A stretch of 62,696 nt of DNA from Thermovirgaceae bacterium (GCA_046542505.1 JBKHBH010000002.1:1-62696), one strand, 5' to 3'; positions 1 through 62,696 are shown, counted from the first letter of the stretch. Program-made: numbers and translations. The notes: a model not told the origin generated them from the letters alone.

Positions 1-801
1 CTTGATGAATACATCGCCTCCAAGATGAAAATTTTCACCCTCGCCCGCCAACAAAGCCAGGGAATCTGTCAAGAAGCCGATGTCCCGGCTGCGTTGAATG
101 CTACGGCATCCCGCACCCTTGAGATCTTGCCCCTGCTGAAAAACGACGCAAAAGGCACAACCGGAATGACTGACGGGATTTTTCTTTCGGAAAAAGATTG
201 TCTGCTTCGCAGAAAAGGACACCTTGTTTCCCTCTTTTCTTTCGAGGATGTCCCTCTTGTGGGGTCCCACAACATTGAAAACGCCGCGATGGCCTCGGCC
301 GCCGCGGTTCTGGCCGGCGCGCAACATGCCGGGATCCGGGAATCGATTACCGTTTTCGAGCCTCTTCCACACAGATGCGAAAAAGTTGCAGATATCAATG
401 GCATAACCTATGTAAATGATTCGAAAGGGACGAACGTAACGGCAACGTCAACAGCTCTCGACTCCATACAGGGGCCGATTGTGGTCATACTGGGCGGCAA
501 AGGGAAGGGAGAAGATTACGGCCCCCTTGCCGAAGCCGTCGCCCGTAATGCGCAAGGAGCGGTCTTGATCGGAAAAGAGAAGGACCACATTGCTTCCGCT
601 TTGCTGGCAAAGGGATATAAAAGCTTCTCCATCGCAACAACAATGGAGGAGGCCGTGGGAAAAGCCGGGGACATGGCCTCTCCGAACACGACTGTAATTC
701 TTTCACCTGCATGTACAAGCTGGGATATGTACGAAAATTACAAGGCAAGGGGAGAGCACTTCAAGCAAATCGTAAGGACCATGGGTAGGGGATCTCTATG
801 A
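1..801 (+). CDS. murD: UDP-N-acetylmuramoyl-L-alanine:D-glutamate ligase (5' truncated by window edge)
   Basis: Motifs HNIENA, PHRCE, NDSKGTN, LGGKGKG, LSPACTSWDMYENYKARG; lies upstream of ftsW. Confidence 0.95.
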   Translation, partial: LDEYIASKMKIFTLARQQSQGICQEADVPAALNATASRTLEILPLLKNDAKGTTGMTDGIFLSEKDCLLRRKGHLVSLFSFEDVPLVGSHNIENAAMASAAAVLAGAQHAGIRESITVFEPLPHRCEKVADINGITYVNDSKGTNVTATSTALDSIQGPIVVILGGKGKGEDYGPLAEAVARNAQGAVLIGKEKDHIASALLAKGYKSFSIATTMEEAVGKAGDMASPNTTVILSPACTSWDMYENYKARGEHFKQIVRTMGRGSL

Positions 802-1955
802 AACAGCCGGAAAGCAGCCCAAGTCCCGAAGACCGCACGGAACAGCAGGGACTCGGTGAAACCGGGACAGGATCTGTTTTCTTCCTATGGGTGATACCTC
901 TCCTTTTAAGCGCTTTTGGTATCGTCATGATCTCCTCGGTAACGACAAACCTGTCGGTTTCGCGATGGGACACTCCCTTCGTCTACGGGATCAGGCAGAT
1001 CAAGTGGCTTCTTCTGGGTTTTATGGCGATGGTCGCCTGCTATTGTGTCCCCATGGGACTCTGGAAAAGAGTTTCAGGGCTTGCATGGATCCTGGGTGTC
1101 ATCCTGATGATTCTGACGTTGGTCCCGGGTTTCTCCAACGCAGGAGGGGGGGCCGCGCGGTGGATCGAGATGGGTCCGATCTCCCTGCAGGCGTCGGAAG
1201 TACTCTTTCTCACCGTCATCATGCATGGGGCTAAAAAACTCCATACAGCGGACCTGTCACCGCTCCATGCCTTTTTCCAAATCCTCCTGATCTTTTTCGT
1301 TTCCTCCTGGCCATTCGCACTTCAGCCCGACTTCGGCGGCGCCATCCTTCTTTTTGCGCTCCTCATGGGGCTCTACATAGAACGTTACGGCTGGAAGTAC
1401 CCGCTTCTTTTAGGTAGCACCGTGACAATCGCGTTCTTTCTTCCGCTGCTTGTCACAAGCACCTACCGCATGGCACGAATAACGGCATTTCTTGATCCCT
1501 GGGAGGACCCCCTTGGAAACGGATTCCAAATAATCCAAGGCTTCATCGCCTTCGCAAACGGCGGCTTCATGGGTCTCGGACTCGGACAAGGCCTCCAGAA
1601 GCTGAAATACCTGCCTGCTGTACATACCGATTTTATTTTTGCCGCCATCGGCGAGGAGCTTGGCTTCATTGGAACAGCGACGATCCTTGCCATGTTTTTT
1701 CTTTGGTTTTTCGTGTTGATGCTCACATATAGGAAATTGCGAGGAACTTTCGCGGGAACGGTTTTTTGGGGAGTATCTCTTTCAATCGCCCTCACCCTTT
1801 TTATCAATCTCGGCGGTGTTATGAAGCTTATGCCCCTCACGGGAATCCCCTTGCCTTTTCTCAGCTATGGCGGAAGTGCCCTTGTCACGCTATGGGCGAG
1901 AATCGGCATTATCTTGAGGAGTGCCAGGGATGGGACCCCGGAAATTACCTCATAA
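798..1955 (+). CDS. ftsW: SEDS family peptidoglycan glycosyltransferase FtsW
   Basis: Multi-TM protein; GAARWI, QPDFG, HTDFIFA, GIPLPFLSYGGS motifs; dcw position; ATGA overlap with murD. Confidence 0.95.
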   Translation: MKQPESSPSPEDRTEQQGLGETGTGSVFFLWVIPLLLSAFGIVMISSVTTNLSVSRWDTPFVYGIRQIKWLLLGFMAMVACYCVPMGLWKRVSGLAWILGVILMILTLVPGFSNAGGGAARWIEMGPISLQASEVLFLTVIMHGAKKLHTADLSPLHAFFQILLIFFVSSWPFALQPDFGGAILLFALLMGLYIERYGWKYPLLLGSTVTIAFFLPLLVTSTYRMARITAFLDPWEDPLGNGFQIIQGFIAFANGGFMGLGLGQGLQKLKYLPAVHTDFIFAAIGEELGFIGTATILAMFFLWFFVLMLTYRKLRGTFAGTVFWGVSLSIALTLFINLGGVMKLMPLTGIPLPFLSYGGSALVTLWARIGIILRSARDGTPEITS

Positions 1956-3036
1956 GAAAGCCTGGAAAACAAGAATAGCCATTGCCGCCGGAGGAACAGG
2001 AGGACATATTGTTCCTGCCATAGCATTCGCGGAGTGGGTGAACCGTTACCGCAACAAGACGGAGGTACGTTTCTATTGCGGGTCACGCCCTCTGGAAAAA
2101 GAAATTTTCTTCTCCCGGGAAATCGTCCCGAAAGTGCTTCCTGTTGACGGCTCGCCTCTTTCAGGTACCATATGTCGCCGGGTTGTTCGTTTCTTTGGGC
2201 TTTGTGTCTCGACATTCCTTTGTCTGCTGGATTTTGTATCCTGGAGACCTGATGCCTGCCTTCTTTTTGGCGGCTACGCTTCTTTGCCGGCCCTTCTTGC
2301 CGCACGGATGCTTCGGATTCCGGTGCAAGTACACGAACAGAACGCCGTGGCAGGGAAGGTCACCCGCCTTGCTGCATCCTGGGGGGTACGGGTTTTTTCC
2401 GGATGGAACACCTGCAAGGGACTCGAGGCCGGGGCTTTTCATCATACGGGGATCCCTACGAGGTTTTTCAGGTATTTGCCCCTGGAGGACGCATGGCTTA
2501 AACTCAACTGTAAGGGGAAACCGCCGGACGGGCCGAAGGTCCTCGTCATCGGCGGATCCCTTGCAAGCAGTGCCATCAGCTCCGTAGCGCAAAAATTGGC
2601 TGAATTGCCACAATTTCGCAGTTGGGTTTTTTTTGTGCTCGGTGGAAAGCAGGCCACGAAAAGAACGGATAACGTCATTTTTGTTTCAAGAACGTGGGAC
2701 ATGAGTCCTTTATATTCTCTGGCGGACTGTGCAATTTCCAGGGGGGGAGCTTCGACACTCGCTGAACTGGCCTTGTTCGGAATCCCCTCGATTGTTGTGC
2801 CCTGGAAGGAAGCCGCCGACGATCACCAGACGGAAAACGCGAAAATTTTCGCCGACATGGGCTATGGAGACACATGGGACGACAAGGTCGACGACCTTGT
2901 CACCCTGGCGGAGCGCCTTCAGAAGTTGCCCGCCCTCGGGTCGCGGATATCGACGGATGATCTCGAGCAGGTATCATCATGTGTCGGAAAAGCCATATGG
3001 GACGGGGTATTCCCTGAAGGGAGATGTTGCCGTTGA
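1930..3036 (+). CDS. murG: Lipid II GlcNAc transferase MurG (start uncertain, 1921 or 1930)
   Basis: GGTGGH, FGGY, HEQN, SRGGASTLAE, DDHQTENA motifs. Confidence 0.93.
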   Translation: MGPRKLPHKKAWKTRIAIAAGGTGGHIVPAIAFAEWVNRYRNKTEVRFYCGSRPLEKEIFFSREIVPKVLPVDGSPLSGTICRRVVRFFGLCVSTFLCLLDFVSWRPDACLLFGGYASLPALLAARMLRIPVQVHEQNAVAGKVTRLAASWGVRVFSGWNTCKGLEAGAFHHTGIPTRFFRYLPLEDAWLKLNCKGKPPDGPKVLVIGGSLASSAISSVAQKLAELPQFRSWVFFVLGGKQATKRTDNVIFVSRTWDMSPLYSLADCAISRGGASTLAELALFGIPSIVVPWKEAADDHQTENAKIFADMGYGDTWDDKVDDLVTLAERLQKLPALGSRISTDDLEQVSSCVGKAIWDGVFPEGRCCR

Positions 3037-4475
3037 ACCAGCAGCCGGCTTATGATTTTGAAGGATTCAGAAAGATACACCTGATGGGCATCGGTGGAGC
3101 AGGAATGAGCGGTCTTGCACTCCTGCTCGGGGAGATGGGTTACGAAGTCAGTGGATGTGATGTCGCCCACAGTTATTATATAGAAAAGGTCAACAGCAAG
3201 GGTGTCCAGTTCCGCATGGGACACAGTCGTGAACATCTCGACGAATTCCATCCGGATGCATTGGTCTGCAGCAGCGCAATCCCTTCGGGGAACGCAGAGA
3301 TTCTCTATGCTAGAGAAACAGGCGTACCTGTATTCAAGCGCGCCGAGGTTTTGAGCTGGCTTTTTAACCGACGAATCGGAATCGGCATTTCCGGTACTCA
3401 CGGCAAGACAACCACGGCTTCCATGGTCGGCCTTATCTTTGAACATGCAGGGCTGGAGCCGACTGTAGCCATCGGCGGCGAACTCTGTGATATCGGAGGA
3501 AACGCAAAACTGGGGAAGGGTCGCCATATGATAGCGGAACTTGACGAAAGCGACGGTTCCTTCGAGCTCTTCAATTCCCACATTGCAGTCGTGACCAATG
3601 CAGACTGGGATCATGTCGATTACTACCCTTCGCTCCGCTCGGTTCTTGATGCCTACGGCCGCTTCCTGGACAACAGAATTGGTGAAGGCAAGGCCATCCT
3701 CTGTGGTGAGGACAAAGGGCTTGCCAACCTCCTCGAAAAGGGTATCAGCGGTGACATCATTACCTATGGGTGGGGAAGCGCATGGGACTGGGGCGCCCAT
3801 GAAGTGGTTCACAAAAGCGGCGGGGGTGTCACCTTCAAGGTTCTTCACCAGGGTCGTGAAGCAGGGTCTTTGGCGCTACAGGTCTCAGGAGATCATAATG
3901 TTCTCAACGCCCTGGCCGCATGTGCCGTGGCGTCCAGTTACTCTATTCCCTTCAACACCATCGCCGAGGCTCTCAAGACCTTCAGAGGAGCAAAACGTCG
4001 TCTGCAGCACATGGGGAGAATTTCGAACATCGATTTCTTCGACGATTACGGACATCATCCGAAAGAAGTCTCCGCCACCCTGACAGCCCTCAGGAAGATG
4101 TTCCCCGACAGAAGACTCATGGCCGTCTTCCAGCCACACCGTTTTACCAGGACCGCGGCAATGTACCGTGAGTTCGCCGATGTTCTGACCCTTGCCGACG
4201 AAATCTTTCTCATGCCCATCTACCCGGCTGATGAAATGCCGATTGAGGGGATCGATTCAAACCTGATCGGTGATCTCGTAAACCAGAGAGGAAACCGGAC
4301 ATTCCAGCTTTGTTCCGGTTCGGACGACGTTGTGGCCAAGATTTGCCACTTCATCCAGGACGGTGATGTCGTTACGACCATAGGCGCAGGAGATGTCTTC
4401 ATGGTCGGGGAAAAAGTGATCCAGCGCTTGCAGAAAACCGGTTTGCCGAACAATGCAGTGGCTCTCGAAACTTGA
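3024..4475 (+). CDS. murC: UDP-N-acetylmuramate:L-alanine ligase
   Basis: GIGGAGMSGLA, GTHGKTTT, ELDESDGSF, DDYGHHP, FQPHRFTRT motifs. Confidence 0.96.
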   Translation: MLPLNQQPAYDFEGFRKIHLMGIGGAGMSGLALLLGEMGYEVSGCDVAHSYYIEKVNSKGVQFRMGHSREHLDEFHPDALVCSSAIPSGNAEILYARETGVPVFKRAEVLSWLFNRRIGIGISGTHGKTTTASMVGLIFEHAGLEPTVAIGGELCDIGGNAKLGKGRHMIAELDESDGSFELFNSHIAVVTNADWDHVDYYPSLRSVLDAYGRFLDNRIGEGKAILCGEDKGLANLLEKGISGDIITYGWGSAWDWGAHEVVHKSGGGVTFKVLHQGREAGSLALQVSGDHNVLNALAACAVASSYSIPFNTIAEALKTFRGAKRRLQHMGRISNIDFFDDYGHHPKEVSATLTALRKMFPDRRLMAVFQPHRFTRTAAMYREFADVLTLADEIFLMPIYPADEMPIEGIDSNLIGDLVNQRGNRTFQLCSGSDDVVAKICHFIQDGDVVTTIGAGDVFMVGEKVIQRLQKTGLPNNAVALET

Positions 4476-5376
4476 AAAAATATTTCAATCCCGGCTGCAA
4501 CATGATGTACCCCTGGCGAAAAAGACGTCCCTCGGCGTAGGAGGGCCCGCACAAACCTATCTTGAAGCCCAAAGCCGAAATGATCTCATAAGGGCGGGTA
4601 CTTTCGCTTTTGAAGAGGAGGTTCCACTGTGGATCATCGGCGGGGGTACCAATATCCTTGTACACGATGACGGGCTCAAGGGAATCGTCCTTTCAACGTC
4701 GGGCCTGGCCGGGTTAAAGTGGCAATCTTCCGCAGGAAGTGTATGGGTTACCGCCGATAGCGGAGTCCCGCTTTCCAGGATCGTCCATCTTTCCGGTCAA
4801 ATGGGGTGGACAGGTTTGGAATTTGCCGCGGGCATACCTGGAACGGTAGGGGGAGCCCTTGCAGGAAATGCGGGCACCGAAGGAAAGGGGCTTTGTGAGC
4901 TTCTCGAATGGGCCCAGACAACAGGAATCGGAGGCAGTTCCCGGATTTGGCAAAAAAGCGAACTCTCTTTCTCCTACAGGAGATCCTGCCTTTCGGACCA
5001 AAAAACCATGATATTGAACTGCTGCCTGAAACTCAGGCAGTCAACGGCGGAAAACGTCCAGTCAACCCTGGAGTATTTCCGACAAAAAAGGAAGATGCAA
5101 CCCCGTACGAAGAAAACAGCTGGATGCGTTTTCAAGAATTCCGATACGGGAATCAGCGCCGGGAAACTCCTGGACCTTGCAGGATGCAAAGATTTGCGTT
5201 TCGGCGGAGCGAAGGTTTCAAAGATTCATGCAAACTTCCTCGAAGTTGAAAAAAACGCCAGAGCGCGGGACATCTACACTCTCATCGCTGAATGCAGGCG
5301 CAGGGTGTACAAGGAATTCGGAGTCTGGCTTGAACTGGAAATCAGGCTTTTCGGTGGACCGTGGAGAAAATGGTAA
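4453..5376 (+). CDS. murB: UDP-N-acetylenolpyruvoylglucosamine reductase
   Basis: GGGTNIL, GLEFAAGIPGTVGGA, FSYRRS, AGCVFKN, HANF, LELEI motifs. Confidence 0.95.
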   Translation: MQWLSKLEKIFQSRLQHDVPLAKKTSLGVGGPAQTYLEAQSRNDLIRAGTFAFEEEVPLWIIGGGTNILVHDDGLKGIVLSTSGLAGLKWQSSAGSVWVTADSGVPLSRIVHLSGQMGWTGLEFAAGIPGTVGGALAGNAGTEGKGLCELLEWAQTTGIGGSSRIWQKSELSFSYRRSCLSDQKTMILNCCLKLRQSTAENVQSTLEYFRQKRKMQPRTKKTAGCVFKNSDTGISAGKLLDLAGCKDLRFGGAKVSKIHANFLEVEKNARARDIYTLIAECRRRVYKEFGVWLELEIRLFGGPWRKW

Positions 5377-6164
5377 GAAAATGGCTAATCCTCCTGCTTT
5401 TCGCTGCCTTTGCCGCGGGCGGCCTTTATCAATTCGAAGAACGATTCCAGTTTTTCAGACTGCGCAGTCTTGAGATCCAACCTCCGGCGATTCTTTCCAA
5501 CTCTATGGTATGGTACCGTATTTCCCAACCGGTCAAACGATTCTGGCCACTTCTTTTCTTCCAACGGCAAGAGCTGCTGAAAACCCTTGAAGATCAGGTC
5601 CCAGTAAAGGCATCACTCGGTCTTTCCGGATGGGGCGATTTCAGGTTGAAAATCACTCCGCTCGCCCCTTGGTTCATGGTATTCTGGAAAGGTACTGAAT
5701 GGTATCTTTCAACCGATGGACGAATGTGGTCTGTTCATCACAGTATGAATAATGTCATTCTCCAACAGGAACCGCGTGAGGGGCCTATTCTCATCTGGAC
5801 GGAAACCATGTATGATCTCATATCAGTATCGACGCGCAGGATACCCGTTGACAGGGTCATGACATCACAGGCTCCGATCAGAAAATTGAGTTCCTGGAAG
5901 GAAAAACTGGAGGAACTCGGGTTTTATGGCCGGCTTGACTCCATAGCAGTCCTGCGGAAGGACGGAGAACAATTCCTGGAACTGCTTCTCAGGAGGTCTC
6001 CACGTACGGTACGAGTACTGGTTCCAGCTTTATCTGAGGAATGGGGACATCTTTTGACGGCCGTTGATGAGATTCTCGATCAAACCAGCGCCGTTGACAG
6101 GGATTTGTACATTGACGCAACCTACTCCGGGAAAATTCTTGTAAGAACCGATCCCGGACAATGA
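5370..6164 (+). CDS. Divergent FtsQ/DivIB-like cell division protein
   Basis: Single N-terminal TM helix; C-terminal YIDATY resembles the FtsQ 'YIDxR' strand; sits between murB and ftsA. Confidence 0.6.
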   Translation: MVRKWLILLLFAAFAAGGLYQFEERFQFFRLRSLEIQPPAILSNSMVWYRISQPVKRFWPLLFFQRQELLKTLEDQVPVKASLGLSGWGDFRLKITPLAPWFMVFWKGTEWYLSTDGRMWSVHHSMNNVILQQEPREGPILIWTETMYDLISVSTRRIPVDRVMTSQAPIRKLSSWKEKLEELGFYGRLDSIAVLRKDGEQFLELLLRRSPRTVRVLVPALSEEWGHLLTAVDEILDQTSAVDRDLYIDATYSGKILVRTDPGQ

Positions 6165-6207
6165 GAGAAACCTTGATTCTGATTCCTCTGTTCGAGGAGG
6201 GGAAGGA

Positions 6208-7545
6208 ATGGAAAAGAAACCGAAAGACCCAGAGCTTTTCGCAGGTCTTGATATAGGGACAAAGAAAACCGCCATACTCGTTGCGGAGAAGACATCCCAG
6301 AGGAACGAAAGGCATATCATTGGTGTTGGAAAGGCACGGACGAGGGGCATCAAAAAAGGGAAGATCCTTGAACCGGAAGCCGTCATCGAGTCAATTCGAA
6401 ACGCCCTCGACGACGTTGAGGAAATGATCGGCCTTCATGTTGGAAGCGCCTACCTGACCACGGGGACACACCCCTTGCGAGCTTTCCGGTGTGAGGGGGC
6501 GCTCGAGCTTGGCGAAAGCCAGGACACCATCACGGTAACGGACGTCCGCAAGGTGATCCAGGCAGCCATTGCCGCGGCGAATCCCGTGGAAGGAGATACG
6601 ATCCTGCACGCCTTCCCCCTCGATTACAGGATTGACGGGGAAATTAAAACAGCGGACCCGGTGGGCGAAAAAGGCTCTCATCTCAAAGTCAGGGTGTTGT
6701 GCCTCAGCGTTCCCGAGTCGGATATCCGCCTTGCCGTTCAATGTGCTGAAAAAGCGGGACTTCATATTATGGGAGTCGTCCACAAGACCATAGCTTCTGC
6801 TTTCGGCGCCTTTCAGGAGGAAGATTTAGAAAAGGGCGCCCTGGCGGTGGACTCGGGGGGCGGAACGACGTCCTTCACGCTCGTTCATGAAGGGAAGCCT
6901 TTCCATGCTGGAATTTTCCCAATCGGAGGAGATCACATCACGAACGATCTCACCTACATTCTCAAGCTTCCGCCCTCCAAAGCGGAAATGCTGAAACGTC
7001 TGATTGCCGTTAATGAACCGGAGGAAAACTGGGACGACGAACTCGAATTCGACATAAGGGGTGAACCCTATGTATGTACCGTAGGTGAAATCCTTGATGT
7101 GGAACGGCCGAGAATAGCCGAATTGTGGCTTGATCTTGTCAGGGCTGAAATCGAAAGATACATTCCCGGGAAGATGCCATTGCGGGTCGTTCTCTCCGGC
7201 GGTGTCGGAAAGACTCAGGGGATGTTTGAATACCTGGGGGAGCTTCTCGATACTCCCGTCCGGCCGGGCAAACCGGTGGCATCCGAAGCCATGCCGCCCG
7301 ATCGCAACGGCATTGAGTTCACGACAGTGGCCGGAATATTGCAGTATGTGCAAATGAAGGAAAAGTTCCCGTACAGGTTTATAGACCCGCAGGGAAAAGA
7401 CGGCGTGCCCAAGCCTCCGGACAGGGATTTTTTCCAGTCACAAACTGCCCGGAGAATCAAGAAAATCAGAAGCAACAGGGACTATATGGCTCCCGTGAAA
7501 AACCTTGTCGACGCATTCAAGAAAACTTTGAAAGAACTGTTTTAA
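6208..7545 (+). CDS. ftsA: Cell division protein FtsA
   Basis: GLDIGT, GGGTT, GGDHITNDL, LSGG actin-like motifs; C-terminal amphipathic helix ending LKELF. Confidence 0.93.
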   Translation: MEKKPKDPELFAGLDIGTKKTAILVAEKTSQRNERHIIGVGKARTRGIKKGKILEPEAVIESIRNALDDVEEMIGLHVGSAYLTTGTHPLRAFRCEGALELGESQDTITVTDVRKVIQAAIAAANPVEGDTILHAFPLDYRIDGEIKTADPVGEKGSHLKVRVLCLSVPESDIRLAVQCAEKAGLHIMGVVHKTIASAFGAFQEEDLEKGALAVDSGGGTTSFTLVHEGKPFHAGIFPIGGDHITNDLTYILKLPPSKAEMLKRLIAVNEPEENWDDELEFDIRGEPYVCTVGEILDVERPRIAELWLDLVRAEIERYIPGKMPLRVVLSGGVGKTQGMFEYLGELLDTPVRPGKPVASEAMPPDRNGIEFTTVAGILQYVQMKEKFPYRFIDPQGKDGVPKPPDRDFFQSQTARRIKKIRSNRDYMAPVKNLVDAFKKTLKELF

Positions 7546-7565
7546 CAGGCCGGGGGGAATGAGAC

Positions 7566-8705
7566 GTGGCGGAGATGTTTGAAATAGACGGAGCCCAGAG
7601 ACAATTCCACGAAATCATCAAGGTTGTAGGCGTTGGAGGCGGGGGAGGCAATGCGCTGAACCACATCGTCAGAAGCGGCGTCCGAGGTGTCGAGTTTATA
7701 GCGGCCAACACGGATATCGCCCATCTGAGCCTCTCGGAAGCCGACCTGAAAATTGTTCTCGGCAGGGAATTGACGAAAGGCCTTGGTGCGGGGGCAGATC
7801 CCGAGATCGGTCTACGGGCGGCTGAAGAATCGATCGACGAACTGCGGGAGATCCTGAACGGCGCCGATATGATCTTCCTTACGGCGGGAATGGGCGGAGG
7901 AACAGGAACGGGAGCATCACCCGTCATCGCCGAAGCCGCCAAGGAAACTGACGCTCTTGTCGTCGCGGTGGCAACCCGGCCCTTTTCTTTTGAAGGGAAG
8001 CGGAGAATTGCACAGGCAGAAGAAGGCATCGCCCACCTGAAAGAGAAAGTCGATGCGCTCATCATCATACCGAACGACAAGCTTCTGGAGATCACAGACA
8101 GGCGAACCACCCTGTCCGATGCGTTCAGACTGGCCGATGAAGTTCTGCGACAGGCCGTTCAGGGAGTCACCGACCTTATCCTTCGCCCGGGAATGGTCAA
8201 CGTCGATTTCGCGGATGTCAGAACGGTCATGCAGAATTCCGGGACAGCCATCATGGGAATCGGCGAGGGAGATGGAGATGATAGAGCCATCATCGCCGCA
8301 CAGTCCGCCATCAACAGCCCGCTCATGGATTCACCCATCGGCGGAGCCCAGGGGATCCTCTTCAATGTCACGGGAGGCCCCAACCTCGGCATTCATGAAA
8401 TTCAGGAAGCGGCCAATGTCATTACGGAAGCGGCTGACCCTGAAGCGACCATTATATGGGGACACGTCATGGACTCGGACATGGACGAGGACAAGATACA
8501 GATCACGGTAATCGCCACTGGCTTTCCTACCGATGGTGCCAGTAAAAGACCCCGGAGGAAAAAGAACGGGACTCCCGTCCGCCTTGAGTTGACGGAAACG
8601 GATGTCAGGATGGCGGGAGAGGAGCAGGTTTTGAACCTGAGCGACCTTCCCGAGGACGATATCGACATTCCCTCAGTGCTCCGTCGAAGAAAGGATCAGG
8701 AATGA
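7566..8705 (+). CDS. ftsZ: Cell division protein FtsZ
   Basis: GVGGGGGNA, GMGGGTGTG tubulin signature, NVDFADV, C-terminal DIPSVLR peptide. Confidence 0.98.
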   Translation: MAEMFEIDGAQRQFHEIIKVVGVGGGGGNALNHIVRSGVRGVEFIAANTDIAHLSLSEADLKIVLGRELTKGLGAGADPEIGLRAAEESIDELREILNGADMIFLTAGMGGGTGTGASPVIAEAAKETDALVVAVATRPFSFEGKRRIAQAEEGIAHLKEKVDALIIIPNDKLLEITDRRTTLSDAFRLADEVLRQAVQGVTDLILRPGMVNVDFADVRTVMQNSGTAIMGIGEGDGDDRAIIAAQSAINSPLMDSPIGGAQGILFNVTGGPNLGIHEIQEAANVITEAADPEATIIWGHVMDSDMDEDKIQITVIATGFPTDGASKRPRRKKNGTPVRLELTETDVRMAGEEQVLNLSDLPEDDIDIPSVLRRRKDQE

Positions 8706-8754
8706 CGAAAGAAGAATCCACCTGAATGGGTTTCGAAAGCGGGGAAGGTTTTCA

Positions 8755-10263
8755 ATGTCGTCCAGAGTCTCCTGGGAGGATTTCCGTAAGCGTGAACGCC
8801 TTGTAGGCCCGCTGCCCTCCGGAGGGGATCCGCTCTGGGCGTTGGCCTTCCCACAGGGTTATGATGTCGGCATGGCGAATCTCGGCATGCACTCCGTGTA
8901 CAGGGCATTGCGAGAACGCGGTGTGGCGGTGGAACGTTTTTTTCGACACCCCTTTCCCGAGATTTCCGTAGAATCAGACCGTCCAGCCAGAGATTTCCGG
9001 CTGTTGACGGCATCCGTGGCCTATGAACCGGACATGCTGACCCTTTTGGACATGCTGAAACAATGGGGGATTCCACGAACCTGGCGACAACGTCTTGACT
9101 GGGATGGTCCATTGCTCGGAGTCGGGGGGGGCATTTCGTATATTAACCCTCTCGGCCTGTCTCGATATGCGGATTTTATCGCCCTTGGGGATGGAGAAGA
9201 GCTTTATGATCACCTCGTTGACTCGGTGCGGATTTACTTCCAAGCGCATGGAAACAGGCGGCGTTTCTGGGAATCTTTATCGGAAAGCCCCTATTTCCTT
9301 GTCCCACCGATCCATCTCGAACCATTGCTTCAGGGAAAGGGGATTCACCGAGTCAAATCCATATGCAATGACATGGCGAAAGTTGACGGGAAAAGTACCT
9401 GGATAACGCCGCGGAGCGTATTTCCCGAGACTTTTCTCATCGAGACACAAAGGGGATGTTGCAGGAATTGCCGGTTCTGCACCATCCCTGGCTGTTTCGG
9501 ACATCCCAGGATGCGTCCTGTTGAAAACGTCCTTAAGGACATAGCACTGGCGGAGGAAACAGGCGCTTCCCGAATCGGAATCATCGCCCCCGAATCCGGG
9601 GATTACCCGTGGATTGAAAAGGTGCTCGGAAAAATCCAAAAGGACAAATGTTCCGTCTCGTTTGCGTCATTGAGGATAGATTCCCTTTCGGACAAAATAC
9701 TTTCGGTTCTTGCCGAAAGCGGCCAGCGTACGCTGACCGTCGCGCCGGAAACGGGAGATGACGAACTCAGGAAAAGCTGCGGAAAGGACTTTACCCGTGA
9801 GGACATCATAAAAAAGCTTCTACGCGCAAAGGAAAAGGGTATGCAGAAAGTGAAAATGTATTTTATGATCGGCTTGCCCCGGGAGGCGGAGAAGCATATT
9901 CTTGAAACGGCCAGACTCATACATCTGATACGAAAGGAAACAGCCCTAAAAACGGTGGCTTCCCTGAGCGTATTTGTGCCAAAGCCACAGACGGCCTGGT
10001 GGAATGAAGAATTTGCACCCTCAAGTGACATCAGGGCCAAAACCAGTATCCTGAGAGAGTATCTTTCAAAATCGGGAGCGCAGGGCATAGCGCTTCGACT
10101 TCCAAGTTACCGCGAAGCAGCCAGGGAATACCGCCTTGCCTGGAGCCAGGCCGACACAGACCTGGGAGCATTTCAGGACAATACTGGATGGAACGATATA
10201 GCCCGCGTTGCGGGACAGCTGGAACTGGTAGGATCGCAATGTGATCCTTCGGAAAGAAGGTAA
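8755..10263 (+). CDS. Uncharacterised radical SAM protein with B12-binding-like N-terminal domain
   Basis: RGCCRNCRFC (CxxxCxxC); N-terminal YDVGMANLG; APETG and KMYFMIGLP motifs. Confidence 0.85.
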   Translation: MSSRVSWEDFRKRERLVGPLPSGGDPLWALAFPQGYDVGMANLGMHSVYRALRERGVAVERFFRHPFPEISVESDRPARDFRLLTASVAYEPDMLTLLDMLKQWGIPRTWRQRLDWDGPLLGVGGGISYINPLGLSRYADFIALGDGEELYDHLVDSVRIYFQAHGNRRRFWESLSESPYFLVPPIHLEPLLQGKGIHRVKSICNDMAKVDGKSTWITPRSVFPETFLIETQRGCCRNCRFCTIPGCFGHPRMRPVENVLKDIALAEETGASRIGIIAPESGDYPWIEKVLGKIQKDKCSVSFASLRIDSLSDKILSVLAESGQRTLTVAPETGDDELRKSCGKDFTREDIIKKLLRAKEKGMQKVKMYFMIGLPREAEKHILETARLIHLIRKETALKTVASLSVFVPKPQTAWWNEEFAPSSDIRAKTSILREYLSKSGAQGIALRLPSYREAAREYRLAWSQADTDLGAFQDNTGWNDIARVAGQLELVGSQCDPSERR

Positions 10264-10275
10264 AGGGGTGTGAAT

Positions 10276-10932
10276 ATGCGAAGAGGGCGAAAATTCAAGG
10301 AGCGACGGTCAATTTTTTCGTTTGGCCATATCATGTTGCCTCTTGTGGGGTTGCTCGCGCTTGGGCTTCTCATTCTCGGCGTGCGCCTTCTCTTTTTCCA
10401 ATCGCCGGAGGAGTTCTCAATGGGAGATTACCAGACAGAAAAATCCGTGACAGAACAGGAATCCTTGCAGGAGGAAACGCAACGGCCCGTTCAGGAAACC
10501 GCAGAAGAGGAGGTCCGATCGGAGCCGGTCGTGGCGGTCCCCGTGGAAATAACAGATGAAGAAGCAGACGAGGGGGAAACTGGCGGAAGCCCTGCAGAGG
10601 AGGAAGAAAAGACTTCAGCCGCTGCGACTGCTGAAAAACAATCGGACCAGGACACCGAAAAAACACAACAGGAGCCGTCTGCGAGCTCGACTCCCTCTTC
10701 CGAATTCTGGGGTGTGCAGGTTGGAGCCTTCACAGTCCGTGAATCGGCCGAAAACCTTGCCTCCGAAGTACGGGAGAAAGGGCATGAAGCCTTCGTGATA
10801 TCAGCAGAAGTCGGCGGGAAACAATATTACCGGGTCAGAGTAAAAGCAGGTGATACCCGCAAAGCCGCGGAACAACTTGAAAAAACGCTTGCTTCAGAAG
10901 GCTACCCGACGCTGGTAACGTACCAGGAATAA
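10276..10932 (+). CDS. SPOR-domain membrane protein (FtsN-like architecture)
   Basis: Basic N-terminus, one TM helix, acidic low-complexity linker, C-terminal VQVGAF...AE.L...YRVRV SPOR domain. Confidence 0.85.
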   Translation: MRRGRKFKERRSIFSFGHIMLPLVGLLALGLLILGVRLLFFQSPEEFSMGDYQTEKSVTEQESLQEETQRPVQETAEEEVRSEPVVAVPVEITDEEADEGETGGSPAEEEEKTSAAATAEKQSDQDTEKTQQEPSASSTPSSEFWGVQVGAFTVRESAENLASEVREKGHEAFVISAEVGGKQYYRVRVKAGDTRKAAEQLEKTLASEGYPTLVTYQE

Positions 10933-10995
10933 CGAAATGCCCGGGGAGCCTCTTGTCTTGAAACAGCAAAAAAAACTACCCGGCGGAGAAAAGCG

Positions 10996-12237
10996 ATGAA
11001 CCGCTTCGTTACGGAGACGTTGTCGAGAGAAGCAGCCCTTCACCGCGTCATATCGGAGCTGGGCTTTCCATGGCCGGTGAAAACGGAAGAACCGACCTTA
11101 GTGAAAGCTCTAGGGAGGCGTGCTGCAAAGGATGTTCTTTCCCCCGAAGAACATCCCCCCTTTGACAGAAGTCTGCGTGACGGGTTTGCGCTTTCCTCCC
11201 ATGACACGACAGGAGCTTCTTCGGGCAGCCCGGCCTTTCTGAAGATAAAAGGCACCATACCCATGGGAAAGACTCCTGACTTGGTCCTGTCCCGGGGCGA
11301 GGCAGCCGCAATTTCCACAGGAGGGTGTCTTCCCGAAGGCGCCGACGCCGTGCTCATGATAGAAGATTCTTCTGTTCTGGCGGATACCCTTGAAGTCCGC
11401 AGATCCCTTCAAAGCGGCGAAAACGTCATGCGCCGGGCGGAAGAAATACGAGTGGGGGAGAAACTCCTGGAGAAAGGGCATCTTCTTGATTTCCGGAGCA
11501 TCAACCTTCTCTCGTCCTTCGGGTTTTCAAATGTCCCTATAATCATGGCCAAAGCTGCGATACTCAGTACCGGAGATGAACTGGTTCCGCCGGAAACACA
11601 CCCCCTCCTAACCGGAAAGATCAGGGACACCAACTCCGGCATGATTGCCGCCGTTCTAGAAGACCAGGGGTTTAGCTGGAGCCATCAGGGAATCACCCCC
11701 GATGATCCCGATCGACTAAAATCCTGTGTCTCGGCGGCTCTTGAGGAAAATGACATCATCTTTCTGAGCGGAGGCTCTTCCGTCAGTGCAAGGGATTTCA
11801 CAAGCGAAACCCTAGAATCCCTTGAAGATCCCGGGCTGGTGGTGAGGGGGCTTAACATATCCCCGGGCAAACCTACACTTGTGGGAGCAAACTCGATGCG
11901 AAAGAAGCTGGCCGTCGGTCTTCCCGGGCACCCACTTTCATGTGCCATTGTCATGTGGACCTTCGTCCTTCCGCTTTTACTTGCATTGATTACCGGTCAC
12001 GAATCGGGGGAAGATGAAATCTTTCAAAAAGTCAAACTCGAGGTGGGAAAAGATATTTTCGGCAGGACAGGCGTGGAGGAATTCTTCCCGGCACGAATTG
12101 AAAAAAACCGCATCCTTCCGTTGATAGGCAAGTCCGGTTACGTGGGGACCATGACCCGCGCAGCAGGGCTCGTGCACATTCCCGTAGAAAAAGAAACTGT
12201 TCGGACCGGCGAAAAAGCGGAGGTCTGGCTATGGTAA
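10996..12237 (+). CDS. moeA: Molybdopterin molybdotransferase MoeA (paralog 1)
   Basis: PPFDRSLRDGFA, STGDEL, SGGSS, PGKP, GLPGHP motifs. Confidence 0.93.
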   Translation: MNRFVTETLSREAALHRVISELGFPWPVKTEEPTLVKALGRRAAKDVLSPEEHPPFDRSLRDGFALSSHDTTGASSGSPAFLKIKGTIPMGKTPDLVLSRGEAAAISTGGCLPEGADAVLMIEDSSVLADTLEVRRSLQSGENVMRRAEEIRVGEKLLEKGHLLDFRSINLLSSFGFSNVPIIMAKAAILSTGDELVPPETHPLLTGKIRDTNSGMIAAVLEDQGFSWSHQGITPDDPDRLKSCVSAALEENDIIFLSGGSSVSARDFTSETLESLEDPGLVVRGLNISPGKPTLVGANSMRKKLAVGLPGHPLSCAIVMWTFVLPLLLALITGHESGEDEIFQKVKLEVGKDIFGRTGVEEFFPARIEKNRILPLIGKSGYVGTMTRAAGLVHIPVEKETVRTGEKAEVWLW

Positions 12238-14153
12238 ATGCTCCACGGCAACACATCGGAATGGACGAGATCACCCCCTTTTTGGACGACCTGTTCGAAC
12301 CTCTTGAAAGGGAAGAAACAATAAACATATATGAATCCGGTTGCCTCGGGAGAAGGCTTCTCCGGGACCTCGCGTCCCGCTGCAACGTACCGCATTACCA
12401 GGCATCGGCCGTAGACGGTTATGCCCTGATCGCAGGGCAAACCGCTTACGCATCACCTGCCCGGCCCGCAAAGATATCACCAGAAAATACCCTGTGGGTT
12501 AATACCGGCGGATGGGTTCCAGAACCTTTCGACGCCGTCGCCATGATAGAGGATGTCGCAGAATCTGGGGACGGGTCCATCCAGGTGTCCCGCGTCCACA
12601 GCAAGGGAGCGAACATCCGTCCTGTGGGTGAAGATATCTCAATGGGGCAAATCATCACCCGAAAGGGTGAAAGGCTTACCCCCTGCCACAAGGCGCTTCT
12701 TGCGGCTGCTGGATGGAAGGAAGTCCCCGTTTTCCCCTTGCCGCGTGTCCTCTTCATCCCTACAGGCGACGAAATCCGCTCCATCGAGGAATCGGGACTG
12801 ACCGCCGCCCTCGAACCGGGAACAGTTCCGGAGACAAATTCCCTTCTTCTTTCCGGATTGTTTGATCGTTGGGGTTACCCTCTTGACATCCACCCCGTGC
12901 TTCCCGACGATCCCCGAATCATCGAACAGACCGTTCAAAAAGCGCTTTCCGATTACGATATGGTTCTTATCGGAGCAGGGACTGCAAAAGGCGAACGGGA
13001 TCACAGCGCGGAGATTATTTCCAGGCTCGGAGCACTTCATTTCAGGTGGGTACGGATGAAACCCGGAAGACCGGCCATGCTCGGAAAGGCTTTCGGCAAA
13101 CCACTGATCGCCCTGCCGGGGTTCCCCATGTCGACCCTTGTAACAGCCTGGTCGGTGGTCTACCCACTCCTCAAGATTCTTGAAGGTGACGGCCCCGCGG
13201 AAAAACATAGGATCCCTGAAGCCCTGGGAACCCGAGAAGATGTGTCGACAAGGCTTCTGGCCCATCATTCGTCGCCGCAGGGCATATCGGACTGGCTTCG
13301 GCTCCGTTGCGCGGAAATCGACGGAAAAAGGTACAGCTGGATCATGCCGGCCGGTTCGAGCACCATGTTGTCCATGGCCGAAGCGGACGGGTTTTCCCTT
13401 CTTTCTGAAACCGACCTTGAATTACCGAAAGGAAGTCCTGTACACGTGTGGATTGTCAAACCCGTCGCGTGGAAAAAACGCGCCCTTTACCAGGGTTCCA
13501 ACGATCCCGCCATAGAACGCCTTCCCAGTTACGTAAGTGACCGCGGTGCGGAAATGATCATCAGGTCAGTTGGAAGCCTGGGCGGAGTCATGGCGCTGGC
13601 CAGAGGGGAAGGCCATATGGCTGCCTGCCACCTCCTGGATCCAGAGACGCGAAGGTACAATACACCATACATCGAGACTCTTCCCGACGCGGCTGAATGG
13701 GAAAGGTTTCATGTTTTCAACAGGCTTCAGGGGTTTCTCGTGCAGCGGGGCAACCCGAAGGGGCTCAGGAACGTAGAGGACCTTGCACGCGAAAATGTAA
13801 CCATCGTTAATCGTCAGTCCGGGGCGGGAACACGAGTGCTCCTTGAAGCCCTGCTTGCCGAAGCACAAATTTCCTGTCAGAATGTCAGGGGATATGAGAC
13901 CATCGCGATCACCCATCTCGACGCCGCGGCACGAGTCGCAGCGAACGCCGCAGATACGGCACTTGCCATCAAGGCTGTCGCCGACGCAATGGAACTGGAC
14001 TTCATTCCGATCACCGAGGAGCCCTTCGAATTATTCGTTCCGAAGCGGTTTCTCGACCATCCAGGAGTTGCAGCCTCACTCGAATCATTTGAAGACCCTG
14101 CCTGGAAACGGGATGTCGATGCCCTGGGAGGATATATATGGACAAAAAACTGA
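12231..14153 (+). CDS. moeA: MoeA fused to a C-terminal periplasmic-binding-protein-like (molybdate/tungstate-binding) domain
   Basis: SAVDGYA, PTGDE, KPGRP, LPGFP; C-terminal GSND...GSLGG...HLLD...NRQSGAGTR PBP-like domain. Confidence 0.9.
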   Translation: MVNAPRQHIGMDEITPFLDDLFEPLEREETINIYESGCLGRRLLRDLASRCNVPHYQASAVDGYALIAGQTAYASPARPAKISPENTLWVNTGGWVPEPFDAVAMIEDVAESGDGSIQVSRVHSKGANIRPVGEDISMGQIITRKGERLTPCHKALLAAAGWKEVPVFPLPRVLFIPTGDEIRSIEESGLTAALEPGTVPETNSLLLSGLFDRWGYPLDIHPVLPDDPRIIEQTVQKALSDYDMVLIGAGTAKGERDHSAEIISRLGALHFRWVRMKPGRPAMLGKAFGKPLIALPGFPMSTLVTAWSVVYPLLKILEGDGPAEKHRIPEALGTREDVSTRLLAHHSSPQGISDWLRLRCAEIDGKRYSWIMPAGSSTMLSMAEADGFSLLSETDLELPKGSPVHVWIVKPVAWKKRALYQGSNDPAIERLPSYVSDRGAEMIIRSVGSLGGVMALARGEGHMAACHLLDPETRRYNTPYIETLPDAAEWERFHVFNRLQGFLVQRGNPKGLRNVEDLARENVTIVNRQSGAGTRVLLEALLAEAQISCQNVRGYETIAITHLDAAARVAANAADTALAIKAVADAMELDFIPITEEPFELFVPKRFLDHPGVAASLESFEDPAWKRDVDALGGYIWTKN

Positions 14154-15124
14154 TAGACCAACATGGACGAATTTTGACCTACCTCCGTATATCCATCACC
14201 GATCGGTGCAATTTCCGGTGCAGGTATTGCATGCCTTCCGAAGGCGTTCCGTGGATACCTCACGAAAAGATCATGACCTTCGAGGATATTGAATTCCTCG
14301 CGGCTTCACTGATACCCATGGGAATCAGGAAAGTGCGCTTCACCGGAGGGGAGCCTTTTGTCAGGAAAGGGCTCGTCGACTTCCTGAAAGACATCGGAAA
14401 GCGCCACGAGGATCTGCGAATCGCCGTAACCACGAATGGATCCATGCTTGCACAATTTTCTGAAGATCTCAAACAAAGCGGCATTTCGGGCATAAACGTG
14501 AGCCTCGACACTCTGGATCGCGAGAAGTTCCGTTTTATTACCAGGACCGACGCTTTTGCCGACGTCATGGAGGGAATCAGGGTTTTTTCCGAAACCACGA
14601 AAATCCCGCTCAAGATCAACACCGTACTCATCAACGGTTTTAACGATGGAGAAATAGAAAACCTGATACGCTATGCCCGCGAGCACCGTGCCGTCCTCCG
14701 TTTCATAGAATTCATGCCCCTTGACGGGGATGTATGGGCTGAGGATCGTTTTATCTCAGCTGACAAAATCTTCGAAAAACTGCCTGGAGGCCCCCAAGCC
14801 TGGAGAACCCTCCCGGCGAGTTCGGCACATAATCATGACGGGCCGGCTACATATTACCGGAACAGGGACACGGGACAGCGCATCGGTGTCATCGCCGCTG
14901 TAAGTCACCATTTCTGCGACAGATGCAACAGGTTGCGCATAACGGCGACTGGGGAAATGCGAACCTGTCTTTTTTCGAACGAGGGAACTCCGCTTCTTTC
15001 GTTTATACGCGAAAGGGACACCGAGGCGCTTCAGAAAACCATAATGGAGGCCGCCTTCCGGAAACCGAAAAGCTGGACCATCATTGGAAACACCGAGCAC
15101 CACATGTCCCAGATCGGAGGATAG
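14138..15124 (+). CDS. moaA: GTP 3',8-cyclase
   Basis: LRISITDRCNFRCRYC, FTGGEP, FCDRCNRLR...C, C-terminal MSQIGG. Confidence 0.97.
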   Translation: MDKKLIDQHGRILTYLRISITDRCNFRCRYCMPSEGVPWIPHEKIMTFEDIEFLAASLIPMGIRKVRFTGGEPFVRKGLVDFLKDIGKRHEDLRIAVTTNGSMLAQFSEDLKQSGISGINVSLDTLDREKFRFITRTDAFADVMEGIRVFSETTKIPLKINTVLINGFNDGEIENLIRYAREHRAVLRFIEFMPLDGDVWAEDRFISADKIFEKLPGGPQAWRTLPASSAHNHDGPATYYRNRDTGQRIGVIAAVSHHFCDRCNRLRITATGEMRTCLFSNEGTPLLSFIRERDTEALQKTIMEAAFRKPKSWTIIGNTEHHMSQIGG

Positions 15125-15129
15125 TGCCG

Positions 15130-15612
15130 ATGACAGATTTTACCCACCTCGACCAGGAAGGGCGACCGAAAATGGTGAACGTGGGAGGCAAGACTCAAAC
15201 CTCCAGGGAAGCTTTGGCCGAGGGTACAGTGGATCTCCCGGATGCCGTGGCAAGGGCTCTGGGTGAAGGGTCGACACCGAAGGGAAATGTTCTCGCCATA
15301 GCGGAAACAGCGGGAATCATGGCCTGCAAACAAACGGCGGCGCTGATTCCCTTGTGTCACTCAATTCGCCTTGACAGCGCCTCTGTTACATGCCGGTTTG
15401 AAGAAAAAGCCAGAAGAATCCGGATTACATGTCACGTATCCGCCCGCGAGGTGACAGGCGTCGAAATGGAGGCGCTGACAGGAGTATCAGTGGCCGCATT
15501 GACGGTTTACGACATGTGCAAGGGCATTGACAAGGGCATGCGCATAGGAAACATCCGACTTCTTGAAAAAAGCGGCGGCAAATCAGGAGTGTACCGCGTG
15601 GAGGAAAAATGA
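15130..15612 (+). CDS. moaC: Cyclic pyranopterin monophosphate synthase
   Basis: FTHLD...MVNV, LIPLCH, TGVEMEAL, YDMCK, KSGGKSG; start trimmed from the 14923 ORF. Confidence 0.96.
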   Translation: MTDFTHLDQEGRPKMVNVGGKTQTSREALAEGTVDLPDAVARALGEGSTPKGNVLAIAETAGIMACKQTAALIPLCHSIRLDSASVTCRFEEKARRIRITCHVSAREVTGVEMEALTGVSVAALTVYDMCKGIDKGMRIGNIRLLEKSGGKSGVYRVEEK

Positions 15613-16448
15613 TGAAACCAAGGATTATCGGATTTTCCGAAAAGACGGACGAGACAGGGAAAACGCCGGTGGCTTTTTTTCACGTCAACGTCAGGGGAGA
15701 GTCCTGTGTCAACGGTGCCAGTCATCCTATCCTCGCTGTTCCTCCCAGGGCCCCGGGTAACGGCGAAGGTGATGCTTTTTTGATCATACTCGGCAAAAGC
15801 CTTTTCCCTTTGCCTGAACACGTATTTCTCCGTTTCGAAAAAGACGAGGTCCTTCTCGAATGCAAGACCACCGAAAATGGGGAGCCGGGCTGCAAGGTCC
15901 TGCGGCCCGGCTTTGCCACCGTTTCGGAGACAGTCGAATTGTGGCCTCCCATATATGCGGGTATCATAACCATCAGTGACAAGGGAAGCAAAGGAAAACG
16001 GGAAGATACCTCAGGACCGGCCCTCGCCAAGGCTCTCGAAGGTATCGGGGGTGTCGCCTGCAAAAGAGCAGTGGTTCCCGATGAAAAGAAAGAGATCGCA
16101 TCCCTGCTTGAGACATGGACCACAGGAGAAAACGCTCTCGATCTCGTTATTACCACCGGAGGCACAGGACTCGCAGGCCGTGACGTAACCCCCGAAACTC
16201 TTGCCTCCCTTCCCGGAAAAGACGTCCCTGGACTCGGGGAATACATGCGATGGAAGACATCCTTTTCTACTCTCCGTTCTATCCTTTCAAGGGGAACGGC
16301 AAAAGTGGTGGGGCAAACACTTGTACTGGCCCTTCCCGGGAGCAGGCGCGGCGCGGAACAGTGTTTCGATGCCGTAAGCCCGGTCCTCCGCCATGCCGTT
16401 GAAATCGCTTCCGGCAAAGGAGGAGAGTGTGGTGGACATCACTCCTGA
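15609..16448 (+). CDS. mog: MogA/MoaB molybdopterin adenylyltransferase with a degenerate MOSC-like N-terminal domain
   Basis: ITISD...EDTSG, VPDE, TTGGTG...RDVTPE, LSRG, LPGS; about 110 aa N-terminal extension. Confidence 0.85.
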   Translation: MMKPRIIGFSEKTDETGKTPVAFFHVNVRGESCVNGASHPILAVPPRAPGNGEGDAFLIILGKSLFPLPEHVFLRFEKDEVLLECKTTENGEPGCKVLRPGFATVSETVELWPPIYAGIITISDKGSKGKREDTSGPALAKALEGIGGVACKRAVVPDEKKEIASLLETWTTGENALDLVITTGGTGLAGRDVTPETLASLPGKDVPGLGEYMRWKTSFSTLRSILSRGTAKVVGQTLVLALPGSRRGAEQCFDAVSPVLRHAVEIASGKGGECGGHHS

Positions 16449-17349
16449 AAAGGAAATGACCCCATTGACGACAGGCCAGAAAGTCCAGCGATGCGTCATC
16501 ATCACAGGGATGTCAGGCGGAGGAAAATCCACGGCGCTGCACATGCTGGAAGACAGGGGAATGTACGCCATAGACAATATCCCCCCGGCCTTGTTACCGC
16601 AGCTGCTTTCCGTACTCTCCAAACACGAGGGCGCCGTCCAGAGCGGCGTTGCCGCTGTTGTCGACGTGCGCGGTGACCGTTTGCTGAGGGATCTCTTTTC
16701 GGTCATAGATCTTCTGAGGGGGAAAAATATCGCCGTGACGGTTCTTTTTCTTGATGCCTCAGACAACATTCTTCTTCAGCGTTTCGAAAAGACGCGGCGC
16801 CGACATCCTCTCGCATCGGATGCATCCGTCCTCGAAGCCATAGGCATGGAAAGGGTGGAAATGTCTCCCATCCTTGAATGGGCCGACAGCATTATAGACA
16901 CCACGGAAATGGACCTTGTCCGGCTGAGAGAAAAACTCGGCGAAAAACTCGGTGTTTCACCGAGCACTCCCGTGGTCCTTTTTACCTCCTTCGGCTTCAA
17001 GTATGGAATCCCGCTCGACAGCGACTACGTCTTCGATGCCCGTTTTCTGCCAAACCCCTATTATGCCCCGGATCTCAGATCGCTTTCGGGAAAATCGGAA
17101 AAAGTTCAGGCATACATGGACTCTTTTGCCGAAACATGCGAGTTTTTATCCAAAATACTGAACCTGTTGGAATTCGTCTTTCCCCTTTACGCAAACACAG
17201 GGAAACATCAGATGCAGATAGCCGTCGGATGTACGGGGGGACGACACCGTTCCGTAGCGCTGACGGAAAGGCTGGCAAGGGAATTTACTTCGGGGGAGTG
17301 CATAGTACGCCACAGAGATGTGGACAAGGAACAGGTGTGGTCTTCGTGA
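16432..17349 (+). CDS. rapZ: RNase adapter / UDP-GlcNAc-related P-loop protein RapZ (YvcJ)
   Basis: GMSGGGKS Walker A, TRRRHPL, SFGFKYG, RFLPNP, GCTGGRHRSV; GTG start after AGGAGGA. Confidence 0.95.
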   Translation: MDITPEKEMTPLTTGQKVQRCVIITGMSGGGKSTALHMLEDRGMYAIDNIPPALLPQLLSVLSKHEGAVQSGVAAVVDVRGDRLLRDLFSVIDLLRGKNIAVTVLFLDASDNILLQRFEKTRRRHPLASDASVLEAIGMERVEMSPILEWADSIIDTTEMDLVRLREKLGEKLGVSPSTPVVLFTSFGFKYGIPLDSDYVFDARFLPNPYYAPDLRSLSGKSEKVQAYMDSFAETCEFLSKILNLLEFVFPLYANTGKHQMQIAVGCTGGRHRSVALTERLAREFTSGECIVRHRDVDKEQVWSS

Positions 17350-18482
17350 ACTGGTGGTCTGCCTTTACTCTCGGACTCCTTTCGGGTGGAGCAGTGGTGT
17401 TCATTATCTCTCTCATCCTGAGGGAAGAGCGGGACGAAGAGCCACCTCAAAAACAGAAATCCGACTCCAGGACACAAGTTGTCATGACTAAAGCAGTCCA
17501 GCATCGTCTGACTCAGGGTCCCGAAATCGTTGCCATAGGAGGCGGCACGGGATTATCCACCTTGCTGTTAGGGCTGAAAGCCTATACGAGGAATATCACT
17601 GCCGTCGTTACGGTCACGGATGAAGGCGGAAGCTCAGGACGGCTGAGGAATGAATGGGGCGTCCTCCCCCCCGGAGACATCAGAAACTGCCTTGTTTCAC
17701 TTGCAGAGTACGACAGCTCCCTCAACAGCATTCTCAATTTCCGTTTCGACAGGGGGGAACTCGCCGGACACAACCTGGGCAACCTCATTCTTCTCGCCAC
17801 AACGGAGATGACCGGGGATTTTCGCCTCGCGGTAGAGGAACTGAACCATATGCTAGCCATCCGTGGACGAGTTCTCCCGGTCACTACGGAAGCCGTCACT
17901 ATTGCCGGCAAAACAGGAAACGGCGAAATCCTCAGGGGGGAGCTGGAAATCACCGGCAGAGGCGCCGACATTCAGTCGGTCTGGATAGAACCACGGGATG
18001 CACGACCCGTTCCCGACGTCCTTGCTGCCTTCGAAACCGCTGAAATCGTCGTCCTTGGTCCCGGAAGTCTTTTTACCAGCATCCTGCCAAATCTTCTCAT
18101 CAGGGATGTATCTGACGGATTGTCCAGAATAAAAGCACCGATAGTCTATATCGTCAACCTGATGACACAACCGGGGGAGACACCCGAAATGAATATTCTG
18201 GACCATGTCAAGTGGATAAGACAGGGTCTCGGACGATATCCCGATTACGTGATTGCAAACACGGGGCGCATACCGGACCGATATCTCGAAGTCTACAGGG
18301 CCGCCGGAGCAGACGTCCTCACCCTCGACAATAAACAGACGGAGGCCCTGAAAGCTTCAGGGTGTACCACTATAACGGGTGATTTCGTGCATGTTACGGA
18401 ATTCTGGACGCTTCGTCATCACACCCAAAAGCTGGCGGAGACAATTGTGAAAATTGTCAGGGAGGTCAGGGAAAACAGGTAA
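17346..18482 (+). CDS. yvcK: YvcK/GlmR (CofD-like) protein with an N-terminal TM anchor
   Basis: IGGGTG, DEGGSSG, PPGDIRNC, GHNLGN, GPGSLFTS, NLMTQPGET; GTGA overlap with rapZ. Confidence 0.93.
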   Translation: MNWWSAFTLGLLSGGAVVFIISLILREERDEEPPQKQKSDSRTQVVMTKAVQHRLTQGPEIVAIGGGTGLSTLLLGLKAYTRNITAVVTVTDEGGSSGRLRNEWGVLPPGDIRNCLVSLAEYDSSLNSILNFRFDRGELAGHNLGNLILLATTEMTGDFRLAVEELNHMLAIRGRVLPVTTEAVTIAGKTGNGEILRGELEITGRGADIQSVWIEPRDARPVPDVLAAFETAEIVVLGPGSLFTSILPNLLIRDVSDGLSRIKAPIVYIVNLMTQPGETPEMNILDHVKWIRQGLGRYPDYVIANTGRIPDRYLEVYRAAGADVLTLDNKQTEALKASGCTTITGDFVHVTEFWTLRHHTQKLAETIVKIVREVRENR

Positions 18483-19387
18483 TGAAACGCCTGGAAAGCC
18501 TGCTCTGGGATGAATGGGCCGAAGGTGAGCCTGCTTTCGGCCCTCTATATCACTCCGAAGAGGTTTCCGGAATTATTTCCGGCATGCCCCGGACTTTCCG
18601 GAAGGCAGAGGTGCTGTGCTCCAGCGGGAGGCTACATGTCTTCAAGCGGCTCCGGAAAATATGGAAAACCTCCGAATGGTCTACAAAGACCCCTTTTTCC
18701 TCGGCCCTTTTCATCCCCAAAAACTATCACGGGAAAATCCATCTCAGACTACCCGATGACGTCTATGCTTCCATGATCGAAAGATCCGATTCATGCGCAG
18801 CAAGACAAAAGGGATGGATCTGGCTTCGGGGCTTTTTCGGCGCCTGCGCATCCCTTTACCTTCCGCGCACGGGCTATTACCTCGTCTTCAGGATAAGCAA
18901 GGACCACGAGCAGGGGGTCCTCGAGAAAGCCGCCGCCATTCTCAGGCGCAGGGACATCACGATCCGCACAAGACAACGTCACGGCCTGGTTGAACTTACA
19001 GTCAGGGACCAGGATGGAATCGTAAACGCCCTGACTGGAATACGCCTTTTCAGAACATCCCTCGAGCTGGAAGAAAAGGCGCTTCTGAGATCTGTACGGG
19101 ACAGGGCGAACAGACTTGTCAACTGTGATGCGGCCAACATCAGAAAGACCCTTGAGGCAGCCAGGAGGCAACAAATGATTGCCCTTCGCCTCGAGGAAAC
19201 GGGCAAACTGGAAAAACTGCCGCCTGAATACCGCGACCTTGCGAAAATGAGGATAGACAATCCGACGGCCACTTTGAAGGAATTGGGGCAGCTTTTGCAA
19301 AAACCTGTCAGCAAAAGTACGATAGAATACAGATGGAGGAAAATGGAACGAATGGCTGAAGAATCGTACCAAGGAGAAGGGGGATGA
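18482..19387 (+). CDS. whiA: DNA-binding protein WhiA
   Basis: LRGFF LAGLIDADG-like helix, NRLVNCDAAN, C-terminal HTH (LKELG...SKS...RWRK); rapZ-yvcK-whiA synteny. Confidence 0.92.
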   Translation: MKRLESLLWDEWAEGEPAFGPLYHSEEVSGIISGMPRTFRKAEVLCSSGRLHVFKRLRKIWKTSEWSTKTPFSSALFIPKNYHGKIHLRLPDDVYASMIERSDSCAARQKGWIWLRGFFGACASLYLPRTGYYLVFRISKDHEQGVLEKAAAILRRRDITIRTRQRHGLVELTVRDQDGIVNALTGIRLFRTSLELEEKALLRSVRDRANRLVNCDAANIRKTLEAARRQQMIALRLEETGKLEKLPPEYRDLAKMRIDNPTATLKELGQLLQKPVSKSTIEYRWRKMERMAEESYQGEGG

Positions 19388-21369
19388 TTGCAATGTATCT
19401 CGGCAAAGCGGACGTAAACACCTTTGACAAAGGCGCCGGCCGGGAATTTCTGGTTTCGAACGGTCAGGGAGGGTATGGCTTCTCAACCGTTGTCGGAGCC
19501 AACACCCGAAGGGAACATGGGCTTCTGGTGGTAAAGAAAGACCGGTCGGCGCTTTCTACGGTCCTGATAAGCAAGGTCGAGGAAACGCTTTTTGCGGGAG
19601 GAAAGAAATACCAGCTCTCGACCAATCGATATAAAGATGTAGTGTATCCTGATGGATACCGGTATATCCAGGAATACGAGGCCAATCCCCTTCCAAGCAC
19701 GCTGTTTGTCATACATAGCACTCTCCTGAAAAAGACAATTTTCATGCCCAGAGACTCGCAAAGCACGGTGATCAAATATGAACTGCTCGCGAGTCCAGAA
19801 ACGGTACAGATCGAACTCAGGCCCCTGTGCGCACACCGCCCCGTTACCTCAACAAACAGGAAAGAGAGCGTTGAGGGAACCTTCCAGGCGGAAGTGTCGG
19901 GGGGAGCTTTAACCGTCAGCGGCAACGGCGTTTATAGCCATGTTTACGGGACCCGTGGCGATTGGGAATACAAACCCCTCTGGTTCGAAAATGTCTTTTA
20001 CGCCCTTGACGAATGTGCGGAAGAACCTGACAGACTCGAAGACCTTTGGTCCCCGGGACTTCTGCCCTTTGAAATGGCCGAAGGCGATGTAGTGTATGTC
20101 GTTGTCGGCTCCGAACCCGCAGGAACAAAACCGGCGACACTCGATCGGATGGAAAGGGAAACCGTCCAATGGATACGGAACAAGACCAGGGATTCCCATA
20201 TTGTAGAAAAGGCCGAATTCACCTCTGACCTTCTTCAGTCGGCCATACATTGTTTTACGGAGGACACCGAAGGGGAACATGCCATTTTGACCGGTTTCCC
20301 TTCGGTAAAAGAAGCCGCTCGTGATGCCTTCATCGCCCTTCCTGGACTCTCCCGAGCCTCCGGCAAGTTAGATACGTCTTTTGCGATTCTTGAAAACTGG
20401 ATGGAACGCGCAAAAGAAAATGGCGGGATTATGCCGACGGAAGTTGACCCAGTTATGGGAAAATATCTGACCACAGCTGTAGACAGTGGGCTCTGGTACG
20501 TTTACGCAATGGACAAGCTTGCGGAAACAATGGAGAGCATGGAAATAATAAAGTCCCGTTGGCAGGACCTGAAAATGCTCGTAAACCGCTATATGGAGCC
20601 TATTCCAGAACTCGATCTTTCCTGTGGCCATGACGGGCTGCTGGGGATTTCCACAGACGACCCCGCCAGACACTGGATGAACGGAAGCGTCAAGGGCAAA
20701 GCTGTGGTAAAACGCAAAGGCAGGCTCGTCGAAATAAACGCCCTCTGGTACTACGTCCTGCGCAAAATGGAACATTTCGCCGAGCTGCTTGATGACTCCG
20801 AAGCCCGAAAGAGCTTTGGCGGATTCGCTGAAAAGGTACGGACATCATTTCTGGACACTTTCTGGTCCGAGAAAGGATATCTCAAGGACTGGGTCGATGA
20901 TGACCAATGCGATGACGCCATACGGTGCAACCAGATTCTGGCCGTTTCACTCCCGGCGTCCCCACTTGATCCAGAGCGCGGCCGGTCAGTAACGGAAACA
21001 TGCTGGAAGGAGCTTTATACCACTTACGGGCTCAGGACGCTGGATCCGCATCACAACAAGTACAAGGGGAGATGTGAAGGCAGACTGGATCAAAGGGAGA
21101 AGGCGCGGTTTCGAGGTATGGCCTGGCCGTGGCTTTTGGGGCAGTTCATTACTGCCTTTCTCAAATTCAATCCAGACAGACAGGATCTCGCCTGGTGTTT
21201 TATCCGTCCTTTCAAGGCCCATCTTCGCCACGGGTGCCTCGGGGGCATCGCCCAGAATTTTGACGGGAGCATGCCATATTGCGCTCACGGGGATGCCTTG
21301 TCCGCCATGAGCGTCGGCGAAATTTTGAGGGTCATTGACGAAGATCTCCAGAAGGAACGCGGCGTCTGA
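19384..21369 (+). CDS. Archaeal-type glycogen debranching enzyme (amylo-alpha-1,6-glucosidase) family protein, catalytic residues apparently altered
   Basis: REFLVSNGQGGY...NTRREHGLLV N-terminal domain, VEINALWY, IRCNQ, GLRTLDP, WPWL motifs. Confidence 0.88.
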   Translation: MIAMYLGKADVNTFDKGAGREFLVSNGQGGYGFSTVVGANTRREHGLLVVKKDRSALSTVLISKVEETLFAGGKKYQLSTNRYKDVVYPDGYRYIQEYEANPLPSTLFVIHSTLLKKTIFMPRDSQSTVIKYELLASPETVQIELRPLCAHRPVTSTNRKESVEGTFQAEVSGGALTVSGNGVYSHVYGTRGDWEYKPLWFENVFYALDECAEEPDRLEDLWSPGLLPFEMAEGDVVYVVVGSEPAGTKPATLDRMERETVQWIRNKTRDSHIVEKAEFTSDLLQSAIHCFTEDTEGEHAILTGFPSVKEAARDAFIALPGLSRASGKLDTSFAILENWMERAKENGGIMPTEVDPVMGKYLTTAVDSGLWYVYAMDKLAETMESMEIIKSRWQDLKMLVNRYMEPIPELDLSCGHDGLLGISTDDPARHWMNGSVKGKAVVKRKGRLVEINALWYYVLRKMEHFAELLDDSEARKSFGGFAEKVRTSFLDTFWSEKGYLKDWVDDDQCDDAIRCNQILAVSLPASPLDPERGRSVTETCWKELYTTYGLRTLDPHHNKYKGRCEGRLDQREKARFRGMAWPWLLGQFITAFLKFNPDRQDLAWCFIRPFKAHLRHGCLGGIAQNFDGSMPYCAHGDALSAMSVGEILRVIDEDLQKERGV

Positions 21370-21401
21370 TCGACGAAACTCGAAGGAATATCTCGATTTC
21401 G

Positions 21402-21420
21402 AAAGGGCCCGGGCCCTTTT
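21402..21420 (+). terminator. Perfect 18-bp palindrome; terminator-like hairpin or operator upstream of gap
   Basis: AAAGGGCCCGGGCCCTTT followed by T, 15 nt before the gap RBS. Confidence 0.45.
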
Positions 21421-21448
21421 ATCAAAAACGGATGGAGGAGTGATTACC

Positions 21449-22465
21449 ATGAAAAAAGCACGTGTCGCCATCAATGGATTCGGGCGGATAGGCAGGCTTG
21501 CCCTTCGGGCCCTGCATCAATACGACAGGGAAGGGCTTTTTGACATTGTCGCCACAAACAGTAGAACCGATGCCGGCCAAAGAGCCTACCTGTTCAAGTT
21601 TGATTCCGTTCACAGACGTTTTCCCGGAAAGGTCGAGTCCAAAAAGGATGCTATCGTCATCGATGGGAAGGAAGTCAAGGTTCTCCAAGTCGCCGACACG
21701 AAGGATCTTCCCTGGAAGGACCTGGAGATCGACATCGTGATTGAATCCTCGGGAAGATATACCGATGCGGAAAAAGCGAAAACACACCTGGATGCCGGCG
21801 CCAAAAAGGTTCTCATTACAGCACCTGCAAAAGGCGAAGATGCCACAATCGTCATGGGCGTGAACGAAGGTATTTATGATGCAAAAGCCCACAACATCAT
21901 TTCCAACGCCTCATGCACGACAAACTGCCTCGCGCCCGTCATAAAAGTTCTTCACGAACGGTTCGGTATCGTAAAAGGGCTCATGACAACGGCCCATTCC
22001 TACACGAACGACCAGAAGACCCTTGACGCCTCTCACAAAAAGCTTCATCGGGGACGCGCCGCAGCCCTTTCAATCATTCCGACAACGACTGGGGCGGCGG
22101 CGGCCATCGGGAAAGTTATCCCGGACATACAGGGGAAACTCAACGGAATCGCCATGCGGGTACCGACACCTGATGTGTCTGTGATCGACCTTACCGTGGA
22201 ACTCGAGAAAGCCGTAAAAGCCGAAACAATCAACGAAACCGTCAAGGAATATTCCCTGGGCGAGCTGAAGGGCATTTTGGGATACGAGACGGAGGACCTC
22301 GTATCCATGGATTTTGTGGGTGACAGCCATTCCTCGATATTCGCCGGGAATCACACCATGATCATCGACAATATGGTAAAAACCCTTGCGTGGTACGACA
22401 ATGAGTGGGGTTACGCGTGCAGGGTTCTCGACCTCGTGAATTACATGATCAAAAAGGGGTTGTAA
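21449..22465 (+). CDS. gap: Type I glyceraldehyde-3-phosphate dehydrogenase
   Basis: INGFGRIGR, ASCTTNCL, WYDNEWGY; GGAGG RBS before ATG 21449. Confidence 0.98.
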   Translation: MKKARVAINGFGRIGRLALRALHQYDREGLFDIVATNSRTDAGQRAYLFKFDSVHRRFPGKVESKKDAIVIDGKEVKVLQVADTKDLPWKDLEIDIVIESSGRYTDAEKAKTHLDAGAKKVLITAPAKGEDATIVMGVNEGIYDAKAHNIISNASCTTNCLAPVIKVLHERFGIVKGLMTTAHSYTNDQKTLDASHKKLHRGRAAALSIIPTTTGAAAAIGKVIPDIQGKLNGIAMRVPTPDVSVIDLTVELEKAVKAETINETVKEYSLGELKGILGYETEDLVSMDFVGDSHSSIFAGNHTMIIDNMVKTLAWYDNEWGYACRVLDLVNYMIKKGL

Positions 22466-22471
22466 TCGCCG

Positions 22472-23683
22472 ATGACGCTGAAAGACATCACTTCAGCCAG
22501 GGTCAGCGACAGGAAAGTCCTTCTCAGGGTGGACTTCAACGTCCCACTGGAGGGGGGACGCATAACAGACGATACGAGAGTCCGGGCCCATCTTGAAACG
22601 ATCCGTTTTCTCATGGAGAATGGTGCGAAAACAGCCCTCATCTCCCACCTAGGGAGACCCAAGGGAAAAACCGTGGCAGAACTGTCCCTGAGACCTCTGG
22701 CGGGAAAGCTGAAAGAGCTTCTCGGCGTTGAGGTCCCTTTCATTGAAGACTGCATTAGCGAGGATCTGCCCGCACGGCTCGATGACATTGAAAAAGGCGG
22801 CTTGATCCTTCTGGAAAACACGCGTTTCCATCACCAGGAGGAAGCCAATGACCCAGTTTTTTCCGAAAAACTGGCTGCCCCCTTTGATCTTTTTGTCATG
22901 GACGCCTTCAGTGCGTCCCACAGGGCCCATGCGTCCACCAGGGGCGTGGCCGATTACCTTCCGTCCTTTGCAGGATTTCTGATCGAGAAAGAAGTGCGCA
23001 TTCTCAAGACTGTGCGGGACGAACCGCAAAAACCTCTCGTTCTTGTGCTTGGCGGGGCCAAGGTGACAGACAAGATAGGCCTTGTGGAAAACATGGCGAA
23101 GAAGGCAGCGGTGATTCTCATCGGCGGGGCTATGGCCTTTCCGTTCATGAAAGCCGCTGGACTGTCCGTCGGACACTCGAAATGCGACGATGAAAACACG
23201 GTAAAGGCTCGCTACATTCTTCAAAATACTGCTGGTACCGGCGTCGAACTGATCCTTCCCGAGGACTTCATCGTCTCCGACGCTCCCGAAAATGAGATTG
23301 ACATCTCCGTAGCCCAGGCCCGGTCCTTCCCCGGGAAACTTATGGGGCTGGACATTGGACCCGCAACAAGAGAAGAATTCACCCGTCGCATTGCCTCGGC
23401 ACGTTCCATTCTCTGGAACGGACCGATGGGGATGTTCGAGAGGCCGGCCTTTTCCGAAGGAACCAAAGCCGTGGGAGAAGCCGTCTCGAAACAGACAAAA
23501 AAAGGCGCCATGACGGTTCTCGGCGGAGGCGATACCGCTGCCGCGGCTTACAGTCTGGGATTCGCCGAAAGCGTGACCCACGTGTCAACCGGAGGCGGCG
23601 CAAGCCTTGAATTTTTCGAAGGGAAAAGGCTTCCCGGTCTCGAACCCCTCTATGACGAAAAGCGGGGGAGGACTTCCGAATGA
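22472..23683 (+). CDS. pgk: Phosphoglycerate kinase
   Basis: RVDFNVP, SHLGRP, LLENTRF, WNGPMG, STGGGASLE motifs. Confidence 0.98.
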   Translation: MTLKDITSARVSDRKVLLRVDFNVPLEGGRITDDTRVRAHLETIRFLMENGAKTALISHLGRPKGKTVAELSLRPLAGKLKELLGVEVPFIEDCISEDLPARLDDIEKGGLILLENTRFHHQEEANDPVFSEKLAAPFDLFVMDAFSASHRAHASTRGVADYLPSFAGFLIEKEVRILKTVRDEPQKPLVLVLGGAKVTDKIGLVENMAKKAAVILIGGAMAFPFMKAAGLSVGHSKCDDENTVKARYILQNTAGTGVELILPEDFIVSDAPENEIDISVAQARSFPGKLMGLDIGPATREEFTRRIASARSILWNGPMGMFERPAFSEGTKAVGEAVSKQTKKGAMTVLGGGDTAAAAYSLGFAESVTHVSTGGGASLEFFEGKRLPGLEPLYDEKRGRTSE

Positions 23684-24483
23684 CTGAAAAAAGAAATCCC
23701 ATCGTCATTGCCGGCAACTGGAAGATGAACAACGGCGTACAGGAAACAACGAAATACCTCAAGAAGCTGATAAACCTCCTTTCCGCCAGAACAGAGATTC
23801 ACCGGGCACTTTCAGCCGGCTGCATCCAACTGATCCTCTTCCCTCCATCGGTCTCCCTGTTTAGTGCATGCACTATATCCGCAAACACGACCATAGCCAT
23901 AGGAACCCAAAACGTTCACTGGGAAACAAAAGGCGCGTTTACCGGCGAAATTTCCGTGCCCATGGTCAAGGAAACTGGAATTCGATATGCCCTCGTCGGC
24001 CACAGCGAGCGGCGTCATGTTTTCGGAGAAACCGTGGAGATGACGGCAAAAAAGCTCGTCGCCTGCATAAAAGAGAACGTTACCCCTGTATTGTGCATCG
24101 GGGAAACCGATAAAGAACGTTCGGAAGGACTAACTGAGGACGTACTGGCAAGACAGTTCGACGGTGCCTTCAGGAGAGAAATCGTCCTCGACGAAAAAAA
24201 AGACAGGCTGTACATTGCCTATGAACCGGTATGGGCCATCGGAACCGGGAATACAGCAACACCTGATGATGCAGAAGCCGCATGCCGTTTCGTCAGGGAA
24301 CGGATATCCCGCAGATTCGGCCCACGTATATCCGAAACAGCAAGGATCCTTTACGGTGGAAGCGTCAAGCCAGGAAATTCCCGGGAGCTTCTTTCACAGG
24401 AAAATATCGACGGAGCTCTCGTAGGAGGTGCGTCACTCGATCCTGAGGAGTTTCTTGAAATCGCTGATGCCGCACTTTCGTGA
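23680..24483 (+). CDS. tpiA: Triosephosphate isomerase
   Basis: AGNWKMN, GHSERR, AYEPVWAIGTG, YGGSV, LVGGASL motifs. Confidence 0.98.
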   Translation: MTEKRNPIVIAGNWKMNNGVQETTKYLKKLINLLSARTEIHRALSAGCIQLILFPPSVSLFSACTISANTTIAIGTQNVHWETKGAFTGEISVPMVKETGIRYALVGHSERRHVFGETVEMTAKKLVACIKENVTPVLCIGETDKERSEGLTEDVLARQFDGAFRREIVLDEKKDRLYIAYEPVWAIGTGNTATPDDAEAACRFVRERISRRFGPRISETARILYGGSVKPGNSRELLSQENIDGALVGGASLDPEEFLEIADAALS

Positions 24484-24493
24484 CGGCGGAACA

Positions 24494-24521
24494 ACGCAAC
24501 ATAAGATATATTATAAGACAC
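24494..24521 (-). other. Candidate dif (XerC/D recombination) site
   Basis: - strand reads GTGTCTTATAA-TATATC-TTATGTTGCGT: 11-6-11 layout with ATAA-N6-TTAT core, intergenic, at the orientation switch. Confidence 0.5.
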
Positions 24522-24549
24522 TACACGACGACCCTCCTCGCCGTCATTT

Positions 24550-24590
24550 AAAAAAGGCGGAACCTTCTTCAGGTTCCGCCTTTCGCTTTT
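24550..24590. terminator. Bidirectional intrinsic terminator between convergent tpiA and rsfS
   Basis: 13-bp stem AAAGGCGGAACCT/AGGTTCCGCCTTT, loop TCTTC, A-run on the left and T-rich run on the right. Confidence 0.85.
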
Positions 24591-24643
24591 AGTCTTTACT
24601 GATTAAAAAACTGTCTCACTCGTTTCCGCTAACAGCAAAAGCG

Positions 24644-25039
24644 TTACAAGTCTTGAAACACGTCTGGTTTCTCATCATCTTCATCGTCATCTTCACCGAA
24701 GTATTCGATCGGTGCATCGGCCCAAATGCTTTCAAGCCGGTAGAACTCACGGCCTTTCCTGCTGAAGATATTGACGACAAAATCTCCGGCGTCGATCAGA
24801 ATCCATCTTGGGCTTTTTTCACCTTCGACATAGAAATCAAGGTTTTTCTCCTCGAGATAGTCCGCTACGTAATCCTTCAGGGTCCTCATATGAATATCGG
24901 ATTTTCCCGACACAAGGACAAGGCAGTCAGCTATAGTTGATTGACCTTCCAGGTCAATCACGGCGATCCTTTCACCATGTCTGTCAGATAGAAGGGCGAC
25001 TAGTTCCTTGAGATTGGCTGCTTCAGATGTCTGCATCAC
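24644..25039 (-). CDS. rsfS: Ribosome silencing factor RsfS (Iojap)
   Basis: IADCLVLVSG.S..H, VEG...WILIDAGD.VVNIF...R.FY.LE.IW. Confidence 0.93.
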   Translation of the reverse strand: MMQTSEAANLKELVALLSDRHGERIAVIDLEGQSTIADCLVLVSGKSDIHMRTLKDYVADYLEEKNLDFYVEGEKSPRWILIDAGDFVVNIFSRKGREFYRLESIWADAPIEYFGEDDDEDDEKPDVFQDL

Positions 25040-25084
25040 ATACCCCCTCTGTTGATGTAATCGGCGCGATGAATCAATTTCGAC

Positions 25085-26353
25085 TCACTGCTTTATCTCT
25101 TCCAGGCGCTTGAGGACTCTCTCATGATCTTTTCCGAAAATTATTGTAACATTTTCCAGATCCTTTTCAGGCCTGACGACTTCTTCGGGGAGATCACACA
25201 GCGTCGCAAGAGCCTTCGCCTTCTCCGATGCACCTTGCGTTTTTTCGGGATACCGTATGGACGTGTACCGGTAGTCAAAGTGTTTTGCATTGCCTGCGTA
25301 GTCAACATCGACTCCGATGCGCTGGAGCTGCCTTGATGCGAGCCCCGCAAGGCCCGCTTGTCCCGACCCATTGAGCACAACGACCGAGCTGTCCAGTTTC
25401 TCGAGAAGTTCCTGGACCGGTACTGGAGAAGACAGCTCCCCAACCTGCTGCCCCGATCCTTCATCATCCGAGACCGTATCATCCCCAGGCATCGCCGTCA
25501 AAAGCTCCGAAGCCGCACTCAAGTCTGGAATCCAGTAGCTTACGTCCGCTATATAGGCGGAACGCCCCGGAAGAATGCCGATCATCATTTGATAGGAAGG
25601 TATATCCTTCAGGTAGGCGACAAGCTGAACCGCCTGGCTTACGGTCATGTTGGTTTCGACCAGTTCCAGCCCCTGTTTCAGGATTTCCGGAATTTTCGAA
25701 AGCATCTCCGGCTGCGTGATCCTCCGGAAAACCGCCCTGAAGAACCGCTGCTGCCGTTCGACCCGTCCGATGTCACCAAGAGCGTCATGTCTGAAACGAA
25801 CATACTTCAGGGCCGTTTCTCCGTCCATGCGTTGCTCTCCCTGTGGAATGTCTATGTGAAGGTCCCCGGCGCGGTCCGTGTATCGAAGCCGTTTTGTTAC
25901 GGTGATATCCACTCCTCCGATGAGATCCACCAGCTCCGGGAAACTCTCGTAATTGACTACAGCGTAGTAATGTAATGGTATCCCCAAAAGGTTGATCACT
26001 GTCTCTTCCAGCATATCAACTCCACCGTAGGCAAAGGCATGATTCATTTTTTCCCAGCCCTTGTCGGGTATCTGGACCCTGGTATCCCTCGGGATCGATA
26101 TGATCCTCACGACTTTCTCGTCTATATCAAGAGAGGCCACGGCAATCGTGTCGGATCTTTGTGTTTTTTCCCCAGGGATATCATCGACACCAACCACAAG
26201 AAGATTTATGGCTCCCGTTTTCTCGTCGTAGGTCACATTCTCCCTGATAGAATCCGGGTTCGGGTTCAGGATAGGCATGAGCTTGATCCCCGCCCCCGCA
26301 AACAGGGCAAACAGCGCACCCACTACCAGGAACAAACCGCCTTTTTTCAACAC
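25085..26353 (-). CDS. LytR-CpsA-Psr (LCP) family protein with C-terminal LytR_C domain
   Basis: N-terminal TM, RSDTI, SIPRDT, YVRFRHD..GDIGR..RQQ, C-terminal VLNGSG..GLA. Confidence 0.92.
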   Translation of the reverse strand: MLKKGGLFLVVGALFALFAGAGIKLMPILNPNPDSIRENVTYDEKTGAINLLVVGVDDIPGEKTQRSDTIAVASLDIDEKVVRIISIPRDTRVQIPDKGWEKMNHAFAYGGVDMLEETVINLLGIPLHYYAVVNYESFPELVDLIGGVDITVTKRLRYTDRAGDLHIDIPQGEQRMDGETALKYVRFRHDALGDIGRVERQQRFFRAVFRRITQPEMLSKIPEILKQGLELVETNMTVSQAVQLVAYLKDIPSYQMMIGILPGRSAYIADVSYWIPDLSAASELLTAMPGDDTVSDDEGSGQQVGELSSPVPVQELLEKLDSSVVVLNGSGQAGLAGLASRQLQRIGVDVDYAGNAKHFDYRYTSIRYPEKTQGASEKAKALATLCDLPEEVVRPEKDLENVTIIFGKDHERVLKRLEEIKQ

Positions 26354-26360
26354 TGGAAAA

Positions 26361-28747
<2,387 letters not shown>

Positions 28748-28761
<14 letters not shown>

Positions 28762-29086
28762 CCTGCTCCACCTCCGTAATCCGAACATGCGACGGATATG
28801 ATTCGGCCATAGCCCGAAGGCTTTCCGCCGCCGTCTCCATGAGCACCGTTGCACATTTCTCTTCAGGTTTTCCAAGGGTTATCGACATGAACCCGCCTTC
28901 ATGATCCTTTTTGACCTCCACATCGGTCCGCCCCAGAATTTCCTTCAAGCCGATAGCCAAAGACTGGATCACCGTTGAGAGTCCCGCACAGACGATATCC
29001 TCGCCTTTTCCGGCAAAAGCGGCATGCCCCCGGATCTCGATTTTCAGGGTACGGCCTCCCTTTTGGACAAGACGGACATCAGTCAT
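28748..29086 (-). CDS. prp: Ribosomal-processing cysteine protease Prp
   Basis: GHA...G.DIVCA catalytic motif, located between rplU and rpmA. Confidence 0.94.
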
Positions 29087-29095
29087 TTCAGCGTA

Positions 29096-29410
29096 TCAGG
29101 CTTCTATTTCCTCGATACGAAGTCTCGTGAATGATTGCCTGTGACCCTGGGTCCTTCGTGACTGTTTCGACTTATTCTTGTATTTGAAGACCGTGACTTT
29201 TTCCCCTTTGCCTTGCTTGTCGATCACGGCCCTAACCCGCGCGTTTTCCAGGTACGGAGTACCGACGGAAACTCCTTCGTCGGCTGCAACCATCAAAACC
29301 TTGTTCAGCTCGACTTTTTCACCGGGCTCTCCCTGAATCTTCTCGACATTTATCACGTCGCCCGACGCAATTCGGTATTGCTTGCCTCCCGTTTCTACAA
29401 CTGCGTACAT
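29096..29410 (-). CDS. rplU: 50S ribosomal protein L21
   Basis: MYAVVETGGKQY...GHRQ; AGGAGG RBS. Confidence 0.98.
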   Translation of the reverse strand: MYAVVETGGKQYRIASGDVINVEKIQGEPGEKVELNKVLMVAADEGVSVGTPYLENARVRAVIDKQGKGEKVTVFKYKNKSKQSRRTQGHRQSFTRLRIEEIEA

Positions 29411-29424
29411 ACATATCCTCCTTC

Positions 29425-29476
29425 CGCTGGAACCGAGGGCGTCTCTCGAGGAGATCTTGCGAGCCCTTTCCATGCG
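29425..29476 (-). ncRNA. Structured 5' leader of the rplU operon (L21-leader-like)
   Basis: Nested pairing CGC(A)TGGAA/TTCCAGCG and AGGGC/GCCCT enclosing TC-GCAA-GA (GNRA) and TCTC/GAGA hairpins; ends just before the RBS. Confidence 0.55.
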
Positions 29477-29496
29477 TTTTTCCTCACAGCTTCTGG

Positions 29497-29525
29497 ATTG
29501 TAAGATGCCTGGCCGGCTGCGTCAA
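29497..29525 (-). promoter_or_regulatory. Sigma70-type promoter of rplU-prp-rpmA
   Basis: TTGACG-17 nt-TACAAT; a second TGgTATAAT extended -10 lies near 29546-29554. Confidence 0.75.
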
Positions 29526-29566
29526 GCCGCTCCGACCGAATGTGCATTATACCATAAAACGTCCCG

Positions 29567-31225
29567 TCATTTCCCGTTGGCAGCGACCAGCGATCTCGCA
29601 TGCACGAGGGCTTCCGGGGCCTCGTGGTCGCCCGCCAGCATTCTGGCAATCTCCACGACTCTCTTTTCGCCCGAGATTTCCTCAACGCTCGTTACGTCCC
29701 TCGTCCTTTCCACCTTGAGATGCTGATCGGCGAGGGCGGCGATAGAAGCTTCGTGGGTTACCAGGATCACCTGGCAATAGTCCGATAGCTCACGCAGCTT
29801 GTATCCCGAAAGCATGGCAGCCTTACCACCGAGTCCCGCTTCAACCTCATCGAAAACAAGAACCGGAGGCAGAAGTTCCCGCGGTGATGCGCATTGCAAT
29901 GCCAGAAGTATCCTGCTCAGCTCTCCTCCTGAAGCGACTTTGGCCACCGAGTCTTTCATACTCCCTCCATCGGAAAGAAAAAAATCCACGTCATCGGCAC
30001 CATGAGGCCTGACTTTTTCCGCCGGGCGCAGGTCAACTCCAAAGCTGAAGGTCTCCATTCCCAGGTCGGCGAGCACGGCATTTACCGCCTTTTCAAGACA
30101 TCCTGCGGCATCCTTGCGCGCTTTCCTGAGCTCGAGGGCAAGGTGCGAGACCTCTTTCCTCAGGGCTGAGCATTCTTCCTGCAGGGACAAAAGCGTTTCC
30201 CTGCTGTTTCTCAGCCATTCCAGCTCTTTCGTCGCCTGCCTTTCGTATTCCACAAGATCTGAGACCCTTTGCGAACGTGTGCTACGTTTGAGTTTTCTGA
30301 GAACCCCGAGACGCCGTTCCAGGGATGCGAAGAATTCCTGGAGTTTTTCGGGATCTTCGTTTTCGAGGTGTCTCTCGCAAACCTCCTCGATGGATCGCAA
30401 CCCTCCCAGGAGAGCTTCCGTCAATTCCCCGAAATCTTCCTTTTCCTCCAGGTCCACTAGGTTTCTCAGTTCGTATATGATCATTTCAAGCCTGCTTCTG
30501 AGACCTTCGCCAGCGTACCCACCTGTCAATTCATCATAAATGGACCGGATTTTTTCCGACCTTGAAATTTTTCGTTGAGTCTCACTCAGGGATTCTTCCC
30601 AGCGTTCTTCGCTGTCTTCGTCTATATGGAGAGAACGGATTCTCGACAATAGTTCCTCGGCGCCCTCATAGCGTTCCTCGATTTCCTTTCTTCTTTTCAC
30701 AAGCGCCGTCCATTCCCTTTCCTTTTTTATTGCCGCCGAAACCATCTCCTGAAGTTTCTCCCTGAGCGAAATCACCGTTCCTCCGCCCCGGGCATCGAGA
30801 AGGTTCAGCTGCCGCTTGGTGTCAAGCAGGTCCAGCTGGGCGAACTGGCTTTGTATGCCTATATATGGGTTCATCATGTTCTGGAGAGAGTTCAGCGAAA
30901 CCGGCCTGTCCTGGACATAGCTTTTCGTTCGGCCGGTTCTTGAAAGAATGCGCCGTACCACCAGAACACCTTCCTGGATCCGGAGTCCTTCCGGCAAACC
31001 CTCCAGCGCGTCTTTTGGCGCAAGAACGGCATGGACCTCGGCTTCATCATTGCCGGCCCGGATCAGCGAAATCTGGGCACGCTTCCCGCTCGCAAGCTCC
31101 AGTGCCCGGATAAGGCTGCTTTTCCCCGCCCCGCTCTCCCCGGTAATGGCAATAAATGACCCGTGCAGGCAAAGATCCGCCTGCTGTATGCCGCCGATGT
31201 TCTTTACGTGCAGCTCTTCGAGCAT
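29567..31225 (-). CDS. recN: DNA repair protein RecN
   Basis: TGESGAGKS Walker A, coiled coil, ASGGELSR, FDEVEAG, VTH, EIARMLAG. Confidence 0.95.
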   Translation of the reverse strand: MLEELHVKNIGGIQQADLCLHGSFIAITGESGAGKSSLIRALELASGKRAQISLIRAGNDEAEVHAVLAPKDALEGLPEGLRIQEGVLVVRRILSRTGRTKSYVQDRPVSLNSLQNMMNPYIGIQSQFAQLDLLDTKRQLNLLDARGGGTVISLREKLQEMVSAAIKKEREWTALVKRRKEIEERYEGAEELLSRIRSLHIDEDSEERWEESLSETQRKISRSEKIRSIYDELTGGYAGEGLRSRLEMIIYELRNLVDLEEKEDFGELTEALLGGLRSIEEVCERHLENEDPEKLQEFFASLERRLGVLRKLKRSTRSQRVSDLVEYERQATKELEWLRNSRETLLSLQEECSALRKEVSHLALELRKARKDAAGCLEKAVNAVLADLGMETFSFGVDLRPAEKVRPHGADDVDFFLSDGGSMKDSVAKVASGGELSRILLALQCASPRELLPPVLVFDEVEAGLGGKAAMLSGYKLRELSDYCQVILVTHEASIAALADQHLKVERTRDVTSVEEISGEKRVVEIARMLAGDHEAPEALVHARSLVAANGK

Positions 31226-31231
31226 CTTTAG

Positions 31232-32119
31232 TCACTCACTCCCGAAATCATCCTCGTATTGATGACCCCAACGGAATTTCTCCCGCAAGAGCGAGTAATA
31301 ATCCTTTTCCGGCATGGTTATGACGCTGATTTGTCGCTCCCTGTCCAAGGAAACGCTGACGCTGTCACCCGGAAGGATTTCATAACCGAGCTGCCCATCC
31401 TGGGTCAACATGATCTCCCTGTGCTGCCCCTCTGGTGTTATGGTAACCACATCCCCGTCACTGAAAACCATGGGGCGTGAATACAAGGTATGGGCACAAA
31501 TAGGCACCACCAGGACACAGTGGACATGGGGAGGGACAATCGGCCCCCCCGCTGAAAGGGCGTATGCCGTAGAGCCCGTCGGCGTTGCAAGGATGATGCC
31601 ATCAGCCCTCATGATGCTGAGCTGCCTGTTTCCCACAGATATCGCCAGGGAAATCAGGCGCGCAAAAGGACCCTTTGTGATGACAAGGTCATTGAGGGCG
31701 TAAACTTCGTGTTTTTTCGTGTCGCCCCTGTAGACGACACCATGGAGCATTGACCGTTTTTCAAGTAAGTAATCACCTTCCGAAATTCTTTGAAGGTTTT
31801 CAAAAGCTTCTCTCGGGTCACCGCAGGAAAGGAATCCGAGGTGCCCTACGTTGATCCCGAACAGGGGGATATCATGTCCCAAAACATACCGGGTCGCCCT
31901 CAGAAAGGTTCCGTCTCCTCCAAGAATGAGGGCAACATCAACTGCGTCCTTCCATTCGGCGTCCTGTGTTTCCGGTTCGCCGAGGACATGTGCTTCGTGC
32001 GGGGGAAACAGGAAGGGAATATTGTTCTTCCTGCCCCAATTCACAAGCTTCCCGGCCAGGTTCAGTGCTTCATGTTTCTGGGTGTTCACAAGCATTCCTA
32101 TCTTCGCTGGTTTCTTCAC
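31232..32119 (-). CDS. nadK: NAD(+) kinase
   Basis: LGGDGT, GHLGFL, ALND, DG...ATPTGSTAYALSAGGP. Confidence 0.96.
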   Translation of the reverse strand: MKKPAKIGMLVNTQKHEALNLAGKLVNWGRKNNIPFLFPPHEAHVLGEPETQDAEWKDAVDVALILGGDGTFLRATRYVLGHDIPLFGINVGHLGFLSCGDPREAFENLQRISEGDYLLEKRSMLHGVVYRGDTKKHEVYALNDLVITKGPFARLISLAISVGNRQLSIMRADGIILATPTGSTAYALSAGGPIVPPHVHCVLVVPICAHTLYSRPMVFSDGDVVTITPEGQHREIMLTQDGQLGYEILPGDSVSVSLDRERQISVITMPEKDYYSLLREKFRWGHQYEDDFGSE

Positions 32120-32994
32120 CTTTCCCGCCCTCCTTTCATCATGTCCTGGCCGCCCTCGAAAAAACCGGCAGAATGCGCTGTTTCGACCTTCTGCACGATT
32201 ATTCTCTCCAGTTCGCCTGCATCAAGGCAACCGCATTGGGGCTTCGAACCCCTTTCCGCCTTGACAAGATACAGAAAAAATTCCCTGTTTCCTTCAGGAC
32301 CCAAAAGTGGCGACACGTCCAGGCCGGCAACAACCAGTTCCGTAACATCCCTGACAAAGGTGCATAAACTACGAAGCACCTTTTCATGAACCTCCCTGTC
32401 CCTGACGACGCCCTTTTTACCCACCTTCGCCCTGCCGGCCTCGAATTGAGGTTTGATCAGCGCTATACACACGCCTCCCTTTTCGAGAAGGGTATCAGCG
32501 ACGGGAAGAATATGCCGCAGGGAGATGAATGAGACATCGATCGTCACGAGACTTGTCCGGTCAAAAGATTCGGGTGGCAAATCCCTTGCGTTCGTCCGCT
32601 CCATGACAACAACTCTCGGGTCATTGCGGAGCTTCCATGCCAGTTGCCCGTATCCGACATCGACAGCATACACTTTTTTTGCCCCTTTTTGGAGCAGTAC
32701 ATCGGTAAATCCTCCAGTTGAGGCACCGATATCTACGCAACACCTTCCTTGGACAGAAACGGCGAAAGACTCGAGAGCCCGCAGAAGTTTCCGGGCTCCA
32801 CGGCTGACCCACTCTTGTCTCTTGCCGGTCATCTCGATCGAGCAGTCCTCCTGAACCATGGAAGCGGGCTTTTTCACGGGGAAACCGTCAACCAGGACTT
32901 CTCCCGAAAGTATCATCTCCCGCGCCATGGACCTGCCCGAGACAACCCCCCGTTTAACCAGAAGCTTGTCCAGGCGTTCCCTCTTTGGCGGCAC
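32116..32994 (-). CDS. tlyA: TlyA family rRNA 2'-O-methyltransferase
   Basis: S4 domain RLD, VSRG..KL, DIGASTGGFT, DVSFIS, KPQFE, GN.E. Confidence 0.95.
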   Translation of the reverse strand: MPPKRERLDKLLVKRGVVSGRSMAREMILSGEVLVDGFPVKKPASMVQEDCSIEMTGKRQEWVSRGARKLLRALESFAVSVQGRCCVDIGASTGGFTDVLLQKGAKKVYAVDVGYGQLAWKLRNDPRVVVMERTNARDLPPESFDRTSLVTIDVSFISLRHILPVADTLLEKGGVCIALIKPQFEAGRAKVGKKGVVRDREVHEKVLRSLCTFVRDVTELVVAGLDVSPLLGPEGNREFFLYLVKAERGSKPQCGCLDAGELERIIVQKVETAHSAGFFEGGQDMMKGGRER

Positions 32995-34849
32995 GGTACA
33001 GGTTCACCACACTCTCAGCGGTCAGGCCGCAGTACTCCCATTGCCTCTCTCTTGCACCGTGTGGCACGAAGGTGTCACGAATCGCTATGGTTTGCACCGG
33101 ACAGAATGATTTTCCCGATCCCGAAAAAGATGCAATCTGCTCTCCCACACCGGCTCTCTGGCTTCCTTCTTCAAGGACAACCGAAAAAGAGTGGGATTTC
33201 AAAATCCCGGTGATCCTTTCCATATCGAGGGGTTTGAGAAAGCGGAGGTCGACAATCGTCGGTTCGGGCACACCAGCCTTTGCCGCAGCCTCAGCAGCCG
33301 ATAGGGCCAGCGGTATCGTTGCACCATAGGCGAAAAGCGCCCATTCACATCCTTCCTGTAGCGTTGCCGCTTTTTTCCACCCGGGTGTTCCAGCCGGCAA
33401 TTGTCCCGCCCGTTCAGCCGCCCTGCCTTTCGGGTAGCGGATCAGACAGGGACCTCCGCTGCGCAGCCCTTCAGCATACATCCACTCCATTTCGACAACA
33501 TCCCTTGGAGCCATTATGGTCAACCCCGGGATGGCGGAACTCCAGGAAACATCGAAAAGTCCATGATGCGTCGGCCCATCCTCGCCAACCAGCCCCGCCC
33601 GGTCAACGGCAAAGATAATGGGAAGTTTCTGCAGGGCAACATCGAGAACCAGCTGATCCATGGCCCTCTGCAGGAAGGTCGAATAGATCGATACAACGGG
33701 TCTGAGCCCTCCAAGGGCCATTCCTGCAGCAAAACTCAAAAGGTGCTCTTCGGCAATTCCCACATCGAAAAAACGCTCAGGAAAGGTCCTGCTGAACGAC
33801 TCGAGTTTCGAACCGGCTTTCATGGCCGCCGTCAGGCAAACAACCCTTTCGTCCCGACGAGCCATTTCCTCGATCATGTCTGCCGAAAAGGCACTCCAGC
33901 TGCGGTCTGCCCACCTGACATCATTGGTTTCGAGACAGGTTTCCTTTCCCTTCGGGGAAAGGCCGTGGTATGTTTCGGGATCATGTTCCGCCTCAGTCAA
34001 ACCCTTGCCCTTTTGTGTCACCACATGAAGAAGAAGCGGTTTGTCGTACATTCCGGCCAGGCGGAAAATGTCTTCCATTTCCTGCAGGTCATGACCGTCA
34101 AAAGGACCCCAGTAGCTGATGCCAAGCTCCTCGAACATGTTTTCCGGCTGCAGCAGATGCTTCAGTGACTGTTTGAGACGAGACAGCGTCTTTTCGATAC
34201 TGTCACCTTTTGGCAGGTTTTTGCAATTCTGCTTGATGACGGCTTTCACTTTCTTATAGGCGGGATGAACGCTCATGCGGGCGATATGGTCGGCAAGTCC
34301 GCCAATATTGGGACTGATGGACATCCGGTTTTCGTTCAGAATGATGATGATTTTTGACCCTGTCTCTTTTACGTTGTTCAGTGCTTCCAGCGCAACACCG
34401 TTTATTAGGGACCCGTCACCGATGACGGCCACTACATGATGTGTTTGCCCCTGCAGGTCCCTGGCCTTCGCGTATCCCAAAGCAGCCGACAGGGAAACGC
34501 TGCTGTGCCCTCCACAGTAATGGTCGAAATGACTTTCAAGAGGTGTCGGAAAACCGCTGATTCCTCCCCACTGTCTCAGGGTGTGGAACTTTCTTTTTCT
34601 CCCAGTGAGTATCTTGTAGGCATAAGCCTGATGCCCGACATCGAAAATAATCCTGTCTTCTGCTGGTTCGAACACCCTCAAAAGGGCGACGATCAATTCG
34701 ACGGCACCAAGGGAAGACCCCATGTGCCCGCCGTTTTGGCTGACGGTATCAATGATTTCCTTGCGAAGGTCTTTGCACAGAAGAACCAGTTCCTCGTTGC
34801 CCAGATCTTTCAAACCCTTGTAATCATCGATTCCTTCAAGAATCGGCAT
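32954..34849 (-). CDS. dxs: 1-deoxy-D-xylulose-5-phosphate synthase
   Basis: GGH..SSLG, FDVGHQAY, GDGS, GPFDGH, DVGIAE, YSTFLQR, DRAG.VG.DGPTH; start ATG 34849 after GGAGG. Confidence 0.97.
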   Translation of the reverse strand: MPILEGIDDYKGLKDLGNEELVLLCKDLRKEIIDTVSQNGGHMGSSLGAVELIVALLRVFEPAEDRIIFDVGHQAYAYKILTGRKRKFHTLRQWGGISGFPTPLESHFDHYCGGHSSVSLSAALGYAKARDLQGQTHHVVAVIGDGSLINGVALEALNNVKETGSKIIIILNENRMSISPNIGGLADHIARMSVHPAYKKVKAVIKQNCKNLPKGDSIEKTLSRLKQSLKHLLQPENMFEELGISYWGPFDGHDLQEMEDIFRLAGMYDKPLLLHVVTQKGKGLTEAEHDPETYHGLSPKGKETCLETNDVRWADRSWSAFSADMIEEMARRDERVVCLTAAMKAGSKLESFSRTFPERFFDVGIAEEHLLSFAAGMALGGLRPVVSIYSTFLQRAMDQLVLDVALQKLPIIFAVDRAGLVGEDGPTHHGLFDVSWSSAIPGLTIMAPRDVVEMEWMYAEGLRSGGPCLIRYPKGRAAERAGQLPAGTPGWKKAATLQEGCEWALFAYGATIPLALSAAEAAAKAGVPEPTIVDLRFLKPLDMERITGILKSHSFSVVLEEGSQRAGVGEQIASFSGSGKSFCPVQTIAIRDTFVPHGARERQWEYCGLTAESVVNLYRAAKEGTPGQASG

Positions 34850-34865
34850 AAAGGTTCCTCCCGTA

Positions 34866-35771
34866 TCAGGCACTCCTAGCCCCCAGGTAATCCACAATTC
34901 CCTCGAGGGTCGTTGTATCACGCCCTATCCCCGAAAGAGCCACCTTGGACCTCCTAGACTGGTCGGCAGCCATTTCCCGTGCGGTTTCAAGGCCCCAACG
35001 GTGCACGAAGGAATTTTTCTCTTGCAGGGCGTCTTTGCCGGGCGTCTTGCCAAGCTGTTCCGCTTTTCCCGAAATATCGAGTATATCGTCCACAATCTGG
35101 AAGGCAACCCCGAGATGTGACCCGTAGGATGAAAGACACTTCAGTTCTTTTCGCAAAGCGCCTCCAAGACATGCCGGAGCCATAACGCAGGCACGGAGGA
35201 GGACCGCCGTTTTCCAGTAGGCGATCCTCCATGGCGAGACCTTCGCGCGCTCCGATTCTTCCGTATCAAGAGTCTGACCGCCGCATATCCCTGCAGGCCC
35301 TGCGGCTTCAAGAATCATCCGCAGTGCCGCCAGTATCGGCCCAGACGGAACGCGACCGTTCGCTTCTAGTGTTCTCGCCGCATGTCCGGGTCCCATCAAA
35401 AAAAGAGCGTCTCCGGCCAGAAGAGCCATTCCCTCTCCGAAAACCATATGATTCGTCGGCTTTCCCCTCCGCAGGACGTCATCATCCATGCAGGGCAAAT
35501 CGTCGTGAATCAGTGAAGCCGTATGGATCATTTCCAGTGCCACCGCAAGAGTCATGCTGTCCTCTTCATGGACACCGAAAACGCGTCCGCTTTCCAGTGC
35601 CAGAAAGGGTCTGATTCGTTTGCCCCCGGCAAGAAGAGAATATGTCATGGCATGCCAGAGAAGTGACGGAACTGCCGGAGGTTTTTGCGATGTGAAGCGC
35701 TCGAGGGCATGCTCCACCTTTTCTCCCGTCATCCGGAGCTTATTCCCGAAATCTTCTTGCTCACCCTTCAT
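34866..35771 (-). CDS. ispA: Polyprenyl (farnesyl/geranyl) diphosphate synthase
   Basis: GGKRIRP, SLIHDDLPCMDDD..RRG, FQIVDDILD, GKT.GKD. Confidence 0.93.
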   Translation of the reverse strand: MKGEQEDFGNKLRMTGEKVEHALERFTSQKPPAVPSLLWHAMTYSLLAGGKRIRPFLALESGRVFGVHEEDSMTLAVALEMIHTASLIHDDLPCMDDDVLRRGKPTNHMVFGEGMALLAGDALFLMGPGHAARTLEANGRVPSGPILAALRMILEAAGPAGICGGQTLDTEESERAKVSPWRIAYWKTAVLLRACVMAPACLGGALRKELKCLSSYGSHLGVAFQIVDDILDISGKAEQLGKTPGKDALQEKNSFVHRWGLETAREMAADQSRRSKVALSGIGRDTTTLEGIVDYLGARSA

Positions 35772-36000
35772 TGGCTGGTCCACCTTCTTGACGCGGATCC
35801 CACGCGCTCCCGACAACGTCGTCGGCATCCTCCGAAAGCAACTGGATTTTCTGTTCCGTCTCGTTCAAAAACCGCCGACATCTCTTGACCAGGCCTATTC
35901 CTTCCTCAAAGAGCGAAAGCGATTCCTCAAGGGGCATCGCCTCGGAATCAAGGTTTTCGACGATTTCCTGAAGCCGCTTCATGTCTTCCGTAAAGGTCAT
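35761..36000 (-). CDS. xseB: Exodeoxyribonuclease VII small subunit
   Basis: F...M.RL.EIV..L....PLEES...FEEG..L...C...L...EQK. Confidence 0.92.
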   Translation of the reverse strand: MTFTEDMKRLQEIVENLDSEAMPLEESLSLFEEGIGLVKRCRRFLNETEQKIQLLSEDADDVVGSAWDPRQEGGPANEG

Positions 36001-36049
36001 GCCGATTCCCCCGATCTCACTATTTTCAAAAAACCCGTGAAGGGCCTTC

Positions 36050-36079
36050 TTGCAGTTTTGATGAGTGGCATGATACAAT
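36050..36079 (+). promoter_or_regulatory. Putative promoter of rpmB
   Basis: TTGCAG-18 nt-TACAAT with extended TG. Confidence 0.55.
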
Positions 36080-36125
36080 TCACTCCGTTTTGATTTGCAA
36101 GGAACGCAACGAGGAGGAATGTTTC

Positions 36126-36317
36126 ATGTCCAAAATTTGTGAATGCTGCGGTCGCGGCCCGGCGACTGGCAATACCGTCAGTCACTCGAACAGGCACTCC
36201 AAAAGACGCTGGTTGATCAACCTTCAAACCGTGAAAGTAGATCTTGGCGGCGAAACGCGACGGATGAAGATTTGCACCCGCTGCCTCCGCTCGGGCAAAG
36301 TCAAGAGGGCTGTCTAG
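36126..36317 (+). CDS. rpmB: 50S ribosomal protein L28 (Zn-binding, CxxC...CxxC form)
   Basis: MSKICECCG...GN.VSHSN...KRRW..NLQ...CTRCLRS; GAGGAGG RBS. Confidence 0.97.
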   Translation: MSKICECCGRGPATGNTVSHSNRHSKRRWLINLQTVKVDLGGETRRMKICTRCLRSGKVKRAV

Positions 36318-37069
36318 GACAGTCCTCTATTCTTTTTTTCCGACCAGAAGTCCAGGTACACCCCAAGCAGCCCCTCATCAAGAGAAACCTCTACCGTTAT
36401 CTCTTTTCTTTCTTCGTTTCGGAGGACCTTGTTGCTGACCGCATAGGGTTTATCAAGCAGGAGCTTTCCACAATGGAGCTCCCATCTCACCCCGGTGACG
36501 CATACACCACGGCATCGAGGTGACAGGGACAGAAGCGAAAGGTTGAAGGGAAGTTCAAAAAATCTTAGCATACTCCTCCCTCGCCCTCGCAGCAAAAGAA
36601 GGACCTCCTTTTCGTCTGCCATTCCCCAGGGGGAAAGGCCCCACCTGCAGGACCAGACCAGCGAATAGACAGCACTCAGCAGGTGATCGAAACGTCCTCC
36701 CCAGCCCCCGGTCACGAGGACCCTGCCATCAGGAAAACGCCTTGCCGCTTCCGAAAGCGCCAGCTGCAAATCGGTACGGTCCTTTTCCGCCGGGAATTCC
36801 AGCACCTTGACACCCGCGTCAACAACCCATTGCAGGACCATCCTATCGGCACTGTCCTTGTCCCCGACGAAAAGGTCGGGAATCAGTCCGGCATCTCTGC
36901 AATTTCCGGCTCCCTTGTCGACCGCCCAGACGGCACAGCAGGAATCTGCAGTCCCGCGAAGCCACATTTCATTGGATTGCCTGCCGCCGGCAACCAAAAG
37001 CAGAGGTTTCTGCGAGGCTTTGCCTTCCCTGCAGACCTCGACCTGAGGTAATCGCAGCTTTTCCGACAT
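36314..37069 (-). CDS. thiN: Thiamine diphosphokinase
   Basis: AVDKG, GD.DS, EKD.TD, GG.GGRFDH, AVSN; TGATG overlap with ftsK. Confidence 0.9.
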   Translation of the reverse strand: MSEKLRLPQVEVCREGKASQKPLLLVAGGRQSNEMWLRGTADSCCAVWAVDKGAGNCRDAGLIPDLFVGDKDSADRMVLQWVVDAGVKVLEFPAEKDRTDLQLALSEAARRFPDGRVLVTGGWGGRFDHLLSAVYSLVWSCRWGLSPWGMADEKEVLLLLRGRGRSMLRFFELPFNLSLLSLSPRCRGVCVTGVRWELHCGKLLLDKPYAVSNKVLRNEERKEITVEVSLDEGLLGVYLDFWSEKKNRGLS

Positions 37070-39390
37070 CACATTCCGCCTCGCAGATGCTCTTCCAGTA
37101 TCTGCTGAGCCTCGTCCTCATCGACGAGAATCTCCCTCGGTCGCGCTCCGTCCTGGGCTCCCACAATACCCATTTGCTCGATGGTATCCACCAGCCGTGC
37201 CGCCCTCGTGAAGCCTATCCTGAGCTGCCTTTGAAGCCGGCTCGCAGAAGCAATGCCCGATTGCAGGATAATATTCACGGCCTCTTCGACAAGAGGGTCA
37301 TCAAGGAAGGGAGTATCCTGTCCACCCCGTGACTCCAGCTGTTCATCCAGGTCTATGTGCTCGGGTTCTCCGAAAAGAACGACAAGGTAATCAATAAACC
37401 GGTTAATTGCAGCCTCTTCCAACATCGGTCCCTGCAGGCGCATGGGCTTGGAAAGCCGTGGTGTCGAAAACAGCATGTCTCCACTTCCCAGCAGCTTTTC
37501 CGCCCCTCCAATGTCCAGCACCGTCCGTGAATCCGTTTGGGAAGGAAGCGTAAAGGCTACCCGGGCGGGGACATTTGCCTTGATGAGCCCCGTCACAACG
37601 TTGACGGAAGGCCTCTGCGTCGCGATGATGAGGTGTATCCCCGTGGCCCTTGCCATCTGGGCGAGGCGGCAGATATAATCCTCCACCTCTTTCGGCGAAG
37701 TGAACATCAGATCCGCGAGCTCGTCGATAATGATAACGATGGAGGGAAGCCTGTCTTTCGGGAGAGCTTTTGCGTTGTACCCCTTGAGGTTCCTCACCCT
37801 TGCCTGGGCGAAAAGTTCATAACGCTTCTCCATCTCCCTTATGGCCCATCCAAGTGCGTGGACGGCTTTTTTGGCGTCCACCACGGGTGGCATCAGGGTG
37901 TGGGGTAGCCGTTCGTAGATTTTCATTTCCACACGCTTCGGATCGATGAGAAGGAGCTTCATTTCCTCCGGTCTTCTCGAATAGCACAAGGAGGCGATAC
38001 AACACGAAATAAAGACGCTTTTCCCTGAACCGGTCGTTCCAGCGACGAGCAGATGCGGCAGCTTCTCCAGCCCTATGGTCAAATGACGTCCGTCGACTGC
38101 CACGCCGATTCCAAGGGGCAGGTCATTCGCTCCCTCTGAAAAAGCGGGATGCTCCAGAATGGATCGCAGGTTCACCGCTTTCCGCGAGGGATTCGGTACT
38201 TCGATTCCGACATAGGGCTTCCCCGGAATGGGCGCTTCCACCCGAAGACTCGGAACGGCAAGGGCTACAGCCATGTCATTGGCAAGCCCGGACACCCGGC
38301 TTACCTTTATTCCCGGGGCCAGTTGCAGCCGGTATTGCATGACCGTAGGTCCCACAATGGTCTCTGCGAGCTCGGCTTCTATGTTGAACTCCTTTAACGT
38401 TGAAATGACGTGACGACCGTTTTCTGCGATTTCTTCTTCATCGATATCTTCGGAATAGGCCCCCGCTTCTCCGAAAAGTTCAAGGGGCGGGGGAAAATGT
38501 CCCGCCTCTACATCCAAATCGCCAAAAAGGCCTGTGGAATCCGGCACGTCGACATATTCGCCATAGTCGTCGGCATCATCATCTTCGGGAGAGGCTTCGA
38601 GCTGCTGGACTTTTTCACCTTTGTGCCGCCTGATGAGAACCAGCCCTTCCTCCTTGCCGCCTCCAGAGCCGGGAATCCTGCGAGCCTCACGCTTTGTCCC
38701 CGTCGTCTCATCCGTTCGCAAGGGAACCTCCTTTTCACCCCGTGCCCCGGTTTTTCTGGACTCTCGCCTTGAAAAAAACTTTTTCAACAAGCCTGCAGGC
38801 AAAAAGATCAAGTCGCGAAGTTCTCCCTTCGACACAATTCCGTAAAGCCATACCGTGGCAAACAGGAGCGCAAAACCCGTAATAACCGCCCCCGTGATTC
38901 CGACGTAACGAAAAAGGCTTGTCGCTACAAGACGTCCGATTATGCCGGGGTTCATCCAAAAGATGCCTCCGGCGTCAGGAATTTGTTCCCGCATGCCCAG
39001 AACAAGTGCCGCACACAGGTAAAGACATGTCGTTCCGGCAGTTTCTCTCAGTACAGGGCGTCCGCTGTTTTTTTCAAACAGGGCAAGAGGAAGCGCATAG
39101 AGACCGTAGACAAGAAAAATGAGGACACCTCCGCCAAAGATCCCGATCAGGAGGGAACGGTTGATCCAGGCTCCAAGTTCTCCCGTCTGGAACCTGAAAA
39201 AGGAGGCCAGAAGAAAGAGGTCCGCCAGCAGCATTGCAATAAGAAAAGCCCCGACCGCTGCCCTGCCGCCCGAAAAAACGGCGGGAAAAATGGAATTCTC
39301 CCCGTTCGGTTTCCTCACGGCAGTTTTTCTGCTGTTTTGTTTTTTGTCTTTCTTTTTGTCTTCCTTACGAAAAATTCTGAGGATGTTCAT
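37069..39390 (-). CDS. ftsK: DNA translocase FtsK/SpoIIIE
   Basis: N-terminal TM domain, PHLLVAGTTGSGKS, IDELADLM, ATQRPS, gamma domain SASRLQRQLRIGFTRAARL. Confidence 0.97.
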   Translation of the reverse strand: MNILRIFRKEDKKKDKKQNSRKTAVRKPNGENSIFPAVFSGGRAAVGAFLIAMLLADLFLLASFFRFQTGELGAWINRSLLIGIFGGGVLIFLVYGLYALPLALFEKNSGRPVLRETAGTTCLYLCAALVLGMREQIPDAGGIFWMNPGIIGRLVATSLFRYVGITGAVITGFALLFATVWLYGIVSKGELRDLIFLPAGLLKKFFSRRESRKTGARGEKEVPLRTDETTGTKREARRIPGSGGGKEEGLVLIRRHKGEKVQQLEASPEDDDADDYGEYVDVPDSTGLFGDLDVEAGHFPPPLELFGEAGAYSEDIDEEEIAENGRHVISTLKEFNIEAELAETIVGPTVMQYRLQLAPGIKVSRVSGLANDMAVALAVPSLRVEAPIPGKPYVGIEVPNPSRKAVNLRSILEHPAFSEGANDLPLGIGVAVDGRHLTIGLEKLPHLLVAGTTGSGKSVFISCCIASLCYSRRPEEMKLLLIDPKRVEMKIYERLPHTLMPPVVDAKKAVHALGWAIREMEKRYELFAQARVRNLKGYNAKALPKDRLPSIVIIIDELADLMFTSPKEVEDYICRLAQMARATGIHLIIATQRPSVNVVTGLIKANVPARVAFTLPSQTDSRTVLDIGGAEKLLGSGDMLFSTPRLSKPMRLQGPMLEEAAINRFIDYLVVLFGEPEHIDLDEQLESRGGQDTPFLDDPLVEEAVNIILQSGIASASRLQRQLRIGFTRAARLVDTIEQMGIVGAQDGARPREILVDEDEAQQILEEHLRGGM

Positions 39391-40756
39391 CCGCTGTATC
39401 GCTTCCCCCTACCGTCAGCGCCTCTACGAGAATGGTTGGTTGACCGTCCGTTACCGGTACATGCTGCCCGGACTTGCCACAAACGCCCGATTCGAAATGC
39501 AGGTCGCTCCCCACTGCACTGATGCGCTTGAGAACCTCAGGCCCGTTACCTGTCAATATGGCATTTTTGACGGCTTTCCCTTTCTTCCCATTTTTCACAA
39601 GATATCCTTCCTCCACATGGAACACGAAATCGCCCGTGGTCGGGTGAACCTCGCCACCACCCATCTTGAAAACAAGCAACCCTTCTTTGAGGGATCCGAC
39701 GATCTCATCCGGATCCTGTTCGCCACCCATTATAAAGGTATTGGACATTCTCGGCATCGGCGGAACACTCCACGAAGCCCGTCTCCCGTTACCGCTTCGT
39801 GGCAAGTCCTGGTTTTTTGCCGTCTCGACATCCGTCAAAAGACCCCGCAACACCCCGTTTTCAATAAGAACCGTCCTTTGCGCCGGAGTTCCCTCATCGT
39901 CAAAGGGATAGCTGCCATAAAGGTCCGGGATGGTTGCGTCATCCACCAGGGTAACGAGCTCGCTGGCAACGGTCTGCCCTGTTTTCCCACGGTAAACGGA
40001 ATAGTCTTTTTCAAGGATATCGGCTTCAAGGCCGTGGCCGCAGGCTTCGTGTATCATCGTTCCCCCTGCCTGGCCGCCAAGAATGACAGGCATAATCCCT
40101 GCCGGACACAAAACGGCACCTGCCTGCAGGAATGCTCTTTGAAGGGCTTTTTCACCAATTTCTTCAAGATCCCTGCTTTTAAGAAACTTGCCGGCATCTA
40201 CAGACAGTGCCTGAACCTCATACCCCGTAAAGAGGGAGCCTTTTTCCTCTACCACAACCTGCACGGAAAACCTGGTCGCTTTACGCGCCTTTCTAAGAAC
40301 AGTACCTTCCGATGTAAATATGCCAATGTCCGAATCAACGGTGCCGAATCGCAAGCTCACTTGCCGCACCATGGTAGACATGTTCCTGAGATGCCGGTCC
40401 ACTTTTTCCAGTCGTCCTCCTTCCACGTTCCCGGCTTCGGGATCACCGGCCACGAGGTCCTTCGATGAAGGTATGCCGTTTTTCGCAAAAGCCCTCTTAC
40501 GGCCCTCGTGTCGTGACCGGCACTCCAATACGCCTCGGGAAGCTTCTCTCACAAGGGTCCCGGGCAGATATGTATAAAGGGTTGAATCTTGAAAAAGCAA
40601 CCGTACCCCCGTTCCACTGTTTTTGCTTGTCCTGGCCTCCTCCAGTCGCCCGTTTACAAATTCCACCGAGTGAGACAAGGACTTTCCGGCGAAAATATCG
40701 CCGAAGTCTGCGCCGCTTCCGGCGAGCATTTCACAAAGGTCAAAATATTCATCCAT
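39365..40756 (-). CDS. tldD: TldD/PmbA family metalloprotease (TldD subunit)
   Basis: HEACGHGLEAD, DDEG, GNGRR, PRMSNT, CGK.GQ.VPV..G.PT. Confidence 0.93.
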   Translation of the reverse strand: MDEYFDLCEMLAGSGADFGDIFAGKSLSHSVEFVNGRLEEARTSKNSGTGVRLLFQDSTLYTYLPGTLVREASRGVLECRSRHEGRKRAFAKNGIPSSKDLVAGDPEAGNVEGGRLEKVDRHLRNMSTMVRQVSLRFGTVDSDIGIFTSEGTVLRKARKATRFSVQVVVEEKGSLFTGYEVQALSVDAGKFLKSRDLEEIGEKALQRAFLQAGAVLCPAGIMPVILGGQAGGTMIHEACGHGLEADILEKDYSVYRGKTGQTVASELVTLVDDATIPDLYGSYPFDDEGTPAQRTVLIENGVLRGLLTDVETAKNQDLPRSGNGRRASWSVPPMPRMSNTFIMGGEQDPDEIVGSLKEGLLVFKMGGGEVHPTTGDFVFHVEEGYLVKNGKKGKAVKNAILTGNGPEVLKRISAVGSDLHFESGVCGKSGQHVPVTDGQPTILVEALTVGGSDTADEHPQNFS

Positions 40757-40814
40757 AGGTCATTCCTCGCATTTTAAAAGGTTTTCAGAATAGAGAAAAC
40801 AACAGCGGAAGAAG

Positions 40815-41873
40815 TCAATTCTTTCTCATCCGGATTTCCCGTATGGCCTTCAGGTGTTCCCCGTAGGTCCGACTGAAACGGTGTCGCCCCTGTGTATCGG
40901 CAACGTAAAAAAGATAGGGGGTTTTTTCAGGTCGCAGGGCGGCTTCCCAGGCTTCTTCAGAGGGAATGCAGATAGGGCCCGGAGGCAAACCGGGAATTTT
41001 GTACGTGTTATACGGGGAATCTATTTCCAGATGGCGATGCAGAACCCGTGACAGGGCCTCCCCCCGCAAGCTCCAAGCATATACTATTGTGGCGTCTATC
41101 TGCAGTGGCATGCCTTCACGAAGCCTGTTTTCAATCACCCCGGCGATAAGGGGACGCTCCTCCCCTGTTCCCGTTTCTTTTTCTACAAGGGAAGCAACGA
41201 TGGCGATCTTAAGCAATTCGTCGGCTTCTTCGATCACCTTCGATTCAACGGTCCTCGCGCCGATCTTTTCCCACCATGCCTTGGAAGCGCTTTGTATCAG
41301 CTGCTTGAATCCTGATTCTCCGGGGACCACCTGGTAGGTGTCCGGGAAAAGAAAGGCAAGTCTGTTTCGGGCTGAGTCGGGTAAAAGGGCATGAACGTTT
41401 GAGGGGTAGTTCGAGTCGTCCTCCAGAAGAGTTGTCAACTCTTCTGAATTTATTGAATGAGTATCCAGTATGCTCTTCCACGTCGTACCTGGCAAAAGGG
41501 TCAGTAAATCCGTTTCAGGTTCCGCCTGTTTCATCTGTTTCGCAACTTCCCATGGACTCCCTTTTCTGATCGAATATGTCCCGGGCTGTATCGTCCTGTC
41601 GGCACCAAAACGGACCAGCCAAAACGCGAGAGCGGCAGGATCATCAACGACGCCTGTCGCAGAAAAATCCTTTGCTATCCGGGAAGCGTTTTTGCCTGGC
41701 TGAACCTGGACGAAAACTTCCGGCCCCCTCCCATACTGAATCCCTTCAAGCATCATTTCCGGGACAGCGGAAATGAGAAAAAAGTAATACCCTGCGGCGC
41801 AGATCAACATTGCTGCTGAAACCACGATATGAAACAACCCTTTCCCGATACTGTCCGTTTCCTTTTTATTCAT
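40815..41873 (-). CDS. mltG: Endolytic transglycosylase MltG (YceG)
   Basis: N-terminal TM, FLFPDTY, ASLVEKE (catalytic E), NRL...M.LQ.D, SPYNTY...GLPPGPI. Confidence 0.93.
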   Translation of the reverse strand: MNKKETDSIGKGLFHIVVSAAMLICAAGYYFFLISAVPEMMLEGIQYGRGPEVFVQVQPGKNASRIAKDFSATGVVDDPAALAFWLVRFGADRTIQPGTYSIRKGSPWEVAKQMKQAEPETDLLTLLPGTTWKSILDTHSINSEELTTLLEDDSNYPSNVHALLPDSARNRLAFLFPDTYQVVPGESGFKQLIQSASKAWWEKIGARTVESKVIEEADELLKIAIVASLVEKETGTGEERPLIAGVIENRLREGMPLQIDATIVYAWSLRGEALSRVLHRHLEIDSPYNTYKIPGLPPGPICIPSEEAWEAALRPEKTPYLFYVADTQGRHRFSRTYGEHLKAIREIRMRKN

Positions 41874-41909
41874 GCCGTCATCCTCCACGGGGAGAAGCTT
41901 TCATGAACA

Positions 41910-41953
41910 GACACGGCGAGGACAGAACTTGCTGTCTCTCGCCGTGCCCTTTT
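41910..41953. terminator. Long hairpin downstream of hutH (probable terminator)
   Basis: CACGGCGAG-GACAG / CTGTC-T-CTCGCCGTG stem; the T-run is on the + side. Confidence 0.55.
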
Positions 41954-42005
41954 CGCCAGACCACAAGGCAGGAACCTCCTGATGTCTCTTTTTGAGAAGG
42001 CCTCT

Positions 42006-43541
42006 TTACTGCAGTTCGTCAACTGCTTCCCTTGCCGCTTCAAGTAATGTCCCGTCGGCGACGAGACGGGCCGTCTTCTGAATAAGCGGATGAAGGTATT
42101 CGTCTTTTTGTATGAAAGGTATTTCATCCCGAATTGCTCTGTAGACGTTTCCGGTTCCCTTGCCGGGTCTAAGGGGCTTGAGGAAATCCAGCCCCTGGGC
42201 CGCCGTCAGGAATTCGATGGCCAGGATGTTCCTGACGTTATTGAGAATGTTCGAGGCTTTTCGGGCAGCATACATGCCCATCGATACGTGATCTTCCTGG
42301 TTCGCTGACGTAGGGATCGAATCGACGGACGATGGATGGGAGAGCCCCTTGTTTTCAGATACCAGAGCCGCTGCGACGTACTGGGGTATCATGAACCCGC
42401 TGTTGACTCCACTTTCGGAAATCAAAAAGGGAAGCAATCCGGAAAGCTTGTGATCCACCAGCCTTGCAACGCGCCTTTCGGAAATATTCCCTATCTCTGA
42501 GAGGGCTATTCCCAGAAAATCCATCGCCAGCGCTACAGGCTCTCCATGGAAATTTCCCCCGCTGATCGCCTCGCCTTCGGCCGGGAAAATCAGCGGATTA
42601 TCCGTCACAGAATTGATTTCGATCTGGATCTTGGACTTCACATATTCCAGAGCATCCCGGCTGGCGCCGTGAACCTGGGGAACGCATCGGAGGGAGTAAG
42701 CATCCTGCACCCTGTCATGTTTGTGTTTTTCTATGATTTCACTGGATTCTATCAGGGCCCGGACATTCCCCGCCACAATTTGCTGCCCCTCGTGAGGCCG
42801 GAGTTCATGAGTCCGTGGATCAAAGGCATAGGGAACTCCTTTCAGTGCCTCAAGTGAAAGCGCGGCGGCAACATCCGCTAGGGGGATAAGCTGGAGCGCA
42901 TCATACAACGCAAGAGCGCCGACGGCTGTCATGACAGTTGTTCCGTTATTGAGCGCCAGTCCTTCCTTTGGCCCAAGCCGTATAGCCTCCAGGTTTGTCT
43001 TCCGCAATGCCTCCGAAGCGGGTATCCTTTTTCCCTCATAGATCACGTCCCCAAGCCCCAGAAGCGAGATACCGAGGTGCGAGAGGGGACAAAGATCGCC
43101 GCTTGCGCCCACAGAACCCTGCTCGGGAATAATCGGATGTATCCCGAGATTGAGAAAACGGACAAGTTGTTGAAGCGTTTTAAGGGTAATTCCGGAAAAA
43201 CCCCGAATCAGGGTGTTCACCCTGAGAAGCATGATAGCTCTCGTCACGTCTTCCGGGAAAGGGTTCCCGACTCCGCAAGCATGGCTTTTCAGAAGATTCT
43301 CCTGAAGCTCCTCGCTTTTTTCGGGTGGAATAGCTGTAGACGCCAGATCACCGAAACCCGTTGTCACACCATAGATCGACTTCCCTTCCCGAACCCAGGA
43401 CGAGACCATATTGGAACCGCGCTCAACGAAAGCAACGGCGGAATTATCGAGCTCCACCTTCTGTCCGTGACGTGACACACTGACAATGTCTTCGAGATGC
43501 AAGGAATGCCCGTTCAGCTTGAGTGACTCTCCCATTCCCAT
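42006..43541 (-). CDS. hutH: Histidine ammonia-lyase
   Basis: YGVTTGFG, LLKSHACG (Ser-His specificity pair of HAL), GSVGASGDL MIO motif, QDAYSLRC, ANQEDHVSMG. Confidence 0.95.
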   Translation of the reverse strand: MGMGESLKLNGHSLHLEDIVSVSRHGQKVELDNSAVAFVERGSNMVSSWVREGKSIYGVTTGFGDLASTAIPPEKSEELQENLLKSHACGVGNPFPEDVTRAIMLLRVNTLIRGFSGITLKTLQQLVRFLNLGIHPIIPEQGSVGASGDLCPLSHLGISLLGLGDVIYEGKRIPASEALRKTNLEAIRLGPKEGLALNNGTTVMTAVGALALYDALQLIPLADVAAALSLEALKGVPYAFDPRTHELRPHEGQQIVAGNVRALIESSEIIEKHKHDRVQDAYSLRCVPQVHGASRDALEYVKSKIQIEINSVTDNPLIFPAEGEAISGGNFHGEPVALAMDFLGIALSEIGNISERRVARLVDHKLSGLLPFLISESGVNSGFMIPQYVAAALVSENKGLSHPSSVDSIPTSANQEDHVSMGMYAARKASNILNNVRNILAIEFLTAAQGLDFLKPLRPGKGTGNVYRAIRDEIPFIQKDEYLHPLIQKTARLVADGTLLEAAREAVDELQ

Positions 43542-43586
43542 CAGCTCCCGGATGAAACCGGCATAGTGCCGATCCTTATCAATTTC

Positions 43587-43603
43587 CTACCCTAAAAGGG
43601 TAT
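43587..43603. promoter_or_regulatory. TACCC-N5-GGGTA dyad upstream of hutH
   Basis: CTACCCTAAAAGGGTAT; same geometry as the box at 56885-56901. Confidence 0.35.
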
Positions 43604-43611
43604 ATGGAAAA

Positions 43612-44625
43612 TCATTTCATGACAATACCAAGCGGGGTATTGCAAAAACCACAGCGTCCGTTTTTGTCAACCCCGATGTTCTCCGTTCGGTATCCCTTTC
43701 TTCTCATGACTGTTGTCTTGCATCCGGGACAAACCGTTTGGGATTCATGCTCCACGTTTCCGAGGTATACGTAATGGAGCTTCCTTTTTCCATATTCCGC
43801 GTACCGCTTCAAAAGTTCCACCGACGTCGGCGGCCGGTTCCATCTGTGATGCGGGAAATACCGTGAAATGTGCAATGGTATCGACGGCGACCGTTCGGAT
43901 ATCCAATCCACCATAGCGCAAAATTCGGCGTCGTCATCATTAATACCCGGCACGACGAGGTGGGTGAGCTCCACATGCACTTTCGCCTCAATTGCTTCAT
44001 CAATTCTTTCCAGAACCGGGCCCAGGGAGCCCCCTACCTGCCGGTAGCTGTCCCCGGAAAAGCCTTTCAGATCAATATTCACGGCGGAAACCAGCGGCAG
44101 CAGTTCATTCCAGGGTCCACATTTGATGTAGCCGTTCGTCACTAGCACGGTATCAAGGTTTTCCTGCCTCAAGCGCCTTGAGGTCCTGAGGACGAATTCA
44201 TACCAGACAGTAGGTTCATTGTAGGTGAAGGCAACAGAACCTGTTTTCTCGCGCTTCGCGAGCAGTACAACGTCATCGGGTTCCATGTCGGCAAGGCGAA
44301 CCCTCCTCGAACAGCGCGCAAGCTCCCAGTTCTGACAAAAAGGACAGTCTAGGTTGCAACCGATGGTTCCCAGGGACAGGATCAACGCTCCAGGTCGCCA
44401 GTGAAACAATGGTTTTTTCTCCACCGGATCGGGGGCCACAGATGCGACCTTGCCGTCGTTCTCTGTCACAAGTCCCTCGGCGGTTCCCTTCCTGACAAGG
44501 CATCGTCCACGCCCGCTTCTTCCTACAAGACACTCATGAGGACAAAGATCACACCGAGACATTTGGTTTTCCCTATGCCACCAGAGCGCAGGGCGTCCTG
44601 TACCACCCGACTGTCCTTCACTCAC
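43612..44625 (-). CDS. amrS: AmmeMemoRadiSam system radical SAM enzyme
   Basis: N-terminal CDLCPHEC...C, DPVEKKPLFH, GCNLDCPFCQN, AFTYNEP, YVYLGN, C-terminal CPGC/CGFC. Confidence 0.93.
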   Translation of the reverse strand: MSEGQSGGTGRPALWWHRENQMSRCDLCPHECLVGRSGRGRCLVRKGTAEGLVTENDGKVASVAPDPVEKKPLFHWRPGALILSLGTIGCNLDCPFCQNWELARCSRRVRLADMEPDDVVLLAKREKTGSVAFTYNEPTVWYEFVLRTSRRLRQENLDTVLVTNGYIKCGPWNELLPLVSAVNIDLKGFSGDSYRQVGGSLGPVLERIDEAIEAKVHVELTHLVVPGINDDDAEFCAMVDWISERSPSIPLHISRYFPHHRWNRPPTSVELLKRYAEYGKRKLHYVYLGNVEHESQTVCPGCKTTVMRRKGYRTENIGVDKNGRCGFCNTPLGIVMK

Positions 44626-44629
44626 CGGA

Positions 44630-46012
44630 TCATCGCCCTCCCTTCTCAGAATGACGGTCCACGGTGAACCTGCTTATCCGGACATGTTCGGGGGTCATAA
44701 TTCCGGCTTTTCGCATGGCTATGTCCAATTGCTCCGTGACGGTGCCGATCCCGGGCAGATCAGGAAGCAAGACTCCTTTCAATGATCCTTTCGTTACAAT
44801 GACCCCGTATTTTGAAGGGTCAAGCTGCCCCGTCGAGGATATGGGCTCCGGTGTCGAGAGGACATCCACGGAGAGAAGGATCTCTTCTAGCTCTTTCCTT
44901 GTCACCGGCGGGAATCTTGGGTCGCGTGTCGCGGCGGCGCAAGCATTTTCAGCTATTTCATAGGCCAGATTTTCCCTGACGGGTTCGATAGTCCCAATGC
45001 AGCCTCTCAGGGTTCCGTCAGGTTTCTTCAGCGATACGAAACAAGCTTTTTTCTCCCGAAGAAGAGACTTTCCCTGTTCATCGAGCAACCCTTCAACATC
45101 AGGCTTCAATCCTGTTTCAAGGTATTTCTCGAGAACACATCTGGCGATCCAAGTGTGGGACTGCATTCTCGTCAGGTCAGGCCCGGTTTTCTCCTTGTCA
45201 TTTTCCGTGGAAGGTGTTTCCTGTTCTGCGGTCTCCGGATTCTTCCAGAGGGCAACACCATATCCGACGCCGAAAGGTCCCTCGTAGGACAGCAGGCGTA
45301 TCCCGCCGCCGGAGAGGCCTATGAGAGCCAACGCAGACCGCAAACCGCATTCGCCCGCTGCCGAAATGGTCTTTTCTCCCAGCTCGAGAATCGGCTCGGG
45401 AGTACCCTTTTCAATGGCCTCGCAAAGGGCGCCGTCGTGTTTCTTCCCATCGGGATGAAAACCGCCCGGCGCTCCCGGTTCAAGGCGGTGCGAAAGGTCT
45501 CCGCTTGCCACGAGGGCCCATGTCCCTTCACTTTCAAAACGAGAGAGCGCCTTGCCGAAATTCCACGCCTCTTCGTAACCCAGACCAATGGGATTCATAA
45601 GCAGCATAGGAGGAATCCGGTCCCATCTTTTCTTGAGGAAAGAAAGCGGGACAACGGCACCGTAATCGAGGTTGAAAGTTCCTCTTTCGACCAATTCTAG
45701 AGGAAACATCCGCCCGAGCTCTTTTACCAGCCTTTCGCCTTCCCCGCCAGTTCCTTCGACTTCAACGTTTACGGCGCGGACACCGAAATCCGCCAGCGAA
45801 CCCGTGTATTTCCGGGCCGAAAGGACGGTGCATCCGCCCGCAAAAGGTGCATGTGGGTCAAGTACAAGAAGGAAAGACGGAATAAACGGCCGGGTTTCTT
45901 CCGCCACTTGCTGCATAGCCAGAACCGAAGAACGGCAGTCGCTGTTTCTTGCGCCGCCGACTTCGGGAACGATAATGGGAGCATGAGGCATGAGTGTTCC
46001 CCATTTCCACAT
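44630..46012 (-). CDS. amrA: AmmeMemoRadiSam protein: Memo/LigB-like domain fused to AMMECR1 domain
   Basis: PHAP, SGDLSH, GECG, YEGPFGVGY; then CFVSLK...LRGCIGT, DPRFPP, G.LLPDL. Confidence 0.92.
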   Translation of the reverse strand: MWKWGTLMPHAPIIVPEVGGARNSDCRSSVLAMQQVAEETRPFIPSFLLVLDPHAPFAGGCTVLSARKYTGSLADFGVRAVNVEVEGTGGEGERLVKELGRMFPLELVERGTFNLDYGAVVPLSFLKKRWDRIPPMLLMNPIGLGYEEAWNFGKALSRFESEGTWALVASGDLSHRLEPGAPGGFHPDGKKHDGALCEAIEKGTPEPILELGEKTISAAGECGLRSALALIGLSGGGIRLLSYEGPFGVGYGVALWKNPETAEQETPSTENDKEKTGPDLTRMQSHTWIARCVLEKYLETGLKPDVEGLLDEQGKSLLREKKACFVSLKKPDGTLRGCIGTIEPVRENLAYEIAENACAAATRDPRFPPVTRKELEEILLSVDVLSTPEPISSTGQLDPSKYGVIVTKGSLKGVLLPDLPGIGTVTEQLDIAMRKAGIMTPEHVRISRFTVDRHSEKGGR

Positions 46013-46060
46013 ACGAACCACCCCCTGTTTCTTCTTCGAGGCTGCATCCCGTTATCGTCT

Positions 46061-46089
46061 ATTATGCACTTGCAGGTCCTTTCTGACAA
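46061..46089 (-). promoter_or_regulatory. Putative promoter of amrA-amrS
   Basis: TTGTCA-17 nt-CATAAT, overlapping the U-tract of the garR terminator. Confidence 0.6.
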
Positions 46090-46124
46090 AAAACCCCGTG
46101 CGGGCGTCTCCCGCAGTCTCCGGA
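46088..46124 (-). terminator. Terminator downstream of garR
   Basis: TGCGGG-AGACG-CCCGCA then CGGGG and TTTTTT on the - strand. Confidence 0.55.
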
Positions 46125-46154
46125 CCTTTTGCTCATGCCGAATTTTACCCATTC

Positions 46155-47036
46155 CTATCGTTTTAGAGACACATTGTTGATGAGTTCGTAATACTTTCCG
46201 AGACTTCCGTGGTCAAGTCCCTCAAATCCTCTAGCGGCAAGATTCTGCATCATCTCCATGATGGATGCGGTGAGGGGCATGGAAACATGAAGCCCTCTGC
46301 CCGTTTCCAGAACATTATTTAGATCCTTGATATGAAGTTTGATCCTAAAGCCCGGTTCATAACGCTCCTCGAACATTCTCGGAGCCTTGTCCTCCATGCA
46401 CTGACTCCCGGCAAGCCCTCCTCGTATCGCCTGAAAAACCCTTTCCGGATCCACTCCAGCACGTTTCGCAAAGGCCATGCCTTCAGCGACCGCAGCGATG
46501 TTCACGCCTACGATGGTCTGATTGACCAGTTTCGTGACCTGCCCGGCCCCGCTTTCCCCCACAAGGGTGCTCTTGCCGAGAAGGTCGAGAATATCTTTAA
46601 CTTTCCCGTAGACCCTTTCCTTCCCGCCGACCATTATAGCCAGTGTCCCCTTTTCCGCCTTTTCCTGTCCCCCGCTCACGGGTGCATCAAGCATTTCAGC
46701 TCCCTTTTCCTCCACAAGGGCACATAACTCACGGGAGGTAATCGGTGCGATGGAACTCATATCCACAACGATCTTTCCGGGCGTAAGTGCCTCGAGGACT
46801 CCTTTTTCTCCACATATGACCTCACGGACGTGCGGTGAATTCGGAAGCATGGTGATGATGACATCCGTTCTCCCTGCAACATCTTCGGGCGATAATCCCT
46901 TTTCCGCTCCCGCCTGAACGGCATCTTCCAGGGCCTTTTCGACGATGTCGAAGGCTACTACCGATTTACCCGCTTTCAAAAGATTCTTCACCATTGGCTT
47001 TCCCATGATCCCGATGCCGATAAATCCGATCTTCAT
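46155..47036 (-). CDS. garR: 2-hydroxy-3-oxopropionate (tartronate semialdehyde) reductase / beta-hydroxyacid dehydrogenase
   Basis: GFIGIGIMG, MLPNSP, DAPVSGG, GAGQVTKLVNQ, PGFRI.LH.KDL; start ATG 47036. Confidence 0.85.
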   Translation of the reverse strand: MKIGFIGIGIMGKPMVKNLLKAGKSVVAFDIVEKALEDAVQAGAEKGLSPEDVAGRTDVIITMLPNSPHVREVICGEKGVLEALTPGKIVVDMSSIAPITSRELCALVEEKGAEMLDAPVSGGQEKAEKGTLAIMVGGKERVYGKVKDILDLLGKSTLVGESGAGQVTKLVNQTIVGVNIAAVAEGMAFAKRAGVDPERVFQAIRGGLAGSQCMEDKAPRMFEERYEPGFRIKLHIKDLNNVLETGRGLHVSMPLTASIMEMMQNLAARGFEGLDHGSLGKYYELINNVSLKR

Positions 47037-47214
47037 GTTACTCTCCCCCTTCATTGGTCTTTGGAAAACCCCTGCCCTGTCGGCCGCCTTTTTCTTTGCA
47101 GATGCCACCCGCCTCATGAACAGCCCTTCCCGGTTTGCTAAAAGGCAAGAGTGGAATCGAAGGAAAAAGTCGCGGAATAACGGAATGAGTGAAGAACAGC
47201 AGTACCATGCCTTC

Positions 47215-47244
47215 ATAGTGATATAAGGATAACGCCGCTGTCAA
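47215..47244 (-). promoter_or_regulatory. Putative garR promoter
   Basis: TTGACA-18 nt-CACTAT. Confidence 0.45.
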
Positions 47245-47284
47245 GCAAGCATCCACTTCACGCTGGTGACCCTTTGATTTTTAG

Positions 47285-47313
47285 TTGACAAAGAATCATC
47301 AAAAGGAGAAGAT
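47285..47313 (+). promoter_or_regulatory. Putative promoter of the HTH gene
   Basis: TTGACA-17 nt-GAAGAT, flanked by the imperfect dyad CCTTTGAT...ATCAAAAGG. Confidence 0.4.
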
Positions 47314-47379
47314 GCCGAACAGGAAGAAAATGCATATCTGACAGTTGCCAGGTATTCATGTGTTGGGGGTGCTGACGTA

Positions 47380-47853
47380 ATGAGTGGAGGTGACGACATT
47401 CACACGATCCTTCGGGAACTTGAGGAAACGGTGGAAAAGCTCGCGCACTGTAACGAAGAAGACTTCCGTGACCGTTCCGCTTCAGAAGACCGACATCCGG
47501 CTTTCACCGGAGCTTTTCCCGAGGATCTTGTGGTCCCCATAGCAAACATCATGACTCTTCATCTTTCCATGGGAGCCAGACTTCTGCTTCTAGGGTGTCT
47601 TCTCCAGAATTCCATCTGGGGCGAAAAAAGATACTGTTTCAACGAAATCGCCGCAATGGTCGGCATTTCCGACAGGACAGCCTACAGGGCGCTGAAGGAG
47701 ATAAAGACAAGCGGTTTCTTTGAGGTCGACTCCCGGCCGGGTATCGGCGTTTCCATAGAACTTGACTGCATCAGGCACAGACTGAAAGACGAAGGGAAAA
47801 CACTGCTTTGTGGATCATCTTCAACGAGTGGGGAGACTGACCTTTTCCATTGA
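47380..47853 (+). CDS. Hypothetical winged helix-turn-helix protein
   Basis: NEIAAMVGISDRTAYRALKEIKTSGFFEV..RPG.G wHTH pattern; GGGGGTG RBS. Confidence 0.7.
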   Translation: MSGGDDIHTILRELEETVEKLAHCNEEDFRDRSASEDRHPAFTGAFPEDLVVPIANIMTLHLSMGARLLLLGCLLQNSIWGEKRYCFNEIAAMVGISDRTAYRALKEIKTSGFFEVDSRPGIGVSIELDCIRHRLKDEGKTLLCGSSSTSGETDLFH

Positions 47854-47864
47854 CATTTTACATT

Positions 47865-48914
47865 TTACAGGATAAGCATGGCGTCACCGAAGGAAAAAAA
47901 CCTGTAGCGCATACTGACCGCCTCCTCATAGCTTTTCATGACAAGATCCCGCCCCGCAAATGCTGACACGAGCAAAAGAAGCGTGCTTTTCGGCAGATGG
48001 AAATTGGTCAGCATAGCATCAACGGCCTTGAAGGAATAGCCGGGGTATATATAGGCCTTCGTCCACAAGCCGCCATGCCTGACAATTCCCGATGCATCGT
48101 CGACCAGGCTTTCCAGTGTCCTGACAACGGTTGTTCCCACCGCCACGACCCTGTTCCCGTGTTTTCTGGCCTCGTTTATCCGCCTGGCCGTCACGTCGCT
48201 GACACTGCAGTATTCCTCATGCATCTTGTGATTCCTGATATCCCTGTCTTTGACAGGCCTGAATGTCCCCAACCCGACATGAAGCGTCAAAAAGGCTGTC
48301 TCGATCCCGCGTTTCCGAAGCTTTTTGAAGACCTTTTCCGTGAAATGCAACCCTGCCGTCGGTGCCGCCGCAGAACCCGTTTTTTCCGCATAAACCGTCT
48401 GGTAACGCTCGGGAGAGGTCTCGGTGTTTCTGATATACGGGGGAAGGGGCACATTGCCGATACTTTCCATGAGTCTTCTGACATTGCACCTTTCAGGAAA
48501 GACCACCCTTCTGGTTCCGTCATTTTCCGCTCCCAAAACAAGCACTTCCGTTCCATCGTACAGAATGACAGTTGACCCGGGCTTGAGTCGCCTGCCCGGC
48601 CGCACGAGCGCCTCCCATGCACTTTCGGTTTCATCAAGAGGTTTCAAAAGCAGAAGCTCGGTTTCGGCTCGCCCGCCTTTTTTTCTGCCCCGGAATCTCG
48701 CATGAAATACCCTTGTGTCATTCATGACAAGGAGGTCACCCGGAACCAGAAAGGTCGGGAGATTTTCAAATGAAGAGTGCAGAACCCGGCGCGAGTCGCG
48801 GTCGAGGACCAGAAGACGAGAAGCGTCCCTGGGTTCGACGGGATTCTGGGCGATCAGTTCCCGGGGCAGATCATAATCGTAGGCATCAATGTCATAGGCA
48901 TGCCGCTCGTCCAC
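47865..48914 (-). CDS. queA: S-adenosylmethionine:tRNA ribosyltransferase-isomerase
   Basis: YDYDLP.ELIAQ, PLPPYI, YQTVYA...GSAAAPTAGLHFT, LHVGLGTF, TNFHLP, YRFFSFGDAM; start uncertain. Confidence 0.97.
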   Translation of the reverse strand: MDERHAYDIDAYDYDLPRELIAQNPVEPRDASRLLVLDRDSRRVLHSSFENLPTFLVPGDLLVMNDTRVFHARFRGRKKGGRAETELLLLKPLDETESAWEALVRPGRRLKPGSTVILYDGTEVLVLGAENDGTRRVVFPERCNVRRLMESIGNVPLPPYIRNTETSPERYQTVYAEKTGSAAAPTAGLHFTEKVFKKLRKRGIETAFLTLHVGLGTFRPVKDRDIRNHKMHEEYCSVSDVTARRINEARKHGNRVVAVGTTVVRTLESLVDDASGIVRHGGLWTKAYIYPGYSFKAVDAMLTNFHLPKSTLLLLVSAFAGRDLVMKSYEEAVSMRYRFFSFGDAMLIL

Positions 48915-48959
48915 TGTCAGACCACACCCCTGTCTTGCCCGCTGCATCCTGCAGCTGCA

Positions 48960-50348
48960 TCAGCGATAAAGCTGCTTCAACTGTGTCTTAGGGTAATAGT
49001 GGCTGAGGATCTTCCTGCAATCCCATCCTTCTTCGGCCATTTTTTTCGCTCCCCACTGCGACATGCCGACACCGTGCCCCCATCCTCTTCCCCGGATCGT
49101 GACCGTTCCTGGCGAAGCACCGCCTCGTGTATGTTGCGTTTCCCTTTCGACGCCGCTTTGTCTTTTGAGAGCCAAACGGAAGTATTCGGCCCGCTTTCCC
49201 GGATGTAACAGCATATCCATCATTTCAGCGGAACTGAACACACCTTTTTCTATCATGCCCGTCAAGGCACCTTCATCGTAGTCGGTCACAGAAGCTTTGG
49301 TTTCCTTCTCGGACGAAGAAGGCTCAGCAGACGTCACACGAGACTGCTGGCCTTGCGAAATGGTAAAGTACGTGCTCTTGACTTTAGAGCTTCCAAGGGC
49401 CATTCGAAAATGACTCGCTTTCATTTTCGCCCGCCCCCTGTCGCCCAGGATGCCCACATAAACGGCGCGTCCGGCTCGGTCGGTGGAGAGAATGCGTACT
49501 TCCGTCACATTCCCGACATTGAGACCTTTCGGTTTGAGGACTTCCTCGATTTCCTGCAAGTTCAGGGAGACCTGCCAGCTCGAGTAAGGGGATTCATAAT
49601 CGAAGGGTTCTGGCCGGGACGTCAAATAGGGGATATTTCCTCCCCAGACATCGGCCACATTCGCCGTGTGCCCCCCGCTGTCCGCATGATAGGGAGTGAC
49701 GGCAAGAGCACCGCTTCCAGTGGAAATCACCATGCCTTTTGTGGCTTCTATGGCTCTCGTCAACCGTGTATCCTCGGCATTCACCCCCCGGTAAACCTGG
49801 CAGTGGGACAAGGCACACAGATCATAACCTTCACTTCCATGTTTCCCGAGATTCCTGAGGGCATATGTCCGTGCCACGATTGCCTGTGCCTTGAGGACTT
49901 CAAAATCCCAGGCCGGATTCACCTCCATCTTGAGCACACCTCGCAGATAATTCTCCACACCCAGTGTGTTGACAACGGTAAACCCGCTGTTTGCCTTCAC
50001 AAGCCGCAGTGTTCCCCTATAGGGGTGTTTGCCCCACTGGAGCAGCCTTGTCCCCGATATCTCGACAGGCAGTTGAAATGACGTGTTACCAATGGTAACT
50101 GAACTTCCCGAGCGGTCTTTGGAAACGGTGACGCTCCCCTTTCTGCTCATGGTCTTTCCGGCGGCATCCCTGAAATTCATCGTTCCCGACGACGAAAGCG
50201 TTCCGCGCGTCTGGTTCGTGGCGACTCCGATGCGGACCTGTTTTTCTGCCGCGGAAGCCGGCAGTGGCAACCTGAAAACCATGGCGCCGGCCGAAATAAA
50301 GACAAAAAGAAGAAAAACCCTTTTGAACACTGTCATCTGTCGGAACAT
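48960..50348 (-). CDS. SpoIID/LytB family lytic transglycosylase, exported
   Basis: Signal peptide, E.YL.GV...E, LKAQA..ARTYA, CQVY.G, G.GWGHGVGMSQWGA, IL.HYYP. Confidence 0.92.
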   Translation of the reverse strand: MFRQMTVFKRVFLLFVFISAGAMVFRLPLPASAAEKQVRIGVATNQTRGTLSSSGTMNFRDAAGKTMSRKGSVTVSKDRSGSSVTIGNTSFQLPVEISGTRLLQWGKHPYRGTLRLVKANSGFTVVNTLGVENYLRGVLKMEVNPAWDFEVLKAQAIVARTYALRNLGKHGSEGYDLCALSHCQVYRGVNAEDTRLTRAIEATKGMVISTGSGALAVTPYHADSGGHTANVADVWGGNIPYLTSRPEPFDYESPYSSWQVSLNLQEIEEVLKPKGLNVGNVTEVRILSTDRAGRAVYVGILGDRGRAKMKASHFRMALGSSKVKSTYFTISQGQQSRVTSAEPSSSEKETKASVTDYDEGALTGMIEKGVFSSAEMMDMLLHPGKRAEYFRLALKRQSGVERETQHTRGGASPGTVTIRGRGWGHGVGMSQWGAKKMAEEGWDCRKILSHYYPKTQLKQLYR

Positions 50349-50390
50349 GATGTAGAATCCTCCCACAATACAAGGCTCAGGATCTGAAAC

Positions 50391-50618
50391 CTACCGGAAA
50401 AAGCGAAAAATGACGTTCACTATCAGTGTCAGCAGGACACTGATGACCAACATTGACATGAAAGGGACGAAAAGAACAAAATTCTGCTTTCTGATGACGA
50501 TGTCTCCCGGGAGCTTCCCGAAAGGTAGGTGAAGCCTTCCTGAAAAAATCAGGATAATTCCCAGAATAATCAGGATACCGCCGACGAGGAGGAAGGTCTT
50601 CCCGATTCCCTGCATCAT
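50391..50618 (-). CDS. DUF2905 family small membrane protein
   Basis: Two TM helices with GKLPGDI; ruvB-DUF2905-spoIID-queA synteny. Confidence 0.88.
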   Translation of the reverse strand: MMQGIGKTFLLVGGILIILGIILIFSGRLHLPFGKLPGDIVIRKQNFVLFVPFMSMLVISVLLTLIVNVIFRFFR

Positions 50619-50636
50619 GTTTCGTCACCTCTTGCT

Positions 50637-51689
50637 TCAACTGTCTTCGTCCTCCGTCAATTCAAGCCGTTCCTGCGTAAAGTCACTTTCAGGCTCTTTG
50701 ACACCGAGATAGTCATAGCCTTTGGATGTGGCTTTTCTGCCCCGTGGCGTTCTCTCAATCAGTCCCCGTTGTATGAGGAAAGGTTCGTAGATGTCCTCGA
50801 TGGTCTGGCTTTCCTCCTGAAGGGCCGCAGAGAGGGTGGAAAGCCCCACTGGCCCGCCGCCGAACAAATTGACCAGAACCCTCAGATACCGGCGATCACA
50901 TTCGTCCAGTCCCCTGCCGTCGACACCAAGCATATCAAGGGCCTTCTCCGCAAGGGACGCGTCGATCGCACCATATTCCCTCACTTCTGCCACGTCGCGC
51001 ACCCTCTTGAGCAGCCTGAGAGCGATTCTTGGTGTCCCGCGGGCCCGCTCGGCAACAAGTCGCGAGGCATTATCTGAAATTTCGACCCCCAGCAGTTCAG
51101 CTCCGCGCATGACGATTTCTTTCAGTTCCTCCGGTTCGTAGAGATTGAGTTGTTCCACAATCCCGAAACGGGCCCGGAGGGGTGAAGTGATGAGACCAAG
51201 TCTGGTTGTCGCCCCGACAAGTGTAAAAGGGGGAAGGGTAAGCCTGATGTTTCTCGCCATGGGACCCTTCCCCACAATGATGTCCAATGAGAAATCCTCC
51301 ATGCCTGGATACAGGACCTCTTCTACAACGGGCGACAACCGGTGAATCTCGTCAATAAACAGGACATCCATGGGCTGCAGGTTCGAGAGAATGGCCGCCA
51401 GGTCTCCCGCCCTTTCGAGTGCCGGGCCAGATGTGATTCGGATCTGCCCTTTCATTTCCCGGGCGATGATGCCCGCGAGGGTCGTCTTGCCCAATCCAGG
51501 CGGGCCATAGAAAAGGCAATGATCCAGAGGCTCCCCTCTCATCCTTGCCGCCTTTATGTAAATTCCCAGCTTCTCCTTGAGCTCCGCCTGTCCGACGAAA
51601 CTTCCGAGGGAAACCGGTCTGATTCCCGGAGAATCCTCTTCCGTGTTCTTGCTGGACATGTCAACTATCCGTCCGGAGCCGTCAGTCAT
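50637..51689 (-). CDS. ruvB: Holliday junction branch migration helicase RuvB
   Basis: [33 protein letters not shown]. Confidence 0.98.
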
Positions 51690-51706
51690 CGGAAAACCCC
51701 TTTTCC

Positions 51707-52306
51707 CTACGTCCGGTGCTGCAATTGCCCGAGTGCCGCCTGTAACAGGGCTTCTTCGGTCTCAGCCGCGGCAGGCTCACCTCTTGAAGCCCCAGCCACC
51801 GCCCGCATGGCCTCACCTTGCGAGAATCCAAGTCCGGCAAGCGCTTCGAGCACCGTCCCGGTGATCTTTCGGTCGCCGAGCATCGGCCGCAGAGACGAGG
51901 ACGCCGACTTTTCAATTTTCTGCTTCAACTCGAAACATACCCGCTCAGCGGTTTTTTTCCCGACTCCGGGAACCGTTGCCAAAAGATGTGCCTGTGACGT
52001 GGCGATTGCTTCGGCGATTTCGCCAAGGTCCAGGTGCCTGAGAAAAGACATGGCCATCTTCGCCCCGACGCCCTTGACGGTCAAAAGCAACTGAAAAAGC
52101 TCTCTTTCTTCTTCTTCCTTGAAACCATACAAACCGAAACCGTTTTCCGCGACCTGCAAATGCGTAAATATCTTCAGTTGTTGTCCTTCCTCCACCGAGG
52201 AAAAAACGCTTTTGGAACAAAAAACAAAAAACCCGAAGCCCTGGACGGAAAGGCAAATGCCGTCATCATGCTTTTCGGTGACATGTCCTTCAAGATATCG
52301 GAGCAT
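51707..52306 (-). CDS. ruvA: Holliday junction DNA-binding protein RuvA
   Basis: LYGF...[23 protein letters not shown]; start ATG 52306. Confidence 0.96.
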
Positions 52307-52808
52307 TATACCCACTCCCTCCCGTCCGGTCCTCAAATTCCTTGATGGTGATCCCCGCAAGAGCCACTGCAAGGGCATCCGCCGCATCATCTGGAGTCGG
52401 TATTGCCGGAAGACCGTAGATTCGCTGCACCATCTGCTGAACCTGCCGCTTTTGCGCGTGTCCGCTTCCGCAAACGGCATTTTTCACCTGTGCCGGGGTC
52501 GGTTCAATTACGTTAAGGCCGTTGAGGGCACCCAAAAGAAGAATCACACCCCTGACCTGGAAGATCATTTCCGCCGTGGTTCTGTTGCGCCCGAAAAAAA
52601 GTCTTTCCACTGCGAGAAGTCCGGGCCGCTTTCTATCCACCATTTCTCGGAGCGTCACATATAGGAATGAAAGCCTTTCGGGCAAAGGCTTACCAGCCTT
52701 CGTCTCTATAACGCCGAAGACCAAAGCCCTGTACGCACTGCCTTCGCTTTCCACCAGCGCGTAGCCGAGCCTTCCAAGTCCCGGATCGATGCCAAGGCAA
52801 AGGGCCAT
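52290..52808 (-). CDS. ruvC: Crossover junction endodeoxyribonuclease RuvC
   Basis: GIDPG, VERLFF, VK.AV.G.G.A.K.QV, DDAADALA. Confidence 0.97.
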   Translation of the reverse strand: MALCLGIDPGLGRLGYALVESEGSAYRALVFGVIETKAGKPLPERLSFLYVTLREMVDRKRPGLLAVERLFFGRNRTTAEMIFQVRGVILLLGALNGLNVIEPTPAQVKNAVCGSGHAQKRQVQQMVQRIYGLPAIPTPDDAADALAVALAGITIKEFEDRTGGSGYNAPIS

Positions 52809-52811
52809 GGT

Positions 52812-53564
52812 TCAGCCTGCGATTTCCTCTATCATTTCGTCATCGATGTCAAAGTTCGCATACACGTTCTGCACATCGTCGTGATCTTCAAGAGCGTACA
52901 TGAATTTGAGGATTTTGGCCGCTTCTTCTCTGGATCGTACTTTTACGTAGTTCTTTGGGGTCATGTCGACCTCGGCCTTCTCCACGCTATAGCCCAGAGC
53001 CTGAAGTTTCTCCCGGACATCTGAGAGTACTGGAGGGTTTGTCGTCACCGTAAACCCCCCCTTTTCTTTCGCGAGGTCCTCAGCCCCGCTCTCAAGGCAG
53101 GCGGTCAGCAGTTCTTCCTCGTCAAGCCCCTCTCCTTGAACGAATAGAATCCCTTTCCGTTCAAAAAGCCAGGAAACGCACCCTGACTCGCCCAGCGACC
53201 CGCCGCTTTTGCTGAACAAGTGTCGTATTTCCGATGCCGTACGGTTTTTGTTGTCCGTCAAGGTTTCCACCAGTACGGCGATTCCTCCTGAGCCGTACCC
53301 TTCGTAGACAACTTCCTCGTACCGGACTCCTTCCATGTCCCCTGTTCCTTTCTTGATGGCTTTTTCAATCGAATCAGAGGGAAGGTTTACTGATTTGGCT
53401 CGATCTATCGCTGCTTTCAGGCGTACGTTCATTGCAGGATCTCCGCCGCCTTCGCGGGCGGCGACCATGATCGCCCTGACATGTTTCTGGAACTCCCGAC
53501 CTCTCTTGGCGTCCTGCGCAGCCTTGCGATGCTTGATATTCGCCCATTTTGAGTGTCCTGCCAT
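52812..53564 (-). CDS. yebC: YebC/PmpR family protein
   Basis: MAGHSKWANIKHRK, YEGYG, TDNKNRT, DDVQNVYAN. Confidence 0.96.
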   Translation of the reverse strand: MAGHSKWANIKHRKAAQDAKRGREFQKHVRAIMVAAREGGGDPAMNVRLKAAIDRAKSVNLPSDSIEKAIKKGTGDMEGVRYEEVVYEGYGSGGIAVLVETLTDNKNRTASEIRHLFSKSGGSLGESGCVSWLFERKGILFVQGEGLDEEELLTACLESGAEDLAKEKGGFTVTTNPPVLSDVREKLQALGYSVEKAEVDMTPKNYVKVRSREEAAKILKFMYALEDHDDVQNVYANFDIDDEMIEEIAG

Positions 53565-53570
53565 ATCCCA

Positions 53571-54344
53571 TCACCTCTGGTATGTGTCGACATTGTTGTC
53601 GATACTGCATATCGGGGGCATTTCCCGTTTGTGGGAAGACCGGTCTTTCATGGCGTCGATCTTCTGCCGTGCTTCTCCGGGAATTTCCCCTCCGGAAAGA
53701 TACGTGTCGATGATGTCATAATCAAGGCCGATCTCCCCTGCATCGGTCTGTCCTTTCCAAAGTCCCGCCGAGGGAGGTTTCGAAACGATCTGTTCCGGTA
53801 CGCCAAGATACCGTGCGACTTCCCGGACCTCGCCCTTCAGGAGATCACCGAGGGGAAGAACGTCCACTCCAGAATCACCATACTTCGTAAAGTACCCGAT
53901 GGTCAGCTCCGCCTTGTTTCCGGTTCCGCAAACAAGATATTTGAGTTGCTGCCCCAGAAGGTAGAGCGTCGTCATACGCAACCGCGGCTTGACGTTAGCC
54001 AGCGGCAGGCGGTCGAAACTGTCCTGTACCACCAAAACGGATTCCGTCAAAGATTCGAATACGGGGGTGAGGTCCACAAGCGTGTGCGGAAGATCAAGGG
54101 CTTCAGCCACCCTGTAGGCATCCCTGACGTCCTCCTCCAGGCTGTGACAGGGCATGATCACAGCGAGCATGTCGGAACCGCACACGTTTTTCAACATGGC
54201 TGCCACCACGGCTGAATCAATTCCCCCACTGAGACCGACGATTCCCCCGCGCCTGCCGGAACTCCGCAACCTTTTCCCAAGCCATTCCTCGATCATCACG
54301 GCAAGCTTTTCGGGATCCCTGTAAGCGGATTGCAAGGGCACCAT
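53571..54344 (-). CDS. nadE: NH3-dependent NAD(+) synthetase
   Basis: GLSGGIDS, N.K.R.RM, GYFTKYGD, PSAGL..GQTD. Confidence 0.96.
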   Translation of the reverse strand: MVPLQSAYRDPEKLAVMIEEWLGKRLRSSGRRGGIVGLSGGIDSAVVAAMLKNVCGSDMLAVIMPCHSLEEDVRDAYRVAEALDLPHTLVDLTPVFESLTESVLVVQDSFDRLPLANVKPRLRMTTLYLLGQQLKYLVCGTGNKAELTIGYFTKYGDSGVDVLPLGDLLKGEVREVARYLGVPEQIVSKPPSAGLWKGQTDAGEIGLDYDIIDTYLSGGEIPGEARQKIDAMKDRSSHKREMPPICSIDNNVDTYQR

Positions 54345-54427
54345 CTCCAGACTGTATGTTTCCCGTCAAATCATCACGTGATATTCTAACACAGCCGATG
54401 TTTCGGAATATACGTCCCCGGCAGGTG

Positions 54428-56122
54428 ATGACCGTGACAAAAAGGGCTCTTCTTGTGGACGGCTATGTCGATGAGCCTGCTTGCTTCGGAGTCCCCCCGT
54501 ATATCTCGCCCTATGTGCGGTACCTTTTCGGCGTGATGACAACACATGGTTTTGAGATCCGGTACGTGACCGCCGACGAATGGAGGAAGATACCGCACCG
54601 GGAGGCTGTCGCCCAGGCCGATATCCTTGCAGTCATAGCCGGTCTGACCGTTCCGGGCCGTTATCGGGGAGGCTCTCCACTGACGTTGCGTGAAATCAGG
54701 GAAATTTGCTCTTTGCCGAGAAAGGGGCCTCTTTTCATCGGGGGACCCATTCGTCACGGATACACCCTCAAGGGCGGGAGCAGGGCAATGGATATGATCA
54801 CGGACGGTGTCGATTGTCTTTGCACCGGGGATCCCGAAGCCACTCTAGACCATTTCCTCAGGACCGGTGAATACGACCCCTCAAGGAAAAGGACCTACGA
54901 GGACCTCTCTCGTTGGGCCCTTCCGGGGGCCGAGGTCGTCAAATCCCATCCTTTTTATCCATGGTTAATGGCCGAGCTCGAGCTCTCCCGTGGGTGTGAC
55001 CGTAAAAATGGTCACTGCAGCTTTTGCTCAGAAGGCTTCCACTCATTCTACGAAGAACGCCCTGCTCCTGATATTGCTGAAGAGGCCAGGGCGCTGGCAA
55101 AGGCGGGAATTACTGCATTCAGATTCGGAAGATGCTCCAACATTCTCTCCTGGGGCGGCAGGGGCAATCCTTCGGGCGTACGCCCCTCGGCCGAAAGGCT
55201 CAGGGAGCTGTATACCGAACTCCGCGCTGCTTGCGACGGCCTCGAGGTCCTTCATACGGACAACTGTAACCCCTTGACCATTGTGTCTTTTCCTGATGAA
55301 TCCCTAGCCGCCCTCGAGGAGATCAGTCGATGGAACACCGAGGGGGATGTGCTTTCCCTCGGCATAGAAAGCCTCGACCTCGACGTGCTGAAACTGAACA
55401 ACCTGAAAGTTGATCAGGAAGGAGCGATGCTTGCTATCCGGCTGATCAACGAAGCCGGCGGGTGGAGAAAACGAAAGCGGGGTTTGCCGTCGCTTCTTCC
55501 CGGTCTGAACTTCCTCACGGGACTTGCAGGTGAGGATGCTCACACATTTGATGCAAACCGACGCTTTCTCGAGCGTCTCCTCTCGGAGAACCTCATGGTT
55601 CGCCGGATCAATATCAGGCAGGTCATGCTTTTTCCCGAAACGCCTCTGGAAAAACTTCTTGAAGAACACCCTTCCCGCACGAGAAAAAAAAGCTTTCTGA
55701 AATGGAAAAGCTGGGTGAGAGAAGTCGTCGACCCTGCCATGCTGAAACGCGTGGCACCTGTCGGCACGGTACTGAGGCGTGTGAGGCTTGAAGAAAAACG
55801 AGGTCACTGGCATTTCGGAAGATCCCTGGGAAGCTATCCTCTTCTTGTGGGCGTCGCCACCTCGAAAGAAACTACAAATGACGTTATTGACGTGGTCGTA
55901 ACTGATCACGGAAGCAGATCGGTGACAGGCATACCAACACCGATAGACGTCAACCGGTGCAGCATGGAAGAACTTGAAACCCTTCCGGGAATCGGGAAAG
56001 CCAGGGCCAAAAGAATCATGCAGTCGAGACCCTTTTCCCGATTTGGCGACCTCGAAGTCGCTCTCGATGAGCCCCGGCTTCTGGATGATTTCCGGGAGCT
56101 TTTCCTTTTTTCAAAACCCTGA
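54428..56122 (+). CDS. Radical SAM protein with C-terminal helix-hairpin-helix (archaeal/Thermotoga-type, COG1031-like); start uncertain
   Basis: DGYVDEPACFGVPPYISPYVRY, RGCDRKNGHCSFC, LHTDN.NP, RRINIRQV, GR.LGSYPLLVG, LPGIGK.RA. Confidence 0.85.
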   Translation: MTVTKRALLVDGYVDEPACFGVPPYISPYVRYLFGVMTTHGFEIRYVTADEWRKIPHREAVAQADILAVIAGLTVPGRYRGGSPLTLREIREICSLPRKGPLFIGGPIRHGYTLKGGSRAMDMITDGVDCLCTGDPEATLDHFLRTGEYDPSRKRTYEDLSRWALPGAEVVKSHPFYPWLMAELELSRGCDRKNGHCSFCSEGFHSFYEERPAPDIAEEARALAKAGITAFRFGRCSNILSWGGRGNPSGVRPSAERLRELYTELRAACDGLEVLHTDNCNPLTIVSFPDESLAALEEISRWNTEGDVLSLGIESLDLDVLKLNNLKVDQEGAMLAIRLINEAGGWRKRKRGLPSLLPGLNFLTGLAGEDAHTFDANRRFLERLLSENLMVRRINIRQVMLFPETPLEKLLEEHPSRTRKKSFLKWKSWVREVVDPAMLKRVAPVGTVLRRVRLEEKRGHWHFGRSLGSYPLLVGVATSKETTNDVIDVVVTDHGSRSVTGIPTPIDVNRCSMEELETLPGIGKARAKRIMQSRPFSRFGDLEVALDEPRLLDDFRELFLFSKP

Positions 56123-56152
56123 ATTTTTTTGGACCATCCAAAAAGTCTCCGG

Positions 56153-56182
56153 TTGCCCGGTACAGCCGGCTCATTGCATAAT
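56153..56182 (+). promoter_or_regulatory. Putative nikR promoter
   Basis: TTGCCC-18 nt-CATAAT. Confidence 0.45.
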
Positions 56183-56242
56183 AGAAAGGGCACGTTCATG
56201 GTCTATTCCAGCGTTGCTCACCCCTTCAAAGGAGGGTCTTTT

Positions 56243-56650
56243 ATGGAAAAGCTCGCCCGATTCAGTGTATCTCTTCCCGAGTCGCTTCTTGAGGAGTTCG
56301 ATGCCCGGATCGAGACCACCGGGCATAAAAACCGTTCTGAAGCACTACGATACCTCATAAGGGACTTCATCGCCGAATCTTGCTGGGAATGTGGCACGGA
56401 AAGCGTCTACGGAACAATTACCATCACTTATGACCACCATTCCCATGACACCGCCCAGGAGCTGACGGCATTGCAGCATGATTTCGGTCATATCATCATC
56501 TGCTCCACCCATGTGCATATAGATCACGACCACTGCTTCGAAGTCATCGTTCTCAGGGGTGCCTCAAAAGAAGTAAAACGCTTCGTCGAGGCCCTTTCGG
56601 GGCTCAAAAGCGTTTATTCAACGAAACCGGTATTTACCGTTCTTATATAA
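56243..56650 (+). CDS. nikR: Nickel-responsive transcriptional regulator NikR
   Basis: RFSVSL ribbon-helix-helix, NRSEA.R, YDHH, QHD, HVHIDHDHC.E Ni ligands; GGAGG RBS. Confidence 0.95.
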   Translation: MEKLARFSVSLPESLLEEFDARIETTGHKNRSEALRYLIRDFIAESCWECGTESVYGTITITYDHHSHDTAQELTALQHDFGHIIICSTHVHIDHDHCFEVIVLRGASKEVKRFVEALSGLKSVYSTKPVFTVLI

Positions 56651-56693
56651 AAGGCCGGGAAGGCCGCCCGACGGGCGGCCTTCAGATGCCTCA
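56651..56693 (-). promoter_or_regulatory. SECIS-like stem-loop (could alternatively or also be the terminator between convergent genes)
   Basis: UGA, 18 nt, then a loop starting GU; 11-bp perfect upper stem GAAGGCCGCCC/GGGCGGCCTTC; lower stem GAGGC/GCCTT. Confidence 0.5.
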
Positions 56694-56858
56694 CCCCGAG
56701 GGTGCGCAACCGGATTTCTTCCCCACTGATTCCCCTTCAAGGAGAATGAGAGTTCGTGAACGGCACTTCGGGCATTTCACATCGCTTTCCGCTGCAGCCA
56801 AGTGAAATTCGTTTCCGCATACGGCGCATCGGAAAAACCGTTCATCGGTCTGTGGCAT
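56691..56858 (-). CDS. Small zinc-ribbon protein (FmdB-like); possible selenoprotein extending to 56682 or 56643
   Basis: CAVC...CPKC ribbon, AAGGAG RBS, tail GCAPSG-TGA-GI-TGA. Confidence 0.8.
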   Translation of the reverse strand: MPQTDERFFRCAVCGNEFHLAAAESDVKCPKCRSRTLILLEGESVGKKSGCAPSG

Positions 56859-56881
56859 GGCGTTCACTCCTTTCAATATCC

Positions 56882-56901
56882 ATTATACCCCAATAGGGTA
56901 T
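56882..56901 (-). promoter_or_regulatory. CsoR/RcnR-family operator-like dyad overlapping a TATAAT -10 box
   Basis: - strand ATACCCTATTGGGGTATAAT, about 25 nt upstream of the Zn-ribbon start. Confidence 0.6.
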
Positions 56902-57848
56902 CAAAGGTTTCCAATGGTGGCAACCATCACGGCCTTTATGGTGTGCAGCCTGTTCTCAGCCTCGTCAAAGACCTTCGACTGCTTCGATTCGAAAACGTCT
57001 TCTGTTACCTCGTTGCCTTTTACCGCCGGCAAACAGTGCAAAAAGATCGTGTCATCCACTCCGGTGGCGGCCATCAGTTCAGCATTGACCCTGTAGGGCT
57101 CGAGAAGGGAGATCCTTTCCTGCAGCTTGTCTTCTTCTCCCATGGAGGCCCAGACATCCGTATAAATGGCGTGGGCTCCCTGCACCGCCCGTTTCGGATC
57201 TTCGTAAAAGGAGATGGATCCTCCCATTTCACCTGCAAGGGCCTTGCACTCCTCCACCAATTCGCTTTGAGGGAAAAGCGATTTCGGGGAGGCGATGGCA
57301 AAATGCATTCCCAGTTTTGCCGAGCCGATCATCAGTGAATTGGCCATATTGTTTCTACCATCGCCAAGGTAAACAAGGCGGCTCCCTTTCAATGATCCGA
57401 AATTTTCTTGAATTGTCAGGAAATCGGCAAGGATCTGCGTCGGATGGTACTGGTCCGTCAAACCGTTCCAGACGGGAACACCGGCATACTTCGCCAGTTC
57501 CTCCACAGTATCCTGACTGAACCCCCTGAACTGGATGCCGTCGAACATCCTGCCAAGCACTCGTGCCGTATCAGCCACGCTTTCCTTGTGTCCAAGCTGA
57601 ATATCGTTCTTGCCTAGATACTCCGGGTGCCCTCCCTCGTCCACACACGCCACGGTAAAAGCACACCTGGTCCTCGTCGAAGGTTTTTCGAATAGGAGGG
57701 CAACGCTCTTGCCTTCCAGGGTGCTGCCCTTGATGCCCGCACGCTTTTTCCTTTTCAACGATGCTGAAAGGTCCAGAAGATACTGGATCTCTCCAGAGCT
57801 GAAGTTCCTCAACGTGAGAAAATGACGTCCCTTGAGATTGATAGCCAC
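56901..57848 (-). CDS. arcB: Ornithine carbamoyltransferase (catabolic context)
   Basis: [29 protein letters not shown]; directly downstream of arcA. Confidence 0.95.
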
Positions 57849-57889
57849 TGTTTATCCTCCTTTGTCGAAACTCATGTTATGTGATCTTT

Positions 57890-59134
57890 TCAGAAGCTTG
57901 TTTCGTCTCTTGCCATTGGCATGCTCATGCATCGGGGACCGCCGCGGCCCCTTCCAAGCTCTGCGCCACGGATTTCGTAAACCTTGATGCCATTCTCGCG
58001 GAGCACGCGATTCGAGGAAACGTTCCTGCGGTATGTCACGACGACGCCGGGCGCGATCGCCAGGGTGTTCGTTCCGTCGTTCCACTGGTCCCTGGCCGCT
58101 GCGATGGGGTCCCCTCCTCCAGTCTCGATGAAACGTACCGTTTCCAGCCCAAGGGTTTTCTTGATGCAGGTCTCGAGATCCCTGTGTTCCCGAATTGAGG
58201 CAAGTGTCCCGTCATCCCTGTATTGCAATTCCCAAATTCCAATGGAGTGCCGTGCTTCCGGATACACTGTAAAGGCATCATGATCAACCATGGTAAATAT
58301 GGTGTCAAGGTGCATGGCAGACCGTGTTTTTGGGATATCCACTGCAAGAATCGTCCTCACCGACGTGTTCTGCGAAAGCCTGTTTCCCACGATCTGAACT
58401 GCCCCGGCAGCCGTTCTCTGGCTGATGCCTATGGCTACCACGTCTTTGGAGAGAACCAGGACATCCCCTCCTTCAATATGGTAGGGGTAGGCATCCCTGC
58501 TCTGGTTCCCGAAAAACACTTTCAGGTTTTTGAAATAGGGGTGGTGTTCAAAGATATATCTGCCGTAAAGGGGTTCTTTTTTTCTGGCGTCAAAATTCAT
58601 GGCACTGATGATGACCCCGTCCTGAACAAAGCTGAAGGGATCACGCTGGAAATACAGGTTCGGAAGGGGCCGGATCAGAAAATCATGAAGATCCATGGAG
58701 TTCAGCACAAGACTGGTACAGGGTTTCAGCAGTTCGAGCGCCTCTCCCTTGGTAAGCCCGGCAATCAGGTCCTCTGCAAGTTCGTCTGCGGGTATTTCCA
58801 TGAGTTTTTTTTCGAGGGTCGTCGCCAGCGGAATGTCAAGGGCCTCCAGGGCAAGCACATCATCAAGCAGGTCTCTTCTGATTTCCTCGTTCTTCAGGAT
58901 AAACGAAAGACAATCCTTGAAATAGACGACCTCGGTCCCATTGTCGCGAAGCAGGTCGGCAAAGGCATCATGTTCCTTCTGGGCCTCCTCGACCCAGATA
59001 ATGTCATCAAAAAGCAGCTCGTCCTTGTTGTCGAGGGTTAGCCGCGCAAGCTCCTTCCCCGGCCTGTGCAGCATGACCCTCTTCAATCGCCCGATTTCCG
59101 ATGTTATGCAAAAGGCATTCTGCTTCTCTTCCAT
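57890..59134 (-). CDS. arcA: Arginine deiminase
   Basis: SEIG.L..V..HRPG.E, LLFDD, PNLYFQRD, IEGGD, MHLDT, GRGRGGPRCMS. Confidence 0.97.
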   Translation of the reverse strand: MEEKQNAFCITSEIGRLKRVMLHRPGKELARLTLDNKDELLFDDIIWVEEAQKEHDAFADLLRDNGTEVVYFKDCLSFILKNEEIRRDLLDDVLALEALDIPLATTLEKKLMEIPADELAEDLIAGLTKGEALELLKPCTSLVLNSMDLHDFLIRPLPNLYFQRDPFSFVQDGVIISAMNFDARKKEPLYGRYIFEHHPYFKNLKVFFGNQSRDAYPYHIEGGDVLVLSKDVVAIGISQRTAAGAVQIVGNRLSQNTSVRTILAVDIPKTRSAMHLDTIFTMVDHDAFTVYPEARHSIGIWELQYRDDGTLASIREHRDLETCIKKTLGLETVRFIETGGGDPIAAARDQWNDGTNTLAIAPGVVVTYRRNVSSNRVLRENGIKVYEIRGAELGRGRGGPRCMSMPMARDETSF

Positions 59135-59153
59135 TCGGGCTCCCCTCCAGTAA

Positions 59154-59193
59154 AAATAAACTTTTGACCTTAGTAAGTTTATTTACAAGTATA
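59154..59193 (-). promoter_or_regulatory. arcA promoter -10 (TATACT) followed by a 10-bp inverted repeat
   Basis: AAATAAACTT-N11-AAGTTTATTT lies between the -10 box and the GGAGG RBS. Confidence 0.55.
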
Positions 59194-59221
59194 CCCGGAC
59201 GTTATCTTTTGTGCATGAAAT

Positions 59222-59255
59222 AAAGAAAAAAGAAGCGGGTCTCAAACCCCGCTTC
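59222..59255 (-). terminator. Intrinsic terminator of the polyamine operon, overlapping the speD stop
   Basis: GAAGCGGG...CCCGCTTC followed by TTTTTTCTTT. Confidence 0.85.
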
Positions 59256-59679
59256 CTGATCCTGCGGCGCAAACATTTGAAAAAACACCTTCCTTTTCCG
59301 GACTTGCGGAATTTTTGAAATTGTTGACCTCACCACGTCTCAGCTCCATCGTCGACACATGGCCTGCTTCCAGAAACCCGGCGAGAACTTCAAAAGCTTT
59401 CCATGGCTCGGCTCTGTCGCCGCAGGTAAAAAGGTCTATCGCCGCATATCCATGCTCCGGCCAGGTATGAATCGTCAGGTGGGATTCGGAAATAATCACA
59501 ACACCACTAACACCCTGTGGAGCGAACCTCCTGAAAGAAACATCGAGCACCGTTGCGCCCGCAGCTTCAGCGGCATCAACCATTGCACTGCGGATACCCG
59601 CAATATCGTTCAACGCTTCGCTTTGGCAACCCCAGGCTTCGACAAGAATGTGGCGTCCCAGGCTTTTTGCATTCTCCAT
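59242..59679 (-). CDS. speD: S-adenosylmethionine decarboxylase proenzyme
   Basis: LGRH, F.PQGVSGV..ISESH..IHTWPE.GYAA.D.FTCG. Confidence 0.95.
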
Positions 59680-59686
59680 CGTTTCT

Positions 59687-60532
59687 TCACCTGCCCCAGA
59701 AAAGCAGGCTTTCCCTGCAGATTTTTGCGGCCAGGGCCGCTGTTATGCCATTTACGTCCAGTACCGGTGATACTTCAACGATATCGGCGCCAATGATACC
59801 AAGTTCTCCAAGAAGTTCAACAGCATGAAATATCTCGCTGGGCCGGATTCCTCCGGGTTCTGGTGTCCCCGTACCCGGGGCGAACCCGGGATCTACCACG
59901 TCAATATCAATGGTGACATAGACAGGATGCCCCTCCAGCGACGGAAGGACACCCTCAAGAGCTTCGACAACCCGCCCCTTTAGAAAATTCGTCTTTTCGC
60001 TTCCCCAGGTGTATTCTTCCTTCGTGGCCGATCGTATGCCGAATTGATAAAGGTTCTTCGGGGACTGGAGACTTCCCTCGGCTATGCGTCTCATGACCGT
60101 GGCGTGAGTAAACCTGGCACCATGATAGGTATTCCTCAGGTCGGCATGGGCATCGAAGTGAAGAACCCGAAGATCCGGATGAGCTTTCGCCGCCGCCTCG
60201 ACGACAGGCAGTGTCGTCAGGTGTTCCCCGCCGAAGGTAAAAAGCCTTTTCCCCAGGTTGAAAAAACGCTGCGCCACGAGACGGATGACATCCAGAGACT
60301 CCATGAGCTCCCTCCCGTCAAGCAGGATATCGCCGATATCCCTGAAAGGAACTTCTTCGAGGTCACGCTCCGCCGCCATGCTGTAGGTTTCGAGATGTTC
60401 CGACTCGTCCCTGATCGCTTCGGGCCCCCTGCGGCTTCCCGGAAGACGCGAGACCGTGAGATCCAGCGGCACTCCCAGAATGACCCAGTCGGCACAGGAA
60501 ACCTTGCCTTTCGATCCAAGGAATCGTTTCAA
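59687..60532 (-). CDS. speB: Agmatinase / N1-aminopropylagmatine ureohydrolase
   Basis: [34 protein letters not shown]. Confidence 0.93.
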
Positions 60533-61383
60533 CAGCGCTCTCCTTCCCCTTCAAGAAGGTCTACGATAAAAGGCGGAAGTGTGAAAGCCGCCTTGTGGAT
60601 TGCACTGGTATAGTATTTTGTTTCCCCGGGCACCTCCCGAAGGACTGTCTCTGGGTCCCGGGTCTTTGAGCCGATCGTGTAGGTCCACATGCCCGTCGGA
60701 TAGGTCGGCATGACACCCCAGAAGACCTTGACCACCGGGAAGACTTTTTTCATTTCTGCGACGGCGTCAAACAGCAGGCGGGGTTCCGCAAAGGGGGATT
60801 CCGTCTGGGCCACCATCATGCCGTCCTCCCGGAGGGCATGATAAACGTCCCTGTAGAAAGGCTCCCTGAACAGGCCTTCGGCAAAATCCACAGGATCAGT
60901 ACTGTCCACTACGATAACGTCAAAACAGGACTCGCGTCCCTTGATAAACTCTAGAGCATCCATGGATCTCACCTCGACGCGCGGATCGTCAAGACCGCAA
61001 CTCACGCCTGGGAAAAATTCCCTGGAGGCCTTTATTACCTCTTCATCGATATCAACAAGCACTGCTTTCCGGACGGTGTCATGGCGGAGGATCTCCCTGA
61101 TGCTTCCCCCATCCCCTCCTCCGATGACAAGAACGTCCGTCGGTCCAGGATGTGAACACATCGCCACGTGGACCATCATTTCGTGATAGGTGAATTCGTC
61201 CGTCTCGGTAAGCTGGATCGCCCCGTCGAGAACGAGAGTCCGCCCGTACTGTTCCGTGTCGACAACGAGAAGATGCTGATAGGGCGTCTTGAGGTCTCTG
61301 AGTACGCTCTTCATCCTGAGTCCAAGCCTCATGTCGGGAGTCTGGTATTCAGTCAGCCACATATCGGCTTTTCTTTTTTCCAT
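60529..61383 (-). CDS. speE: Polyamine aminopropyltransferase (spermidine synthase)
   Basis: LDG..Q....DEF.YHE, GGGDGG, DSTDP, PTYPTG.W. Confidence 0.95.
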   Translation of the reverse strand: MEKRKADMWLTEYQTPDMRLGLRMKSVLRDLKTPYQHLLVVDTEQYGRTLVLDGAIQLTETDEFTYHEMMVHVAMCSHPGPTDVLVIGGGDGGSIREILRHDTVRKAVLVDIDEEVIKASREFFPGVSCGLDDPRVEVRSMDALEFIKGRESCFDVIVVDSTDPVDFAEGLFREPFYRDVYHALREDGMMVAQTESPFAEPRLLFDAVAEMKKVFPVVKVFWGVMPTYPTGMWTYTIGSKTRDPETVLREVPGETKYYTSAIHKAAFTLPPFIVDLLEGEGERC

Positions 61384-61417
61384 TTTCACCAACCATTCCT
61401 ATCGGTTTTTTCGTTTA

Positions 61418-61888
61418 TCAGCGACGGTAGAACAGGGGACATGCGGCGATGACGGACCCGCATCTTTCCACGATATGGTCAACAGCCTTGACCCTGACTT
61501 CCCTGAGCTTAACATGTCTCATTTCAAAGGCATCCCGGACCATTTCCTCTACTTTCATGGCTGCCTCATCGGCTTCACAAAACCCCGAGAATTCCATAAT
61601 CATGCCCGAGTCCTCATCGTTTTCCGGCACACCGACACCGATGGCCGCTGAAATGGCTTCCCCAGGTACGTCGCTGGTAATGGACCCGTAGGCTACAGGC
61701 AAAAGAGAACCCAGAGGAAGATCTATCCCCTCTTCGAAAACACACCCGGGAGGCAGGACGCTGCTGACGCGAAGCAGATTCATATTTCCTATGCCTGCGT
61801 CAAGCAAAGCTGCGTCGAAGGCGTTCAGCTTCTTTTCGCCTTCTCCCTTTCCCACGGTAAGCGCATATTTTTCAGGCACCGGCAACAT
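61418..61888 (-). CDS. pdaD: Pyruvoyl-dependent arginine decarboxylase
   Basis: LNAFD.AL..AGIG..NL.RVSS.LPP Ser-Ser self-cleavage motif. Confidence 0.93.
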   Translation of the reverse strand: MLPVPEKYALTVGKGEGEKKLNAFDAALLDAGIGNMNLLRVSSVLPPGCVFEEGIDLPLGSLLPVAYGSITSDVPGEAISAAIGVGVPENDEDSGMIMEFSGFCEADEAAMKVEEMVRDAFEMRHVKLREVRVKAVDHIVERCGSVIAACPLFYRR

Positions 61889-61943
61889 ATCACAATCCCC
61901 CTACCTCGTTGAATGTCCTCAAGCCGAGGAAAAAGCGGATATC

Positions 61944-61971
61944 ATTATATCGACACTTTTATACCTGTCAA
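61944..61971 (-). promoter_or_regulatory. Consensus sigma70 promoter of pdaD-speE-speB-speD
   Basis: TTGACA-16 nt-TATAAT; the -35 overlaps the ispG stop codon. Confidence 0.8.
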
Positions 61972-62696
61972 TCAGCCTTCGGGGCATCGTTTCCGCCAGT
62001 CCCGGATTCTCCTGTAAAGGAAGTATCTTCCTTCGCCAGACAGGATTCGACGAAAGATTGCACCTTTTCTTCAGCCCCTTTTGCGTCCCACCGTCTTACT
62101 ATCCGACCGTATCTGAAAACGGCCACCCCCGATGCTGTCCCGGCGATTCCGAAATCGGCGTGCGCGGCCTCGCGCGGTCCATTGACCTCGCACCCCATTA
62201 CGGCCACGGTCCAGTGTTTCGGGAATCTGTCCATATAGGGCTCGACGAGTTTTACAAGTTTTTCGACGTCCACTCGTTTCCGTCCGCATGTCGGGCAGGA
62301 AACGACATCGGCTCGAAAGCGCCGCAAGCCCGTATGCTGCAAAACGGCTTGTCCGACAAGCACTTCCTCCGCCGAAGGTCCCGTAAGGCTTATCCTGAGG
62401 GTATCGCCAACTCCTTGTGAAAGGATCCTGGAAAGTCCGCAAGAACTTTTGACAATGCCCCATCTTCCCGGGCCGGCTTCGGTGATACCGACATGCAGCG
62501 GGTAGGAAAAACGCGCCGCAAGCATGAGGTTGGACCTGACCGTGTCTTTCAAAGATGTGGATTTCGCCGAAAGGATAATGTCCGTAAACCCTTCCTGCTC
62601 CATCACCTCCACCTGGTCAGCGACGGCTTCGGCAAGGGCCGCTCCTCCATCGCCTTCAGAGCGCTTCAGGTGCCGCTTTGGAAGGGAGCCCGAATT
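61968..62696 (-). CDS. ispG: 4-hydroxy-3-methylbut-2-en-1-yl diphosphate synthase (5' truncated by window edge)
   Basis: YPLHVGITEAG, GDTLRISLT, SCPTCGR, AVMGCEVNGP.EA. Confidence 0.96.
   Translation of the reverse strand, partial: NSGSLPKRHLKRSEGDGGAALAEAVADQVEVMEQEGFTDIILSAKSTSLKDTVRSNLMLAARFSYPLHVGITEAGPGRWGIVKSSCGLSRILSQGVGDTLRISLTGPSAEEVLVGQAVLQHTGLRRFRADVVSCPTCGRKRVDVEKLVKLVEPYMDRFPKHWTVAVMGCEVNGPREAAHADFGIAGTASGVAVFRYGRIVRRWDAKGAEEKVQSFVESCLAKEDTSFTGESGTGGNDAPKAD

Follow-up and report, generated by a model that had tools for sequence, protein, structure and literature searches.

A candidate family of zinc-ribbon selenoproteins in the Synergistota with selenocysteine third from the C terminus

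Does a small minus-strand gene of a Thermovirgaceae bacterium end at its first in-frame TGA, or is that codon translated as selenocysteine (Sec)? The gene lies in a window of 62,696 nucleotides, the whole stretch of DNA analysed here, corresponding to contig C65 in a 2.14-Mb assembly of 93.5% completeness. Its reading frame opens with an ATG at 56858 and encodes MPQTDERFFRCAVCGNEFHLAAAESDVKCPKCRSRTLILLEGESVGKKSGCAPSG up to a TGA at 56693–56691, behind which follow GGC ATC, a second TGA at 56684–56682, 12 sense codons and a TAA ending at 56643. The original prediction proposed a hidden selenoprotein with a SECIS-like hairpin 3′ of the first TGA, and on re-reading its coordinates, both TGAs, the 11-bp stem and the GUC loop all proved correct. 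We consider it highly likely from gene comparisons that this is indeed a hidden selenoprotein gene, in which the first TGA would be translated as Sec and the product would end Sec-Gly-Ile at the second TGA. The resulting 58-residue Synergistota zinc ribbon would add an unannotated family to the known bacterial selenoproteins, made by the ordinary mechanism.

The features of the gene are as follows.

56867–56872, minus strand: Shine-Dalgarno sequence AAGGAG, 8 nt 5′ of the ATG, read in the sequence
56685–56858, minus strand: coding sequence of the putative 58-residue zinc-ribbon selenoprotein, from translation, alignment and an AlphaFold model
56691–56693, minus strand: UGA very probably read as selenocysteine, residue 56, from comparison with orthologous genes and two Cys forms
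56682–56684, minus strand: UGA taken as the true stop, from comparison with orthologous genes

The two in-frame TGA codons

The read-through peptide was searched in the genome of the window and in 60 related ones, 61 in all and from ten families of one order, and the best 30 loci, which span 14 genera and seven families of one order, were taken for comparison. TGA occupies the Sec column in 28 of these 30 loci (27 plus L035) and TGC in the other two (L049 and L051). A Shine-Dalgarno-like tetramer lies 5′ of the start in 26/29 homologous genes. The Sec loci of the 61-genome search were pooled with ten further related loci (L055–L064), from Thermovirgaceae, Synergistaceae and Aminobacteriaceae metagenome-assembled genomes, to give 31 distinct Sec genes. 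These named relatives place the organism in the Synergistota. Six of the 16 loci of a single-protein search (L065–L070) were set aside as lying outside the 58-residue family: L065–L067 represent a paralog type, whose Cys-rich tails stop at a TGA, and L068–L070 are unrelated zinc ribbons.

Counted from the candidate Sec codon, the codons of the 31 distinct Sec genes are distributed as follows.

Codon 0: TGA 31
Codon +1: GGC 10, GGA 7, GGG 6, GGT 3, AGC 3, TCC 1, GCC 1
Codon +2: ATC 9, ATA 8, ATT 3, GTC 3, CTC 3, and GTA, CTG, ATG, GGC and GGA 1 each
Codon +3: stop, as TGA 17, TAG 9, TAA 5

Codon +1 specifies Gly by all four synonymous codons, or else Ser or Ala, and codon +2 specifies Ile, Val, Leu or Met, with Gly in two of the 31 genes. 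This synonymous variation around retained residues indicates that the sequence past the first TGA is translated. Every gene has the form U-x-x-stop, with the stop always exactly two codons past the Sec codon, which would make Sec the third residue from the C terminus in 31/31, a count that overstates the number of independent events as the orthologs are kin within one order. Codon 0 is fixed as TGA while the stop at +3 drifts, which argues that the first TGA is no ordinary stop and that the second is the stop. From these patterns the TGA at 56693–56691 is very probably a selenocysteine codon.

The Cys forms point in the same direction. L049 and L051 end C-P-L-C-N-I-stop. The corresponding ends of the shortest Sec forms are C-P-S-U-G-V-stop and C-S-S-U-G-I-stop (C-P-S-U-G-V/I in L034 and L040–L042), so that Cys and Sec align residue for residue. 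The protein database holds three more Cys forms (P0018, P0027 and P0028), which end SCPLCNI. The proposed end CAPSG-U-GI is therefore supported by a TGA conserved in all 31 genes, by the two conserved codons that precede the stop, and by the TGC that replaces this TGA in the homologues L049 and L051.

Public records of the family comprise 51–60 residues and stop immediately before the Sec position, the protein of the window being present as its 55-residue form, as anticipated in the prediction that standard gene callers would cut the gene short. They carry the names hypothetical protein, RNA polymerase subunit P (RpoP) and HypA. All the public records found thus end three residues short and lack the probable active residue; an annotation rule or an HMM would mend many of them at once.

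That the databases hold exactly this 55-residue form could also be taken at face value: the first TGA would then be an ordinary stop, and the hairpin behind it a terminator common to two convergent genes. TGA is moreover the commonest stop of the genome, accounting for 59% of the stops that end its long frames, and a site resembling a terminator, U tract included, is called here. We nevertheless regard this account as very improbable, because an ordinary stop would be expected to vary like the second (17/9/5 for TGA, TAG and TAA), and codon 0 is TGA in every gene; it also meets two synonymously varying codons followed by a stop in each gene, and TGC at the same place in the Cys forms. The hairpin itself, considered next, bears on the terminator part of this account.

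The hairpin 3′ of the first TGA

Three features follow or overlap the second TGA.

56659–56683, minus strand: upper stem-loop of the putative SECIS element, an 11-bp stem with a GUC apical loop, from folds and comparison of hairpins
56651–56692, minus strand: whole extended hairpin with lower stem, from a fold of −30.6 kcal/mol for 45 nt
56643–56652, minus strand: U/A-rich tract UUUUAUAUAA 3′ of the hairpin, overlapping the NikR stop codon (56648–56650, plus strand)

The perfect 11-bp stem GAAGGCCGCCC/GGGCGGCCUUC pairs 56683–56673 with 56669–56659 and encloses the GUC loop at 56672–56670, whose G stands 18 nt past the first UGA, or at position 22 with the U as the first. The G and A of the stop UGA (56684–56682) are the first two bases of this stem. 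A lower stem pairs 56692–56688 with 56655–56651, with 5 bp, one of them G-U, in the 45-nt fold and 4 bp in a 76-nt fold. The latter has a minimum free energy of −36.3 kcal/mol (z = −3.66), and one of 200 shuffled sequences folds as well.

Every Sec gene has a hairpin 3′ of the UGA, and in the 25 distinct hairpins the loop starts at +20 to +30 from the U. The loops read GUC (9), GUU (5), AGUU (2), GUG (2), GGUC (2), CGUGU (2), GUA (1), AGUA (1) and GGA (1), so that a G stands at loop position 1 or 2 in 25/25 and GU is present in 24/25. Stem sequences vary widely among the genes, and pairing is retained. Each hairpin was chosen as the best-pairing one within a set range, which makes the percentage of paired bases partly a matter of construction; because of this preselection, only the loop motif and the both-sided (compensatory) changes carry weight. 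Such changes occur in all seven stem pairs of the 15 hairpins with three-nucleotide loops, which have a covariation score of 0.844, compared with 0.233 for shuffled versions, none of the 500 shuffles scoring as high. As a base rate, 43 of 2746 long frames of the same genome (1.6%) are followed by a best hairpin with a GU-start loop at +20 to +30. One of the two Cys forms has no hairpin by the same rule, and that of the other is only 5 bp long and lacks a G at the first two loop positions.

Known selenoprotein genes of the same genome provide a comparison. The selD gene has a three-nucleotide loop, GGC, at +21, and the loops of grdB1 and grdB2 are at +22, a spacing nearly equal to that of the zinc-ribbon gene with its GUC loop at +22. 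In bacterial SECIS elements the apical loop lies 16–37 nt from the UGA (PMC10778597) and its apical G is conserved (PMC2398784); the loop starts of the 25 hairpins, at +20 to +30, fall inside this range. The hairpin thus behaves as a SECIS element, as the original prediction had supposed, with G in the loop of 25/25 hairpins, the spacing of selD and grdB, and covariation in 7/7 pairs. Loop and spacing traits were found in all 25, and Rfam offered no SECIS match: the best hit of a permissive scan of 56560–56760 had an E value of 0.79 and no SECIS family was returned.

The window contains no sel gene in the account that we followed up, and the Sec machinery proves to be complete elsewhere in the genome. 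The genes selB (370.7 bits) and selA (578.6 bits) are neighbours on contig C66, selD (345.3 bits), which has an in-frame TGA of its own, is on C74, and the tRNA-Sec gene (76.3 bits) is on C43; all four exceed their curated cut-offs. A selB match at E ≤ 1e-60 is present in 26 of 28 genomes that carry a Sec-form locus; the two lacking one are assemblies of 82% and 86% completeness. The Synergistota are already known as a selenoprotein-rich phylum (PMC5029168). All three of the Cys-form genomes checked contain selB, so that the Cys form does not go with a loss of the Sec machinery.

With the hairpin in view, the terminator question can be examined more closely. A terminator-like site is called on the minus strand at 56672–56654, with the tail CTTTTATATA, and in the window the hairpin probably also ends the transcript, the U tract being its likely intrinsic terminator tail. 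The caveat that the hairpin, lying between convergent genes, may be only a terminator holds to the extent that a U tract does follow it here. It fails in general: a U tract follows 6 of the 25 distinct hairpins by a strict rule and 8 by a loose one, so termination cannot explain why the hairpin is conserved. The 17 hairpins with no U tract even by the loose rule all keep a G loop at +20 to +30, which speaks against the first TGA being an ordinary stop followed by a shared terminator.

A leaky UGA is a further account of the same codons, in which near-cognate decoding inserts Trp, Cys or Arg in place of Sec and the second stop acts as a back-stop. It explains the two conserved codons and the second stop equally well. 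We judge it most unlikely, since it leaves aside a hairpin with the defining traits of a SECIS element and the spacing seen in selD and grdB, the homologues carry Cys, the usual counterpart of Sec, and selB is present in nearly all of the TGA-form genomes, the two exceptions being incomplete assemblies. The original prediction also allowed that both TGAs might encode Sec, giving a C-x4-U-x2-U tail and the extension RPPVGRPSRPFI as far as the TAA at 56643, and here the frame is open if both are read through and close congeners yield a similar peptide, but this reading is barely credible, as the second position is TAG or TAA in 14/31 distinct genes, the second UGA lies 12 nt before the loop G and so under the 16–37 nt rule, nothing past it is conserved as protein outside the genus, where the frame is full of stops, and the peptide RPPVGRP shared by close kin is a mere translation of conserved hairpin bases.

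That a UGA is recoded as Sec, with a stop two codons later, is the reading we hold with high confidence on comparative evidence. Expression of the gene would then follow the ordinary bacterial SelB/SECIS route. SelB carrying Sec-tRNA(Sec) would bind the apical GU loop of the hairpin, which begins 7 nt past the UGA; UGA56 (56693–56691) would be decoded as Sec; and the ribosome would add Gly and Ile and terminate at UGA59, which lies at the base of that hairpin. The expected product consists of a zinc ribbon with four cysteines, a short basic linker and a flexible tail, Cys51-Ala-Pro-Ser-Gly-Sec56-Gly-Ile-COOH.

Because the stop comes only two codons past Sec, the apical part of the SECIS element would be untranslated, the element spanning the stop and the 3′ untranslated region. 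A 2026 selenoprotein review places bacterial SECIS elements within coding regions (PMC13188914), and in Escherichia coli a SECIS element placed 3′ of the stop codon is described as sufficient to insert the C-terminal Sec of thioredoxin reductase (PMC10778597). The gene would be a natural case of a bacterial SECIS element that spans the stop codon into the 3′ untranslated region.

Protein fold and related families

The 58-residue protein consists of a CxxC...CPxC core, a strand LILLEGES, a linker GKK and the predicted tail C-A-P-S-G-U-G-I. In a 29-row alignment of the family, C11, C14, C29, C32 and the Sec column are invariant, and every Sec row has a Cys two to six residues before Sec, as CxxU, Cx3U, Cx4U or Cx6U. 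An AlphaFold model built with this alignment has a mean pLDDT of 73.8, and its strands at residues 6–11, 17–21 and 37–41 form a three-stranded zinc ribbon. Residues 48–55 of the tail fall below a pLDDT of 50, and the C-terminal tail is accordingly predicted to be flexible.

The comparison with FmdB-type zinc ribbons in the original prediction holds in so far as the relatives are FmdB-like zinc ribbons with Cys-rich tails; formal membership is sub-threshold, with 23.2 bits against a cut-off of 31.3 for the FmdB model TIGR02605 and 24.1 bits against 34.4 for Pfam PF09723 (Zn_ribbon_8). At E ≤ 0.01, TIGR02605 matches 24 of the 29 members, with a best E value of 1.1e-6. No NCBIfam model of the June 2026 release reaches its cut-off with the protein, and a scan of all 29 members gave the same outcome.

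The names HypA and RpoP in public records have a similar footing. These zinc domains share the zinc-ribbon fold class with the 58-residue protein, give sub-threshold HMM matches and appear among the Foldseek rows, but the scores are far below the cut-offs: 24.3 bits against 28.9 for Pfam HypA, 20 bits against 88.1 for the hypA model TIGR00100, and 24.3–24.4 bits against 89 for the RpoP model NF001607. Matches to the HypA models are limited to profile positions 70–105 of 112–116. A Foldseek search against the PDB returned no match at E ≤ 0.001, to these or other proteins, and above E 0.04 only generic zinc ribbons (MCM, RpoP and HypA).

A profile search with the alignment against 1.84 billion representatives was swamped by long multi-zinc-finger proteins with 8–27 matched stretches, and its useful matches were only small proteins already found. 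Distant relatives have Cys/His-rich tails such as CSCH or CHCH at their ends. The genome of the window encodes a paralog at C126:8692–8844, and the Cys-rich tails of the relatives and paralog include CAGCAGCSIR.

Several described selenoproteins share single traits with the 58-residue protein. The UXX-star families NF041211 ('gluta_UXX_star_2') and NF041212, which Table 1 of the 2026 review (PMC13188914) credits to Haft and Tolstoy 2025, likewise have Sec third from the C terminus, so that the SECIS element must extend across the stop or lie behind it, and the same source suggests their Sec as a possible metal ligand. We take 'gluta' in the name of NF041211 to mean glutaredoxin-like, whereas the core here is a zinc ribbon, and this model does not match the 58-residue protein at E ≤ 10. 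Its best match in this genome lies elsewhere, at C35:23837–24022, and scores 32.4 bits against a cut-off of 100.

FmdB-family selenoproteins (TIGR02605) were reported from the GOS metagenome by Zhang and Gladyshev in 2008, with a CxxU motif in two marine reads (PMC2398784); later reviews give the motif as U/CxxU or UxxU (including PMC13188914). As described there, they too are small CxxC...CxxC zinc ribbons with a predicted Sec. They differ in the place of that residue: the published CxxU motif, which we take to be the zinc knuckle, would carry Sec in the ribbon itself, whereas here all four knuckle Cys are kept and Sec56 would lie in the C-terminal tail. CxxU does occur in the present family, in L034 and L040–L042, but placed in the tail. 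The 58-residue family is also spread through the Synergistales, against the two marine reads on record for the GOS proteins.

The family NF041197, 'dual CXXC motif small (seleno)protein', is the hypothetical protein DW of the deep-Sep paper (PMC12013277) and is likewise small, with two CXXC motifs and a Sec. Its model gives 12.3 bits with the 58-residue protein against a cut-off of 40, over residues 8–22, which cover one knuckle only, and its Sec motif is listed as GxU (PMC13188914), as opposed to the C-terminal U-x-x-stop seen here. For the two Synergistota genomes of its test set, the deep-Sep paper, in the text available, lists no new selenoprotein (PMC12013277).

Mammalian thioredoxin reductase offers a likeness of another kind, with Cys and Sec on a C-terminal arm and Sec one or two residues from the end. 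Its tail reads Gly-Cys-Sec-Gly. The enzyme is a large flavoprotein with no homology to the zinc ribbon, and the likeness is confined to the arm and the placement of the SECIS element.

Our literature search returned no relevant paper on a zinc-ribbon selenoprotein; the Haft papers of 2023 and 2025 lie beyond that search. Within the literature searched, the term 'UXX-star' occurs in the 2026 review only, and the word 'ribbon' is absent from the available text of that review (PMC13188914). Given that U-x-x-stop families have already been described and that the mechanism would be ordinary, the zinc-ribbon family is a useful addition rather than a surprise, and, judged by its gene comparisons, a well-supported candidate addition to the selenoproteins of the Synergistota.

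Gene neighbourhood and possible roles of the Cys–Sec tail

Three genes surround the candidate selenoprotein gene in the window.

56129–56650, plus strand: NikR, nickel-responsive regulator, convergent with the gene (NF003381, 137.3 bits against a cut-off of 105; Pfam NikR_C and RHH_1)
56901–57848, minus strand: ornithine carbamoyltransferase, directly upstream (TIGR00658, 438.3 bits); the ORF ends 42 nt before the ATG
57890–59134, minus strand: arginine deiminase, from the ORF and from a Pfam ADI match on the part present at L024

The NikR family match begins at residue 39 of its ORF. Arginine deiminase is likely the first gene of a unit arcA-arcB-small gene, and the selenoprotein gene is probably co-transcribed with this arginine deiminase operon. 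Among 22 Sec loci, ornithine carbamoyltransferase lies immediately upstream on the same strand in 15, and arginine deiminase or arginase takes that place in two more, the upstream side having been read in all but L038. NikR converges from downstream in 15 of the 22, including L047 and L048, where the upstream arginine genes are replaced. This gene order is kept within one order and may be inherited rather than reflect a functional link.

What the tail does can be approached from its composition. By analogy, the Cys...Sec pair, carried on a disordered C-terminal arm anchored to the small zinc ribbon, most likely has one of two roles. It may act as a redox-active selenenylsulfide relay, the tentative reading that we put slightly ahead, or it may serve as a ligand for a soft metal or a metalloid, which we rate almost as high. 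Redox chemistry is favoured by the CxxU forms and by what selenoproteins generally do, metal binding by the variable distance between Cys and Sec, by relatives whose tails are rich in Cys and His, and by the adjacent NikR gene.

In [NiFeSe] hydrogenases, Sec is a ligand of nickel. A narrower form of the metal-ligand reading would have the Cys...Sec tail bind nickel or another soft metal, making the protein a selenium-dependent metal-handling partner of NikR. It draws on the retention of NikR in 15/22 loci, on the Cys/His-rich tails and on the HypA names in databases, and we consider it rather unlikely.

The two paralogs in the same genome, on C126 and C31, give no functional hint from their surroundings, their neighbours being MurJ, TsaD and GroEL, and DsbD_2, DUF554 and PurA, respectively. 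Elsewhere, rubrerythrin adjoins two Sec loci of another family, and the Cys-form loci L049 and L051 adjoin radical SAM and ferredoxin-like genes.

Other selenoprotein genes of the same genome

The genome that carries the 58-residue zinc-ribbon selenoprotein gene (G000) has selenoprotein genes on other contigs (C numbers):

C74:11170-12102, - strand, selD, Sec context SGUAAK
C95:28135-28575, + strand, grdA, Sec context CFVUTAA
C95:28641-29678, + strand, grdB, first copy, Sec context STUGTCTRCG
C108:4489-5526, + strand, grdB, second copy, Sec context STUGTCTRCG

The SECIS hairpins of selD and both grdB copies have a GGC loop at +21 or +22, counting from the U of the UGA, and are more distinct in a simple fold than that of grdA. 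Against the model for UXX-star family 2 (NF041211), in which Sec is third from the C-terminus, the highest-scoring match of G000 is a frame without an internal stop at C35:23837-24022 (+ strand), with 32.4 bits, far under the cut-off of 100.

Related zinc ribbons

Two paralogous small zinc-ribbon genes of G000 are flanked by housekeeping genes:

C126:8692-8844, + strand, Cys-rich tail ending in GSCSRPSCAGCAGCSIR, then TGA
C31:27175-27315, + strand, without a Cys tail

Paralogue-type loci also occur on contigs of Synergistaceae MAGs (L065, L066 and L067, with matches at 3001, 3001 and 1600, respectively). These are of the MH.YRCASCG...LIHIEGE type and have long, Cys-rich tails with TGA at the end, which in L065 is doubled (TGA TGA).

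The genome of a relative from a different family (G040, family f5) contains two TGA-containing matches to the zinc-ribbon selenoprotein family, spaced by approximately 150 nt, that may represent a tandem gene pair:

G040 C1:1676138-1676320, - strand, first match
G040 C1:1676473-1676631, - strand, second match

Neighbouring genes

At two loci from genus g13 of family f7 (L050 and L053), a rubrerythrin gene adjoins the Sec-form gene, in place of the arginine genes and NikR. The NikR gene of the window is listed with a TTG start:

56129-56650, + strand, NikR ORF, 173 aa

NikR family models match this ORF only from residue 39, and most of the homologues from relatives have a length of 135 aa; translation probably begins at the ATG near 56243 (MEKLARFSV...).
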